Below the pieces are notes generated by a model. That model was not told the origin of the DNA. It searched no databases and worked only from the letters and a program-made list of their open reading frames with translations. Source: Paramecium tetraurelia (lineage: Eukaryota). Taken from it: DNA of 62,700 bases. The stretch is taken from positions 620,001 to 682,700 of the forward strand of contig CT867997.1 in the NCBI GenBank assembly GCA_000165425.1. Direction: 5' to 3'. The translations under genes and the position numbers were made by a program. This document shows, one piece after another, positions 1 to 62,700 of this stretch (positions within the stretch are counted from its first letter, which is position 1; every line of letters begins with the position of its first letter).

Positions 1-577
1 GATCTTAGATTAAAAAAATGAAGAAACTATTTAAAATTTTGGATCTTCAAAGTATCTAAAAACTGAACCTTCTAGTGATTATAATATTCCAACCTGCGGT
101 ACAATTCTATTGTCTCCAAGATATTCTAAATTTATTAAAAAAGAAACTAGTTTTCATCGATTTAAATCTTGATTTGATTTTAATTATATTAAATTTAAAA
201 TATAACTTTCTTATTATTTACCTTATCTATTTCTTATAATATCAATAATTAATCATATTAATATTTATTATCCGTATGCTAAATAGGATATTCTTCATAA
301 TTAAACAACAAACACTAGATAATTCAATGAAAATTAAAGAAAATCATTTAATAATATGCTTAAAATCTTTTTAACTAATGAAACTATTCTTCAGCCTTGG
401 GCTCCTCACTGAAATTTTTAGTTTATATTGTTTAAAATGATAAATATTGCGTATAACATCAAATTTAGATTAATTAATTAATGAAATAAGAATTTTTAAT
501 TAATTATAATTCTTTAACCAATTAAGTGAAATAAAGCAATGATCATAGAAATATTATACTTGTTTGATAATTTATAA

Positions 578-1030
578 TCATATTGTCATTTTTTTCATTA
601 ATCTATTTTATGGAAGATTTCTGATGCATAAATCCGCTTTATCATCAGAAATTTTATCGAGATCATCAAATTCATAATACTTTTCAGTGAGCCCTTAAAT
701 TTAATTAGTTACTGCAAATCTCTGCTCGGATCTATTTCTTTTAGATTTTCTGTTTTCATACTTTTACCATCTTTGAGTTTAGCTCTTCTACCTTTTTTTA
801 GCTTTATTTCCAATTTAGAGAAAATTCAATTAAGGATCTTCATCCTCTGATGTTGCTTTAGGTTAAAACTTGTCTGTATATCGCTTTCTTTGCTATCTTA
901 TTTATTCCTCCTCTAGAATCTATCTTCTGATTTGATTTTTAGGTTCGTACTATTAAATCATAGAGGAACTACAAACAGATGGTACAACTTTTTTTTCTTG
1001 CGAAGCATTTTTCTTTTTGTTTTGCTCCAT
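578..1030 (-). CDS. hypothetical basic protein (5' end uncertain)
   Basis: Ciliate-code reading ...ATSEDEDPQLNFLQIGNKAKKRQKSQTQRW...LMKKMTI ends at TGA 578-580. Start codon and exon structure are not resolved. Confidence 0.4.
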
Positions 1031-1603
1031 ACTGTTCCAATAAAAAAATGAGAGAATCATTAAAATGAATAGGATTGAGTTACTTGTTTTTAGAAAATTA
1101 AATTAATTATTAGTTCTTGAAATGAATAAAGAGATAAAAATAATATTAATATTTAAATTCAACATTTTAGTAATAATAGACATTTATACTCTTTAGTTTC
1201 AATAAAGGCTAACAGATAATTCCTACACCTAATTTATTTTCATTGTTTTTAAATAGTTCTCTATAATTCAAGTATGCCAAAGATCATCTGTTTTGTTTAT
1301 TAAGATTATAAATGAAAATTTATGAGTAAACCATTAATTTATTTGTTCTGAAAAGGACCAAAAATCTTTAAATTGACATATCGATCATCTTAAATTCTTT
1401 TTTAACAATAGATAATTTATGGTTCAATTTGACAGAGTTAATAATATATATTGTCATAAAGAAGACTAAAATAATTAACGTATATATCTCCGCAATACTA
1501 AAAAAAGACCATAAGCTTAAATGAATATGATTTAATAAAATAAATGAAATATACTCAAAGTCAGATAATAGAGATAAATAAATAGAATAATATATATTTA
1601 TTA

Positions 1604-2843
1604 ATGAACAAGAATACGATCTTTAAATACTACATAAGTGATTTGAATTAAGGATACCAAATGGTAATAAATCTTATTTTTAGATCAGTTATGATATCAA
1701 AATAAGCAAAAGAAAATGATAAATTACATAATATAATTTGCAAAGTGAATTTTACATTAAGGTTCATTAATTAGAATAAAAAACTTAGTATGATATTTAA
1801 AAGGATAATCAAAACTTAAATATAAAATTTAATATTTAGCAGTAAATCTTTATTTAAATTAATAATAAAGGTATAGTTAAAGTCTTAAGGTATGAATCTT
1901 TAAAACAGTATTAAATTTGTTATTATTATATATAGCTTTAAATGAATTTTGATTTCACTAATAGATTTAAACAAGGTTTAAATAAAAGAGTTCAGATACT
2001 TGAAGATAATGTTTAAATTTTGGCTAGAATGTAAAGACCATTTTATTTAAGGTATTTACATTTTGAGGTTAATTAAAAAATGATTATATGGTTTGAATAT
2101 ATTATTGTAAATCAATTTAATTTTAGATTGTAAATGATAGGATTAATTTGATTTGCTTAAAATAAATAGATAATTCTACTATATTTCTGTCATAACTAAA
2201 ATAGATGAGTGTTTTGTTGAAACTTTGGGAGGTCAAGCATCAGTTATTTCATATAATTCAAATATTATAATAAAAAGCAAGAAAAATTCAATTACCAAAG
2301 TTTATGGAGATAAGTGGTAACACAATTAACATAGTTTTACTTATTCTATATATCAGCCATAATTACTACTGGGAGTCAGGAAAGATTATATAATCGAGAC
2401 TACTACCCCAAATGACAGGATGGATGAAATTATAACTGCGAATATGCAGACAGATTCAGATTCAGTTTAAACTTGAGAAAGATTCGTAATTGAATAGTCT
2501 ATTAATGTGATACTCAATTTAAAAGCTAATTAAATTTTCCTTTAGTATCCAAATTAATATAATTATTAGGGAAGTTATGTCTGAATTAAGATTTGGAATA
2601 AGCTCTCAAATATTGTAATTCTATGTAGATTTTGAAATTATTTAGGTATTTCAATGAAGAGGGCAGACACTACCTTACTCAGTTTTACATGCTCTATATG
2701 ATCAGCAACCTAGAGGCATTGAGGTAGTATCAAGTGATCCAAAAGTGCAGGTGACTTGTGTATATCATAATGAATTCCAAACACAGCAAATTCTTGAATT
2801 AAGACAAATGAAGTTGAAAAATCCAATTTAGTAATAAGATTGA
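1604..2843 (+). pseudogene. degenerate vWA-domain protein gene
   Basis: Segments NDKLHNIICKVNFTLRFINQNKKLSMIF, QFYYISVITKIDECFVETLGG, SITKVYGDKW and LLLGVRKDYII resemble ciliate vWA proteins. They lie in different frames (shift near 2272-2280) with in-frame TGA at 2474 and 2655, and no intact DxSxS motif was seen. Confidence 0.55.
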
Positions 2844-2901
2844 AACAATGAAGAAGATGAGAATAGAGCTTATATATCGAATTGTTAATTGTGTTTATAA
2901 T

Positions 2902-3707
2902 TCATTTCTTTGTTTGTTTCTTTTGTGATTTCTCTTTATTTATGACTTAGACAATTTCTTTTTGTAGATCATCGTTCACTTCTTACTTATTTTTGGATTT
3001 AGTAGATTTAGCTTTTTATGACTTAGATTGTATTGTTTATTATATTTGTTCATCATCTGAACTTTGATTTACTTGCTTATTTTCCTATTACTATTTGAGC
3101 TATTGTTGATGTTTTGCAGCTGGCTATATCGATTCTGAATCGATATCATCGAATAGATAATCTTATCCTGATTTCACAGATTTGTCATCAAACTATAACT
3201 TAGTATTTGAGTTACCTTTTCAGTCTTCTTTTTCTTTTTGTCTTTAATTGTAATACCTTGCTTCTCATTATACTCTTTAACATCGTCATTATACTTGCTC
3301 TTTGCTTAATTATATTAATCAACATATGGCTAAATAATCATAAGAATATTTACTTGCTTCTCTTACTCACTCATTGATTGCCACTTTTATCCTGCCATTT
3401 ATGAAATCTGGATCAGTTTGACTTCTAATTAATAATCACTCAAATCAATACCTGGATTTCTTTCCAAAACCTTTTCACGATATTTCTGGCTAAATAAGAA
3501 GAAAGCAGTAAGAGGTCTCTTGGGAGCATTAGGATCTCGTTCCTTTTTCTTCTCAGGTTTGTCATTTTGAATTTCGACCACAGGTTATCCTTTCAAAAAT
3601 TACGAACAATATAATTCCATATTGGCAAAAAAAATCTAAGATTTCTTTACTATCTCTAAGGTCTAAATTATGATGACTCAAAATAGTACGAATTGTTTGT
3701 CCTCCAT
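2902..3707 (-). CDS. HMG-box protein with long charged C-terminal tail
   Basis: KKERDPNAPKRPLTAFFLFSQKYREKV...ISQMAGQKWQSMSEQEKQPYVDQYNQAKSKY is a canonical HMG box; three tiny introns. Confidence 0.92.
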
Positions 3708-3983
3708 TTTTTCCAAAAAATAATTTTATTAAAAATTATCTGTAACCGAGCATTATTAATCAATAAAAATAACAATAATATTAATTGCTAAAACTTAAAT
3801 GGAACAAGCTAGAGCAGTCCAACTCCAATTAGAATTCACTCTCTTGTATTTGATTTTGGATTTTCATGGAATCAATTGATTCTGATTAATACCTCGGCAA
3901 CATTTTCATTAGTAAATAAATACTTATGTGCATGTCTAAATATCTAAAATCAATTAATAAACAATTAAATATTAAAAAATCAA

Positions 3984-4216
3984 ATGGGTGTTTGCCAGTC
4001 CTAAAAGAATTCTTCTAACTTGAAAAGAAGTGGAGCCCAATAGTTTATCTTCATAGACTTTGACAAATTAAAGAAATATAATGAAGAACGACAGAATCTC
4101 GACAAAAACAATTGTCAATAGCAGTCCTTCTGCTAGATTTTTTGTTAGGATAATAATAATAAAACCTCAAATCCACAAACCTACACTTACAATAATGTTT
4201 AGACCTAATAAATTGA
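3984..4216 (+). CDS. small hypothetical protein with MGxC N-terminus (3' end uncertain)
   Basis: ATG 3984 gives MGVCQSQKNSSNLKRSGAQQFIFIDFDKLKKYNEERQ. Confidence 0.4.
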
Positions 4217-4899
4217 AATTAAAAAAGAGTGATTTCTTTATTTTTATTTAATCCACTCTAACATATCAAATCTCTATAATTATTCCTATAACAATCAAGA
4301 TCTGTCAATAAAATTTATTATTGAACTCTAAACCTGAAATTGTAGCAGTAATTCAATATCAGAAGCCAAAACTGTTTAAGCTTGAGAATCGTAAGCAAAT
4401 GCTTTGTGGAGTGGTATTTTGTAATCACTCCATATTTTATTTGCTATAATAAGAATTTCCAAATCCTAAAATGGAACTCCAACAATAATTTTGTTGAAAT
4501 AGCCCGATTAATTAGATTAATAGAAACACCCTAACAAATATATATTCAATTTTATGAATATTTCATTTTCACTTAGATTCACTATGTCCAAATGTTGCCA
4601 TACAGGATTTTGAATTGAAAATATTAGTATACATTTGAAGATTTAAAAGATATCTTTTATAAATTAACAATAAAAGGAATTAAATTGAATAGATTATTTA
4701 GTTTGTTTTAATTATTTAAGAATGTGTAGTTTACTTAAGTATTTTAAGAGAGTATGTCAATATTGCATCTTCCATAAATTACTCTTTTTATTAATAATAC
4801 AATTTATTTATAATATAATATTATTTATACAAAGCACAGAATTAATAATGCTACAATTAATTTTATTTAGTAATTGAATTACAAATTTACCAATAATAA

Positions 4900-6190
4900 A
4901 TATGAACAAAAATTGATATTAAATTATCTTTACTCTCTCAATTCTTTTTCGAATAGTGAAGAACCTTATACATTTCTAGAACCTATTCCTGAGTTTATAG
5001 CTAAGCAAATAGATAGTTTTTTAAATTTGTTCTTTATAGAAATGAAATGATACTGATTCTATTCGCGTAAATCATTTGCCCCCACCATTCCATTAAGATA
5101 TATTGCTAATTGCAATAATTGCTTATCTTGCTTATTGTCATAATATGGAATAATCGGAACCCCGTTGTCAAGTTAACATAAATAACTAATCGCAGAGTTA
5201 TCAACTAGAAGAGTTCTCGAGATTGGAAGATTCTTGATGATGGATAAATCCTTAACATACTAGCCTTGATCAGTAAAGCAACAATGTTCTCTTGACAACA
5301 CTCGAGAGATGATTCTCTTTGGATCAATATATTCAACAATCTAAATCAAAACAATAGTGTACTCGTTTTGCATATTATCCATGTGAGGCTGTGAATACTA
5401 TGATTTCGAAATTGGGTTCCAGCAATTCCAGCATTACGTGTAAACCAGGTCGAACCGAAACGCCTACTTAAAATGTTTCATCCTAAGAAAGTTTGATGAT
5501 TAGTTTTTTGTCACAAGGCAATTTCATATCTAGCGTGCAATGTACTAAAGTCTCATCCAAATCAAATAGTAAAGTGTACTTTTTAATATCTATATGTTAA
5601 TATTTATAATAACTTTATGGATTATTTTGGATTATAACTGGTTTTGGTTTGTAAATTATCTTAGAATTTACACATTATTTCAAAGCCATGCAACTTGATA
5701 AAAAATGTTCCTTGAAAAGTTTGTTAAAATAGTTCTCTTTACTTTCAAAAGCAGTGACAACATCAGAGATATAATAAATTGAATTGCTCTCTTACATACT
5801 TGTATTTTGAATAATTCTGGGTGAATCTTTCATACAAAACACTTCGCTATTTTATTTTATTATGGGTCTATATATCAATTTTGGAGCTGTTTGCTTTCTG
5901 CTTAACATTCTTTGATTGTCTATGTTTTATTTATCAAAAGTTTCATTGGGTTCTGTTTTATGAATGAAATTTGATTTCATGACTCGAGACATATTTTTAA
6001 GAGTGAGCACTCTACTTGGAGTAATTTAATATATTTTGTCAATCGACATTGAATTCTCCGTTTGATTAGTTCGAAACTTCTTCTATACATCAAATCGTAA
6101 ATTAATTGAATCAGTCCTCTTTGGTTAACGAGCAGTTAACTATGGCTGTAGAAATTTAAGATTTGGCGAACTTTTTTGATATCCTTTCAT
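4900..6190 (-). CDS. FCP1/SCP-type (NIF) HAD phosphatase; 3' end approximate
   Basis: YTLLFDLDETLVHC carries the DxDxT motif; also VRPGL, IVFTAS, KDLS and DNGVPIIPYYDNKQD. Confidence 0.9.
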
Positions 6191-6980
6191 ATTTAATTTA
6201 TTTTATTACATTTATCCTATCATACAAATAGTATATAAAATCAAAGTATATCCTTGCTTCACTGACCCTTGTGAAACACATGGTTCTATAATTGATAGCA
6301 TAACCGATTTAATGCAATTTATATTAAAATTAATTGCAATGATATTAAATTGCATAATTTTAATCCAATTTACTATTCTGTATTAGTTATTTTAGGCTTT
6401 AAACCATTCTCAAATTTTCTAAATCTAAAATATAATTGATTGCTCAATCTAGTATATTGATATCTCTATTAATTTAAAATTATCTAATATTTTCTTGCTT
6501 AGGATTTTTTAGTTAAAGGGGTATGGATGAAATAATAATGGATTCATTTACAAAAAAGGCAATAACTAAAAACCTGATAATACTGGTATGGTATGTACTA
6601 AAGAAATATCTACTTAATCTTGTAAAGTACCTAAAGGAAATTAAGCTAAATTTTAAATATATTTAATCAAGACATGCTTGGAGATTAACCTTAACCTTTA
6701 ATCTCTCCATATCATAATTATTTAATTAAAAACTATATCTTTTAGAGTGTTATAAAACTTGAAAATCATTAAAAAATATAAATAAATTTGGCCTAATAAT
6801 TTACTTTTTGCTCGATTAACTTTTAAGAATATAAGCTATAAAAAAGACTAAAGAAAGTATGGAAGCTAAGGCATTTTGAGGCATTCTTTTAAATTCTCCA
6901 CAGTATCATTCTTTACATATCTAAGAAGGACAGAATATATAGTAAATACTAGATTATACACATTATCATTAAGAGAAATA

Positions 6981-8256
6981 TCAATGATGATGATGGATCT
7001 CTATTTTTCTTACGTTGGCACATTTAGCATCTTAATCCAATTAGAATTCAAAGTCAGCAGTAACTCCAATTTTCAAATTATCATTTTAATATCTATGTTA
7101 AAAGCGAGATCTCTTTTCAGTTGGACTTAGAGATTCATTTTAAAAGTATTCGAACTCTAATGCTTCCTGTGCACTAACTCTTTTATTATGGTCTCCATCT
7201 AGCATTGCTTTTATTAAATGAATGGCTTTAGAAGGAGCATTAGCTTTATCCAAGACTGTGAAATCTATGGAACCATTCCTAATAATATTGTAAAACATAT
7301 TGGATTCTTGTAAATATCGAAATGGATGAATATCTTCTCCCGAATATAATTTATACAGTATTGCTCCACAACTATAGACATCCATTTTGTCACTGTAGAT
7401 CGGAATATCTTGTAAAGCTTCAGGAGCAGTATACATACCATACAAAATAGGCTAAACATTTGTATCATATTATTTCATAGCAAAATTGAAATCTGCTAAT
7501 TTTAGACTGTCTAATTTTCCAGATTACGCAAACATAATATTAGCAGGTTTGATATCCCTATGAATAATGCCTTCATTCTTCAAATAAACCAAAGCCAACA
7601 ACAGAGCCTTGTATTTATATCAAACAATACCTAAATAATAGTTCTGCACTATTAATGTGTTGTAATTAGATTTCTCTCCAATAATTTTGATAGTGTTTAG
7701 CCTCCCATCAGTTCCATTATTATGTAATAGTATTGTTCGCCTTAAAAGTATTCTTTGAACTAAATGATATGGTTATGTTCTAAGTTCTGATGCATTCTGA
7801 TTTCTTACTAAAAATCATCTTTTCTTTCTAAACACTTTAATGCCCAGAATGACTTTTAAATAGTGTCTTCAACCTTAAACACTTTGCTGTCTGCTCCTTC
7901 TCCAATTTAACGATTGCATTTATATAAGCTCACAATCCCATCAAACAGGACCTTGCAGGCTATTAATCTTCTCATTTCCTCAAGATCTTTATGATTTGCT
8001 TTGAAGAACTTCACCTTCTTCTTAACTACTATTCCAAAAGCATGTATTTTTTGTTACTCTGTATACCAGTACACCTTGTTTTCGAAATTGAGTAGGCAAA
8101 CATACTTCAAACTTTATGATTTAAACTTTCCTTGTAAGCATTAAGATATACCTTGTTAATACTAATTTAATCTGAAAGGATATTCACTGTATAATAGGAA
8201 TTCATAAAATAATGGATACGCTCGCAAGTAAACGAATAAATCACTGGTAATATCAT
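6981..8256 (-). CDS. Ser/Thr protein kinase (CAMK-like) with atypical DFN motif
   Basis: GEGADSKVFKV, FWALKC, IIHRDIKPANIMF, LADFNFA, YTAPE, DVYSCG and RVSAQEAL. The frame continues past the TAA at 7140 to TGA at 6981. Confidence 0.9.
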
Positions 8257-8382
8257 GGTTCTGGAAGATTATATATATATATATATTATTTCTTATTTAT
8301 TGTATAAAAAATCAACAGTATAAAAAGAAGAAATTAAAAAAGGCTTTTAAATTATGATGCTGCAATTCAAAATTGTGATAAA

Positions 8383-8731
8383 TCAATCGTTATTAAGCAA
8401 TAAGTTTCTTCCGTATTTTTTTAAAGCATAAACTACATCCATTGCTTAAACCGTATTTCTTTAGGCATGTTCCGTGTATATGATAGCATCTTTGACCAAG
8501 GATGATAAGAAATTAACTATGACATCTCTATTGGGATCAAATAACACTATACCTAGTCGTAGGGTAAGAATCTGAAGAAATTCTTTTAACACCTCCTCTT
8601 CGAGCAAGTCTACGTATATCACCATTGGTAATGTGCTATCCACCCTTTTTTTCCTTATTCATTTTGTTCTTATGTCTTTTTGCACCTGCTAATTTACCTT
8701 ATCCCATTCGTTTGCCCTTTTGGTTGTCCAT
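8383..8731 (-). CDS. divergent histone H4 variant (107 aa)
   Basis: [107 protein letters not shown]; one 25-nt intron at 8528-8552. Confidence 0.92.
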
Positions 8732-9354
8732 CCTTATTAGATTAATTTAAATTTAAATAAAAATAAGCGCTAATAATTTTCATAATTATAAGTTTTTATA
8801 TTCATTTTTTATAATAGTAATAAATCATCAAATCAAATACCTCAACATAAACTCAATTCAACATCTTTAATAAACATCTAATGATGAACTCCTTTAAATT
8901 CGATAAACCACAGTTCAATAAAGACAGAATTCCAACTCTCTAACCGAGTATATAAAATATAAGTTATTCCCTCCCACTCAGTAAATGATTTACAATCTTT
9001 GTGGTTTTATATCAGAATTCGAATTTAAGCTTTTACATTTTGTAATAAATGTGTATCAATAAAAAAGACAAATATATATCTTAATTTCAAAAATTAGTAT
9101 TTCAGATATAAACATATAAAATATTCAATTTTTAAATAAAATGGTAACTTGTTGTTATCCTTGACTGTTTGATAGATACACAAATATTAGAATGATTTCC
9201 TAGATAGATTAGAAATATTCTATTAATTTAAGAATATGAATATGTGTATATTCCTTCCTCAAAAATACTTTTAAATTCTAATATTCATTTTTAACAGTCT
9301 CTTAAACTTCTCCTATCTTATTATTTTATAAACATGAAAATACGAATTATAAAA

Positions 9355-10335
9355 TCAAGTTAATTCTAGATCCTTAAGAATAGCCAAACCATTGGTACAA
9401 TTTTTCTTCTCTTTGCTTCTACTTCTACTTCGACTAGTTCTTTGCACAACAACGTTCTTACTTTCTTCATAACCTTTATTTAATAATTAAGTTGGAGCCA
9501 ATTAATCTAGTAAATTGGGATGCTATGGTAGAAATTGACCGATATTAAAATTCAATGGCAAATGATTTTTAGCTGATATTAAAACCCTATTTTACATCTG
9601 GCTTCTTGCACTTATATTCTATTCCCCTTGATTTCTGCATTGTTCATTTCTTTGATAGCTCTACTGGCATGCAAATTGTTTCTATATTATATAAATGCAT
9701 ATAGTTCATCCTTCACACTAATGTCCTCTATAAAACCGAACTATCCAAAATTTAAAATCAAATCCATCTTCTTCAAGTTTCCAATCTTTCCTATCATATT
9801 AAAATAATAAAGAACTCATACCAATATAAATACGATTGCTGGAACTTAACACTTCATCATAGGTTTTCTAGAGATCCACTTTCAATGTTTCTCCTTTGCA
9901 ATTCTTTTCATTCATATACAAAATCGCCTCTGTTGCACATTACTACGTTGGATACTCAATTAAAGCATAGGTTTCCTTGAAAATTATGTCCAAAATCTTT
10001 CCAAACCTATTAAAGATCTCCACTAACTCCTGACTTGTGAACTTGTGGTTTAAATTGCCCACGTATATTTTACGAGTAGATGATGGCAATGCCTCCTTTA
10101 AAAGGTCTTCTTGTTTCATCAATGCTTTTGAAAATTAGACAACTATTCGATTATTGCAAACAGATCTTCCATCCAATTCATACTAAGCCATTCGCGCATC
10201 GCTCTCATAATAATATTCAACAAAGCAAAAGCTATCCTTATCCTCAAAACTCTTTATTAATCCATACTGCATTAGCAATTTGTATATCTCCTACTTATTC
10301 ACTTCCTTTACTTTACCAATATATAATTTTTACAT
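9355..10335 (-). CDS. RNA-binding protein, three RRMs and short RS stretch (SR-like)
   Basis: MQKLYIGKV...SFCFVEY and RKIYVGNL...YALIEY RRM motifs, a third xYIG-type repeat, and C-terminal SRSRSRSK. Confidence 0.85.
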
Positions 10336-10761
10336 TTAATTATATGTATGTATAAAATATAAATTAATGCATGCTTTTGTAATTAGTACTCAAATGATCT
10401 GAATATAATATGACAATTTTAAAGCTCATCTTAGACTGGTAACTCAAATTAATATAGTAGTTAGCTTTAAATTATGGTTTCTTGTTATAAGATATGGAAG
10501 TTTAATAACAATTTAATTATTTACATTTCTAATATAAGTTTTAATTTGATGGTTCATATCTTTTGGACTGCAGACCAAATAGTGATAGTCAAAATACTAA
10601 ATGTTGAAAACTATTTAATGAGATCATTATTTTATTTGTGATATATAATTGATATTTAACCTAATTAAACTCATTCTAATATGAAATATGATTCTTAATG
10701 GAAATTCTATAATTTTATATTAGAATTTAATTAAACCCTACATATATTGAGATATAAATAT

Positions 10762-12287
10762 ATGAATATTTATACATTGAAATTTGAAGAAACCACTCTA
10801 GAGAATTCTTATCGATACCATAAATGTAATTAATTATAAAGTCCTATTCTTATATACACTTATGTTTTATCAATACTACTTATTGGCAGCTAATTAATAT
10901 AATAATTAGTTAATCATAATTATGCCTATTTGATACAAAAACTAGTGATTCTCTTAATTGTAATTTTGCTATGCTTGTTTTTTAAGCAACTCAAGAGATT
11001 TCCTAACTTAATTTTACTCTTAATTAACTTACTACTAGTATCACTTGAAACTGAATCGAATTAAAAGAATACATATCATCAAGGATATTTGTTTGGTTGT
11101 AATTAAATGCTTACACATATAATTTTATTGATGGGTTCTGATTTTTAAGTGGGTTTATTTACGAATATCATATTAGCGATTTCAAGAACAGCAATCACTT
11201 TTGTAAATGAAGATGCTTTAACTTTTGAATAATATCTATACACGATCATAATTACTGTTGGAGTCTCAGGTTTATTATATTCATCAGAATTATACTAAAG
11301 AAGATCTTTTTTATATTAAACAAAAGACACTACTTGGGGTATTATTAAATATTATATAATTAGAGAAAATATTACCGTTTGTAATTTGCAAGCCTTTTTT
11401 AATATTCAAATTCGATAAAGATTCGTTCTGCTTTCAATAAATTGCAATTAACAAATCATTAACAGAGAGTTAAGAAATGTAATTTGATTCTGTAGGAGAT
11501 TTTCTAAAAGAATGCAAATATGAAAAATCAACACTATAAAAATACTTATTTTAGAAATATGAAAAGTTCAATAACTTAGTTAATAATATCGATTGTGAAA
11601 AATTAGAAATCTAATATAAAAAGAGTAGAATGAAAATCAAACTACTAGTCTATTTTGTAGACACAGTTAGATTTATGATAGTAGTGGAAACAGTAGATCA
11701 AGCCTTCATTGATTTAAAATATAGATACTAAAATAACTTAAAAGAAGTGACTAAAAAGTATAATAATTAAATAAAGAAACTCGCTAAAATCTTAAATAAA
11801 AAACTAAAAAAATGTAAGATCCAACTGGTTAGTGAAATAGCTATATCAATACTCGAATTTCGAATTCTGTAATCGATTAAAATGGAAAAACTAATCAAAA
11901 TCAATTTGTAACAGCTGTTTCAAAAATTTTATCAAATCTTTCATATTATTTATAAATATGACGTATATTTTCAAGCAAAATAGGATTATATCATTTATAC
12001 TTACAAACCAGAATTATATTACTTTATTGTATCTATAATTAGGTAATCAAATAGAACATAGTAGATATCATTTATTATTGATTAAAATTAAGAAGCATAG
12101 GTTCCGTAATTATCACTTTCAGGCATCGAAAAACTTCCTGAAGAATATTAATTTTAATATTGTCAACAAACAGTTTTTGAAAAGCATATATAAGTGTTAA
12201 ATTGTAAATATGAATTATAAATTATATAGCTCATTTTTGGATCTTCAAGGAACTTCACTCTTCGTTTAACTAACACTATACTTTTGA
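10762..12287 (+). CDS. multi-pass membrane protein with degenerate histidine-kinase-like cytoplasmic region
   Basis: MNIYTLKFEETTLENSY followed by about 6 hydrophobic segments, YSSELYQRRSFL, an intron near 11339-11363 and a long open frame; 3' end approximate. Confidence 0.6.
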
Positions 12288-12491
12288 GAATATTTCAAAT
12301 GATCAATAAAATTTATTAAATTAATATATTTGAATTTTATTAACCAAATTTTAAAAATCTATATGATAACATAGTATTAGTTAGAAGAACAATTAAGAAT
12401 TAAATTACTTTATAAAATTGTATATTAAATATGGAAAAAGTATTTGAATTCTAATACAAATCATTAGACACTGAATCTAGATTGGATCTCT

Positions 12492-14025
12492 TCAAGATTT
12501 GGAAAGATGCTCTTTAAAATGTACTTGAATTTGTTCGAATTATTTCAATTTGGTTTCTAGATTTTCATCATCATCATCACCAAAATCATCTAATTAAAAA
12601 TCTGCTTATTTTTATTGTGGTATTTTTTTTTCTTTTTCTTTTTCTAAATCTTCAAAATCTTGGAATTACCCTACTTTTTATAACTGGCTCTCCTTTCTTT
12701 TAGTTTATCCAGTCTATTATTTCATCAAAGAGGATTCCCTTGAAAATGAGCTCTATCTTGAATTTTATCGAGAACGACTTAACTCAATAAGAATATATAA
12801 TACCCAGTAGATTTTGAGCCAAATCTTCCACCTATCTATTAAATTACTGAGGGTACGTAATTTAACATAACAGAGGATTGTTGACTAAGATTGGATTCAC
12901 ATTATTTATTTTTTTTTTCAGGTTTCTCTGAGAGTTTAAAGGCATCTTCTTATCCGAGTTCGAAGTCTTTACCCGATAATCTTGGTTGTTAACCATCCGA
13001 AGACTTGGTGGAGGTAGTTGATTAATCATTCCAATCAAATTTTCGATCCAATTGAAATCCTTATTACTGTGCAATTTTTTAGAATAAACTAAACAAATAT
13101 TTATAATCTGGGGTTGAAGTGAATTTAAGTTTTTAGACGTAATCCATGTATCTTTAAATTTCAGTTGGTAAACCTCTACATAAGTCTTTGGTATCTAATT
13201 CCATTTTTAGTTTGCCAACTAATTTAGTCTTTTCTTTGTCAGAAGACGAAGTAATATTTTACCAAGGTAAATTACCTAGGATTGTAAGTGAAATTACCTT
13301 TTAAGAGATATATAAAGACATATCCTAGGCTTTCTAAATCATCGCGTCTTGATAACTCATATCCTTTGTGTGCTGGGATACTCGCATATCTAGTAGTGCC
13401 CATGAATGGCTTCTGTTCTTAAAATGGACTTAAGATTATAGAAGAACAATTACATATGCTACCCATTGGTTTTGTATTTTTTAGAGATGCCAAAATCAAC
13501 TAGATAAACAGTATTGGTGTCATTGCCTCTTCCCATAAGAATGTTTTCTGGTTTGATGTCTCTGTGGACCACACCTCTTAAATATCAAGAAAATTGATTA
13601 CCTTTTATGAACTTCCTCTATTATGTCTAGTATTTGTTCTGCCAAATTACAAATACATTTTAGAGAGAACTTTCTAAATCGCTTTAGATAATGAGAGAGA
13701 TCGCGACCCAGTAATTGCATAGCCATACAATTCGCGTTATACTCGTTCCCATACCAATAGAGTTTAGGAATGCCTATGTGTACTTGAGTAATTTTACCTT
13801 GAATGCCTCTTAATTCTTCTATTATTTGTATTTCTCGCTCCAAACTCAACAGGTTGCCATTTTCCTTTTCTACTTTCAGAGCTACATATTCTCGAGAAAC
13901 TTTGTCTTAGCAAATGTAAACAACTCCAAAGGAGCCTTTTTAGATCAAAAATTGATACCTGCACTGAGTTTCTCTTTCTGGATAAACCTTCCATAATAAA
14001 CCCGATTTTTTTCTTATTATTACAT
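12492..14025 (-). CDS. casein kinase 1 family kinase
   Basis: [52 protein letters not shown] and [11 protein letters not shown] (CK1 signature). Confidence 0.93.
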
Positions 14026-14055
14026 TAATTATATTATAATATTTAATAATGCTCC

Positions 14056-16272
<2,217 letters not shown>

Positions 16273-16413
16273 TAAATTTTTAATTATTTATAAAGTATGT
16301 CTATGATTAAGAAATTCAATAAATAAGATGCAATTTAATAACTAATAATTATCAATTCATTTATTATATTATAAAAACAAGGGATTTAAAAGGGGAGTAG
16401 TGCTTAGAATATC

Positions 16414-16533
16414 GTTGTCGGCCATACTAAGCCTAAAGCACCGGATCCCATTCGAACTCCGAAGTTAAGCGGCTTAAGGCGAGGTTAGTACTAAGGTGGG
16501 GGACCGCTTGGGAAGTCCTCGTGTTGACAACCC
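16414..16533 (+). rRNA. 5S rRNA: 5S ribosomal RNA
   Basis: About 120 nt GC-rich island GTTGTCGGCCATACTAAG...CCGAAGTTAAGC...TTAGTACT...GGGAAGTCC...TTGACAAC with paired termini (GTTGTC/GACAAC). Confidence 0.96.
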
Positions 16534-16540
16534 TTTTTTT
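16534..16540 (+). terminator. RNA polymerase III oligo-T terminator
   Basis: T7 run immediately after the 5S 3' end. Confidence 0.85.
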
Positions 16541-16783
16541 ATTAATTAAAAGTAATTAACTTTTCATTTTACTTTTGGTGATTCATGAGTTTGCTTAAAA
16601 GTATAGATGTCGAATTATAAATCTCCTTCTAAAATAGATTTGATTTGATTTTACAAATATTGAGATAATCTGTGTCTTAATTGAGTTCATTAAGAATCAA
16701 TACAAATCACTCAAAATATCATTTTGGGTTGAATATTAATTTTTATTTTATCATAACTTTATTTAATATTTCATCCTTGAAAT

Positions 16784-17187
16784 ATGGGCTGTTCCGTTTA
16801 AAAACAAAAGCTTCCACTATCTCAATAAACTATTGCTGTATATTAAAAAATTAATAACCTAGTTCTCTATTAACACTCATACTCCTTAATCTTCATAGGA
16901 TATTACTGAGCGATAGCAAAATTTAAAAACTCTGAAATCACTATTGAAAAGCTCAAATTTTGCTACTTCATAGACTTACTAAACTAATAACAGAAGAAGA
17001 ATTAATCATCCAAAAAAATCATGATTTTCGATATTATGTTTATGCTTATATATTTGAATATTAATCTAAAATTATGATGGTATACTCCATTGAAGATAAA
17101 TACTACCAATAATTACCTTTCACAAGTAAATTTAGTTCCTATTAGCTATCGTCATACATCTATTTAAAGATATCTAATTCTAGTTGA
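16784..17187 (+). CDS. small MGC- protein, possibly frameshifted
   Basis: MGCSVQKQKLPLSQQTIA, then a gta..tag intron; the protein-like downstream frame needs a 1-nt shift near 16945. Confidence 0.35.
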
Positions 17188-17984
17188 ATGTGATTATGTA
17201 TGTGGGAATGTATTATTTAAAAAAAGATAAATAGAAAACATGAATTTAATTAAATAAGAAGTAAAGCATTATTCCTTGAAGGTCTTAATAAAATTTAAAT
17301 ATATTTGCTTACAACTCCAACACATTTACTTCAAAATAAAGGAATTAATAATAATTAAGAGATATAAAAATGGAATCGAAAAGTTGTGATTTTTGATTTA
17401 AATATAAACTATAATTTCTTGGATTGATTTATTTTTAATTACTTTTTTTATTTTATATTAATCAATTATAAATAAATTCGCTAGTGTTAAATCAATATTA
17501 GTCGTAATTTTAATTTAGTGGTCTATAAATACTCTGGCAAGAGCTCATTGTTCAACTATTAATTTTAGTCACTTTATGAACATACTGTAAAATAAAATAG
17601 AAATTCAAAATATACTGTACCTTTTTGTAGTCTAAATATTATTCAAAAATCGAATATGATTAAAAATAAAATAATATATTTCATGAATTTTCACTTTACT
17701 TAATTAAATGAAATGTCTTTAAGACTTTTTAAAGTTTTAAATACTTAATGTGAGGTACATTCTGTTAGGAAATTTGTAATTTAACTGATAAATTTATATA
17801 TGAGATATATATATATTTACTTAATAATGCTCTTCAGCTATAGCTGCATCCTATGCAGATTTCTTATAAAATTATGATTATATTTCAGTAGAAATCATAG
17901 CATGAAATCAAAAGAGTAATTATATATATATTTAATAGTCTATTATAAAGTAAAATTTAAACAGAGATATATAGGTGCTTTCTC

Positions 17985-19147
17985 TCAATGAGTTATTAAT
18001 AGTTTATTAAATTCATTAGAAAACTTATCTCCGTTGTATGTAAAATTAGAGAATTCCTGATACCTTCCTAATTCGCTGACAGGAGTATCATGGACACTGC
18101 TTTTTCTTATGAGATTCTGATCAAAAAATTTGAAAGGTCTTTCGTTTTACATTTCAAAAGGGGGTTCAATCTCTTTTCTTTCCATCATTTAAAAGTCAAC
18201 ATCTTTGAAAAAAGGATGCTCATAGATTTCTTGAGCATCTCTCTGTCCTCCTAGTCGTTCCTCTGGATTCCTTTTAAATAATTTAGTTAATAAGTCTGTT
18301 GCTTCTTCAGATAAGTGTTGTGGTATCTCAATATCTTTTCCTGCTGCATATTCTAAGATCTATTTTTTGGTTAGCTAATAAAAAGGTGGTTTACCAGTCA
18401 ACATATCATATAATAAGGCTCCGTATGTCCACCAATCACAAGACTTAGTATATATTTCTCCAAGAATGATTTCTGGTGCAATATATTCGAAAGTTCCACA
18501 GATACTTTTTGCATACATATCACCCCAAGAACATATTTTAGATAATCCAAAATCACATAATTTAATATGCCCTTCTGAATCTAATAAGATATTTTCTGGT
18601 TTCAAATCTCTATAGATGATATTCTGTTGATGTAGATAATCCAATCCAATTAGGATTTCGGCAGCATAGAACTTCATTTTTTTCTCTGTCATTCTGCCTT
18701 TTAATTTCATATGATAAAATAATTCTCCTCCTGATACAAATTCCATAATCAAATACAATTTGGTTTAACTCTAAAAAGCATAATGCAATTTAGTAATGAA
18801 GTTGTGATTTGTTATTTCTAGAATCTTCCTCTCCGTTTGAACATGTGTTTTCTATGTTAAATTTTTAACAGCCTTCTTGATTAACACTTTCATAGCATAC
18901 AATTTCAATGAAACTGTATGTTAAACTAACATTACTTTTCCATAACTACCCTTTCCCAAATTCTTAAATTAACCATAGTTAATACTCGTAACATAATAAA
19001 CTGACTCAATGAAACTTTTTTGCCATCCTCGTCCTATTAAGGGAACTCGGATATGACCTCTTCATCTTCATAGTTGTGATCCCTTTGTTTTATTGAATGG
19101 TCTTCAATTGCAGCTTATGGGCCTTCTTTGAAACAAACCAATCCCAT
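17985..19147 (-). CDS. AGC-family kinase (S6K/Akt-like)
   Basis: LGKGSYGKV, YAMKV, YRDLKPENIL, DFGLSK, CGTFEYIAPE, C-terminal hydrophobic motif FSNFTY, N-terminal MGLVC. Confidence 0.93.
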
Positions 19148-19206
19148 ATTTAATTATATTTATATATTACCAGCGCCAATCAATTAAATTTAAAAAAATT
19201 TGAGTT

Positions 19207-20183
19207 ATGATTTACTCTCTACTGGAATAACATCTTCAAAACGAACTTCTTGGATCAAAGCATCAACTCACAGAGTTCCAATTGGTCAATGTTTCTGATA
19301 ATATCTATTAGGATACCAAAGATTTCAAATATTTCCTGAACATTGCAAATCAAACACAATCTACCCTAATTGTTCAGTCCTACAAATTTGAATACGAATA
19401 CAACTTTGAGAACAACACAGTAGAATAACTAAATTGCCTGATTGAGTAGGCGAATGATGATCAAACAAGTATTTCAATTAATTTGCTCTAATACCAACAT
19501 CCAATTCCAACCCTATTAATCAAAAAAGCCTTCATCAAAAAACAAACACCTTAACCAGCACTCCAACCTCATTAAATTCACACATTGATTTCTTCAAATT
19601 CCAAATATCAAAAAACAGAAGTTTCTCACTCAAATTTGGACCTCGTTGAAAGATCCCAAAACATCGTTTACAAAGCAGCTGATCAAGAGAAAGTAAGTAA
19701 AAAAAGAGTTAAGGTTGAAAAATCACAACCCATTGATATCGATTCTATAAAAATGACCAAGGTTCAAGAGATTGCAGAAGCAAAAACCAAACTGGAAGTC
19801 AATGTAACTAAGTAATTGTTTAAGTAATAACAAAAAAAACATGATGAGAAAAACCAAAATCAATAACTGAAATCACTAGTAAGGAAACTCGACATTCCAG
19901 AAAAATGGAAGTAAGTCTCTTAAGAATTCAGTGCTTCTCACAAGAAAGTATGGGACATCAAATATTATGAGAAACTGGTCTTGTTGACAGAATCCATTTC
20001 CAAAAGTATTTAATATTTCTACTCATAGAATATTTCTATCAACACATCTTTAAAGAATGCATAGAGGAAGAATATTAAAAGAAATTCATTAGATATGCTT
20101 TGCCTCCTGATCTGAAGGATCCATCCATAATAAAAAAGAGGAAAGTCTATAGTAAAGATGTTGTTTGTGCTCTTTTTGAATGA
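19207..20183 (+). CDS. hypothetical protein
   Basis: Open ciliate-code frame MIYSLLEQHLQNELLGS...KDVVCALFE-TGA with one clear tiny intron near 20006-20028. Confidence 0.7.
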
Positions 20184-20214
20184 TAATTTTATCATATATA
20201 TATATAATTAAATT

Positions 20215-21035
20215 ATGGATTTGCAGCAAATGTAAGATGAAGTCATAGACACAAACAATATCAAAATTGTGGTTCTAGGAGCTGAAGGAGTTGGGAAGTC
20301 TAGCATTATCAATTAATTATGCGATAGACAATTCGATCTTGAAATTAAATCTACAACCTGTTATAAAATTGATAACGCTGAATATATAATAAATGATCAA
20401 TCATACAATCTGTCTTTTTGGGACTGTGGTTCCTATCACAACCAATCATATCAAGATGTGAAGAAGGTATTTTATTGCTTCAATTAGGCATTTTACAGAG
20501 GTTCCTTATTTGCATTCCTTGTAGTTGATGCAACCTGTACGGATTAACTAAGAAGTACAATTCAATTTTGGGATCAGGAATGTGAAGATTACAATGTATT
20601 TACTAAATATGTGCTTGTGAATAAAATGGATTTGGTAGATGACATTGAAGTAATGAATTGCAATAAAACTATATCTATTGGATAAATGAATGAGGATGAA
20701 GATCATTCTCATATTTAGATGATAAATTAGAATCAGAATCAAATAGACCAAAAAGAAGAAATCAAATTAATGTTTAGTAACTTAGAATTAAACACACAGT
20801 GCTTTTTTGGAAGTGCAAAAAAAAAGGAAATGGGCTACAAAGACTTTCTGATTAAATTGATCAAAGGTAAGTCTTACATACTCAATTTCTAGATAATAAT
20901 ATTTTCAATCTCCAAAAGGCTGATTCTGATAGAAGAATTCAAAAAAATAGGTAGAATGAATCAAGTATCAGATAGTCATTGCCAATTGAAAGTCAGAGGA
21001 AATCAAGTGAATAGATCAAGTGCAATGTATATTGA
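20215..21035 (+). CDS. divergent Rab/Ras-like small GTPase
   Basis: KIVVLGAEGVGKSS (G1), FWDCGS (altered G3), VNKMD (G4), GSAK (G5), C-terminal KCNVY-stop; two introns. Confidence 0.85.
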
Positions 21036-21129
21036 TAATTTAAACACTTATAATACAGTATTTATAATTGATGTGATTATTATTTTGTTGCATAAACAAA
21101 AATTAAAATAAATAATTTACACGTATTAA

Positions 21130-23798
21130 ATGTCTTTGAAGTTCGAGATAAAGAAGAAGCATGTTGCTCGTTCAGAAAGAGTTAAGAGCGTAGAGTTGCA
21201 TCCAGAATATGCATGGGTATTATCAGGATTATATAGCGGAGTTATAACAATTCAAGATTATGCTACATAAGTATATCAAATATTTAATTAGACTATTGTT
21301 AAATAAATAGAAGTCAATTAAAAACAGTAGCCTGTCAGATGTGCAAAGTTTATAACAAAGAAATAGTGGGTTGTGGCTGTGAGTGATGATCTTCAATTGA
21401 GAGTGTTCAATTATAATACAAATGAAAAGATCAAAGTAAAATAGAAGTTAATAGTTAGGCATTTGACGCTCATACTGATTATATTAGATGTGTGATTGTG
21501 CATCCATCTTAGCCATATTTAATAACAAGTTCAGATGATACGACAATAAAGTTATGGGACATTGATAATAATTTTACATTGATAAGAACATTTGAAGATC
21601 ATGTAAATTATGTGATGATGGTTGCATTCAATCCAAGAGATCCTAACACATTTGCAAGTGCAAGTATGGATAACACAGTAAAGGTGTGGACAATCCAGAA
21701 TAGCAAACCTAATTTCACATTGACTGGTCATGAAGGTGGAGTCAATTGTGTTGATTTTCATCATGGAGATAAACCTTATCTGATATCAGGTGGAGATGAT
21801 AGATCCATTAAGATATGGGATTACCAAACCAAATAATGCATACACACCTTGGAAGCACATCAATAAAACATATCATCAGCTAAATTCCACCCAGATTTAC
21901 CACTCATTATTTCAAGTATCTCTAATTAAATATCATTTCATAGCTGCTGAAGACGGAGTCATTAGATTCTGGCATTCAAATACCTATAAATTAGAAACAT
22001 CACTCAATTATAATATGGAAAGAGTTTGGAGTTTGGATATAGGAAAAGATAATACATTGGCCTTTGGTTTTGATGAAGGAACCGTTGTTGTTAAGATCGG
22101 TTAAGATGAACCCATTGTTTCTATGCAACAAGGAAAGGTCGTCTATGGTAAGAACTTTGAATTCTTTACAATCAATCTCAAAGCCATAAATAACACATCA
22201 AATGACGGATAAGTTGTATAGACAAATTCCAAAGAACTGGGAATTAGTGATATCTATCCCTGTGGTGTCAGACATAGTCCTAATGGTCATTTATTTGCAA
22301 TTTTCAGTGACTCTGAATACACAATATACAGATCACAGAACTTTAAGAATTCAGGTTTCGGATCTGGCACAGATTTAATATGGTCATCAAATGGGGATTA
22401 TGCAGTCAGGGAAATGTATTCCATCAAAATATTCAAAAACAACACTTTAAGTTATGAAATGAAAACAGATTATATGGTTGAACAATTATTTGCTGGACCT
22501 TTGTTGGGTGCTAGAAGTTCTGAATTTATTATATTTTATGATTGGGACACAGCCAAAGTTATCAGAAGGATTGATGTCTCTCCCAAAAAAGTAATTTGGA
22601 ATGATACAAATACTATTGCTGCATTGGCAACAAATGATGAAGTGTATTTCTTACAATATGATCCAGAACAATTACCAATCTTTTTACAACAAGAGGAAGA
22701 ACCTGATGGTTTTGAAGATGCCTTCTAACCATTATGTGACATAACTGAATCCATCAACTCTGGATATTTCATTTAAGATGTCTTCTATTATACCACTTTG
22801 AATGGCAAAATAGCATACTCTGTTAATGGAAAGGTATTCATTGTGGACCAAGATAAAAGGTATTTCATCATTGGTTACATTCAACAATAAAATAAACTCT
22901 ATCTCATAGACAAAAACTATTCAATTATTAGTTATGAGGTTAATAGCAATGTGGTTGAATTTCAAACTTAAATTCTTAAGAAATAGTATCAAAAGGCAGA
23001 AGAAATCCTATAAACCATTCCACTTCAATATTATGACAAATTATCCAAGTTTCTAGACACTCTTAATTTGAAGGAATGGGCCTATAAATTAGTCTAAGAC
23101 TAGGATCATAAATTTGATCTCGCTTTACAACTTGCCTTTGTTGATGATGCTTTCCAAATAGCATAGCAAAGCTAAGACACACTCAAGTTAAGATAAGTTG
23201 GAGATCTTGCTTTACAATAAGGAAGAATTAAAATAGCTGCTTAAGCTTTAGAATAAGCAGATGATTTTGGAGGACTCTTATTAATTTATTCTTCATTAGG
23301 ATTGAAGAATCAACTATTGCAATTGGGAGATAAGGCCTTCCAACAAACCAAAATGAATATTGCATTCTCTGCTTATTTCCTATGTGCCAACCTAGACAAA
23401 TGTCTTGAAGTTCTTATCAAAAGTAATAGATTACCAGAAGCTGCCTTCTTTGCTAAAACATATTGTCCATCTAAAATTAGTCCAATTGTTAAATTATGGA
23501 AAGACTCTTTAGCTAAAACACATCCAATCATATGTAATATCTATACAATAAATATTAGCATAAAAAATTGCTGATCCTTTTGATTATCCTGCTTAATTTA
23601 ATGATCTTAAATTAGCCATCAAGGTGGAAAAATTCTATGAAAACATTAGAAAATAGGCCATTCCAGCTGATCAATTTAAATAAGTATTCATTTTCTTTAC
23701 ATTAATAGTTCTAAGAATTCTTGAATCAAGATCTATTTACATAATTGCAAAATAACCCTAATTTGGATCTTTCATAAATCACTTATGGATCTGTTTGA
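21130..23798 (+). CDS. COPB2: coatomer subunit beta'
   Basis: MSLKFEIKKKHVARSERVKSVELHP, AHTDYIRC, FEDHVNYVMMVAFNPRDPNTFASASMD, GHEGGVNCVDF and LPEAAFFAKTYCPS. Confidence 0.96.
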
Positions 23799-23843
23799 GA
23801 AAATTACATAATGTATATCATATTATAAATTTTATTAATTAAT

Positions 23844-26801
23844 ATGAACATCGGTCAAGCAAACTGCACCATTGATGATTTTCGTCATCTATTGTAATTA
23901 TTAGAAACAAAGGAACCTTATAATTTATAGCTTTAACTCAAATAAGGTTAATCTAACCATTATTTTTTAGCTCAACTCCTACACAAAATGTAAAATTACG
24001 AATAAGCTATGTTTCATTATGATAAAGCACTTAAAATAGATCCAAACAACTTTTAAATTTATCTTGATAAAGGTTTCACCCTAAGTAATTATTTCTAGCA
24101 AAAACTTTATTTTAATTGAAACTTTTTACAGAAGCTATTGAATGCATAGAGTTAGCAGATAGGAGAAGCACAAATAATCCTTTTGTTTATCTTACAAAAG
24201 GTATTCAAACTTTGTCTAACTAAAAAAGGATTGTTCCTTGAATTATTACATTAGCCAGAAGATGCTCTCGATGTTTATAATAAAGCCCTAAACTATGCTA
24301 GATACAACTAGGATATTCCAATAGCAAAAGGTTTGAAATAATTTAATTATAGCTAATCTTCTATATAAATTAAATAAATTCGATGAGGCTATTAATACTA
24401 TGAACGAAGCTATTGCTCAAGATCCTTACAATTTAGATCTATTAAAATTTAAAGTGAAGTTATTAGTCTTAATGAATAATATTGAAGAGGCAATGATTAA
24501 TATTTAAGAAGTAACAAAATTAGATCCAGAATTTTCAACTTCAAAAATTGATAATTTGTTTATTTAGAATTTAGAAGATTAGAAATAATTATAAGAACTA
24601 TATTCAATCTAAGTTTATGGTTATGAAGTATATCTTCTGAAGGGTATAAATTAAAAATAATTATAGCTTTTGTTTTACATGGCTTGCAAAAATATGATGA
24701 AGTTATTGAATGCTTTAATGAAGCTATAGCGAAATTTCCAAATCATAGAGAAATCTATCTTGAAAAAGGTAAATTGTACTTAATTTCAATAGCAACTTAT
24801 CTAAGTTAATTATTTAAGTTTGATCAGTCAAATTAATGTTATGATCAAGTAATTGATAATTTTCCTGCTGATTCTCATATATATTTAAAGAAGGGTAACA
24901 ATGATTAAAATATTAAATCAAATAGGCTAAAACTTAATTTCACAACATAAATATTAGCCGGCTTTGGTACTCTATGATGAAGCAATTGGAAAATTAGATA
25001 ATAATTTAGATTTATTAATTGCTAAAGGTATTCTCTGAGATAATTTGATTAGCTCAGCTGTTAGGAAAATTGCATATGTATGTTACAGCTATGAAGTGTT
25101 TTGAATAAGCAATTAAATAGTTTCCTTGCAAATTTGAATCCTACTATCATCAAGGTAATCAAATAACAAATCTAAGGCGACTTTTTAATTAAATGGAATA
25201 AGTATTCTGAGGCAATAGAATCTTACTCAAAAGCTATTCTATATTCTCCCAATAATCATGAGATTTACAATAAAATCAGTAAATTTAATATATATTTGAT
25301 TAGTTACTACTCTAATTTAAATAAAAAGAAAAACAGAAGCTTTTAAATTATTCAAAGAGGCATCCCTAAAGTTTCCTTATGAATTCAATATACAAATAAG
25401 TCTATGTATATTATTTATTTATTTATTTAGTAAAACAACTAACCTCTTCAGTTAATATGTTCGAAGCCATAGAACAGGAGAATCTTATTTTAAGACTTGA
25501 TGCTAATAATCACTTACCCAACTTAGCAAAAGGTGTAGTCTATCTGCTATAATTAAGGCATTCTCCTAGATTTTTGGGCTCTTGGAGATTAAGCGATTGA
25601 GCAAGTGGGTAGAGCTATTGTTTAAAACCCTTACTTTACTTATTCGTACATCCAAAGGAGTAACAAATTCAACATTTTAGGTCATTTGATAATTTAGTAG
25701 AATGATATCGATTAAAATATAGAATATTTAGATTAAGCTCTATTGATTGATCCTTATAACTCTGAAATCTATATTAGAAAAGGTAATATTAATAGCAAAT
25801 TAATAGCTGATACTTTATTAGAAGCATCCAGATACACTGAGGCATTAGATTGCTTAGAGATAGCTCTATAGAGAGCAAAATATGATGAAAACATTGTTAA
25901 ACGGTAAGGTAAAAAAATAGTAAATGGTAGTTGAAACAATAAGAGATTCTGAAATTGATATTAATTTAGTTGATTGTTATGAGAGAGTGTTGAAAATGAA
26001 TCCATACCAAATAGAGTTCTATTTTGGTAAAGGTAAAATACATAAATTAAAAATATAGGAAAGGTTTTGTTCAGATAACTGGATTATGAGAAAGCATTAA
26101 GTTGTTATGATTAAGTTATAAAAATAAATCCATTTTAAATTGATGCATTTTTACCAAAAGGTAGATTGTAAAATAAGAATAGCTTTACAATTACATTATT
26201 TAAATTATTACGATAAAGAGATCTCTCAATATGAGATAGCAATATCGATAGACCCTACAAATTGTGATGTTTTTGAAAAGAAGGGTAAATTTTATTCATA
26301 CAGACAGCGTTTACCTTAGCTAATTTAAATCGATTAGAAGAAGGAATTTAATGTTTCAATGAGGGAATTAAATTAAATCCACACAATAAAGAAATTTATC
26401 TTTAAAAAGGTAGGAGTTATTTATTTATTAAATAGCTGAATTTTTAAATATCTATGATAGAAGATAAGAAGCTATCCAATGTTATGATGATGCAATTTTG
26501 GCATCAATAAACGATCCTTAGATCTACTAAAAAAAAGGTAGAATCTATATTAATACATAGGTGCATTGTTACTCAAAGAAGAGAGAGCGTATGAAGCTAT
26601 GCTATGTTACAATACAGTTTTAGCAGCATTTCCTCAGATGACCAAAAGTTATAGATATAAAGGTAGATGAGATTCGAATATTTAGGAATTTGTTTATTTT
26701 TGTAGCAAGATTTGAGAAAAGTCATTTAATATATAAGATTATTTTCAATATTTGACAATTAATAAAACTATTCAGTTGAAGAGATTAAAGAAAAGTTTTG
26801 A
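23844..26801 (+). CDS. TPR-repeat protein (over 20 repeats, 21 introns)
   Basis: Recurrent 34-aa units such as YEQAMFHYDKALKIDPNNFQIYLDK and YEKALSCYDQVIKINP, in register with the exon boundaries. Confidence 0.9.
23947..26685 (+). repeat. periodic array of 102-nt exons and 21-31-nt phase-1 introns
   Basis: Donors at 23947, 24073, 24201, 24331, 24644, 24769, 24895, 25028 and on to 26663, about 125 nt apart. Six exons I counted exactly are each 102 nt. Confidence 0.88.
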
Positions 26802-26830
26802 TGAATCATATATAATTAATAATTACAAAT

Positions 26831-29600
26831 TCACCTTAAGATAATAAATGTTGATATGAATTGGGGTTGAACTTAGAATTAGTTTACTTAAGTTTAACTT
26901 TTTGTTTTATTGAGTTTATACCAGTCTATTATAAATAATTGATTGAATACTTAATTTAGAAGATTACCATTCTTCAATTGTCATCAATCCATTCATGGTA
27001 GTTTAATAATATTGGACACTTTTAGGGAATTCGAAATCGATGTCACCTACTTCTTACAAATTATGTATTCTCACAATGAAGTATTGTGACTTAGGTTCAA
27101 TCCTTACTTTAGATATTGAATCTTCATCTAAAACTACAATCTCATCAAGATAACTTTCTGGAATGACTTTATTTTTTTAGATATTGAATTTAGAAGAGAA
27201 ATCTTCTGCGAAATATTTGAGACCTATCATATCTTCTCTTAATTAGATTCTTCTGGCTTAGTTTGGATCTTAGGTATTATCAAAAAAGATGAGTTGGTGA
27301 AGTAAAGTTTAAGAGATTCCTTTTTTTTATTTGCATGAATTAGTTTGTTAGCATTTTGGATCCTCAATATCTTCCTTTAAAGCTTCACCAACTCCCCTTC
27401 TATCATCAGTTCCGATTCTTCTCTAAATCATTAATTCAATTTGCCCTTGGTTTAAACTTGTGCCACCTTAAGATCTATCATTAATAACTGCAACAGATTA
27501 ACCATTAGTTTAATTTAGCAATATCATATTTGTTACTGGATAGTAGTTTTGTGAAACAGGTTCAGTACTGATTAAGTTAAAAGTCTCTCTAAAGTTCTTA
27601 ACTCTCTTTTGTAAATCCAACCCATTGCTATCGGTATAAAATATATCATTGTTTTATATTCCAGTGTCGATTAACATTACTACTTCCTTACCTGATCTAT
27701 CGATGAAATCAACTGAATTTAGAAACGTCTCTATTTCGTATTCATCTTTTAAATGTTGATATTTTCTAATTTTAGTTACTACATCGCTTCTCTTAATAAT
27801 TAACTCAGTTACAATGTCATTATAATGTATTGAAGAGTGTGTAATGCTACCATAAGGATTAAGTTATCCATCAGGTCTAAAAATATAGGCTCCACTTGGC
27901 TATCTATATTCAGAAGAAGATTTATAATAAGCATATTTTAATTTAAAAGAGTTGGTAGTTATTGTTTAAGGATTTAGGATTGTAGATAGATCACTATCAT
28001 CATTGAGAGTAATTTCAATTCTTTTTGTATTAGCAGGATGCTTGTCATTTGATGGTATTATTTTGTAAAATTGAGTTTCTTCGATATTGTCTTCATCAAC
28101 AATGAAGTATAATACACAATCTTGATTATCACATAATAAAGTGCAATTGAGAGATACATTGTTTTCATCTAAGACTGTATAATGAAGATTTGGAACTGGT
28201 AATTTAATGATCTTATTTTGATTCATCAGTAAGGCTAAGAGTACTGTTTTGTTTGAATTTAACCACACATCTAATTATTTACATTCAGATATAGTTTTAT
28301 TGTAATAACATGTGTGAAATTCATAATTCTTATAATCTAATACTTATTCAGCTAAAATTGAGACATGTTTTCTCATGTATTAATCCAAAAGGGCTGATGA
28401 TTATTGTAATAATTTTATGTAATCATCATTAACAAATTATTTTGCAGTTCCAGTAATTGCATCATGGTGTTATACAATACCCATATTTTAATTATGATTC
28501 TATAATAGTTACAATAATTCATCCTCATCCTTAATGTTATTATATGAAATTTATTTGGATAAGAAAGTTTTTATTTGTTGGAATTCCTTACTTAGTTATC
28601 TAACATACCCTTTAAAACTAATTCTGGAAGTATAATAACCAGTCCAGTAGGATTGATAATTATCTGAGTAGGGAAAGAAATCATCAAATTTAACAGAATA
28701 TGATAATTGTTATTGATTTAATCTTTTTAAATACTAATGGGGTGTTGAAAATTGAATTTATGCTGTACTATTCCTCTTATTGATATTATCAATGACCTTT
28801 TCAATATTTTTGAAATAGCTTTCTGCAGATGACCATTCATTGTCATCCCCTAAAGTATGTACTATCGTTTCACCTTAATAAAAAGCAGCTTACTATCCAA
28901 AATATTCTAGTAATTAATTTGCTTTTTAATTGATTTGATTTGATTATATTTCAGGTGAAGATCTCAACGGATCAAAATCAAACCCTGGAGGACTAGAATA
29001 ATGTCTATAATTGATATGGCAGAATAATTCAATTCCTGGTTTTGGATTCCATATAAATTCCAAGGTTTTATTCTTTAATCTCTCTGATTTATCTATCTAA
29101 TCAATCCTAGCAAAATATTATCCATCCATTCCCATCATATAGGAAATGTAAGCAAAAGTTGATGAATGTCCAAAAGGATCAATTTACCAACCTACTCTTG
29201 GAATTATTCGAAATTGTTCATATAAGTATGTATGACCTCCAGTGAATGAGTCGATTATATCTTCATAATAAGTTGTGGCTTCATCATTCATCGACCAACC
29301 TCCAGCTGCAAACTCTAATTATCCATTAATGATCAATTGCTTAATCTTTTATTTAATATCAATATCTTATTCTTCGTACCATTTTTTAAAATATATCGTT
29401 TCAACCTGCACAAATCTTCTTCCTGAATCCTTTAATAAAGCAGTTGAATATGATGATATAATATTTTTCACTCCTGGTCCAAATTCATAGATGTTCCATA
29501 CTGTATCCAACCAACCAACATCATCATGAGAATGAGGCAAAAAATAAATCACTTTCGATTCTACTTATTATAAATGTAATAAGCAAAACAATATAAACAT
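26831..29600 (-). CDS. lysosomal alpha-mannosidase (GH38)
   Basis: Signal peptide, PHSHDDVGW, GGWSMNDEA, GWQIDPFGHS (nucleophile Asp), YWTGYYTSR, QHHDAITGT and FYTDSNG. Confidence 0.95.
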
Positions 29601-29985
29601 TAAAATAATAATTAATTACTTTATTATCTAAAATAATCTCTTAAGGGATCAGACTCTTTTTAAACTCTTATAACTCTCCTTTATTATCATTCTCAAGAGA
29701 TTTAATTGTTTTAATTTAGAAATCAAAAGACAATAAAATTTAAAATTAAATATTGATGTGTAGTTATTTTTTAATAGTAAATAACTGAAAGTCAATAAAA
29801 TTATGTAATCCCATTATTATCTTTAATTATCCACTTAATAACAACATAATTATTAACAAAATTGAACTTAAATTATGATGGAATTATGATTTGATATCTC
29901 ATACGATCTTTTTTATGGAAAGATCTATTTATCAATAAAGGATTTCTAATATATAACATAAATAAACTAAACTCTAATACATTAC

Positions 29986-30489
29986 ATGAAGAATAATACT
30001 CAACAGACTCCAATTTCCCCTAAGATGGCCATGTATATGAATGCCATGAAAAATAAGCATAATCAACACCCTCTTTTAAGTGAACAACTACAAAAGAACC
30101 AAAGTCTAGCCTAATTTCATGAGTAACAACAAAGTTAAAGAAGTTAAGAGTAGGGAAAGTAAGATAACTTACGGGCAAATAGTTCTTTTAGATCTTTAAA
30201 ATTCTAAGATTTGAACGTGACTCATAATCCTATTGATGTCATCAAACTCAAAGACATTCTGGATGGAAATAGAAAGGAAATCAAGGTCAAATAATAATAA
30301 TCCTAAGTTTAACATAAGAATTAACAATAAAAAAGTTTTACATCTCAAAAACACTGTTAAGATGAAGTCTTTGCAGAACAACAGAAAGGGGAAAAAAAAT
30401 TGAATTTGCCAATATAAGATTGTAAACAAAAATTTAAAGAAAATGTCAATTTGGATCTTGAAACACCAAGGTTTTTTGGAATGCCATGA
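29986..30489 (+). CDS. hypothetical low-complexity protein
   Basis: 504-nt frame MKNNTQQTPISPKMAMY...ETPRFFGMP-TGA. Confidence 0.6.
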
Positions 30490-30564
30490 TCAATAATACT
30501 TTATTGATAAATTATTTTTCTTACCAATTATAAATTTTTATATTGTGTTTTCAACCTCTATACA

Positions 30565-31287
30565 ATGGCAATCAAACATTAATAAATTGATGAACCTCAA
30601 TATATATTAAAGGGATTCAGAATACCATTACTTAATACGTATTTTTAAGAACCTTTCATATCTCCTTAAAATGCTAAGTAATAAATGAGTTCCAGGAGCA
30701 ATCATCAACCATTTTTTGAATCCCCAACAATTAAAGCGGTCGCAACAAGTAGAGAATTTTATCGTTTTGAACCTTTTAAAGTCGAAAAACCATAGAAGAA
30801 CAAATTAATAGAAGAAAGATCACTATCACCAATAAAACCTAAAATTGTTGAAGATAACAAATTAAAAGGATTACTAAATATCGTTTCAGATAGAAATAAA
30901 CAAATTCATCTCAAATAATATGACTTTAATGTATGTGGATCAACTAGTAATACAAAAAAAATAAAGTTTAATTTTAAGAAAATAAATATTAAAATACCTT
31001 CAAAAATCCAATTTTCAAAAGATGATCCTGAAAATAATAAGAAATTCTTAATAAATACACTTCGAAAAAATTCTGTTATCCAAAATTAAATAGATATTTA
31101 AAGGCCTGTGAGATCCAAATCAGATATTGAAAGAGTAAGATCCAAATCGAATTTAAAGTAAATTAGTCCTTCAAAAGACTAATTAATTGAAGAACAACAA
31201 AAAAAGAAGACAGTTAGATTCAATGAATTGGTAGAAATTAGAATGTTTGATCGAATAAAATCTCATTTAATCAAACAGATAATGTGA
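30565..31287 (+). CDS. hypothetical protein with KKTVRF motif
   Basis: 723-nt frame MAIKHQQIDEPQYILKGFRIP...KKKTVRFNELVEIRMF...IM-TGA. Confidence 0.65.
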
Positions 31288-31346
31288 ATTATTTTTTAAT
31301 TGACTAAAGATTTATATAAACTTTCTAAAATTTATATTAAATTTGT

Positions 31347-31874
31347 ATGACAGAATCATTTAGAACTCGTAAATCATCTTACGTCAAAACTTGTCAACAT
31401 CTCTTGTTAAATAAAGTAAATTTCCCTTCACAAAATCTCATTATAACAAGATTAAATTGTATAAAACCCTAAGAACTACCTAAGGCTTAATAAAAATTGT
31501 ATCCTAAGAACCTTAAATAAGATAAAATCGGAAGCGACTCTGAACCTTCTTGTTTCATTACTAGTTTAGCAAAATTATGCAACTTAGAGAATACTTAAAC
31601 TCAAAATGTACTTTAAAAAAGAGCTTAGCAACGTTATTAATATGGATATGTTTAAGGATCAATGGATTAAGGTAATCTAATCAGAGTAAAGTCTAATTCG
31701 ATTAGACCCCGTTATTTCTCAAATGACTTTCTTACAGATCGAACTATGAGATCAAGTGTATCCCCAAACAAGAAGAAGGTTAGATTTTATGAGAAAATTG
31801 AGTATTGGGTATTAAATAAGGACAGGAAATTTGAATGTGATTTCAGATATTTTGAGACTATGAAATTGTAATGA
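31347..31874 (+). CDS. hypothetical protein with KKKVRF motif
   Basis: 528-nt frame MTESFRTRKSSYVKT...SPNKKKVRFYEKIEYW...-TGA. Confidence 0.65.
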
Positions 31875-32061
31875 ATACTAACAATTTAATTTATATAGAA
31901 TATCATTAATCAATAAGTTTTATTTACTTTTTTTAAATTATTACGCATTATTGTATTTAACAATTCACAGTATGATATGGTGTACTATTAGAGATTATTT
32001 TTCTAAATGTGATTGAGTATTGTAATTTCATAATAAAATAAAGTAAATTAATCAAAAAATA

Positions 32062-32715
32062 ATGCATTTATAAGGGTCAAAAATCACAACACTTGAGCCA
32101 ACTGTTAACCAATAAATGAGTAATTAAACTAGATAATTAAGCAAAGAGCTCAATTCCTCTCACTAAATACATCGTAGATATTCTACAAATGGAGTAAATC
32201 ACTAAGATGTTTGCAAAATTTAAGATAAATATTCAAAATAGTTAAATCACCTTTTACACATCAAATATTAGAATATGCTTTAACTTTTCAAAAAGAAATA
32301 ATATATTCGATCCAATATTAAGTAAAATGATAAGACTTTTGAACATGTAGTAACAAACTAATTCACAAAAACACAATCTCAGTTTGCTCCTTTGAAAAAG
32401 AAGTTCAATGGAAAGGAGTGGCACAAATACAATCATGAGAGATGTAGATTTCTAAGTCGATAAGGAAGTATTGAAAAATTAGAAACTAATCGAAATTAAA
32501 ATATTTAACCTTGCATGTTAATATCATAGGCCAATAGATAACAGAGATCTGTTTCTTAAATGAATAATAATCGAGCTGAATTAAATAAGATTTTAAATAA
32601 CAACAAGTGGAAAATTGTTAGAAGTAATTCATAATATAAAGAAAATCTTATTATAATTTTAATTGATGAAAGTTAACACAATTAAAAACAAAACAGAATT
32701 GTTTAGGTTGTGTGA
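32062..32715 (+). CDS. hypothetical protein
   Basis: MHLQGSKITTLEPTVNQQM, one tiny intron, then open to TGA 32713. Confidence 0.55.
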
Positions 32716-32755
32716 AAATAAATTTACTATCATTTTTCATTTATTTATATTTATT

Positions 32756-33712
32756 ATGAGTTAATTAATTTCAAAAATATTTTTCTAAAAAACTGTGCTT
32801 GTATTAAGAATTCAGGGTTCAATAAATTCTTAATTGTAAGAAATAGATTTATTAGTAATAGAGTGAGTAAAATTTCTCATCAGTTGGAAAATTATAATAA
32901 AGGGAGTGTAATAGCTTTAGGATTAATTATAAATTCATAAGGAGGCTGTCCATATTAAGTTGAAGTGTTGAGTAAGAAAATCAAAAGTTATCTAAATGGC
33001 TTGCCTCTATATACATTTGCAACTGAACAAAGTTTAGGCAATGCCTATCAATTGTTATAATTGGGGAATAAATCTTATGCTTAAAATACATCTAAGATTG
33101 GTTTCACACAAATGTACAAAAATAAACTCAATTTCGCAGACTTTCTTTAAAATTATGGGATAAATGTAAAGATCTCATTTATTCATTTAGACATTCTAAT
33201 ATTAATCGAGTTAAATTGTAAATCACAATTTTGTTGTAAACTCATCAATAAGAGGCAATAGTTAATAAGACATGGATTATTTAGATCAATATTATGGGTT
33301 GAAAACGAAGCAGGTAACAGACTAATGCTGGACAAATAGAAAGGAATAAATAAAAATAAATAAGGATTAATTAGAGAATAATGTATTTTTAGGGAAAGAA
33401 GCAAAAGACCTTGGGTTAGTAGATGAATTAGGCACTTATGAAAAAGTTTTAATGTAGCAATATCCGAAAGCAAAGATTATTCCAATCAATACTGAAGGCA
33501 AATTAACAGAGTATGAGAATTGGTTTAATTTGTTCATAAAAATATCATAATCAAGTATAGATAGTTTATTTATTTATAAAGGAGGGTTTATGGGATTAGT
33601 GCTATTATTTGGAGTTAAAGTTATGCTGAAATGGGGATTGATAATTTATGTGTGGAGATAGTCTGTCAAATAAAAGAAATTGAATAAGCAATTAGAATAA
33701 CAACAACAATGA
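32756..33712 (+). CDS. peptidase S49 (SppA/SohB)-like protein, probably inactive, with C-terminal TM helix
   Basis: VLRIQGSI, LIINSQGG, PLYTFATEQSLGNAY, SKIG and VFLGKEAKDLGLVDELG; hydrophobic C-terminus. Confidence 0.8.
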
Positions 33713-34893
33713 GTCATTCATATATATCAAAGAAATGTTGTTAAAATTCATTGTTCTTGACTGTCCAACGTAAATGAAAATGAACAAGTATCGCATTAAT
33801 ATTCATCTTTTTACTTAAAATGAGTAAAATCAAAATATACTTTTCCTTTTGAAGTTTTCGTCTTTTATTTTTTTGTTATCTTGTATTTATCAATTTATGC
33901 CACAGGGATAATTGGTTAGATCTTGTATTGTTAAATATTTGATTCACGTGTTTTATTTTGAATATGGCTATGTAAATAGGAGAGCATCATTATTATTACA
34001 GCAATTCTAATTTGAAATTGTGATTCAATACATATTGATTAGAATAATCATAATGTCTAAAGTTTCTAAATTCATCAATATTAATTCTACCCATAATATA
34101 AGTTAATATTTGATAATTGATGGTTCATTAATGGCAAAGATTAACACAAAATCCCTTTCAATATCCAACTCAACATTCACACAATTCTACCATTTAAGCC
34201 GATCTTCTAGATCAATATTTTTTATAGAAGTTTTTTAACTCTTATAGATCTGCTTTATAAGCACTTCTATAGTCTATTATATTAGCAAAAATATCATAAT
34301 TTTGACTAGTAATAATATTACCCCAACTTTTTGATAGTTAATTAAATTCATATACTATAAGACTCTCCTTTAAATTTAAATCGATTTAAAGATTTTATTT
34401 TATTAGAATTTATTCTAAAATCATCTTTGATAATTTTTAATTACAACAAAAATTTGAAAAATTCATTAGATAGTAACATTCAAGCCTTGATCGAATTCAA
34501 TCAAATTGATGATTAAAGGTTCCAGTCAATAAAATTTCAATGACATAAATCATTTGAATTAAAAAAATAATAAAATCGATACTAATATTTAATGAAGTAA
34601 GATAAAATTTGGCTATTAATTAAGTTAAATATATATCAAATTTATTAATCTAATAGATGGAATTCCTAAGAAATTATCTAATTCTGATTGAATTAATAGT
34701 TTGGAAAAAAAATTGTTAAAATATATTGAAAACTCTTTGACAAATAATTAAGTCTTATTTTTAACAGTATTTTTATAAACCACTTTAAAGGATAGATCAA
34801 TACTTATAGAAATTGGCTTATTTGATATAAATTTATTATAAATTATCTAAAAGGTTTATTATTTTTATTTTATATAATTTAACAATAAAATAA

Positions 34894-36501
34894 ATGTAGA
34901 AAATATAAGATGACTAATAATATATAAAAAATACAAAGAGCATGCAAAAGATGGTAGAAATTGCAGATAGATTAGCATCAACAACTCCTGATTTAACGAA
35001 ATGTGAGTTTCAATTTAATTTTTAGTTATTAATTCTGAGGCAATCTTAAAACCGACGAAAATGTAAATTGATCAATAAGGTAAGAAAGGGGATCCAAATG
35101 ATCCAAAAAATAAGAAGAAGCAAATCTAATAGAGTACTGTTATTACAAAAAATGAAATGACTGCATAAGATTGGATATTAAAGTGTTAAGAATTGTAGGC
35201 AATTTTGGAAAAAGAAAAAATGAGAACAAATTAATTGGAATTAGAACTAAAAAATAGATAGGAAAGATTTGTTAATAGAGAAATTGAATATAGAAAAACA
35301 ATAGAAGAATTATAATCTGAATTAAGGGCTAAAACAGCTTTGGATTAAGGAGATAGAAAAATAATGGAGAATATTTATAAGGATCACAATAAGATTATCG
35401 AGGGAATCAATAATATTCAATTAAGAACATCAAAAATATTGGTGGATTAGGAGAGGGATATTATTCGATTTTTTAATAATAAAATCAATGAAATAAAGAA
35501 GCAGTTTGAAGAGGAAAGAATTAAGAAAGGTAAAAATGATTAGGAGTATATTGAGAAAGAAAATTAATTGATTAGTGAATTAGAATGGATTAAAAACATA
35601 GCTTAAAAAATAGATAATGAAAATCATTCTCTGATGTAAAAATATAAAGAATTAAAAATATAGTATTAGACATAAGAGAATGATAGAGAAATGCTTTTAA
35701 AAGAGTTAATAATGAAAAAGAAAAAAAATGCCATTCTTAAATCATAAATATAATAATATGAGAAATTATTGAATGAAGTTTAAAAGGATGAGGTGGAATA
35801 AGATGATCAATCCTTTGATTAACCATCCTATCAAGATATTGTAAGACCTGGAAGTAAAGCTAAGGTGAGAATTAGGTCTGTGAAGAATTTAGCCTAATCG
35901 TAGAATAGATAAAATAAGGATGAATAATTATCAAAAAATCCCTCTTAAATTCAATAACAATAATTGCAAGGATCATAATCAATTCAATAAACTTTGTAAA
36001 GGTATGAGAAAACAATAAAATCTTTGCAATCAACATTAAAAAAGGAATAAAAGAGAGTGAGAGAATTGAAATAATTGTACATTAAGGAAATGCAAAGTAA
36101 ATCAGAATTAGAAGTAATTTTAAGGAAGTGCATAGATGATATCAAGGAAGAAATCATACAAATCAAAGGAGAAGCTAGAATATTCAATAAGAATAATAAA
36201 AGTAAATGTTATAGTAGATAATTTAGATAAATTGGATTAATTGGAGAAGGAAGATAGAGATAAATTAATTCAAACATTATTAGACAATGAAAAGATAGTG
36301 ACATTAATACATGACTAGATATTTTATGCAAATAAAAAGAAGGTCGATATTGATGAGCTAAATACATCAAAATAATAATAGCCACAATAATAAAAGCTAT
36401 TCTAATTTCCGAATAAATAAATACTATAACAATAATCTTAATAAAGAGAATAAGAGGAGGAAGGGTTTGATGATGGAGAGAATCCAGAAGATGAGTTTTG
36501 A
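34894..36501 (+). CDS. long coiled-coil protein
   Basis: Open E/K/Q-rich heptad frame (RQERFVNREIEYRKTIEEL; ENDREMLLKEL) with one early intron, ending PEDEF-TGA. Confidence 0.8.
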
Positions 36502-36537
36502 TTAGTATAAATATTTTAGTTATACGCAAATAATTAT

Positions 36538-37140
36538 TCATTAAATATTAATAGGTTTAAACGAGTAGTAATCTGTATTTCTTCTCTTATATTCTACTCT
36601 TCTTGTGATTGAAGTATTCCTTTGGTTGGTATTATTTAGTTCTAATTTATTTCTGGCTTCTTGAGTTGAATTATTCATCTTAAGAAGTATGTCTAAGTGA
36701 GTGTTATTTTGATGAAAGGTTTTATTAATTTATTCTGTGATTTCTTTGAGTTTATTTTCATAATCCTCTTTAATAGTTTAAACGATTGTTGTTTAAGGTA
36801 TTGAATAGCTTCTGTCTTGAATGTTTACGGTGTTTTTAGTTTAATCTTTAAGGATAGGAGTTGGTGGTTTATTTTCTTGATTAATCTTAGAATTATTAAA
36901 TTATTAGAAAAATTACTCAACTCTTTGTAATTCAATCTTTTTATTAAATGGATCAATGATCTCTTTGAACTTTGTCCAATTTTGAAATTGCTTAGTATCT
37001 TATTTAGCAATTGGTAATAAAATCTAATTATATAATTTAAATTGAATTACTTCTTCAATAAATCTAATGAATCCACTGCATAATTGTGAAATATCATCAG
37101 AACCCATTAGAGTTTGAAATCTTTGCTATGACATTGACAT
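36538..37140 (-). CDS. hypothetical coiled-coil protein
   Basis: MSMSQQRFQTLMGSDDISQLCSGFIRFIEE, an intron, then open to TGA 36538. Confidence 0.6.
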
Positions 37141-37211
37141 ATAATTTTACTGTTAAATTTATTTATATAATTATTATTTAAAGTTAATATAATTTTGAAT
37201 ATTTCATTTCA

Positions 37212-37776
37212 TCAAAATTATGCGTATGGTTGTTATCTATTTTAAGACATATCATTAAATCCACTTTGTTATGGATTCTGAGTTCCAATAGGACCAGCTA
37301 TTGTAATAATCTATCAATTACCAACTTATTGTTAATTTCCTCTATAAGAATTTATTGCCACAATTGCTCCAACCTACGCATATATCAATCTTTTTACTTT
37401 TAATAAAGCATTCACAATGCTAATGAAGATTACGAAAACATGGAGACCATGTAATCTACCCCAAACAGGATTATTTTTTTCTGTGGCAGTCCAAATAGAT
37501 CCAACTGACAATAACCAAATTAAATCAACTAAAATTAAGATTCCATTTAAAACCATTAACTAATCAAATAGCAATTCAATTAATACCATTAAAGAATTGG
37601 CTTTGTCATCTCTTGAAATCCATAAATAATAGCAAAAGAAAGCAAATGGAAAATTAAAATCTGTTCTTATTAAACAGGCTAGCACTGATAACCACTTTCA
37701 AATATTATTCATGTATTCTTACAGCAATCGATAAGAAAATTAGCTCTATTATTTTACTTAATTTCTTTGAATCCAT
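37212..37776 (-). CDS. small four-TM membrane protein (AGTRAP-like)
   Basis: Hydrophobic segments WLSVLACLIRTDFNF, LMVLNGILILVDLIWL and LHVFVIFISIVNALLK; three tiny introns. Confidence 0.7.
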
Positions 37777-38511
37777 CTCTTTTATTCAACTATTTATATT
37801 AATTCAAATAATATTAATATTTTTAAATATTAGACTGTTATATATTATTATCAAATATATTCAAACCAAACCCTCATGTTTTCAATCCTATACTAGAAAT
37901 AGTTATCATATTATTAATCAATTTGTAATGCGGAAATCCTCTTTTATCATTTACTAATAACATAATAGATATTACTGCTTAAAAAAAACAAGAAATTAAG
38001 TAATAATATAATTGAGCAATTCTTTTTATACTTAAAGATTATTATGTATATAAATAAATGATATAATAATAGTTTTTCAAAAATACTTATTAAATTCTAT
38101 TTTATTAATACCTTTATAATTAATGTATAATTAAATATCACTCTAAGTAACTATTAGTCAATCAAGAAATCTATCAAGTTCTATTTATTCAACTACAGAT
38201 AGATGAAAAGTTGGATAATAGAATGCCTTTCCGAATTCTCATTGAAACAACTTTAATTAATCTCATAAATATTATGACCACTTAATTTTGTAGTTTTATT
38301 ATCTAATGATTATTTATGATTCTATAGATTCCTATCGATTAAATACCATATTTCTGAATATGACAATAGCTCCATTAATCGAATAAATCTTTGGGTTGTA
38401 TACATGATTCAATGGCATATAAACAAAATTTGTTTATATCTATTAAATAATGAATATCCCTTAGATTTTAAAGCATCTTGTAAATGTATTTATTTATTTT
38501 ATGTAATAATA

Positions 38512-39035
38512 TCATGCTGTTGCTTTTTTAATAAATGTACGTTATGCTGATCTTCTAATTTTTCCTGCATATCTTCCAGCAACAGTATCAGCATCTTTAA
38601 CATCAGACTTGTCAAATTAATCTACTTTTGCCTCTTTTCTATCAACAACATCCATCAAATTGATTTCGCAAGTATTGTCACTAATTTAGATTTAAATTAA
38701 ATACGGATTCACAAACACATAGCCACCCAAATGCAAAAAGTCCCCTGTGACTCCTTTAACATCTTAAGTGAATTTGATTTTCAAAGGGCCTGGAGGTAAT
38801 ATGTAAACTGCAGCAGGAGTTCTATTTTGAATGATGAGAGCTGCCTTGTGAATTTATTACAATACACTAATACTTCATTTGTTTTAGCCACTATTCTTGA
38901 GAATCCTTCGAATTTGTCCAATATTGTTCTATATGGAGTTCTAATTGTCAATTCCATCTTAGCTTTCTTTGCTGCACTGAAACAAGCCTAATTTTTCAAG
39001 GCAAGTCCTATCACACCATTGGCGATTCTATTCAT
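38512..39035 (-). CDS. ATP5F1D: mitochondrial ATP synthase F1 subunit delta
   Basis: Presequence MNRIANGVIGLALKNQACFS, then MELTIRTPY...QNRTPAAVYILPPG...FLHLGGYVFVNPDNTCEINLMD, which aligns to the delta beta-sandwich. Confidence 0.8.
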
Positions 39036-39508
39036 AATTTATTTTATTTTATTTAATTTTTATATCTATATTTCTGAACAATGGATAAATAACAAACCAA
39101 TTAAACAAACTAATGTTATTAAAATTGTTCAAAATAAATATAATTTAAGCATTGCTCATTTAGAAATTCATTATGGATTGTGTTTCCCCTAAATACTCTC
39201 CCCTTAATAATTGAGAATTCATGATGCATGATTTGTTTAAACAATAACTAATAAGAACTTAAGTGAAAAATGATAATTGTAATTTAGAACATGAAACAAA
39301 TCACATATTGGATTAGAAGTGTTCAACCAATCCAAATAAAAAATTATATATATATATGAATATTATCATATAGATTTTATAAAATTATGTTATTGATCGT
39401 AGCATACTGCTGAGGGTTTATAAGGAGAAGAGGAACAATATTAATATTTGATGTGCGTTTATTGATGAAATTTAGTATATTTATAATAATAATTTAATAT
39501 AATTGTAA

Positions 39509-40417
39509 ATGGGGAATCAGGAAGGAATGTGTTGTCTTTCAAGAGAGAGGGAGAATCACATTATGAATAATGAATTAGTTATATTTAGGGAATATATGAA
39601 TGTGAAAATAACGGTGAAATTGGGTGACATCTAGAAAGAATCTGGAGAGAGTGTTAGTATGTTTTTGGTTATAAATAAAGTTTGTTTATACACAAATCCA
39701 GACAAAATACCGTTACAGCAAAATATCATCCAATAGATATATGACAATTTAAGTCGAAGTATTAATGATGCTAATCCTCTAGTTTAGTATGAGCAAGTGT
39801 ACAGTCAAAATTTGGAAATGAATAATTATAGGTGTATAACATATTATCGAGTGAGGGTTTTCGAAGTAATATATTAAGCAATTTTATTTAGTCAGAAAAA
39901 GATTTATTCTAATATTATAACGGATTCAGAGAGTGGTAAATAAATATTAAGAAATTAATTAGTTTATAATAGTTGAATGACGAAGAATTTAAGGATATTC
40001 TTATATGTGATTGTCCAATCAAGCAAAGTAGAGCATTTAGTTCCGAAGTATTGGTGAGATCAGTGATAGAGTAATGAATACCTTAATGATTTAGTTTTAT
40101 TGATGAATCAAAAAACAGATTGAATATCAAAAGCATAACCATGATGAATTGTGATAAGAAGAGTGTAATTTGTAATGATTAAAAAAGAGTCTCGTTTCCT
40201 GAAATATGAGCTCATCAAATAAATAGAAGAATCCAAAGAACCAACTTTAAGAAAGGAGAGACAGAACAAATTCATGAAATTTATTACTTCCACAAAGAGT
40301 GTTACATCCGATATGGGCAGACAAAATAAATGCGATTTCAGTTTGAAAGACTTTGATCTTGGAGATGAATCCAAATTGATTCAGGCACTCAAGTAGAATG
40401 AAACCGAAGAATAATGA
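39509..40417 (+). CDS. acylated protein with degenerate macro-like domain
   Basis: MGNQEGMCC N-terminus; ITVKLGDIQKE, YNGFRECLQQL, SEVLVRSVIDFI and NIKSITMMNCD; four tiny introns. Confidence 0.6.
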
Positions 40418-40541
40418 ATAATGTAACTATTTTTATAAATAACCAATAAATCCAATATGCCAAAACACTTAATTGTATTCTTAAACCTAATTATCAAATT
40501 ATCAATATACTTAATATATATATTAATAATAAAATAATAAA

Positions 40542-41184
40542 ATGAATAGAAAGAAAAATACAACATCAGTTCCTACACTGCCTTAGAGTAAAGTTAATCC
40601 ATAATATTTGGCTCCTCCCCCATAATAATTGAGTCCTAATCAATCATATTCCACATTCATCCCTCCTGAACCTAAATTCGATCCAAACGATTATATAACA
40701 GGATCAACAACCAAGAGAGATATCATTCTCTATAAGGAAATATTCGATTTTTTGGATTCTAACAACAATGGGGTTATTCAACCAATGGATTTGAGAAAGG
40801 CATTTGCTAGTGCTGGTAAATATTAACCAAAAAAGTAAATTATTTATCAAATGATTGCTGACTTCGATTAAGATCAAAGTGGTATTATTGAATTTAGAGA
40901 GTTCGTAAGAATGATGTCCATGAATCCAGGAGAAAAAGATACTGATGAAGATTTTGAGAATATCTTTTATCAATTTGATATAGATTACAAAGGTACTTAG
41001 TCAACTCAATACACTAGGTTATATATCAATAGATGACCTCAGAGAAATGGCATCTGAATGCAATGAGAATTTAAAAGATGAAGATTTACAAAATATAATC
41101 TAATCTTGTGATCCTGAAGGAAATGGCACTATCAGAAAATAAGCATTTATTAGGTATATGAAAAGTGCTCAAAAGAAAAGATGA
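40542..41184 (+). CDS. centrin-like EF-hand protein
   Basis: Pro-rich N-terminus; EF loops DSNNNGVIQPMD, DQDQSGIIEFRE, DIDYKGYISIDD and DPEGNGTIRKQA. Confidence 0.88.
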
Positions 41185-41232
41185 TGATATTATATTAGAA
41201 TATAATACATTTATTATTTATTAATTTAAAAT

Positions 41233-41582
41233 ATGGGATGTGTATGTGGATCTAAAGAACAAACTAATGACCCTTATTAGTAGAAATCTAAAAGTACTTA
41301 TATACTTCAATTATTAGAAACACAAGCTAAAATGAAAGGAAAAGGGATTTAGATTGGGGGAGGCGAATAGCAAACTTAAAATGCAAATTAAAACGTAAAC
41401 TAATTAATTATAAATAGGAATTAATTGCATAAGCTGCAGAAAAAAGATTACAAAATCAAGAAAGAAGAGGAATGAATCATACAGCCTAGATTGAATACGA
41501 ATTTAAAAAGAAAAAGTTGGAAGAGGCAGAACAATACGAAAAAGAAAGAAGAGGAGAAAATTATAATCTCAGATGGAATTGA
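41233..41582 (+). CDS. SVIP: small VCP/p97-interacting protein-like
   Basis: MGCVCGS acylation site, ELIAQAAEKRLQNQERRGM (VIM-like AAxxR plus RG) and C-terminal NLRWN. Confidence 0.75.
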
Positions 41583-42018
41583 TAATATTAGAATTTTATT
41601 TCTTAAAATTAAAGAGAATTCTCCTTAGTTAAATCCCATATATTTTTAATTAGTATTATAATTATCTATTTTAAATCATTAGGAAAAACAAATGCATCTT
41701 CTATATAAATATAAGTTAACATCTTCTGTTTCCTAAAAATATGAATGTCTGTATAAACTAAGTTTTGATAGACTATTGGAAAAATTGATAATTAATCAAT
41801 CAACAATTAAAATATTCCTTTTTAAATTATTGATCATCTTAATTATAATAAAGTATCATTACTGTTCAATAACATTATGGCATATTTTAATGATAGAAAA
41901 CAAAATAAATTTTATATATAATTATGATACATGATTATGTTCAATTTCCATTTAAGGTATATAATTTTATTACAGATACTTTCTTTTTATAATGTACGTA
42001 AATATACAAATCTAAAAT

Positions 42019-43175
42019 TCACTTGAACAAATCATTTTCCCAATAAGTCTAATCAAATTTATAGACTCTTGAATATCCGCCCCTCTTCTCCAGTAATAAA
42101 TCCTTTTCCATCAGGGAAGAATGCCAAAGCGTTGATAGGTCCTATCTGATTAGGATCTATGCTTTTAATTTTTAATCATACTTAATAATTTTCCAACTTC
42201 TTCCTCATAAATAACATTGCAAATATGTATATCAAATCCTTAAAATTTTGTTCTGGCTGTTTCTCTTGCTGGAATACCACCTGCAACTATTAAATGAGGT
42301 TTTGGCTTTTGTTCCAAATTGAATAATGGAGAGATTGCAACAGCATTCATGGGAACTTCATATTTGAAGTATCTCAACTATTATAAAGTAGTTGGATCAA
42401 AGATCTTGCATCCATCATTAGCAGCAGTGGCCAAAATTGAAAAATCCTTAGCAAATGTAAATTGTTTGATTTCTCCATCATGCACTTAAACTCTTCTAAT
42501 TTCCTCCTCTATTAATTATCGAGACTTAACATACTTTATGGATAAGATAACAATAAGAGTTCTCCTTCAGTTGATGCCATTACAATAGATTGATTCAAAT
42601 ATCCCCAACTTGCTTGAGTAGTCTTGAATTTATCTGGAGTCACAAGAGTGTCTGTAATTTCCAATACATCTTATGTTTATCTCAATTTAATCTTATCTAA
42701 GATTTCTTGCACTTTCAAGATACGAGTCTCATAATTGATTGTCGAAGTCATTGGTTAATATACCTATACATTATGCTTCCAATCTAATTACAATAATTAA
42801 ATTTTCATCCCCAAAAGAAAACTCAACCCATTTGGCCTTTCTCATATCAGCAGTTAATTTACCAAGACTCTTTCCTCCATTGATTTAAAAGAAATCAACA
42901 GAACCCTTTTATATTTATTAGTAATCTTTACTTCCAAAGAACCACTAACTAATAATTCACTGTTATCTGTTAAGTCTAATGTCTTAACTGCACCACTTGC
43001 TTTGTAATTTCCTAATCTATTTTATGATTTCTCTATTTATATACCTTTCACCAGTCTCTGTCAACCAACAATTTATACCACCATCTTGTGAGGCAGTAAA
43101 GAATAAATCTCCATCTTGATTGATTTTTACTGTCATTATTGCTCTGTCTGTACCTCTGACATGAAAAGGCCTCAT
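42019..43175 (-). CDS. EIF3I: translation initiation factor eIF3 subunit i (WD40)
   Basis: MRPFHVRGTDRAIMTVKINQDGDLFFTASQD, PMNAVAISP, IYEEEVG and GPINALAFFPDGKGFITGEEGGYSRVYKFD. Confidence 0.88.
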
Positions 43176-43191
43176 TTAATTAATTTAATTT

Positions 43192-44215
43192 ATGGAGGAA
43201 TAAGAAAATAGATAACATAAAAAAAATGAAAAGCTTGAAAAAAGGAGAAAGAAAGAAAAAGAGATTAAAAAAAATAAGAAGAAACAGAAAAAAGAATAAC
43301 TCTTACTTAGAGGTGAAAAGCGTTCCAAGTTCTTTGCCTAAAAGGATAAAAAAGATAAAAACTTTATTGATAGGCAAAAGGTTCTGAAGACCTTTAAGTT
43401 ATTCCTTAAAATCTATTAAGATGATTTAGAAGACTTCTTTTAGCTCTTTAAATAATTGGATGATGGTAATGTTATTGAAACAGCAGATATCGAAAATCCA
43501 AATATTAGAACGACATTACAGAAATTCATGAAGCAATTATAATTAAAAAATAGAGGAACAGAATAAACACCTATTTTTAAGAAACTGTCTGACATTAAAT
43601 TAGAACCTTATGTTAGAGGTCTTTATGATTAAGTCATTTAAGAAGTGAATCAATAAAAATTATAATCTGATCTTAGTGATCAAGAATCAAGTAGAAGTCA
43701 ATCACCTTAAAAAGAAACTAATAAAGAAAAACATGAGAATTTAAAACAATAAGTAAATGAAAAAGATTAAAATCTGAAAAAATAATAATTGAAAGTTAAA
43801 GAATTAAAGGAAGAAGTTTATTAAGATAAAAAATATAATAGAATTTAGGTTAGAAATTCTATGTATGCTGATTTTGAAATTAAACCCAAAAAGTAACTTG
43901 AAAATAATGAACAACAATTAGATTCATTTTTAGAAGATTAATTTTCCAAAGTAGAACAGAAAAAATAGCCAATCAAAGATGAAAATATTAGAAAGAAAAT
44001 TAAAATTGAATCAAATACTCTAGTCAATTAATCTAACCAAATTTAAACAAACACTAATGAAAAGAAATAAAATAATTTTATATGTAAGTATTTTCTATTT
44101 ATTTTAAGAGGAATAAATTATTAGAAAAGATTTCAATCGATAAACTAACTTAACTTAAGAGAATTAAACAAAAAATAGTCTTTTTATGGTGTAAATATAA
44201 AATTAGTTCATTTGA
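43192..44215 (+). CDS. Lys/Glu-rich hypothetical protein (3' end uncertain)
   Basis: MEEQENRQHKKNEKLEKRRKKEK...FFQLFKQLDDGNVIETADIEN; long open frame. Confidence 0.7.
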
Positions 44216-45299
44216 TAATTTAATGCGTATAAATGTTTGTGTATATTTATTTTCAATATTCATTTAACTAATTATGATAAATATTTAATCTATTGAGGAT
44301 CTAATGATTAGAAAGCTTCTCTCTTATAAAATTTAGCACTGTTCTTAACAAATATCTTGTTATTGGGGGATGAAAATGTTTTATCCACTAATAGTAGTTT
44401 ATTTGAATTTTAAGTGCTTGCAGGGGAAGGAAAGCCCTTTTTATTAGGATTTTGAAGATAATTGAAGTAATGATAGATTTATTCTTTAAACAATTATTCT
44501 ACTTTACTTTTGTATTGTTATTCTAAACTCTGATAAACTTTATTTATCTATTTTATCAATAAGGATATTTGTAGCAAATCTCCATATTTTGTACTTATCT
44601 TAACAAAGAATCCTTACATAATTTATTCAAATTCATTGCTTAGTTCTTCTGGAACCAGTATGAAAAACACAAATGCTATAATCTAAATATAAAAATTAAG
44701 AAGAGTTTGATCTTGTTCATTCAACTTAATTGAATATTCTGATTATGAATACGATGTGCTCATTCGACAAGGTAGGTGTTATTTTAAACTCTAAATCTCT
44801 TTAATAACAGTATTAAACTATTCTTCCTTTGATTCCATATTTAAATTAAAATCAATTAATTTTTTTTGTAACATTTAATTTATACCTTCACATTCGTTGA
44901 TATCTGTTTATAACTTTTTAATTTATTATTACAAATTAGAATTTTCAATTTATAGCTTTTCCATTTTAGTTCTTAAGTTTATTTCTAAGTTTTATTAATT
45001 GACTAAAATATCTTAAACTTTTCTAAGATTTTTCAAAGAATCTTAATATTGATCTACTTATTAGACTTATACATCAATCAAAGATTCATTATATACACTG
45101 TTTTCACCGTCTAAACCAATAATATCTTTCAAGATTTGATTGATTTATGAAAGTTAGGGACTTTAACTTGTTTTAAACTGCATTGTTCTTACATTATAAA
45201 ATTCCTATAATTGTACAATCCTTTATTCATAGTATTCCTTCTGTAATTATAATTCTTGAATCATTTTCTTTTATTAATGATTTTATTAACCCAATTCAT

Positions 45300-46352
45300 C
45301 AATTTATTATTTATTCTAATTTATAATATGACAAGATCTCTTCTTTAATAAGATATTCTTCTCTTTTTCATGTTACAATATAGATGTTGTGTTTTATATG
45401 AAATTATATTGTAATTTTTCTATGGCCTCTATAAAACACAATTTGGAAGTGTCTAGGTTCTATAAATCTTAATATAAATAATAATTACCTTTTTAATTTA
45501 GTTTATATTTTATGAATATTACTCAATAAAAAAAGAGCTATTAAAAGATTTTTGATTATTTTCAATTAATTGATTTAAGATTCTTATGTATAATTCTTAT
45601 TCTTATTTAGATTCTGCAATCAATTCTAATCGATATCCATTGCGTCCTTCAATTGCAAAGAAAAACTCTTCATTGTACTATTTAGGAATTGCAAAGTTTT
45701 TCTTAAACAATTTATATCTATGACTATGATGAAAGAAAATACTTGGAATAATTAGTGTGTATCTGAATTATCTGGTCTATTGGAATAATTTATTTGGAGG
45801 AAGGAAATTTAGAAGATTTGGACTTCCAGCATATTGCATCCAAGAATGGACAATAGAAGATTGTTCTAAGGGCAGTTTTCTTACAGTTAGACCTTGAAAA
45901 CTTAGTAAAAGTGGTTCCTTTGACAATTTATTGAAATTCTTAAAAATAAGATTAGGTTTTTTATTGTAGATTGATGCAGATTTCAAATTATGTTGCCAAT
46001 TAAGTTATTTGATTATCAATATTTCTTATTTCTAGAAAGTAACTATCATCATAATACATAATTCTATTTTTTAGACCACTTGAGGATCTACTTTGTATTG
46101 TTCCTTCCATATTCTCAGTTCTTATTCTAGCGATTACTCCAGGATGCTGCTCTTATCAAATATCTGCGAATCCACAGAATAATCATTGTAGACTTTAATG
46201 TCTGATATTTTGGATACTCCCAACATTTGAGTTCTGACATTTGGAGTTAATTTAATCGAATTAGAATCATTAATTGATTCATCCTAATATTTCTTTTGTA
46301 GATTTTTCTATAGATGATGTTATTTGCTTGGACACTAGTAATTATCTAACAT
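45300..46352 (-). CDS. hypothetical protein with PH-like C-terminal segment (3' end uncertain)
   Basis: MLDNYQCPSKQHHLQ... open frame containing FFFAIEGRNGYRLELIAESKQEQELYIRILNQLI. Confidence 0.5.
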
Positions 46353-46445
46353 TTTTAATTTAAATTATAATATAACGAATATAATGATTATTAGAACCAT
46401 TTAGAAAATAATAATAAAAGTGTATAAATTTAAACACTTTAAAAA

Positions 46446-47375
46446 TCAAACATTATTAATTGCACTTTTAAGTTCTATGTGCAAATCTTCTTTTTCTATG
46501 CCTTAAAACAACAGGTTCTTCTTCCTCTTTGAATTTTGGAGAGTTACATATAATTGGTTAATTAATAAAATTATTAGCATTAGTATTAAGATTAATATTG
46601 TTATTTCCATCTTCAATTTAGAATGTATAATTTCTTAAATGTCTTGCTAATTTTGGTATACTCTACTTTTTCATTATTTTTGTCTCAGATTAAGCAATAG
46701 TTTTCTTATTTATATTAGTATTTTTTGGGGAACAAAAATTAGGAGTCTTATCACATTAATTAGAATTGGTTGAATTTCTTTCATCTCTAGATTATATAGA
46801 ATCATTCAAATATTACAATTTTTCACTTTATTCTATAATTCTTTATTAGAACTTTGATTGAATAATTAAATTAGATTGATTTAATTTGTTCTCTTGATTA
46901 AAAGTTTTAGTATTATGAACTTTGTTATTGAATAAAATCAACTATTTTTTTAGAGCTAACGACGGATTTACCAAACTTTTCAAAGATTTTATGTGATAAA
47001 AGGCCTTCTCATATTGCCACTTCTTAGTATTCATTAAATATGCAATAGTTATGGCTGCACTCCAATTTAGTCCATTCTAACAACATACTAATACAGAAGA
47101 ACGATTGATTTCATTCTAAATCAACAGGCAAGTCTTCTCAAAAGTTTTGATAGCCTCTCCAATGTTATCATCTACTCTCTAGATAATTTTATCAATAGTA
47201 CATGATAGGTAACATAGTCTGTATATTTAGTATGACTTTATTGTCCAACAACAATTATAGTTCTAATGTTTTTTAATTTGAAGTATTATATAGATTCCAA
47301 GACAAGAACATTCCCTTGGTAGATTTTGTGGAAGCGTTCCTCAAGTACGGTGAAGAGAAAGGCTTAGTTAAGCAT
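46446..47375 (-). CDS. dual-specificity phosphatase-like protein lacking the P-loop Arg
   Basis: KIYQGN, NIRTIIVV, VLVCCQNGLNWSAAITIAYLM and AFYHIKSLKSLVNPSLALKKQL. Confidence 0.82.
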
Positions 47376-47429
47376 TGGGGAATGTGAACCAAATAAATGA
47401 TTATTATATTTCTTAGATATTTATTTATA

Positions 47430-48724
47430 ATGTAAATAATACGTAATAGGATATCGTATCATATTCCACGTTTTGGATTTAAATATCTTTGTGACACTAC
47501 ATTTCTCAACGAAGAACATTTATAAATACAAAAAGTGGCATTGGATTTTGCAAAAGAAAAGATGCTACCATATGCATCTGACTGGGATAAAAATAATTAT
47601 CTTCCTAGTTAGGTCCTAAAAGAATTAAGTGAGATGGGATTTGCAACGATCTATGTAAAATAAGAATTAGGTACATATATATGTCATGATTACAGGTGGA
47701 GTTGGACTGGATCACCTCTCAGCCAGTGTTATATTTGAGGCCCTATCTTATGGAGACATCACTACAACCGCAACTTTGGCAGTGTAGAATCTATGCGCCT
47801 ATTTATTGGCAAATTATGGGACAGAGGAACAGAGGAAAGTTTGGATACCTAGAATAAATAGTTTTGACGCTTTAGTTGCATATTGTTTGACAGAACCTAA
47901 TAGTGGGAGTGACAATAAGAATATGGAGACATATGCAAAGAAAGTATATGATATAAAATAATGAGAGGATGGTAAAGATTACATTATAAATGGAATAAAA
48001 TGCTTTATTTCTGGAGGGTCTGTGAGTGATCTATATTTGATAGTTTGTAAGACATCGGAGAAGGATGTTTCAAGCATTCTGGTTGAAAAAGATACACCAG
48101 GATTGTCATTTGGTAAAGTGGAGGATAAAATGGGTTGGCATGCTTCCCCAACAACTAGAGTTATTTTAGAGAATGTCAGAGTACCGTAGAGTAACTTAGT
48201 AGGGAAGGAAGGTCAGGGTTTCAAAATGGGAATGAGTGCGTTGGATGGTGGTAGAATTAATATTTCATCATGTTCTTTAGGAGGAGCTTCATTGGCTTTA
48301 GATCTTGCTAAGGATTATTTATAAGGTTAAATTATAATTTAATAATAAAAGATCGCAAATAATTTGGATAGTAACTTTCTAATTTTTAAGGACTGTAGTT
48401 TAAATTTGCTGATATGGCAGCAAGTTTAGTAACATCAAGATTGATAGTGAGATAAGCAGCCATGAAACTAGATGAAAATCAAATTGATAAGAGTTTATAT
48501 GTGAGTATGGCAAAAACGTATGCTACAGACAGTTGTTTTGATGTGGCCAATGATGCATTGTAATTACATGGAGGATATGGATATTTAAGGGAATATTAGA
48601 TTGAAAGGTATTATGTAGATGAATGGATAATGGTAGGATTGTGAGAGATTTGAGAGTTCATAAGATTTTGGAGGGGACGAATGAGATAATGAGAATGATT
48701 ATAGCGAGAAATCTATTAAAATGA
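47430..48724 (+). CDS. ACAD8: acyl-CoA dehydrogenase, isobutyryl-CoA dehydrogenase-like
   Basis: YCLTEPNSGSD, NGIKCFISGG, KMGWHASPT, LDGGRINISSCSLG, ALQLHGGYGYL and RDLRVHKILEGTNEIMR. Confidence 0.9.
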
Positions 48725-48761
48725 TGGTGAAAATATCATATTTAATATTAAATTATCACAA

Positions 48762-49750
48762 ATGAATATCAATGAATAGTTGTTGCAGATGGTGACAGAT
48801 GTAAGTGTTTAGAAGGTTATGTAGATTTGCAGCGCACTTGGACAAGAACCAGTTGTAACTAGGGAGTAGAGTACATAGGAAATTCTTAATACTCTCAAAC
48901 TTCACATCTACATACTGCTCGAATTAGTATCTCAAAACAAAAGCCTCGAATATGATGAATTAGAGAAGGCTGTCTAAAAGGCAGAAGCAGAAATTCGTTC
49001 TCATGTTAGGGTATCAAAGTTGGCATAATTGTAGTTAGAGTAGTAGATGAAACTTTATGCTGATAATCTCCAAGAGAAGATTGAATAGCTCGAATTGGAG
49101 AAATAATAAATAGAAGTACAATGATTGTAATATTCTTTAAAGTAAGATCGCAAAGCAACAACTCTACAATTAAATTTCTTATCTTCCAAAGAAATCGAGA
49201 AGAAACCCTCCAATCCTTCTTAATAACGAGAAGGAAGTCCTAACATCATTAAGAAATCGTATATTATGGGCAATCAGATCTATCATCGCCAACATTAATC
49301 AAACTTAATCACCTATTAAGATCAACAAATACCCAACAAAAATACATCCTAAGAACCCATCAATCGTGAACGCAGAAGTGCCAATACTCAACATATAAGT
49401 TATATTCCAGGCAAAGGACTCCCACTCAAGAACAATGTCTCTCATCAAAATAACACAATCCACAATCCGCCTTCAAATAGGAAGGATGACAGAAACAAAT
49501 CACAATAATCACAAGAGAGAGTCATTGATAAAAGCCAATCATTATTAAAATCTTAGAATAGCTACTCCTATATTAAAATGTATAATATCTAAAAATTGAT
49601 TATTAATAAAAATTAAAATGATAATACTAAATAGGCTACCTAATTAACTTAGTAAACCAAAAGGTAATTTTAGATCAATATCCTTTTAGCAAAACCATTC
49701 ATGGAGTATGTAACAACATTTTAGATGAATCTCATTATAAAAAGAAATGA
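48762..49750 (+). CDS. hypothetical coiled-coil protein
   Basis: YDELEKAVQKAEAEIRSHVRLEQQMKLY; several tiny introns. Confidence 0.7.
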
Positions 49751-49771
49751 TCACAAATATTATTGATTAAT

Positions 49772-51056
49772 TCATTCTTCAGTCCACCTTAATCTCCTTC
49801 CCTAATCCCATACTCCAAATTTGGTCTTCCCATCTGGTAATATGTACTTTCCTTTTCCATGTTGTTTCCCATCATGCCATTCTCCAACATACTGTCTCCC
49901 ATCTGGCCACTTATATTTCCCAACTCCTTGCTTTTTGTCATCCACATAAGAACCATGATATATTCTCCCATCAGCCCATTAATATACACCTTCTCCATGC
50001 ATTTTATTATTCTGCCATGAACCTTTGTAAATTCTCCCATCTGACCAATAATATTCTCCCTAATGAAATCAACATCACTATCATTACATATCCATTTATC
50101 TTATTCTCAAACCAATCTCCTTCAAAATAACTCCCATCTGGCCACATATACTTTCCCTTCCCTTATTTCTTGCCCTCAAAGTAATCTCCTTTATAACTAG
50201 ACAAATCAGACCCTACTTTTCTAAATTTAGATCTTACATTTCTCCTCTCCCTTCCCATGTTATTAATCATTACGCCAATATCCTTCATATACAGCTCCAT
50301 TATTTTGTCTATACACTCCATAACCATTAGCTCTATCATCTGCCCATTCTCCAATATAGGAATCCCCATCCACGTGATAGAAACTGCCCTTTCCACATGC
50401 TTTATTATCTACCCACTCTCCATCATATCTTGCTCCATCAGGCCATATCTATACGCCTTTGCCATCCCTTTTATTACCTACCCATTCTCCTTCATAAGTT
50501 GCACCACTCTTAAATACAAATAGAGGTCGCTTCTCCCTAGATTAAATATTATTCGCATTATTGACTATTATTTTAATAAATTCTAATACTGTTTCCGAAT
50601 TCTAATGAATTAAAGTATTTCTTTTTATCCTTACTGGCTACTGTAGCTTAATCATTTTATTATTATTATTATTGCTGCTTGTCGTTCCCCTTTTAGGACT
50701 CTGATAATGATTTCTTGACTTCCTTGTAACTTTCTCTGGCTTTATGAGCTTTCCAATTTTTTTATATCACAATCGCCTTGTCGTTTAGCTTATTCTGTTG
50801 ATTTTTTTCTTTCTCTTGATCGTCTGAAAATACCGAAAACTTCGTGTTCTTTTATTCTTTAGGAGTACACTTTGTCTACTTTAAATCATTCTTTCAATAA
50901 TTTCAATTTAATTACACCATCGATTAAACTGTTCGATGATTGTTGCGAAAAGGATGATGCTTTATGACTATCTGACTTTTTAGTCACCTCTACTTCGTTA
51001 TTTAATTCCATTTTATCTTTTTAACATTAATTGCAATTTGAACAATTTGCTCCCAT
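49772..51056 (-). CDS. MORN-repeat protein with IQ-like motif
   Basis: MGANCSNC N-terminus, [13 protein letters not shown], and about 9 YxGxWxxxxxxGxG repeats. Confidence 0.92.
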
Positions 51057-51128
51057 TCTAATTTAACTACTTATAATATAATATTGTAATTTTATAAATA
51101 TGAAATGGTTACACAATAATATTAAAAA

Positions 51129-52884
51129 TCACTATTATACTTGTTTTGTCAATAACTCTATATCTAAATCAGTCTTGCTCATGTCAATCCTATTGCGATT
51201 CCTATGAAATACGTTAACAATTTAATTACTCTAAATAAATCTTAATGGCAGCAATAAATGGAGAAAAAGAGATGAACCATCCAATCAGAATAACATAAAA
51301 TGAATAATCAAGAGAATTTTTGATTTATGAGATAACTGATATTATGAGTAATACAATAACTGTGTAATGACAGAGTTTAGTTAATGAAAATTCAATAAGC
51401 CAAGGCACATGATTCCCATATTACTCTAAATCCTTCTTCAATTATTCAAATCTCTCTTTTGATCCAAAGTAAAACACTTCAAATAATACTCCCAACATAA
51501 ATGATACGTTAGTTCCAAAAGTATCCACAAAACTCAATAAATAAAATCCAACATCTGTGCAATAGATTAAACCTATCGCTCCTAATATACTGCAAACACA
51601 TAATCTAACTTATTGAACTGTCAATTTATATCCCAAAACGATCACTTCACCTAAATAAATATCCTCAATTGTTCCTGCAATTCCATCTACAAATCCAAAT
51701 TGAGTATCAATTCCCAACAATAATAATACTAAAAAGAATAAAATACACCATAAGTTTGGCATTGGCATCTAAGCTAAAATTGCGGGATATAAAACAAATG
51801 CCAAATCAGGACCAGATAACTAATTATCGTTTTCATAAATACAGGTAATTATGAAATTGGTACATTGAATTTTAAACTAACATGTCCTATATAACTGAAT
51901 ACGACCAAACCGGCTAACATTCCACACAATGCAGTTAATAATGGAATTGCAAAAGAAAAATTAGGTAAATTATCCTCCTTTTTTCTATAACTACCATATA
52001 AACACAGAATAGCTTGTCCAACTGACATTTAAAAGATAACCTAATTAGCAGCATCTACCCAAACTGAAGGATTAAATAGTTTCACAAAGTCTGGTTTAAA
52101 TAAATAATAAATTCCCTCGCTTGAACCCTCCAACATTAAGCCTCTTATTAATAAAATCACTAATAAAAAATAAGGCGAAGTGGCTGTTACTATCGCTACC
52201 TTTCCTGAAGTCTCAACGCCTTCTCTAATACTGTAACAATCAATATATACTTTATACAAAAGTAAACTATTATTAAAGAAACTATGTATGCTATAAACAG
52301 ACTCCAAATAATATGATCTATTGTATTTTATTTGAATTACTTATATCAGTAATTGAAGTGGACATCTAAACTATAGAATCATAGAAGTAATCTCTAGAAA
52401 ATGGTGTATTCTATTCAACTATACTCTCTAACCATGGAATTGGGTACTTAAATGACTCCCACAAATATCTCAAAGAATATGCCATTATTAAATTCTACAA
52501 TTATTGCTTAATTTTTACATAATAAGTAGATATGTATGCGCAAATTACTATTCCAACATATCCAAATCCTCTTAACTTTGGTTTTTCTAAGTCTAACAAA
52601 TGTGCCATTCCAATCCCTTTGCATTACCCCAAACCAACTTCTAAAAAAAATAATGGAATAGCTAAAGTAAAAACCAAAATAAAGTATGGTATTAAGAATG
52701 TCCCCCCTCCATTTTTAAATACAACTAAACAATATTTTATAATCAATTTTATACGATATGGAAATCTCCAAACACTTCCAAAACCAGCTGCAAATCCTAA
52801 GGATGTAAGCATAAATGTCCATGAGCTCGAGAATTTCATTCTAACTTCCTAATATCCTTCTAAGCTTTGGCTAGATGGTTACAT
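51129..52884 (-). CDS. SLC6/NSS sodium:neurotransmitter symporter-family transporter
   Basis: GFAAGFGSVWRFPY, KNGGGTFLIPY, PLFFLEVGLGQ, VWVDAANQVIFQMS, GPDLAFVLYP and LLGIDTQFG. Confidence 0.93.
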
Positions 52885-54479
52885 TAATTTAAGTAATTAT
52901 ATTATTATAATGGATTTTTTCTAAATGAAAATTTCTTGATTTTAATTATTTTATTAAATTTGTGTTTTTAAGGGTGTTCCATAATATAATTATAATAAGA
53001 AGTTATCAATTTTTATATAAGGCAAAAAATATTGCATTATTATGATATATGATTGATTTGCATTATTCAAGAAATTAACTTTTGTAGCAGATATTTAGAT
53101 AATGTTCTTTAGAATTTTACAAATTATTAATTTAACAAAATTAACTTAAATTAAATTTCTAATACAATTGTTGGAGGAGAATTTGCATTGGATAGAAAAA
53201 TTTAATAAAATTAATCCAGAGAGTTATTTGTCTAATATCAAATGATAAATAAAAAAGAGTTGAAAATTTTATAATCTCATTTTAAAAACATAAACTTAAT
53301 TTAGCTATCCTATAATTTAGAGTAAAATGGAAATACTTAGTATTTAATCTAGTATATCGAAAATTAAATAAATAATCAATAAGTATAAGAGAATTATACA
53401 AAGTTTAGCAAAGACTAAGGATAGTAAATAATAATATATAAGATCTTAGTGATCAGCTAAGAGAAATCTTATTAATAATTCTCATTTATTTCATTAAGCA
53501 AACTCCAAAGTGTATCACAAACCTATCAAATTAATACGAAGGAGGTGCAAAAATGATAATATATTTTTATGAAAATTGAAATAATTTATTATGACTATAT
53601 TTCTTGAATCTAGTTTAATTATTTAATCACTCTGATTATTATTATTTATGGAAGTCTTATGCTAACTGGAAATTAAATATAAAATTTACATTTTAAAATA
53701 AATTGTTTAATTCTTCTAAAGATTCTAAAAAATCATTAGCATATTTCTCCTACTCAGAGATGACTTAAATAGGTTAAGTAATGGAATCGAAATTGTTAGA
53801 ATTGTTTTTATTTTACTCCTTTCTGATGAAACAAATTCCCATCCTTATTTATTATATATTTAATAAAATTAATATTGTTAAACCATTTATTTTTTTATTA
53901 ACCGCAAATTATCTTATTATTGATCAATTAGTATCAATCAAAAAGGAATAGATATCTAACCATTTACAAAAGCGCCTCTCAAATATATATTACGCATTTT
54001 ATGCAATTTATGATATAGAACTATTATGAGATCAAAATTTATTCCTATCAATATTAAAATTATTAAGCAAAACATTTCGTTACTGGATTAGGCTAATATA
54101 AAATTTTATACCTTTATTAAACCCCAATCGCGAAATTTTATCATTAAATAGATATTATAAATTGTAATTTCTGTTTCTTAATCCAAATTGTCTTATTGCC
54201 TTTTAAATTTATGTTTATTTATTCTTTATGTGATCATATTATTTGTATTTTTATTTATTTCTCCTTACTTTATTTAGTATCTCATAATATAAGTTTTTAA
54301 AATAAATTTGTTTCTGATATTAAAAAGAAGGAAAAATGAGAAAATATGTATGCTGATTGATTGATTTTTCAATTTAATCTCATCTAATATAATTATATTA
54401 ATCTTTAATAATTCTTATTCAAAATTTCTAGTAATAATTTATGTAGAGTTCAAAAGCAAAAGAAACTCATAATATAATC

Positions 54480-57400
54480 ATGCAATAATGTAAATGTATT
54501 TCATGATGATTAGATGATGGAATTGATGAAATTATTTAATTAAATTCATAGACCTAGGAAAAAATTTAAAATTAGAGTGAGGCTGAAAATTTTTCAAAAA
54601 TAAAAGATGGGCTTGATGAATTTTTAGAACTTGTTTGTGATAATATATTATAAAATGAGGAAGAAATAAATGATTATCTGAATGATAATATACTTATAAA
54701 TTTGAATGCCTAAGATAAAAGGAAGGCAATATAATATTTGTTTGGTTTTAAGTAGGGTAATACCAAACTCGACTTTTTAAATAACATCTTGGATTAAAAT
54801 TGCGAAGAACAATTTAATAAATCACCTGAATTAAATGAAAATTAATATTATTTAGATGCTCGTAAAAATAAAGAATACAGTAATATATTAAATAAACTTA
54901 CTAATGACAAATTCATCTTAGTCAATAAGATTCCATCTTAGATAGCCTCTAGTAAGGACTTTCTTGAGAGAATATTAAATACTCAACTCTAAAAAGTACA
55001 TCTACTATTTGATTATAATGAATATTAGTAAGGATTAAAATAACTAACTTAAATTGAACTTATAAACATTCTTTCATAATTTATCGATGATACTGATGAA
55101 AAGTTACAATAAATTATTGGATCTATTTCCATACGTTAATGCTCTTAATTTTAGACCTATAATGATTGGATCTAAGAATAAGAATAAAATCTATTTACAA
55201 CTTAATAAAATTAGAAATTCTTAAATGAACTTCTTTGTTTAGATCTAATTAAAATATAGAAAGACTTAATTACATTCATATCATAATAAATTGGAAAACT
55301 TAATCATAGTGATCTAAATAAAAAAAAAAATTAATAATAAGGGGTATTAAGAATTTTTTAAGAAACCCTAAAGATGTAAATTTGTTGTAATTTGTCACTA
55401 GATTAAATATATTTTGCAATAACTTTTTATTTTTGGATAAAGCATCATAATAAGATTGTTAAATTTCATTAAGAAATCTCAAAACCATTAGGATAAGTTA
55501 CAGATAAAAAAAAGGAAAATGTTCTTCAAACGAAATTAAAATAGTATAAAAAAGAAAATAAAGAATAAGATTCCATTCATAATTTCTTGATGGATAAAAT
55601 CATTTTTTACAAATCTGATCAATAATAATTTTTAAAGCCAAATTAACAAGAAAGAAATTCAAATGATTATTAAGTCTAAAATATTTCAAACTACTTTTCA
55701 AAAATATTTAATTAATGCTTTAATATGGATTCGAAAATGGCTGATGGAATGGATTAACAATCCAATTTCATTCAATTTTTGAATCAACTTCAAGAGTTTC
55801 ATTTTTACCAAACTTAGATTTGATGAAAATAATTAAGGCTTAAAGAATTTTATTTTAAATACTTTGGATTAACTCTCAAAAATGATAGTATTTTTGAAAT
55901 TTTAAAATATATTCCTAATTCGGAATCAGAATTAATTATTTTTTTGCATATGCTTTAAGATTTAAATAAGAGAATGGATTATATATTATATTATTTAATA
56001 CTAGATATTTTGGAACTTATCATAATGAAAGATACCACTAAATGTTAGAATGTCAAAATTTTTAGAGATTAATTTGAAGATTTATAATCATTCCTATGTA
56101 TTGAGAATTGTATCAAACTTAAATCTATTATTTTTAAAAATTCTCTATTTAATTTAGATGAATGTACCAATATATTAAAGGAAATTTTTAATGAAGTGTA
56201 TATCAAATTTAAAGAGGGTTCGTCAGAAAAATAAAGGAATTTTTAGTTTTTAGTAACTCTTGGTGGAAAAGATTATGGGAATCAATTTTTGATGTTATTT
56301 CATTGCTTTAAAAATAAGGATATCCAAAACTAAATTATTAATATTGTAATCAGAATTTAATTTTTCAAGAAAAATAGAAATTTAGATATGTTTAAATAAT
56401 GTTGTAATGACCTTTTTATGTTAGATGAGGGAATTTATGATAAATGTTATGAATAATTTAATGATATTACTGAATTTTAAATTACACCTTAATTCTTTCA
56501 ACATAAGAAAATACATGGAAGCTATCCTACTAAAATCAATATATCAATTGAATAATTTATTCTATCTAGAACTGAATAGAAAAAAAACAATTAAATAATA
56601 AAATGGGTATCTAATTTAAATAACTGTGAATATTTTTTGTCTCTTCTTCCTTTTTTATTTGATATTATTAAAAGAGGAGAATCAATTGAGCCTTTGCTTG
56701 ATTAAGTCAATAAAAATACAGGTATCGAAAACATAGAATTTATGAATTTCAAAGTTATCTTTTAAATTTTATATAATAATTCCGATAAATAGCTGCAAAT
56801 CCTACTATTAAAAAACTTATCCTATAATTATCCTATTCCCTTTGTTTATTAAAATCCCAATTTAGATAATATCCAAGTGGAAGCAGATTTATATTTGATT
56901 AATCCTAATATTTATTTCTTATTATAAAAACAATACAGCATTATTAACGTTTCTTTCAGTAAATTGTAAACTTAAATTGGTAAGACTTAATTAATTAATA
57001 GCGTATTTTATCGAAAAGATAAATTTAATATTTAAGATACTAATAATTTAAATAGAAATACTATCGATCTGATGCTGGATAAGGAATTCAATGGATCTAG
57101 AAATTTACTAATTGCTGACGCTCATGGGTATATTCCATAAAGCTTGTTGTTGAAAATTTTGCCATTATTTAGTTTTTGGATAATATAGATGGACACTGAG
57201 GAAGAATTAAAAGAGAATCTTGAATAAATTAAAAACTTAAATAAAAAATTCAAAATAATAAATCATAAGATTCTATTTATTGTTAGAAACTCAAAAAGTA
57301 AATAAATTGACTAATCTCTCCAAGAAGAATTAAACAAAAATTATATCTAACTCTACTAAATTCAAAATTTATCTTCAAAAGGTATAAACAATTAGTTGAT

Positions 57401-60400
57401 TTATTAACAAATTAAGCTTTTGCAGGAATAAATTTTTAATTAGATTGCGAATCATGAGGAATTCAAGCCATTTAATTAAGAAAATTTTATTTAGATCTTA
57501 AGAACTGAGGACCAAGAAGAATTATAAAAGTTAAATATTTTATTATAAGAAATCAAAGATGAAGCAGAAATATATTTTAATGATACAAAAGGATTTTACA
57601 ACTCAAAAGCATTTCCTTTAAGATATTTTGATAAAATTATAAAAGAATTGCAGGAAGAGGAATCACAACTTTTTGAAGTCTCACAATTTTGTTTAACATA
57701 GGAAATACATCAACTTTAGTAAAAAATTCAAAATTATTAAAATTTTTTAAAATAACAAAATCCAAGTAAGCTATTAAAATTATTTAAATAATTAATTTGT
57801 TTTGAAAATTATAGTTCATACATTACTTTAATCTAAGTTATCTCTGATTTGACTAGAGAATCTACTTAAAAATTATAGATAATAAATTCTGATTTATTAG
57901 ATAAACTTCAAGTTTAAAAATTAGAAAATAGAGAAGATAAAGAAGGGCTAAAAAAATTAAAATAATATTTTGAAGAATGTGAAAAAGAACTTTAATCTAA
58001 AAGTCTTAATATTGATATATTTTGGAGAGAACATATCAAGCATTGTTTTTAAATAAATTAATGCCAAGAAGTCGCAGATTAAATAGTAAAATTATTAATG
58101 AAAGGTGAAGCATTTGAACTTTTAGATGGAGAATAATTAATAATGAATATTGGTTTTTTTGAACTTATAGTAAAATGTTTTGAAAAAATAAGTAAAAATA
58201 ATAAAATTCTTGTTATTGGAATTTTGGGACCTTAAAGCTCAGGCAAATCTACGATCTTAAACAAGATTTTTGGATGCCATTTTTTCTCGAGCGTAGGAAA
58301 ATCAACTAAAGGGATATACTTTCAAATGATATAAGTTCAGAAAAATTCAATATTTGAAAATTAGTTTGATTTTATTTTAATATTAGATACAGAAGGATTA
58401 TAGAGTCCAAATTAAAAAGATCCACTATTCGATAAAAGGATTTCCCTATTTATATTTGCTATCTGTGATATTATTTTAATTAATGTGAAGGGTGAGATTA
58501 ATTCTTAATTTAAAAATCTTGTTGAAATATGTATTTATTCTTTGGCTTAAATTTAAAATGCATTATCAAATACAAAATAAATTAGTTGGTGTTTTAACCA
58601 AAATATTGATACTTCAAATAAATCGCCATTTATTGAACAATTAACTTAATTAACAAAATAATTATTCGATGATAACGGGTAATTTGGAAAAAATAAAGAT
58701 AAATAATAGGATATCTTAGAATTAATAGAAATTAAAAAGGAAAATATCCAAATTTTAAGTACTACAACAACAATGGAAACCTGGAATATCGAAGGATTAC
58801 AATAATTTTGGACATAACTTATTCCAAATGAATCATATTCTAAAGATGCTTACAAATATGGTATATAATTGATACACAATTATTTTGAAAAGTGCCAAAA
58901 AAAATAGTAAAGTTTTTGTGGATAACTACTAGAAAATTTTTTTTTAAATTCATATAAAATGTGGGAAACTATTTCAAAATTACCAGATCTATTGGAATTT
59001 TCAGAATTGATTTCATTATAATAAAACTAACTAATTTCAAAATTTTATTATCAACTTTGGAATGAAAATAAATTAACATTCAAATCTTAAATATCAACCC
59101 TAATAAAACAGAAAATCGAATAGCTTAATTTTGATTTAAATTTCAAGCATTTATAAGAAATTTAATAGGAATTAGAATTAAAGTTATCGATAGAATGCAA
59201 AATAATAAATAAAAAGATTGAAGAAAAGCTAAATTAATTCAAAGAGGAAAAAAACATTTAAAAAAACATATATTAAAAATTTATAATTAAATTATAAAAT
59301 GAAATTCATAACCTTTAAACAGAATGTAATTTTTTTATAAATGAGTAAATTAAAAATTAAGAAATCGAATATTAAATACGTCGAGGTTTTGGTGAAATTA
59401 ATAAGTACATCAATTAATTAAGTCCAGAAATTAGAACCTAATTACAAAATGATGAAACATTATTGTAAAATTAATTCAATATCATTTGGGAAAAAATAAA
59501 AATTTAATAATTATAGTAAAGAAAAGTCAAATTTGATGAAATTTAAACTGCATCTCTTAAATAAATCAAAAGCTATTTTTAGGAATATTAGTTAACTTTT
59601 CACAAAGATAGTAACTTTTAAAGTTTTTTTCATGAAAAAATAAATAAAATTGATCAGAAAGAAGAAGAAAAAGACAAAATTTTTTTGTAATACTAAGAAA
59701 TACTAATGCAAAATTAATTTACAAAATTGCCAAAAGAGGACTTCTATCATATAAATTTTGAAATACTGGGCTTTGATTAAAAAATTGAAAAGTCTTAAGG
59801 CTCGTTCTTATCTTTAGATAAACTATTTTAAGTAAATTATAATATAAATTATGTACTTAATAGAGAACTAAAACAATATTTTTAAAATTATTTTTAAGAA
59901 GATCTTTAAAAAGCTAAAAAGCTTGAAAAGATTTAGGATTTATTGCAAATCCTTGACTTATTTTAAGTGGGGTATGATTAAATTAGCAAAAATAAAATCC
60001 TTTAATTATTTAACAAAGACTAAAAAGAATATTAAAATTCTTGTTCCTAATTTACATAAACATTTAAGTTTAATGATTTAGATCGATAACGTAAATTTTA
60101 AAAATTGGATCTAAATTTATTAGAAAAATTGAAAAAATCAAAATTAAAATTTTATTAAAGAAAAATCTAGGATACAGAAATAAATGATTTCAGAAAAGAA
60201 AATATAATTATATCGTAAGCATGTGATAATGTAGTAAGTAAAGAATTTAGCAGCAAATATTGCGTTTATATTAGCAATCCTCAAAAATACCGTTTTGCTG
60301 AGTCTTTTCAAGTAGAGTTTAATTAAATGGTTAATAAAAATCGAATATGGAATAAAATTTATTCTGAGATATATGATAAAATAAAAACCTCAATATTGGA

Positions 60401-62440
60401 ATTAGCAGAGAATACAGAAATTATCTCAAAAGACATAATTCAAGGAGTGATGCAATAAATATGCGATTTTAGTGAAAATCGTTACAAACCGTAATTTTCT
60501 TTATATGGCCTTTAATTATCTGATATGGGATAAAGATGCATCTATTATTACAGTTTGCACATAATTTGGAGATTTTATTGTTTAAAGATTTGGAAAAAGT
60601 TTGAAGAAAATTAAAAGTTAGTTGAGAATAGCAAGAATGATTAATGGGAATCTTTCAAACTTGAGATACATTAGCATAAATTTAAATTAAGCATGTAAAA
60701 AGGTAAATTGCTTGCTAATTATTTGATTGAAAAGTCTCAATAGATTTTTTATTTAGATAAGAGAATTGAAATTGAAGATTTTCTTAAGAGAGAGCTAAAA
60801 AAAAATGAAAATTTAGTAAAGTACTTGGATGATAAAATAATTACAAAAAGGTAAAAAATTGAACTATTAAATGAGATGACAGATTAGGAATAAGTTATGG
60901 AATATCTGACAAATTAATTGAACTTTATTTAATCATATGTAGAAAAATATATAAAGCATATAACAAAATAAATTTAATTACAATACTAAGAATCATTTAA
61001 TCAAGAATTAAGAATTATTTTTCACAGAGTAGAGACAAATGCTAAAAAATTATTAAAAAGCCTTCCCTATTATCCAAGTGTTGAAAACTATTTTGAGAAT
61101 TCTATTAAATCTAAATTCTATAAAATTAAAGATGAAGATTAAAAGAAAAAACAAGAAAACATTCTTGAAATCAAATTATTTAATTTAGTTTTTCAGTACC
61201 TTTTGGAATATGAATAAAAATAGGAAGAAATCGAAGAAATTGATGATTAATACAAAGATTGCTTTATTCATAACTATAAGCGAAAATAAAATATATTAAT
61301 AAACTAGAGGAATGAAATGGATAACTAAATAAATCAAATTCAACCATTTTTATAATCCTTACTTGATAACCTATAATTAGTCAGTTCAATTAACTTTGAC
61401 CTAACTTAACTGCTCATTTAAGAAAGCTTGAACTCATTAAAATTGGCTATGATTGGATGTACTCATTGTTGTCCAATGTGTAATCGTAAATGTGATTCCG
61501 AACCTGAATTTCTCCCTCATTCATGTTAAAATGGTCATTACTTAAGAGGTATTTCTTTATTAAATCTCAGGGATGAATGGTATACTGTTAGGAAATAAGC
61601 CATAATTACAGAGTTGCGAAGAAATAAAAGATGATTAAATCATTGATATCCTTGAAACTAAAAAGCAGATGAAATGGAAAGAAATTAAGAAAATATATCA
61701 AAAATGGAATTTTGCAAGCGTAAGTGTAAATACAAAAATACTTAAGGAAAATAAATTGAAATTGATCAAAATTTGGAATGATGGAATTGGAAACTTAATA
61801 TGCACAAAATTAAGTTAAACATTTAATACCAAAATTTATTATAATACAAGGGAACAATAGGAAATCTTCTATCTTTTTATACTTGATGACTCCTTTTCAA
61901 TGGAAGGAAAAAAAGGAGATGAAATGATGGAAAGCTTAAGATAATAACTCAAATTTCTGAAATCAAATAAATATGCTAAAGTGAGTGTAATTTCATTCAA
62001 TTATAAAGCCTCATTGTAAATAGAATTTAAAAAGCCAAAAGCAAAATTGATTAAATAAATTACGTTAGTAGGAGGAATTACAAATTTTGACCCACCTCTC
62101 AAATTATGTTTAGATTAAATACTAAAATATGAAAAAAAAATTGATTAGTAAAAATTTATATAAACCTAGAGCATATATCCTCCTTTATTCTGATGGGGAA
62201 GGTTCATATCCTCAATAGAGTTTAGCTGAATATATAACATTAAGTTAAGAATTAAGAAATAAAATATCATTTCTGATTTGTACAGCTGGGAGTAAACCTC
62301 AAACTCTACTTAAAATGATTTAGCAATTAACACTTGCATTTCACAAGGTAGAATTGAAGAAAAACATTTAAAGCTCAGATCTGAGTAAATGTTGGAATGA
62401 AATATTAATTAAAACTTGCTAGATGACCACAACTGAATGA
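54480..62440 (+). CDS. very large GTPase (VLIG/GVIN/URGCP-type G domain) with C-terminal vWA domain, about 2600 aa
   Basis: GEAFELLDGE, IGILGPQSSGKSTILN, SVGKSTKG, LDTEGLQS, FDKRISLF, GCTHCCPMCNRKC and the vWA motifs FILDDSFSM/GGITNF/YSDGEG. One frame is kept from 54516 to 61548 apart from TGA-TGA at 55821-55826. Confidence 0.85.
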
Positions 62441-62700
62441 AAAAATTATATTAAACATAAAATTCTGTGTCATTTTACCATTTTGAAATTTCTATGATAA
62501 TATTTTTCAAATTCATAAATGAAGAATCATTTTTAACAGATCAGCAAATTTTCATAAATCATTAATATTTTATAGTCAGAATATTAAATATAGAATTCGA
62601 AATTTCTCTACCAAAAATTAAACATTATCATAGCAATTAATTAACAATCTATTATTTTCTTTTGGAAGCCCTCCATGGGATTGGTGTTGATTACCCATGC

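Follow-up and report, generated by a model that had tools for sequence, protein, structure and literature searches.

A strongly diverged, expressed histone H4 gene of Paramecium tetraurelia and its candidacy as a genus-specific nucleosomal variant

Histone H4 is the most conserved of the core histones, and true variants of it are rare. Ciliate H4s are reportedly unusually diverse, a description attributed to Katz et al. in 2004. PMC10878826 lists as true H4 variants the trypanosome H4V, a testis H4 of Oikopleura, human H4G, a bracovirus H4, and fungal H4E. Human H4G is hominid-specific, 85% identical to H4, devoid of the C-terminal tail, and nucleolar (PMC10878826; PMC6895281). PMC10878826 also gives T. 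brucei H4V as approximately 80% identical to its canonical H4 and as a mark of Pol II termination sites, and describes fungal H4E as carrying longer N- and C-terminal extensions, as often lacking K16, and as being of unknown function. A further trypanosomatid variant, T. cruzi H4.V, and a plant variant, Oryza H4.V, figure in PMC13052989 and PMC7617672, respectively. For P. tetraurelia itself, PMC4122937 counts five distinct H4 proteins without describing them.

The gene considered here lies on the minus strand at 8383-8731 of a 62,700-nt stretch of the P. tetraurelia genome (assembly GCA_000165425.1, contig CT867997.1, positions 620,001 to 682,700; hereafter the window) and encodes an H4-like protein, H4v. 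The initial annotation had called the gene a strongly diverged H4 variant, had proposed phylogeny, dN/dS, and an expression time course through autogamy among the ways to check it, and had named two outcomes that would speak against it: no expression together with dN/dS near 1, or identity with the bulk H4 of the species. A search with the first exon led to a Paramecium cluster of 107-aa proteins, and the spliced product of the window is identical, letter for letter, to one of them, P. tetraurelia GSPATT00005004001 (P0122; UniProt A0BJB4, named "Histone H4"); the gene is therefore already annotated. Its identity to canonical Paramecium H4 (P0562) is 55% in our alignment (A1) and 57% by BLASTP. 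At 55-57% identity, the possibility that the gene is the bulk H4 of the species was rejected; it encodes an H4 paralog, and the description as a strongly diverged variant holds. Searches of full-text literature and of the gene identifiers found no paper characterizing a Paramecium H4 variant, and no relevant passage on one was found in PMC8997361 and PMC7402521. The gene adds an uncharacterized entry to the few lineage-specific variants of H4, and databases list it under a generic name.

H4v shares features with human H4G, the trypanosomatid H4.V proteins, fungal H4E, and Oryza H4.V while differing from all of them. Like human H4G, it is a lineage-restricted paralog that departs from H4 mainly at the H2A-contacting C-terminal tail; however, H4G as described lacks this tail, whereas in H4v it is of equal length and of a different, conserved sequence. 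H4G is also described as young (hominids) and as having a nucleolar role connected with rDNA, while H4v is common to deeply separated Paramecium species. The trypanosomatid H4.V proteins resemble H4v as variants of a single protist lineage that are encoded apart from the bulk H4 genes, though H4v (~55% identical to its canonical counterpart) is far more diverged than either T. brucei H4V (~80%) or human H4G (85%). Fungal H4E and Oryza H4.V are likewise clade-wide paralogs with their own intron/exon structure, a conserved fold, and divergent ends; unlike the extended H4E, H4v keeps K16-R17-H18 and shows a tail-for-tail replacement. There is no phylogenetic link between H4v and the known H4 variants; the Paramecium proteins form a clade of their own. 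H4v is a distinct paralog, conserved within a clade and expressed, as is expected of a lineage-specific variant. We favor, with some confidence, the reading that it is the product of a functional macronuclear gene for a nucleosomal H4 variant specific to the genus Paramecium, and it is probably a specialized chromatin protein.

Under the ciliate nuclear code, the gene consists of two exons and a 25-nt intron and encodes a protein of 107 aa. Exon 1 (8553..8731, minus strand; start codon 8731-8729) runs from codon 1 through codon 59 and two bases into codon 60, and so encodes the N-terminal tail, helix alpha1, and loop L1; exon 2 (8383..8527, minus strand) supplies the third base of codon 60 followed by codons 61-107, which encode alpha2, L2, alpha3, and the remodeled C-terminus, and closes with a TGA stop at 8385-8383. 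The intron (8528..8552, minus strand; GTATAG...AATAG) is placed both by sequence and by a gap in an RNA contig. Its removal by script yields a CDS of 324 nt, while its retention would shift the frame and lead to a TGA after four codons. Four in-frame TAA/TAG codons are decoded as glutamine (Q11, Q32, Q82, and Q87). The initial annotation had reported an intact 107-aa ORF; the protein and all of the motifs quoted from it, including the GRNLLLNND C-terminus, are indeed present in the spliced product, but the frame is intact only with the ciliate code and after removal of the intron. In the unspliced sequence, an ORF of 64 aa (8537..8731) and another of 80 aa (8383..8625) are seen instead. The tiny intron, the use of TGA as sole stop, and the G+C content of the window (21-34%) all fit Paramecium.

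Expression was assessed from the raw reads of two poly(A) RNA-seq runs of the same study (X22 and X23), which cover exactly 8340-8760. In X22, 1669 reads aligned out of 19.16 million read (87 per million; depth up to 548), and in X23, 338 out of 22.43 million (15 per million; depth up to 95), a 5.8-fold difference in reads per million between runs for which conditions are not given, and at most a hint of specialized use. First mates fall almost entirely on the plus strand in both runs (e.g., 548 versus 2.2), which in a stranded library of the usual kind indicates RNA from the minus strand. In X22, depth is 128-335 over exon 1 and reaches 548 over exon 2, while the bin containing the intron has a depth of 27, as compared with 451 and 128 in the flanking bins; loose read ends at 8553 continue into the end of exon 2, and those at 8530 continue into exon 1. 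A transcript contig of 398 nt (X19) spans 8334-8756 and omits exactly 25 nt at 8528, with 0 other differences from the window. Its span marks an approximate transcription unit (8334..8756, minus strand), in which the 5' UTR is very short and the 3' UTR measures ~20-50 nt; fragment ends of the raw reads pile up at 8360/8362 and at 8729/8733/8747. The gene is transcribed from the minus strand, spliced at the 25-nt intron, and polyadenylated. A separate contig of 440 nt (X17; 8302-8733), from a run only guessed to be RNA, keeps the intron and may represent either DNA or an intron-retaining transcript.

Published expression resources were searched as well. Nothing on this gene was found in the supplements of PMC3091696 and PMC5485702 or among the 4,086 expression-table rows in the supplements of PMC10711438, and the supplements searched from PMC9670198 gave nothing useful on it. 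No proteomic or localization data on the protein were found in the resources searched. File 5 of PMC6586856, in which the gene may or may not figure under a PTET identifier, contains 15 genes with core histone domains and one NF-Y-type histone-like gene; it assigns one gene with the synonym histone_H4, PTET.51.1.G0030305, to "Early repression".

The RNA reads also bear on selection. Of the 1669 X22 reads, 719 are only 90-95% alike to the window, and the share of reads that derive from the window copy is accordingly uncertain, since many aligned reads derive from its ohnolog. The off-type reads differ from the window consistently at 23 sites with a spacing of threes, and we infer that they are transcripts of that ohnolog, P0125 (GSPATT00003336001). 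Two of these differences fall within the 3' UTR; the remaining 21, all coding, are synonymous without exception (20 at third positions and one TTA/CTA leucine), and the loose-end consensus at 8404-8418 adds five further third-position differences, all synonymous by hand translation. Every one of the 26 coding differences seen in the ohnolog transcripts is thus synonymous, and the annotated proteins P0122 and P0125 differ at two amino acids over 99 aligned residues. Omega, calculated over 69.7 synonymous and 251.3 nonsynonymous sites, comes to ~0.015-0.02, in a count that covers only the cross-mapping parts of the ohnolog and assumes that the reads come from the P0125 gene; under neutrality, the probability that at least 26 of 28 changes would be synonymous is ~1e-15. 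Gene conversion between the ohnologs cannot explain this pattern, as their synonymous sites have diverged. The sequences indicate that the gene is under strong purifying selection and has been kept as an ohnolog pair differing almost only synonymously; the dN/dS comparison, run here between ohnologs, falls far from the value near 1 expected of a decaying copy.

The annotated start of the protein differs between the two copies. The ohnolog P0125 is annotated as a 99-aa protein beginning at a methionine that matches M9 of the window protein (window 8707-8731), while reads with ohnolog letters stay aligned past the upstream ATG at 8731 and depart from the window in the 5' UTR alone, where loose ends begin at 8731. 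The annotation of 99 aa may on this account be too short. Conversely, some transcripts may start at M9, given the many fragment ends at 8729-8733.

These results leave little room for a pseudogene, that is, for a decaying H4 duplicate derived from the whole-genome duplications. An identity of only 55-57% to canonical H4 and the loss of several hallmark H4 residues would be natural in a copy of this kind; however, precise splicing of the intron leaves an unbroken frame, poly(A) RNA from the correct strand is abundant (depth up to 548), the ohnologs differ by 26 synonymous and 2 nonsynonymous changes, and P. bursaria is one of at least five named Paramecium species that have an ortholog. We consider decay a highly improbable explanation. 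Of the two outcomes named at the start as speaking against the variant, neither was observed.

The relationship of the protein to H4 is supported by both sequence and predicted structure. A phmmer search of the PDB gave a best E-value of 4.5e-25 and 89 sequences at E <= 1e-10, and all 60 of the matches listed are named histone H4; a chance ORF was rejected on this likeness, which is far beyond chance. A HMMER scan of 1.84 billion representatives returned 4845 matches at E <= 0.001, and every match read among the best 150 of these, as well as in the named lists of other searches, is H4-like; the Atlas neighbors of the variant are H4 clusters throughout. In the AF2 model, helices span residues 36-45, 55-80, and 88-97, with mean pLDDT of ~91-95 over the blocks of the fold, while the tail is disordered and residues 103-107 fall below a pLDDT of 50. 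All 50 Foldseek matches listed for this model are chains of nucleosome entries, at 51-62% identity. The variant is predicted on this basis to adopt a canonical histone fold of H4 length. Pfam returns only sub-threshold or marginal matches for the variant, spread across Histone, CENP-T_C, CBFD_NFYB_HMF, and CENP-S, but its matches to canonical Paramecium H4 are equally marginal (CENP-T_C, TAF, and CENP-S), and it therefore does not discriminate between the two. The best sequence match in the PDB is chain B of 3azl, a nucleosome with an engineered human H4 K77Q, which ranks first because the variant has glutamine at position 77; H4v thus naturally carries a residue that mimics acetyl-lysine at this DNA-facing position, together with an asparagine at K79.

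Motif and phylogenetic analysis indicates that H4v belongs to a family that is probably confined to Paramecium. Of the 584 proteins fetched, only eight, which define the variant family, combine the motifs T(N/S)GDIRR, TVQA, N(L/I)LLN, and K(K/R)YG. The 90% cluster that includes the window protein comprises six proteins, from P. tetraurelia (2), P. primaurelia, P. octaurelia, and P. sonneborni (2), that are 93-99% identical to it; a 100-aa protein (P0273) shares 81% identity with it, and P0134, from P. bursaria, 63%. The latter is the most identical match, and the best-scoring single-copy one, in the scan of 1.84 billion representatives. A scan of metagenome contigs with P0122 found five loci, the best 59% identical, all canonical-type H4s, and no ortholog.

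In a tree of 52 sequences (27 selected, the other 25 a random draw from 183 candidates), the eight variants group into a single clade (support 99/97) with a stem length of 1.06 changes per site, and canonical Paramecium H4 groups apart from them with Tetrahymena and Ichthyophthirius. The phylogenetic check proposed in the initial annotation thus places the variants together and separate from the canonical H4 of their own genus. Tip lengths are at most 0.05 in the aurelia species, 0.16 for P0273, and 1.16 for P. bursaria. This pattern is one of an early burst of change and of tight constraint thereafter, in the aurelia lineage at any rate; given the long branch of the P. bursaria member, constraint has not been uniform across the genus. 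Canonical Paramecium H4 (P0562; A0BIZ4, GSPATT00004884001) is a single sequence listed for 17 Paramecium taxa and 36 contigs, and bulk H4 is therefore under extreme constraint in the genus.

Two environmental H4-like proteins (P0141 and P0329, on ENA contigs of 607 and 542 bp) adjoin the variant clade in the tree. Their separation from the 42 canonical rows is supported at 93/86, and the branches involved are long. They have in common with the variant a K-G-D before IRR, a YP.TRD motif, and the loss of K59 and K79, and their C-terminus is still of the YG type. The variant type may predate Paramecium, or the placement may reflect long-branch attraction, and we treat it as a lead only.

The roles of individual H4 residues are established from nucleosome structure. 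In canonical H4, alpha1 and L1 bind DNA, and the residues that H4v retains serve this contact, the packing onto H3, and the four-helix bundle shared with H2B; L2 is a DNA-contact and LRS surface; and the C-terminal strand pairs with the docking domain of H2A in the octamer and with Asf1 before deposition. When 110 canonical-type H4s were compared with the eight variants, the fold aligned without indels (variant I39-D107 with canonical I34-G102). H4v has the same fold length and the same alpha1/L1 segment as canonical Paramecium H4 and the Tetrahymena H4 (P0374), and shares with both of them YTEHA, R78-T80-V81, D85, K91, G94, GxGK, and A-K-R-H. The DNA-contact residues of alpha1/L1 are kept (R35, R36, R39, R40, K44, R45, I46, and S47); within this 14-residue segment, the arginines, lysine, and glycines are invariant in all eight variants, and the final serine is present in seven, with alanine in P. 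bursaria. Y51, R55, F61, L62, D68, Y72, T73, E74, H75, and A76, along with R78, T80, V81, D85, Y88, L90, K91, G94, and R95, are kept in all or nearly all variants; among them, Y72, E74, H75, D85, Y88, and K91 are the H2B-facing residues of alpha2 and alpha3.

The N-terminal tail was described in the initial annotation as remodeled, which is true of its length and part of its sequence but overstates the change as a whole. It is 3-5 residues longer and more lysine-rich than that of canonical Paramecium H4, and the region between the basic patch and alpha1 is three residues longer and rewritten. However, the G-x-G-K site (G10, G12, and K13) and K18-R19 are invariant among the variants, H20 is present in seven of eight, and the A-K-R-H patch of canonical H4 is retained, with spacing that differs by one residue.

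Replacements are found elsewhere in the fold and at the C-terminus. All eight variants depart from canonical H4s at nine fold positions where conservation among the latter is at least 90% (G28, K31, P32, A33, L58, T71, K79, T82, and Q93), and the C-terminal Y-G-F-G, conserved to the same degree, is absent from every one of them. Relative to canonical Paramecium H4, H4v has lost K59, E63, T71, K77, K79, T82, and Q93, and TLYGFGA has become NLLLNND. By region, K31-P32-A33 at the start of alpha1 is replaced with N/S-G-D; in alpha2, K59 is replaced with V/L and E63 with S/Q/T/N; and in L2, where R78, T80, and V81 are kept, K77 is replaced with Q/D, K79 (95% conserved among the 110 canonical-type H4s) with N/T, and T82 (also 95% conserved) with Q in all eight. 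In the C-terminal strand, T96-L-Y98-G-F100-G-G reads N-L-L-L-N-N-D in the window protein; across the family, G94, R95, and L97 are kept, T96 is replaced with N, and Y-G-F-G-G with a conserved L-L-N-(N/T)-D. The replacements to which the initial annotation had drawn attention (TKPA to TNGD, the L2 loop, and the C-terminal strand) are therefore real and conserved across the variant family. Replacement residues are themselves invariant in all eight variants at G37, D38, I63, Q87, Y98, N101, L103, L104, and N105 (variant numbering), which argues for new constraint rather than for relaxation or drift.

This last observation weighs against the possibility that H4v is a redundant H4 isoform supplying bulk macronuclear chromatin, its substitutions being tolerated drift that was fixed early. 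Such an isoform would be consistent with the expression of both ohnologs at good levels in ordinary poly(A) RNA, with the retention of all alpha1/L1 DNA contacts and H2B-facing residues, and with a background of diverse ciliate H4s and of five H4 proteins in P. tetraurelia, as counted in PMC4122937. Yet bulk H4 is extremely constrained in the genus while a 55%-identical second type has been kept beside it, the replaced positions are invariant within the variant family, and the long stem (1.06) is followed by very short aurelia branches. We regard redundancy as an unlikely account of the gene.

The same set of losses can be read in another direction. Losing the near-invariant K79, T82, K31, and Y98/F100 strand could equally mean that the protein has left the nucleosome and become a neofunctionalized histone-fold protein, whether a subunit resembling TAFs, CENP-T/W/S/X, or NF-Y, or a decoy or adaptor of chaperones or enzymes. 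The loss of the strand for H2A docking and Asf1, the loss of K79 and T82 from L2/LRS, and the marginal Pfam matches across Histone, CENP-T_C, CBFD_NFYB_HMF, and CENP-S are all compatible with this. Canonical Paramecium H4 gives a similar marginal Pfam pattern, however, so that the pattern is uninformative, and every best match in sequence and in fold is a nucleosomal H4; moreover, a protein working outside the nucleosome would not need to hold its DNA-contact arginines, GxGK site, and AKRH patch invariant. A non-nucleosomal role thus appears quite improbable.

We therefore return to H4v as a nucleosomal variant. Judging by the residues retained, it would still pair with an H3 and sit in a nucleosome-like particle, and its GxGK site and KRH patch suggest that it may pass through the usual steps of deposition acetylation and tail-dependent remodeling. 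It would differ from bulk H4 at partner surfaces, namely the start of alpha1, L2/LRS, alpha2, and the C-terminal strand, and it is because the changed residues lie at these surfaces that we read it as a variant with an altered interface to H2A-H2B and chaperones. With two L2 lysines removed, its nucleosome would be expected to make fewer phosphate contacts at this loop, and its interface with H2A-H2B and with chaperones may be either weakened or re-specified. The consequence could be a more labile particle, or a preference for particular H2A, H3, or chaperone paralogs. The initial annotation had suggested a specialized variant giving altered or unstable nucleosomes, perhaps specific to one nucleus or acting in genome rearrangement; selection, expression, and the conserved substitutions support the idea of specialization, and the roles named with it would be candidates only.

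A more specific proposal is that H4v is the H4 subunit of a nucleosome type found only in Paramecium, which marks one class of chromatin, either that of the micronuclei or that of the developing macronucleus. The rewired strand for H2A and Asf1, together with the neutralized L2, would in that case favor pairing with particular H2A and H3 variants and chaperone paralogs. Tens of thousands of IESs are excised in the developing Paramecium macronucleus, and labile or specially remodeled nucleosomes might let the excision machinery reach the DNA there. We hold this proposal only tentatively and think it unlikely in its full form.

The genomic setting of the H4v gene is unexceptional. Its neighbors, all ordinary macronuclear genes, include a protein kinase (~6984-7975, minus strand), a NIF/CTD-like phosphatase (4582-6409, minus strand), an RRM protein, and a kinesin. 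The kinase and the phosphatase are each split into two neighboring ORFs, as would be expected if they too had tiny introns, and are without a functional link to the histone gene. No second histone gene was found among the 49 long ORFs scanned in the window. Farther along, a 1935-aa ORF (55827-61631, plus strand) contains a URGCP-like or RHD3-type GTPase domain (Pfam E = 6e-33), with long stretches of low-complexity sequence resembling coiled coils on either side.

H4v offers a natural experiment on the histone that otherwise varies least, being ~55% identical to the canonical H4 of its own species, yet with omega of at most 0.02 and a genus-wide distribution. It separates surfaces of H4 that could be rebuilt (the L2 loop, the start of alpha1, and the strand for H2A and Asf1) from those that could not (the alpha1/L1 arginines, the H2B interface, the GxGK site, and the KRH patch). 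The gene is small and has two ohnologs, and as the organism is amenable to RNAi and GFP tagging, its role can be tested directly; interest in it would rise sharply if localization or timing proved to be specific to a nucleus or to development. Paramecium has two kinds of nucleus, very short linkers, and massive programmed DNA elimination. In an organism with these properties, a dedicated H4 could help to tell germline, somatic, and developing chromatin apart.

Follow-up and report, generated by a model that had tools for sequence, protein, structure and literature searches.

A Paramecium tetraurelia TPR gene in which 102-nt exons, phase-1 introns, and germline IESs recur in one register

Results

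One-repeat exons and uniform phase-1 introns

In a 62,700-nt stretch of Paramecium tetraurelia DNA (the window), we found a gene at 23844-26801 on the plus strand in which exons, introns, and germline IESs recur in one register, and whose 815-residue product consists almost wholly of about 24 canonical 34-residue TPR units. The whole is very probably best explained as an old, diverged array, amplified from a module of exon, intron, and IES, that is an expressed TPR gene. The periodic exons and introns described in an earlier note on this DNA are confirmed, in a form stronger than first reported, while the interpretation offered there is, as a whole, partly supported.

We modeled the gene under code 6 (TAA/TAG = Q, TGA stop), with GT..AG introns only. 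The resulting CDS comprises 22 exons and 21 introns, with a spliced length of 2448 nt and an open frame (Table 1). Nineteen exons (e2 to e4 and e6 to e21) are exactly 102 nt, the others measuring 103 nt (e1), 291 nt (e5), and 116 nt (e22). Introns are 21-31 nt long, sum to 510 nt, and are in phase 1 without exception (21 of 21), splitting the codon for TPR position 8. The six 102-nt exons given in the earlier note agree base for base with this model. Its description of 21 tiny phase-1 introns at mostly AAAG/GT-like junctions (the slash marks the splice site) is also accurate: AG/GT context is found at 18 of 21 junctions, with exon sides of AAAG (12), AAGG (3), TAAG (2), and CAAG (1), and the remaining three exon flanks read ATCA, CTAT, and AGGA. 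Most introns start with GTA (17 of 21) and end with TAG (17 of 21).

The gene corresponds to PTET.51.1.G0110418, which the relevant rows of a published table (Table S2, PMC6771405) place on the plus strand of scaffold 11 at CDS 643497-646454. The CDS length of this published v2 gene, 2958 nt, is that of our model; the table describes it as a "Tetratricopeptide-like helical domain," and the neighbors listed there agree with the window. The adjoining GH38 ORF is identical at 883 of 884 residues to P. tetraurelia GSPATT00005014001. Introns are fewer in the neighbors, as the earlier note had remarked, at least in the two that we modeled: a single intron interrupts the GH38 gene over about 2.8 kb, and a neighboring GTPase ORF runs for 1935 aa without interruption.

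Because the lengths of 17 of the 21 introns are not divisible by 3, no one frame reads through the gene; the other four (introns 1, 6, 13, and 14) are 3n and contain no in-frame TGA. A unit HMM gave a full 34-residue match in each exon and none elsewhere in the window, with frame shifts that follow the gene model. A search for the path with the fewest introns returned a 9-intron open path, which reads introns as coding and breaks the 34-residue period. We rejected this path because the period is backed by the unit HMM, by RNA contigs, and by the published table.

Table 1. Exons, introns, and IES sites of the TPR gene, in window coordinates
Feature	Position	Strand	Length (nt)	Phase	IES-site TA	Remarks
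exon 1	23844..23946	+	103			from ATG, 34 codons + 1 base; degenerate unit; column-10 TA and IES absent
intron 1	23947..23970	+	24	1		3n, in-frame TGA absent
exon 2	23971..24072	+	102		23980	
intron 2	24073..24098	+	26	1		
exon 3	24099..24200	+	102		24108	
intron 3	24201..24228	+	28	1		
exon 4	24229..24330	+	102			columns 9-11 CTT, not xTA; no IES among those listed
intron 4	24331..24352	+	22	1		position and length shared with locus behind P0139
exon 5	24353..24643	+	291			three units (34+34+29 codons), two inner introns missing
exon 5 IES sites		+			24362, 24464, 24512	column 10; column 112 (10+102); 84-nt IES at 24512
intron 5	24644..24666	+	23	1		
exon 6	24667..24768	+	102		24676	
intron 6	24769..24792	+	24	1		3n, in-frame TGA absent
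exon 7	24793..24894	+	102		24802	
intron 7	24895..24925	+	31	1		
exon 8	24926..25027	+	102		24935	
intron 8	25028..25052	+	25	1		RNA contig record 10 extends 5 letters past exon-9 start, expected if spliced
exon 9	25053..25154	+	102		25062	
intron 9	25155..25176	+	22	1		22 nt missing in X20 RNA contig
exon 10	25177..25278	+	102		25186	
intron 10	25279..25303	+	25	1		exon flank ATCA, without AG/G; match of RNA contig record 10 ends exactly at 25278 (intron 10 border), then 7 more letters
exon 11	25304..25405	+	102		25313	
intron 11	25406..25430	+	25	1		exon flank CTAT, without AG/G
exon 12	25431..25532	+	102		25440	
intron 12	25533..25557	+	25	1		
exon 13	25558..25659	+	102		25567	
intron 13	25660..25680	+	21	1		3n, in-frame TGA absent; exon flank AGGA
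exon 14	25681..25782	+	102		25690	TA in ATA Ile codon
intron 14	25783..25806	+	24	1		3n, in-frame TGA absent
exon 15	25807..25908	+	102		25816	
intron 15	25909..25930	+	22	1		
exon 16	25931..26032	+	102		25940	IES 104 nt
intron 16	26033..26058	+	26	1		
exon 17	26059..26160	+	102			columns 9-11 TTG, not xTA; no IES among those listed
intron 17	26161..26182	+	22	1		
exon 18	26183..26284	+	102		26192	
intron 18	26285..26307	+	23	1		CAG end
exon 19	26308..26409	+	102		26317	
intron 19	26410..26435	+	26	1		
exon 20	26436..26537	+	102		26445	
intron 20	26538..26560	+	23	1		23 nt missing in X20 RNA contig
intron 20 IES site		+			26551	56-nt IES, flag INTRON in the published table
exon 21	26561..26662	+	102		26570	
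intron 21	26663..26685	+	23	1		
exon 22	26686..26801	+	116		26695	TGA stop; capping unit; TA at column 10

The repeats score as TPRs in exon pieces matched to Pfam: TPR_2 (29.2 and 28.8 bits, cut-off 27), TPR_19 (28.9, cut-off 25), TPR_8 (27.3, cut-off 25.7), and TPR_14 (27.0 and 26.1, cut-off 23.5). Profile position 9 aligns with exon residue 1, which puts the intron in codon 8. In a consensus of 19 units, position 8 is A or G in 15 and position 11 is L or I in all 19, while A at 20, A at 27, and P at 32 each occur in 13. The gene thus combines curated profiles above cut-off with a 34-codon period bearing small residues at 8, 20, and 27 and Pro at 32. Its exon borders fall within helix A, at TPR position 8, and not at the conventional repeat borders. 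Neither the 34 residues before the array nor the 37 residues after it matched a Pfam family.

The model, Pfam, and the unit consensus all support the earlier note's reading of a gene for a TPR solenoid whose symmetric 1-1 exons each hold one 34-codon period, the fold itself being predicted. Given that the roughly 24 TPR units run nearly unbroken, a continuous TPR superhelix would be expected. The closest solved chains are designed consensus-TPR (CTPR) superhelices, 8bu0_A (E 6.5e-8) and 9qhb_A (E 1.1e-36, with a query that read through two 3n introns), and their rank as top matches is consistent with such a superhelix. Like the P. tetraurelia protein, the CTPR designs (PDB 8bu0, 2fo7, 1na0) consist of uninterrupted canonical 34-residue units, although they are synthetic and the P. 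tetraurelia protein is natural, and the match is silent on partner or function. Fold class suggests that the protein may serve as a protein-binding scaffold.

IESs at one column of the repeat unit

For PTET.51.1.G0110418, 22 germline IESs are listed in 2958 nt, or 7.4 per kb (Table S2, PMC6771405). With an offset of 619,653 from table to window, a TA lies under each of the 22 listed IES points, and 20 of them fall at a TA in column 10 of the repeat unit, 9 nt past the 3' splice site. This column carries a listed IES in 19 of 22 exons, and the second IES of exon 5 sits at column 112, which is 10+102. The three exons without a listed column-10 IES (1, 4, and 17) are also without TA there, reading CGG, CTT, and TTG. 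The listed periodic IES is typically 26-29 nt long and lies in the Leu/Ile codon for TPR position 11. The TA column was visible in 17 of 19 exons before the comparison with the IES table; xTA codons make up 15 of 17 at position 11, against 52 of 87 in the gene's own Leu usage (Fisher p = 0.03), an excess that is modest alone.

The published table also bears on the gene model. Of the 22 IESs, it assigns 21 to EXON and 1 to INTRON in the published table, the very split seen in the model, and hand arithmetic on five rows showed that the listed premature-stop distances inside IESs agree with the model's cumulative intron lengths.

The earlier note had raised the matter of a similar family elsewhere, and such genes exist: among the 47 Table S2 rows listed, at least six other TPR genes have periodic IESs, in runs spaced about 122-131 nt apart, and one of these genes has a whole-genome-duplication partner in which each of its IESs has a counterpart. 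Arnaiz et al. (2012) ascribed IESs present in 3-6 copies to the expansion of TPR and WD40 repeats.

Interruptions placed so regularly might be kept because they are used, with IES or intron retention tuning or varying the product via nonsense-mediated decay or in-frame insertions. Vitali et al. (PMC6771405) report in their account of IES retention that, at both 18 and 32 C, TPR genes are over-represented among the genes affected, and active modulation is one possibility they put forward. For the gene studied here, the rows of their table give some IESs scores between about 0.03 and 0.07 for retention at 32 C, mark four IESs as Dcl5-sensitive, and flag five periodic IESs of 27 nt as creating no premature stop; the four 3n introns without in-frame TGA could likewise be read through. 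However, the listed retention is near zero in most conditions, and the simpler reading given by the same authors is that IES-dense genes are less efficiently excised under stress. We consider use of the interruptions very unlikely as the explanation, and it would concern their upkeep, not their origin, and be compatible with amplification from a module.

A related and also unlikely idea is that, in an organism without observed exon skipping, the per-repeat IES is the DNA-level counterpart of a cassette, so that one germline gene would give rise to solenoid variants in a somatic set that is both graded and heritable. If so, the five periodic 27-nt IESs could persist in a fraction of the numerous macronuclear copies, perhaps when the temperature is stressful, each adding 9 residues to helix A of particular TPR units, whereas retained IESs of 26, 28, or 29 nt would silence a copy.

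Transcription and splicing

This is an ordinary expressed macronuclear gene, weakly transcribed. Its published TPM values are 0.21 and 0.22 (Table S2, PMC6771405), and all 40 stranded RNA reads were oriented as a plus-strand transcript. RNA contigs of run X20 are spliced at intron 9 and intron 20, lacking exactly 22 and 23 nt, with no other differences. Runs X17 and X18 gave short pieces only, two of them conserved stretches that belong to other expressed TPR genes, and no splice joints were listed among the 40 raw reads of 58 nt. Splicing is therefore directly confirmed by RNA contigs for only 2 of the 21 introns, with 2 more hinted at, and the remaining introns are supported by frame, motif, unit HMM, and the published model. 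Checked against RNA, the introns of the earlier note thus stand at introns 9 and 20, while coverage was too thin for skipped exons.

The earlier note had also named the gene as a candidate for exon skipping. In the passages of Saudemont et al. (2017) on P. tetraurelia splicing (PMC5663052), exon skipping is unreported, and the spliceosome is described as taking only introns of about 20-35 nt, whereas skipping one exon of the TPR gene would demand an excision of about 150 nt. Because none has been observed in Paramecium according to these passages, exon skipping is unlikely, and this suggestion is not supported.

Divergence and age of the array

The earlier note further proposed growth by exon duplication and a possibly diversifying protein, which raises the matter of ongoing change. 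The mean identity among units is 44% at the nucleotide and 23% at the amino acid level, against 30% in a shifted-register control. We saw no neighbor or block-duplication signal among the units (offset |z| <= 1.5), no intron-to-intron similarity above shuffled controls (3.02 versus 2.87, sd 0.19), and no array of about 126 nt in the output of Tandem Repeats Finder. Given that the units are highly diverged and without neighbor signal, the array looks old and fixed, not actively shuffling.

A locus in another assembly points the same way. P0139, a 77-aa ORF call, is colinear with the unspliced window over exon 4 (10 of 12 residues identical), intron 4 (3 of 7), and exon 5 (45 of 57), and its locus keeps both the position and length of intron 4 and the start of the fused exon 5.

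These observations weigh against an array still in flux, in which exons are gained, shuffled, or skipped to yield a diversifying binding protein, like the young Tetrahymena LRR arrays or the Ectocarpus TPR/LRR receptor candidates. Such a reading would draw on the internal exons, which are symmetric 1-1 and equal in length, so that the frame would be kept on adding or removing any of them; on the published table, in which no ohnologue from the recent whole-genome duplication is given (WGD1_GENE = NA); on protein searches with exon 5 that returned no full-length relative; and on the recent expansion of some P. tetraurelia TPR repeats, some TPR genes registering as tandem repeats. However, the divergence, the unrelated introns, the conserved intron 4 and fused exon start, the low expression, and the excision that skipping would demand make a dynamic array very unlikely, and neither ongoing duplication nor diversification is supported.

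The protein searches used the 96-residue exon 5 as query. The full-length protein was not found among 5.8 billion protein clusters, and phmmer gave 0 hits at E <= 1e-30 against 1.84 billion representatives. At E <= 0.001, phmmer returned 1975 matches, which, P0139 excepted, were generic TPR proteins of 22-37% identity. Word-indexed searches returned only P0001 among longer proteins, a prokaryotic-looking 720-aa TPR protein with 35% identity, and only P0139 among near relatives. No annotated Paramecium protein with exon 5 was present in a collection that does include the protein of the GH38 neighbor; the NCBI/UniProt gene set may be missing or mis-modeling the TPR gene. Metagenome loci (L001-L021, n = 21, 28-41% identity) were generic TPR genes and were left unused.

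Discussion

The gene is built from a repeated module with three parts: a 102-nt exon spanning one TPR period, from position 8 of one repeat to position 7 of the next; a tiny phase-1 intron in the position-8 codon (Gly/Ala); and a 26-29-nt IES whose TA, 9 nt downstream of the exon start, belongs to the position-11 codon (Leu/Ile). Since the module holds both an intron and an IES, two precise rounds of excision are needed for the protein, with IESs cut from DNA at macronuclear development and introns cut from RNA. Most likely, the array arose by tandem amplification of one ancestral module of exon, intron, and IES in germline DNA. During a long divergence afterwards, the 34-residue fold would have held exons at 102 nt, while splicing retained the introns and IES excision retained the TA. 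Two precise intron losses would later have fused three units in exon 5, leaving the IES in two of them, and the joint absence of IES and TA from exons 4 and 17 would also be a later change. The order would thus run from intron and IES, to amplification, to two intron losses and two IES losses.

There being no neighbor gradient, block pattern, or intron similarity, we infer this amplification history from shared positions alone. The alternative is parallel gain, in which a TPR array that began without introns gained them repeat by repeat, each independently, at AAR/GSN proto-splice sites (encoding Lys-Gly/Ala), and gained IESs, also independently, at a favored TA. The AG/G context found at most junctions is created by the protein consensus itself; intronization of exonic GTA..TAG stretches is, according to a review (PMC11334263), one of the main ways in which Paramecium gains introns; and TA is obligatory for IESs, with TTA the commonest Leu codon in this gene. 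However, parallel gain would require introns to have been gained about 21 times and IESs inserted about 20 times, each event independent and at the homologous base of a single gene, in a species whose mean is given as 2.3 introns per gene (PMC5663052). The introns are additional to complete 34-codon units and are therefore not intronized coding sequence, and the period is common to other TPR genes in the published table.

Three observations favor inheritance over targeting. First, 3 of the 21 introns lie at the homologous base without AG/G context. Second, an inner border of exon 5 reads AAA/GTG where an intron would fall. Third, the listed IES sites maintain their register without an upstream intron in the second unit of exon 5. 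Taken together, these points make parallel gain very unlikely. Because the double mark is fixed, we argue that each copy of the exon brought its intron and IES with it, which also explains a TA frozen in 20 units. The growth by exon duplication proposed in the earlier note is thus retained as the most economical account in the form of module copying, with the listed IES at the same TA as a second marker, whereas ongoing duplication is not supported. On a bolder and unlikely reading, the intron and IES of the module, being like-sized and 9 nt apart, could even be evolutionary derivatives of one another.

The gene belongs to a partly described class and is no new kind of system, as it is already annotated and the IES pattern of its class is in print. 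Vitali, Hagen and Catania (2019; PMC6771405) describe IES-rich TPR-motif genes in the same organism (PTET.51.1.G1500001, Fig. 8E), with "up to 10 IES/kb," compared with 7.4 per kb here, and with TPR-coding exons that carry their IESs at the 5' end, as here; in both IES density and IES position the present gene falls within that class. Exons of exactly 102 nt, introns that are all in phase 1 and lie in codon 8, an IES that sits in codon 11, 9 nt from the exon start, and two exons without TA and IES go beyond the statements made in their passages on these genes. Full-text literature searches returned no published account of Paramecium TPR arrays with 102-nt phase-1 exons. What the gene offers is a clean case of a repeat protein from a germline module with two fixed interruptions, one removed from RNA and one from DNA, and this fixed double mark allows the steps to be ordered relative to one another.

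Ectocarpus NB-ARC-TPR and ROCO-LRR genes (Zambounis et al. 2012, PMC3341825) likewise carry one repeat per fixed-length exon, in multiples of 3 that keep the frame on exon gain or loss. Their TPR exons, however, are 126 nt (34 residues plus linker), with 21 truncated at 102 nt, and are "phase 0" according to the authors; these genes have an NB-ARC domain, dead exons in long introns, and signs of diversifying selection. The P. tetraurelia gene has no NB-ARC domain, and its introns of 21-31 nt are too short for an exon, so that neither the domain nor the 126-nt exons with dead copies of the Ectocarpus type are found in it.

The 90-bp LRR arrays of Tetrahymena (PMC6564038), with which the earlier note had aptly drawn an analogy, come closer. 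They too are ciliate solenoids of fixed-length, symmetric, one-repeat exons in which every intron splits one junction codon, and the 2019 PLoS Biology study of them ascribes their origin to clonal expansion of an exon unit. They differ in being LRR arrays of 90 bp and phase 2, with longer introns, as opposed to TPR, 102 nt, and phase 1; many are described as young, with nucleotide identity kept, whereas the P. tetraurelia array is fully diverged (44% against a 30% background). A per-exon IES, present here, is undescribed in that study's account of the arrays, and the P. tetraurelia gene is thus an analogue, not a member. As a Paramecium counterpart to the Tetrahymena arrays, it suggests by analogy that symmetric exon arrays of fixed length may have arisen repeatedly in the solenoid genes of ciliates.

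Exon-intron structure of the TPR gene

The window is AT-rich (GC 0.21-0.34) and has the traits of ciliate macronuclear DNA, with TAA and TAG within clear coding frames and GT..AG interruptions of ~25 nt. We built the model of the TPR gene explicitly on the + strand under the ciliate code (code 6: TAA/TAG = Q, TGA stop). This model comprises 22 exons; its 21 introns measure 21-31 nt each and add up to 510 nt, leaving a spliced CDS of 2448 nt that encodes 815 aa in an open frame. Nineteen exons (2-4 and 6-21) have a length of exactly 102 nt; exons 1, 5, and 22 measure 103, 291, and 116 nt. Every intron (21/21) is in phase 1, with AG|GT at 18/21 junctions, a GTA start in 17/21, and a TAG end in 17/21. 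Given that 17/21 introns are not multiples of three (3n), only splicing can keep the frame open. We built a profile from the repeat units, and it found a full 34-residue match in each exon, in frames that shift as the model predicts, and no match outside the TPR-gene exons in the whole 62.7-kb window. The six 102-nt exons listed in the earlier note agree base for base with our model, and the anatomy and symmetric phase described there stand.

The exon pieces exceed Pfam's own cut-offs for TPR_2, TPR_19, TPR_8, and TPR_14. The first codon that lies entirely within an exon corresponds to profile position 9, so each intron splits the codon of TPR position 8, which is a small residue (Gly/Ala) in helix A. 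One exon is one 34-residue TPR period, out of register with the textbook repeat border, and the unit consensus has A/G at 8, L/I at 11, A at 20 and 27, and P at 32. No Pfam family was matched by the 34 N-terminal or 37 C-terminal residues of the protein. The closest solved structures by sequence are designed consensus-TPR superhelices (one of the two queries read through two 3n introns), and the function of the product is predicted from its fold class.

Coordinates of features in the window
Feature	Position	Strand	Remark
TPR gene	23844-26801	+	ATG at 23844; TGA at 26799-26801
3n intron 1, stop-free	23947-23970	+
3n intron 6, stop-free	24769-24792	+
3n intron 13, stop-free	25660-25680	+
3n intron 14, stop-free	25783-25806	+
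84-nt IES	24512		second unit of exon 5, off pattern
104-nt IES	25940		regular column-10 site of exon 16, others there 26-29 nt
56-nt IES	26551		inside intron 20, off pattern
P0139 match	24295-24525		colinear with unspliced DNA
RNA contig matches	24112-24144, 26092-26132		33-41 nt
WD40/COPB2-like CDS, published end	23798		scaffold position 643451
GH38 alpha-mannosidase ORF	26772-29648	-	convergent with TPR gene
GH38 TGA	26831-26833	-
GH38 region with sole intron	26834-26949	-	small, near 3' end
GH38 last 29 residues	26920-26834
Long ORF	54510-55823		directly upstream of GTPase ORF
GTPase ORF	55827-61634	+	uninterrupted, 1935 aa

Published gene record and neighbours

The available part of Table S2 of Vitali et al. 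2019 (PMC6771405) lists PTET.51.1.G0110418, "Tetratricopeptide-like helical domain," on the + strand of scaffold 11, CDS 643497-646454. This CDS of 2958 nt has the same length as our gene model, and its listed neighbours, a WD40 gene and a GH38-type gene, match the window order. With an offset of 619,653, 22/22 published points of internal eliminated sequences (IESs) in the gene hit a TA in the window, so the scaffold-to-window mapping is valid. The table flags 21 IESs as EXON and 1 as INTRON, and our model gives the identical assignment. For the five IESs with an induced stop inside the IES, we compared, by hand arithmetic, the published distance from the CDS start with the model's spliced coordinate; the differences were 10-61 nt, each no greater than the IES length, which is consistent with cumulative intron lengths of 100, 123, 250, and 510 nt.

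The WD40/COPB2-like CDS ends 45 nt before the TPR ATG, and the entry consulted in Table S2 gives no 5' UTR for the TPR gene. A second in-frame ATG at ~23811 would fall within the annotated 3' end of the WD40/COPB2-like gene. Downstream, the GH38 ORF is identical to P. tetraurelia GSPATT00005014001 at 883/884 residues, as far as a 3' intron; the straight-through ORF departs from that protein past residue 884. This match identifies the window as macronuclear DNA of P. tetraurelia. The two TGA codons lie 29 nt apart, and the 3' ends of the TPR and GH38 genes must abut or overlap. The 1935-aa ORF has a URGCP-like/RHD3-type GTPase domain; it represents a very large gene, poor in introns, that neighbours the TPR gene, the intron-richest one.

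Germline IESs at a fixed position of the repeat

Before the IES table was obtained, we had spotted a TA at columns 10-11 (the tenth and eleventh bases) of 17/19 exons of 102 nt. These columns belong to the Leu/Ile codon of TPR position 11, which is then always xTA; relative to how the gene itself encodes Leu, xTA is only modestly enriched here (15/17 vs 52/87, Fisher p = 0.03). The TA is frozen because germline IESs sit there: according to the published points, an IES lies exactly at column 10, 9 nt past the 3' splice site, in 19/22 exons. Exon 22 is among them, and exon 5 has IESs at columns 10 and 112 (10+102). The exons without an IES are those without the TA, namely, exon 1 (CGG), exon 4 (CTT), and exon 17 (TTG). 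Nineteen of the 20 periodic IESs are short (three of 26 nt, five of 27 nt, nine of 28 nt, and two of 29 nt), and one is 104 nt long. The 2958-nt gene thus has 43 interruptions in the germline, and the repeating germline module is exon + intron + IES.

Splicing and expression

A stranded oligo-dT library gave forty reads of 58 nt, all oriented as a + strand transcript. In two contigs from RNA run X20, precisely the 22 nt of intron 9 and the 23 nt of intron 20 were missing, and the contigs were otherwise identical to the window. One of these contigs extends 5 letters out of exon 9 and 7 letters out of exon 10 at their outer ends, which fits splicing of introns 8 and 10 as well. Expression of the gene is low; the published TPM values of 0.21 and 0.22 (Table S2, PMC6771405) agree with the thin RNA coverage here. 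Contigs from three runs match the two 33-41-nt stretches with 3-4 mismatches before running into unlike sequence; they are transcripts of different TPR genes that have higher expression and a conserved part of the unit in common with this one.

The earlier note had proposed the gene as a candidate for exon skipping, which runs contrary to the text available from Saudemont et al. 2017 (PMC5663052): skipping was not found in P. tetraurelia, where introns average 25.1 nt, with 99.9% in 20-35 nt, and a spliceosome limited to very short introns "precludes exon skipping." Four of the 21 introns are 3n without an in-frame TGA, a class depleted genome-wide per a review (PMC11334263); on retention, they would be read as coding sequence and would not trigger nonsense-mediated decay. 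These introns, along with the five in-frame 27-nt IESs, which could be retained, and other IESs, which could silence, are routes by which the interruptions might be used rather than merely tolerated, an idea we regard as unlikely.

Age and origin of the array

The TPR exon array is old. On average, the 19 units are identical at 44% of nucleotides, against 30% in shifted registers, and at 23% of amino acids; even the most similar pair, exons 6 and 19, gets no further than 62% and 50%, respectively. This divergence counts against the suggestion of an array that is diversifying at present. Among the 19 units, we found no excess similarity between neighbours or at any fixed offset (|z| <= 1.5), and the best partner of each unit is merely one of the most consensus-like units. 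Similarity among the 21 introns was not above shuffled-core controls (3.02 vs 2.87, sd 0.19), and Tandem Repeats Finder did not detect any ~126-nt array.

With exon 5 as the query, the only close relative in the protein collections was P0139, a 77-aa ORF call from another assembly. It is gap-free against the window, with identities of 10/12 in the exon-4 tail, 3/7 in intron 4, and 45/57 in exon 5. This colinearity implies that an intron of equal length has been kept in the same place at that locus and that the first unit border inside exon 5 is intronless there too. The same query found no annotated full-length protein among 5.8 billion clusters and 1.84 billion representatives; the GH38 neighbour's protein and its orthologues are present in these collections. 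The NCBI/UniProt gene set may lack or mis-model the TPR gene, which the v2 annotation cited by PMC6771405 has.

We think it likely that a single ancestral exon+intron+IES module was amplified in germline DNA to give the array. This is the simplest reading because two independent marks, intron and IES, occupy fixed bases of nearly every unit, because 3/21 introns hold the homologous place without an AG|G context, and because the second unit of exon 5 keeps the IES register though its intron is gone; the border of that unit reads AAA|GTG at the exact expected intron site. The growth by duplication envisaged in the earlier note thus gains a second, germline mark. Separate acquisition of introns and IESs in each unit would explain the same positions, but it would call for ~41 separate events, all striking homologous bases, in a genome with a reported mean of 2.3 introns per gene, and we consider it highly improbable. 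Under amplification, germline tandem copying of the module would have been followed by divergence of the units, with two introns precisely lost and two IESs lost; once an IES is gone, its TA would no longer be constrained, and exons 4 and 17 illustrate this. Amplification is read from shared positions, and the duplication history itself is not readable from the TPR gene.

Related genes and known systems

P. tetraurelia TPR genes have up to 10 IES/kb and hold 1135 IESs, as given in the accessible part of Vitali et al. 2019 (PMC6771405), and IESs in 3-6 copies have been ascribed to TPR and WD40 repeat expansion (Arnaiz et al. 2012). We surveyed the first 47 of at least 270 rows of Table S2 with a tetratricopeptide description. 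Among these rows, at least 6 other TPR genes (G1000001, G1000002, G1040080, G1040081, G1040083, and G1050154) have runs of short IESs spaced at ~122-131 nt, the period expected from 102 nt plus a tiny intron, and 6 others have single or unspaced IESs. Ten IESs of G1040081 have listed counterparts in G1310064, the partner of this gene from a whole-genome duplication, so the module arrangement of that gene is older than the duplication.

The TPR gene belongs to a class whose key oddity is already published for P. tetraurelia. Our full-text literature search, within the texts available, found no statement of either the rule itself (exons of exactly 102 nt, phase 1) or the IES offset of 9 nt, and the added value of our analysis is the precision of the exon/phase/IES rule together with the evidence for inheritance. 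The finding is real, tidy, and richer than could be seen in the earlier reading. Known analogues, as far as the portions consulted describe them, are in Tetrahymena (PMC6564038) and Ectocarpus (PMC3341825). The analogy to Tetrahymena drawn earlier stands as a comparison, although its details differ: the Tetrahymena arrays have 90-bp phase-2 exons and many are young, whereas the array described here has 102-nt phase-1 exons and is old.

Follow-up and report, generated by a model that had tools for sequence, protein, structure and literature searches.

A giant GVIN/VLIG-family GTPase ending in a MIDAS-intact vWA domain in Paramecium tetraurelia, a candidate for cell-autonomous defence

The window analysed here, 62,700 nucleotides of macronuclear DNA of Paramecium tetraurelia, contains a gene for a giant GTPase in which two G domains in GVIN order, a long stalk and a Cys/His domain are followed by a vWA domain with an intact MIDAS, in agreement with the family assignment previously made from the letters alone (hereafter, the sequence-only reading). 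This fusion of GTPase and vWA is real at the level of the family, being found in 31 of the 37 Paramecium rows and in dinoflagellate, bdelloid rotifer and sponge proteins. By analogy, the protein could be a cytosolic, GTP-driven coat protein for cell-autonomous defence, with the MIDAS binding a target or a partner, a reading to which we give about an even chance. The individual domains are already labelled in databases, and our literature search returned no paper on a GVIN-vWA fusion or on protist GVINs.

All the motifs quoted by the sequence-only reading lie in a single reading frame under the ciliate code, and its length of about 2600 residues was borne out (2642 aa), while its start at 54480 had to be moved 13 codons in the 5' direction, to the ATG at 54441, because both orthologues align from there. 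The features of the gene are as follows:

54441..62440, + strand: whole gene, with three short introns; 2642 aa when spliced and without three extra bases
54441..56702, + strand: N-terminal region, aa 1-745, variable
54490..54513, + strand: intron 1, predicted; 24 nt, GT..AG, with two in-frame stops inside, skipped by the orthologue alignment
55813..55878, + strand: patch with three extra bases, single bases in homopolymer runs at 55813, 55853 and 55878
56703..57497, + strand: first G domain (LG1), aa ~746-1010, URGCP-like; GK[TS] at 56979, DxHG at 57117, G4-like RN
58098..58997, + strand: VLIG-type G domain (LG2); G1 GPQSSGKS at 58227-58250, G2 KSTKG at 58299-58313, G3 DTEG at 58386-58397, NQN at the G4 position at 58596-58604
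58998..61442, + strand: long stalk, aa 1511-2325; helices modelled for the initial ~100 aa and presumed for the remainder
61443..61839, + strand: Cys/His domain; C2331, C2335, C2338, C2342, H2351, C2353, H2357, C2376
61549..61570, + strand: intron 2, 22 nt, within the Cys/His domain, from the orthologue alignment
61852..62437, + strand: vWA domain with complete MIDAS; D2466, S2468, S2470, T2531, D2561
62148..62169, + strand: intron 3, predicted; 22 nt, GT..AG, within the vWA domain, from the orthologue alignment

As assembled, the frame is interrupted by two TGA stops (TGA TGA) at 55821-55826, absent from the sequence-only reading, which are due to the three single extra bases at 55813, 55853 and 55878. 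The three positions span 66 nt, two substitutions lie close by, and deleting the bases brings the frame into exact register with the orthologues. Contigs of the independent runs X8 and X16 lack all three, and those of run X17, which has no row for 55813, lack the ones at 55853 and 55878. The patch is most likely an assembly error and, given the absence of the three bases from independent runs, the gene is almost certainly intact. An unusual intron was considered as the cause of the stops and discarded: no GT..AG pair fits, the orthologues are colinear and the reads do not carry the three bases. A practical point of less weight is that, because of these spurious bases, the public model GSPATT00005037001 (2123 aa) begins at an internal Met, at 56025, and lacks about 520 N-terminal residues. 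Removal of intron 2 restores the family motif GHxLRGMxG, and a retained intron 2 would bring translation to a stop at 61634, ahead of the vWA domain.

Basal RNA is low, with a depth of 0.6-0.7 at the 3' end of the gene vs 2-5 over neighbouring genes in an oligo-dT run. Contigs of run X17 are distributed along the whole gene; among them, the RNA-like contig 61373-61815, the sole one listed across intron 2, has no gap there and is unspliced. In run X24, sense reads are almost confined to 61448-62700. Although this might suggest separate transcription of the vWA exons, coverage of the neighbouring gene drops in the same way some 1.8 kb from its own 3' end, and X17 contigs are gene-wide; that interpretation was therefore rejected. 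Eighteen reads at 61026-61058, with three mismatches and loose ends, come from another gene. Among 2905 candidates there was no shorter protein (30-1166 aa) similar to the Cys/His-vWA part, a weak argument against a form that exists on its own.

The G-domain motifs quoted in the sequence-only reading are where it placed them (GKTQLIN at 56979, IADAHG at 57111, GPQSSGKS at 58227 and DTEG at 58386), and the HMM search that it proposed for a VLIG-type G domain gave 114.6 bits (cut-off 55; E 6e-33) between LG2 and Pfam URGCP_GTPase (PF25683). LG1 is a URGCP-type G domain that precedes the active one: its best ESM Atlas matches are URGCP PF25496 (0.96 and 0.95; 205 and 199 features in common), and its AF2 model has P-loop topology, with pLDDT mostly 77-93. 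LG1 does not reach Pfam PF25496 in the HMM search, and its alignment with animal LG1 (hhalign) is colinear but with E 0.023 and a probability of 2%. The first P-loop, described earlier as degenerate, lacks its first glycine; the motif is conserved and not simply decayed, with GK[TS] kept in 34 of 34 rows. At the G4 position of LG2, NQN is present in all 37 rows, while LG1 has RN or RD. Where the family switch-I motif reads GRCTxG, this gene and its two orthologues have GKSTKG. Of 119 relatives, 107 carry RC, and among 36 Paramecium rows 32 carry the R, so that hydrolysis may be altered in this trio. We take GKSTKG as a deviation of the subfamily that does not exclude it from the GVIN/VLIG family.

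With respect to the C-terminal part, the Cys/His cluster previously noticed corresponds to GCTHCCPMC at 61455. Its eight ligands are invariant in the 32 Paramecium rows having residues there, and probably form two zinc sites. The motif CxxxCPxCxxxC is common to mammal, fish and mollusc GVINs, and an HMM built with ciliate sequences matches fish, frog and coral GVINs (E 1e-06 to 5e-05) and two of the nine animal GVIN1-branch rows listed from the first search; by these profile matches, the domain is homologous to the GVIN C-terminal domain. The DxSxS, T and D ligands ascribed to the vWA domain were recovered as DDSFS at 61885, the T of GITNF at 62074-62088 and the D of SDGE at 62189-62200, and the HMM search suggested for it matched VWA_2 (Pfam): the first vWA exon by itself gave E 3e-05, and the full orthologue 1e-06, above cut-off. 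The predicted fold is Rossmann-like, with pLDDT mostly above 90, and matches vWA domains (Z 19.3, rmsd 2.4-2.6); with the DSSTD set complete here, metal binding is putative. Of 31 Paramecium rows with a vWA, 28 have the whole MIDAS, and exons 3-4 of this gene, with 84% identity to the P. octaurelia orthologue, keep it intact. E-values of 6e-33 (URGCP_GTPase) and 3e-05 (VWA_2), together with fold matches to Sey1/GBP1 (Z 21-23) and to vWA domains (Z 19), indicate that these motifs and domains are not due to chance.

The N-terminal region shows weak similarity to paralogues (22-29% identity over long stretches) and no match in Pfam; when the 720 N-terminal residues of the P. octaurelia orthologue were used as query, solely the three orthologues were found among 5670 candidates. 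The stalk and the linker between the G domains are the least conserved parts between orthologues: the stalk is 71.5% identical to that of P. octaurelia vs 89.7% for LG2, a contrast that has no genome-wide divergence baseline behind it.

Paramecium accounts for 37 of the 120 matches listed, with 5-10 divergent paralogues per species and species-specific pairs at 69-74% identity. This gene itself is kept one-to-one in three species (eggNOG maps P. primaurelia gene PPRIM.AZ9-3.1.P0020078 to this protein). No Tetrahymena name appears among those 120 matches, which is not evidence of absence. The family includes copies without C-terminal domains and MORN fusions, and its spread across eukaryotes is patchy, with accessory domains swapped and with relatives in a parasitic dinoflagellate and Symbiodinium. 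The fusion is no ciliate invention, given the vWA-fused relatives in dinoflagellates, bdelloid rotifers and one sponge; the vWA-GVIN architecture marks a branch of the GVIN family. In G-domain trees (quick and FastTree methods, midpoint root) the gene falls across a branch with support 98-100 from animal GVIN1, and is not its orthologue. The vWA domain is present in 36 of 54 rows on the side of this gene and in none of 50 in the animal GVIN1 branch, a distribution from which the latter appears never to have carried it.

Several observations are consistent with a role in defence: the GVIN1-like domain order, with LG1 resembling URGCP, LG2 URGCP_GTPase and the Cys/His domain GVIN C-termini; an expanded, divergent and patchily distributed family that swaps accessory domains; catalytic and ligand residues that stay fixed while the N-terminus and stalk drift; low basal RNA; and the lack of the membrane anchor of ER fusogens. 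Other observations point away from it, namely the one-to-one retention in three species, which fits a conserved role equally well, the GKSTKG switch-I, the unspliced intron 2 in the sole RNA-like contig listed across it, and a fold class that includes the non-immune Sey1, atlastin, SMG9 and RNF112. None of six P. tetraurelia family identifiers is in the Caedibacter DEG supplement (PMC5814942), in a portion covering about 270 of 1037 genes, nor were they found in the readable parts of the supplements of PMC3091696 and PMC4535620, all three being weak blanks; GVIN was not found in PMC8195603.

In the mechanism that we propose, the protein would be a soluble, weakly expressed, mechanochemical GTPase of the GVIN family. 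LG2, on the basis of its predicted fold, would bind GTP and dimerise head to head like Sey1, atlastin and GBP1, and LG1, packed rigidly beside it, could be a structural or regulatory nucleotide-site domain. The GTP cycle would move the long stalk, so that molecules would form a coat over a bacterium inside the cell or over a breached vacuole, by analogy with human GVIN1 on Burkholderia. At the far end, the Cys/His domain and the Mg-bound MIDAS might hold on to an acidic residue, either on the target or on a co-factor that has been recruited, replacing a lipid anchor, and the divergent N-termini and stalks may provide different paralogue specificities.

Among the alternatives, a housekeeping membrane remodeller of the food vacuole, cortex or ER, with vWA-mediated recruitment in place of a transmembrane anchor, is unlikely but the best placed. 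The closest solved structure, both by sequence (E 3.5e-10) and by the predicted fold of LG2 (Z 22.9), is the ER fusogen Sey1, with which a P-loop Ser is shared (PMC4576867); an ArnAB/Sec23-24-like vWA ties for the top vWA match, and one-to-one orthologues exist across species. However, no transmembrane segment, CaaX or Gly2 was found in six family proteins checked, leaving the membrane-remodelling option of the sequence-only reading without an anchor behind it (the highest 19-residue hydropathy, 1.84, lies within the G-domain core); moreover, basal RNA is very low, the family is patchy with fast turnover, and apparent canonical RHD3 genes exist separately, in another eggNOG ciliate group. Less probable still is a non-immune regulatory scaffold, with LG1-LG2 as a fused SMG8-SMG9-like switch of slow hydrolysis that binds nucleotide and a vWA domain docking a partner complex. 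The match of SMG9 to LG2 (Z 20), tied with GBP1, the prediction of LG1 and LG2 as one rigid unit (AF2, pTM 0.78) and the missing switch-I Arg-Cys in the orthologue trio would fit, but SMG9 lacks a stalk of 800 aa as well as Cys/His and vWA domains, and core scaffolds do not usually undergo lineage-specific expansion. We see only a small chance that the same coat mechanism is directed at non-bacterial targets (competing ciliates, killer-strain toxins, viruses, or self/non-self in mating): the evolutionary signatures fit any conflict system, and the dinoflagellate relatives agree with this, while human GVIN1, the characterised member, targets bacteria (bioRxiv 10.1101/2025.03.24.645074). Finally, it is very improbable that this copy has recently become a pseudogene in the sequenced strain, or that intron 2 retention makes a vWA-less protein its main product. 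The two in-frame stops and the ungapped X17 contig would fit, but the three additional bases all sit in homopolymers, the runs covering them (X8, X16, X17) lack them, and the rest of the frame is open.

Returning to the defence reading, a more tentative extension, which we hold to be somewhat improbable, is that vWA-capped VLIG proteins constitute an ancient and so far undescribed branch, among eukaryotes, of immune GTPases of the GVIN type, with which protists would coat intracellular bacteria through a MIDAS-dependent grip; animal GVIN1 would then be a derived, cap-less form with a more decayed LG1, and sponges would have replaced the vWA by another one. If true, the coatomer defence reported for human GVIN1 in 2025 would be older than animals and interferon. 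The Paramecium relative offers a single-celled model in which to ask whether coating of invading bacteria is an ancient defence. To our knowledge, the control by ciliates of bacteria that invade the cytoplasm and nuclei is poorly understood. RNAi by feeding and natural infections make this, as well as GVIN recognition and assembly, directly testable in Paramecium, and the vWA fusion, through its MIDAS, indicates a defined site of recognition that can be mutated.

Comparison with known systems places the protein closest to GVIN1/VLIG-1 and URGCP (PF25683, PF25496), with which it shares the succession of N-terminal region, LG1, linker, LG2, stalk and Cys/His C-terminal domain, the motifs GxQSSGKS (G1), DTEG (G3) and CxxxCPxCxxxC, and a size of >2400 aa. 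The C-terminal vWA is extra in the Paramecium gene, and LG1 keeps GK[TS] and DxHG where the consensus of the animal profile has SKS and NLRGD. Human GVIN1, once catalogued as a pseudogene and then shown to coat Burkholderia, has an N-terminal domain, two LG domains and a C-terminal domain, in that order (bioRxiv 10.1101/2025.03.24.645074). GVIN1 is vertebrate and inducible, whereas ciliates have no interferon. Sey1/RHD3 and atlastin have the LG2 fold with the following helical bundle (Z 19-23), and Ser occupies the P-loop position both here and in Sey1 where atlastin has its arginine finger (PMC4576867); in contrast, the Paramecium protein adds a second G domain, Cys/His and vWA, has NQN and not RD at the G4 position of LG2, and lacks their C-terminal transmembrane hairpin. 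The LG fold (Z 21.5 to GBP1, 2b8w; rmsd 4.0, 258 aligned) and a large G domain with a helical stalk are also found in GBP1/2/5, and a coat mode is proposed for both. GBPs have a P-loop arginine, and GBP1/2/5 a CaaX; the Paramecium protein has neither (P-loop GPQSSGKS, C-terminus TCQMTTTE) and is more than four times longer. SMG8 and SMG9 have G domains of the GBP class (Z 14.9 and 20, both aligned on LG2) and pair a canonical with an atypical G domain, as in LG1-LG2, but they are two separate mRNA-surveillance proteins, and the stalk, zinc and vWA modules belong to the Paramecium protein.

Under the ciliate code, and in a window of 21-34% GC, the GTPase gene was read from an ATG at 54441 to a stop at 62438-62440, a span covered by its P. 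octaurelia and P. pentaurelia orthologues (2641 and 2643 aa, respectively), and its spliced product is 2642 aa after removal of three short introns. The Paramecium tetraurelia protein GSPATT00005037001 (2123 aa) shows 100% identity across the G-domain region. A Pfam match was obtained for 16 of the 36 open frames scanned in the window, and the genes around the GTPase gene are of ordinary housekeeping types.

Features of the GTPase gene and its surroundings
54490-54513, intron 1, GT..AG
61549-61570, intron 2, GT..AG
62148-62169, intron 3, GT..AG
4579-50766, other window genes: NIF phosphatase, kinesin, protein kinase, Rab-like GTPase, coatomer beta', alpha-mannosidase, EF-hand protein, dual-specificity phosphatase, acyl-CoA dehydrogenase, MORN protein
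51084-53480, - strand, sodium:neurotransmitter symporter family (SNF) transporter gene

As assembled, the long exon is interrupted by TGA TGA at 55821-55826, which the sequence-only reading did not mention, and the orthologues cross this region using three successive window frames. Contigs of two public sequencing runs, X8 and X16, have one base fewer at each of 55813, 55853 and 55878, those of the RNA-like run X17 have one base fewer at 55853 and at 55878, and the oligo-dT run X24 gave zero reads over 55813-55878; two substitutions, at 55524 and 55944, also lie within the extra-base patch. Without the three extra bases the protein is in exact register with its orthologues, and, going by these four runs, the stops are far more simply put down to a fault in the assembly than to anything else. 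The spurious bases at 55813-55878 also account for the public model GSPATT00005037001 beginning at an internal methionine.

The gene appears to be transcribed throughout its length, since X17 contigs are scattered over all of it (depth 5-19), the neighbouring SNF gene is spliced in the same run (six introns confirmed) and 50000-50847 is almost uncovered. In X24, of which about a third was read (175 reads across 12.7 kb), sense depth was 0.6-0.7 over the last 1.3 kb of the gene, against 2-5 over the upstream neighbours. Regarding the SNF gene itself, a close paralogue at another site is indicated by contigs that are only some 90% similar over 51522-52113, and one X16 contig carries 26 additional bases at 53289 which, by their TA-rich ends and a length within the size class of such elements, resemble a retained germline internal eliminated sequence.

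The protein has two G domains in order, LG1 (URGCP-like) and LG2 (58098..58997), the second of clear fold class and with intact G1 and G3. LG2 matches URGCP_GTPase (E 6e-33), in line with the VLIG-type domain proposed earlier, and also RHD3_GTPase and MMR_HSR1 in Pfam; its nearest solved sequence is Sey1 (E 3.5e-10), followed by GBP2 and GBP1. The AlphaFold2 model of LG1-linker-LG2 (867 aa, 44 sequences, pLDDT 83.6, pTM 0.78) gave fold matches to RNF112, Sey1, GBPs, atlastins and SMG9 (Z 22.9 to Sey1, 21.5 to GBP1, 20.3 to SMG9, these three on LG2), and LG1 in the model has the strand-helix order of a typical G domain. The best ESM Atlas matches of LG1 were URGCP clusters (0.96, 0.95), and profile comparison was colinear and weak with animal LG1 (E 0.023) and gave E 0.0003 with LG2 of the same protein. 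The first P-loop had been called degenerate, which holds for its missing first glycine; in Paramecium rows with residues, GK[TS] is kept in 34/34, the Asp of DxHG is invariant, and G4 is Arg then Asn or Asp, with the R in 33/34; an RD at this position marks the Sey1/atlastin/GBP class (PMC4576867). As these residues are maintained, LG1 would be a conserved atypical site, more than mere decay. Switch I is GKSTKG in the trio formed by our gene and its two orthologues, versus GRCTxG in 107/119 relatives.

The Cys/His cluster and the vWA domain with complete MIDAS that had been noticed in the sequence were both borne out. Eight zinc-type ligands are invariant in 32/32 Paramecium rows, and the C-terminal model (330 aa, pLDDT 80.9) has a clear vWA fold (Z 19.3, a value that concerns the vWA alone, the Cys/His part being of lower confidence). 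Among the 31 Paramecium rows that bear a vWA, 28 have every MIDAS residue. The protein has no membrane anchor, neither a transmembrane segment nor a CaaX having been found in the protein checks.

The Paramecium family is expanded and divergent. The LG2 search returned 133 proteins (1049-3339 aa), and among the 120 listed at least 37 are from Paramecium (at least 6 tetraurelia, 10 octaurelia, 6 pentaurelia, 10 sonneborni and 5 primaurelia), with the vWA domain present in 31 of the 37 and missing from six; HMMER against 1.84 billion representatives gave 1588 matches at E up to 0.001. In a quick tree of 65 chosen rows, the Paramecium proteins clustered as one (support 100), the cluster being divided into several old subfamilies and joined with Amoebophrya (support 99), and the studied gene sat in its one-to-one orthologue trio. 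Identity to the P. octaurelia orthologue, to be read without a genome-wide baseline, is 77.9% overall, 89.7% in LG2, 85.3% in LG1, 84.0% in the vWA and 83.7% in the Cys/His domain, and is lowest in the N-terminus (77.2%) and the stalk and linker (71.5%). Two proteins, P0019 (P. primaurelia) and P0033 (P. pentaurelia), bear N-terminal MORN repeats and stop before the Cys/His and vWA domains; both lie on short contigs and are real MORN fusions or merged gene models.

Outside Paramecium, the vWA fusion was found in Amoebophrya, Symbiodinium, the bdelloids Adineta steineri and Didymodactylos carnosus, the sponge Oopsacas minuta and many metagenome proteins. A FastTree tree was built with 104 rows bearing the Cys motif after LG2, in which 7 Paramecium rows were retained and most near-identical sponge-type rows removed; its midpoint root and query-biased sampling mean that it gives no direction of change. 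The studied gene's side (54 rows) comprises 23 ciliate-type vWA, 13 sponge-type vWA, 17 without vWA (some perhaps truncated) and 1 with another tail that is vWA by Pfam. The ciliate vWA profile matched 0/24 sponge-type domains, so the cap would have been either swapped or acquired more than once. The bdelloid proteins P0154, P0240 and P0265 fall on the protist side, apart from animal GVIN1, a placement that might reflect horizontal gain or contamination. Other arrangements also occur: in metagenome proteins P0056 and P0076 the G domains are preceded by a ubiquitin-like domain, and in coral and frog GVIN-like proteins P0135, P0141, P0151 and P0174 (2490-3759 aa) the G-domain module is duplicated in tandem.

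Regarding function, passages of a recent preprint describe how human GVIN1 coats cytosolic Burkholderia thailandensis, which requires O antigen and unidentified co-factors, and predict its dimerization via LG domains (bioRxiv 10.1101/2025.03.24.645074). By analogy, we give a defence role an even chance: LG2 would dimerize in a GTP-dependent manner, the GTP cycle would move the stalk, the molecules might assemble into a coat and the MIDAS could provide grip. Infection data lent this no support: the six known P. tetraurelia family ids are absent from a Caedibacter supplement that holds ~270 of 1037 DEGs (PMC5814942). A Megaera study names the P. primaurelia counterpart of the gene (PMC13134042). 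Housekeeping membrane work seems unlikely as an alternative to defence, a slow regulatory scaffold somewhat more so, and other conflict roles are improbable. A non-functional or vWA-less product is the most doubtful. What speaks against the preferred reading is that the X17 contig 61373-61815 has no gap across intron 2, although the neighbouring SNF gene is spliced in this run; with intron 2 kept in, translation would end ahead of the vWA. Since the X17 table rows listed include no spliced junction of this gene, its splicing is argued from homology, removal of intron 2 restoring the family motif without a gap and exons 3-4 being conserved.

The component domains are already known to databases, as indicated by the UniRef names of relatives ('VLIG-type G domain-containing' or 'VWFA domain-containing') and the automatic name GVINP1 of the Symbiodinium copies. 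The full-text literature searched, with most subscription papers outside its scope, yielded no publication dealing with GVIN/VLIG proteins of protists or with VLIG fused to vWA, and the passages of the GVIN1 preprint give GVIN genes as present in most vertebrate genomes, nothing wider. The architecture is solid and, in a good model organism, testable; the protein class is already known. The protein is a GVIN/VLIG family member outside the animal GVIN1 branch, and what is new is the vWA cap, which it carries whereas none of the 50 rows on the animal GVIN1/URGCP side does.
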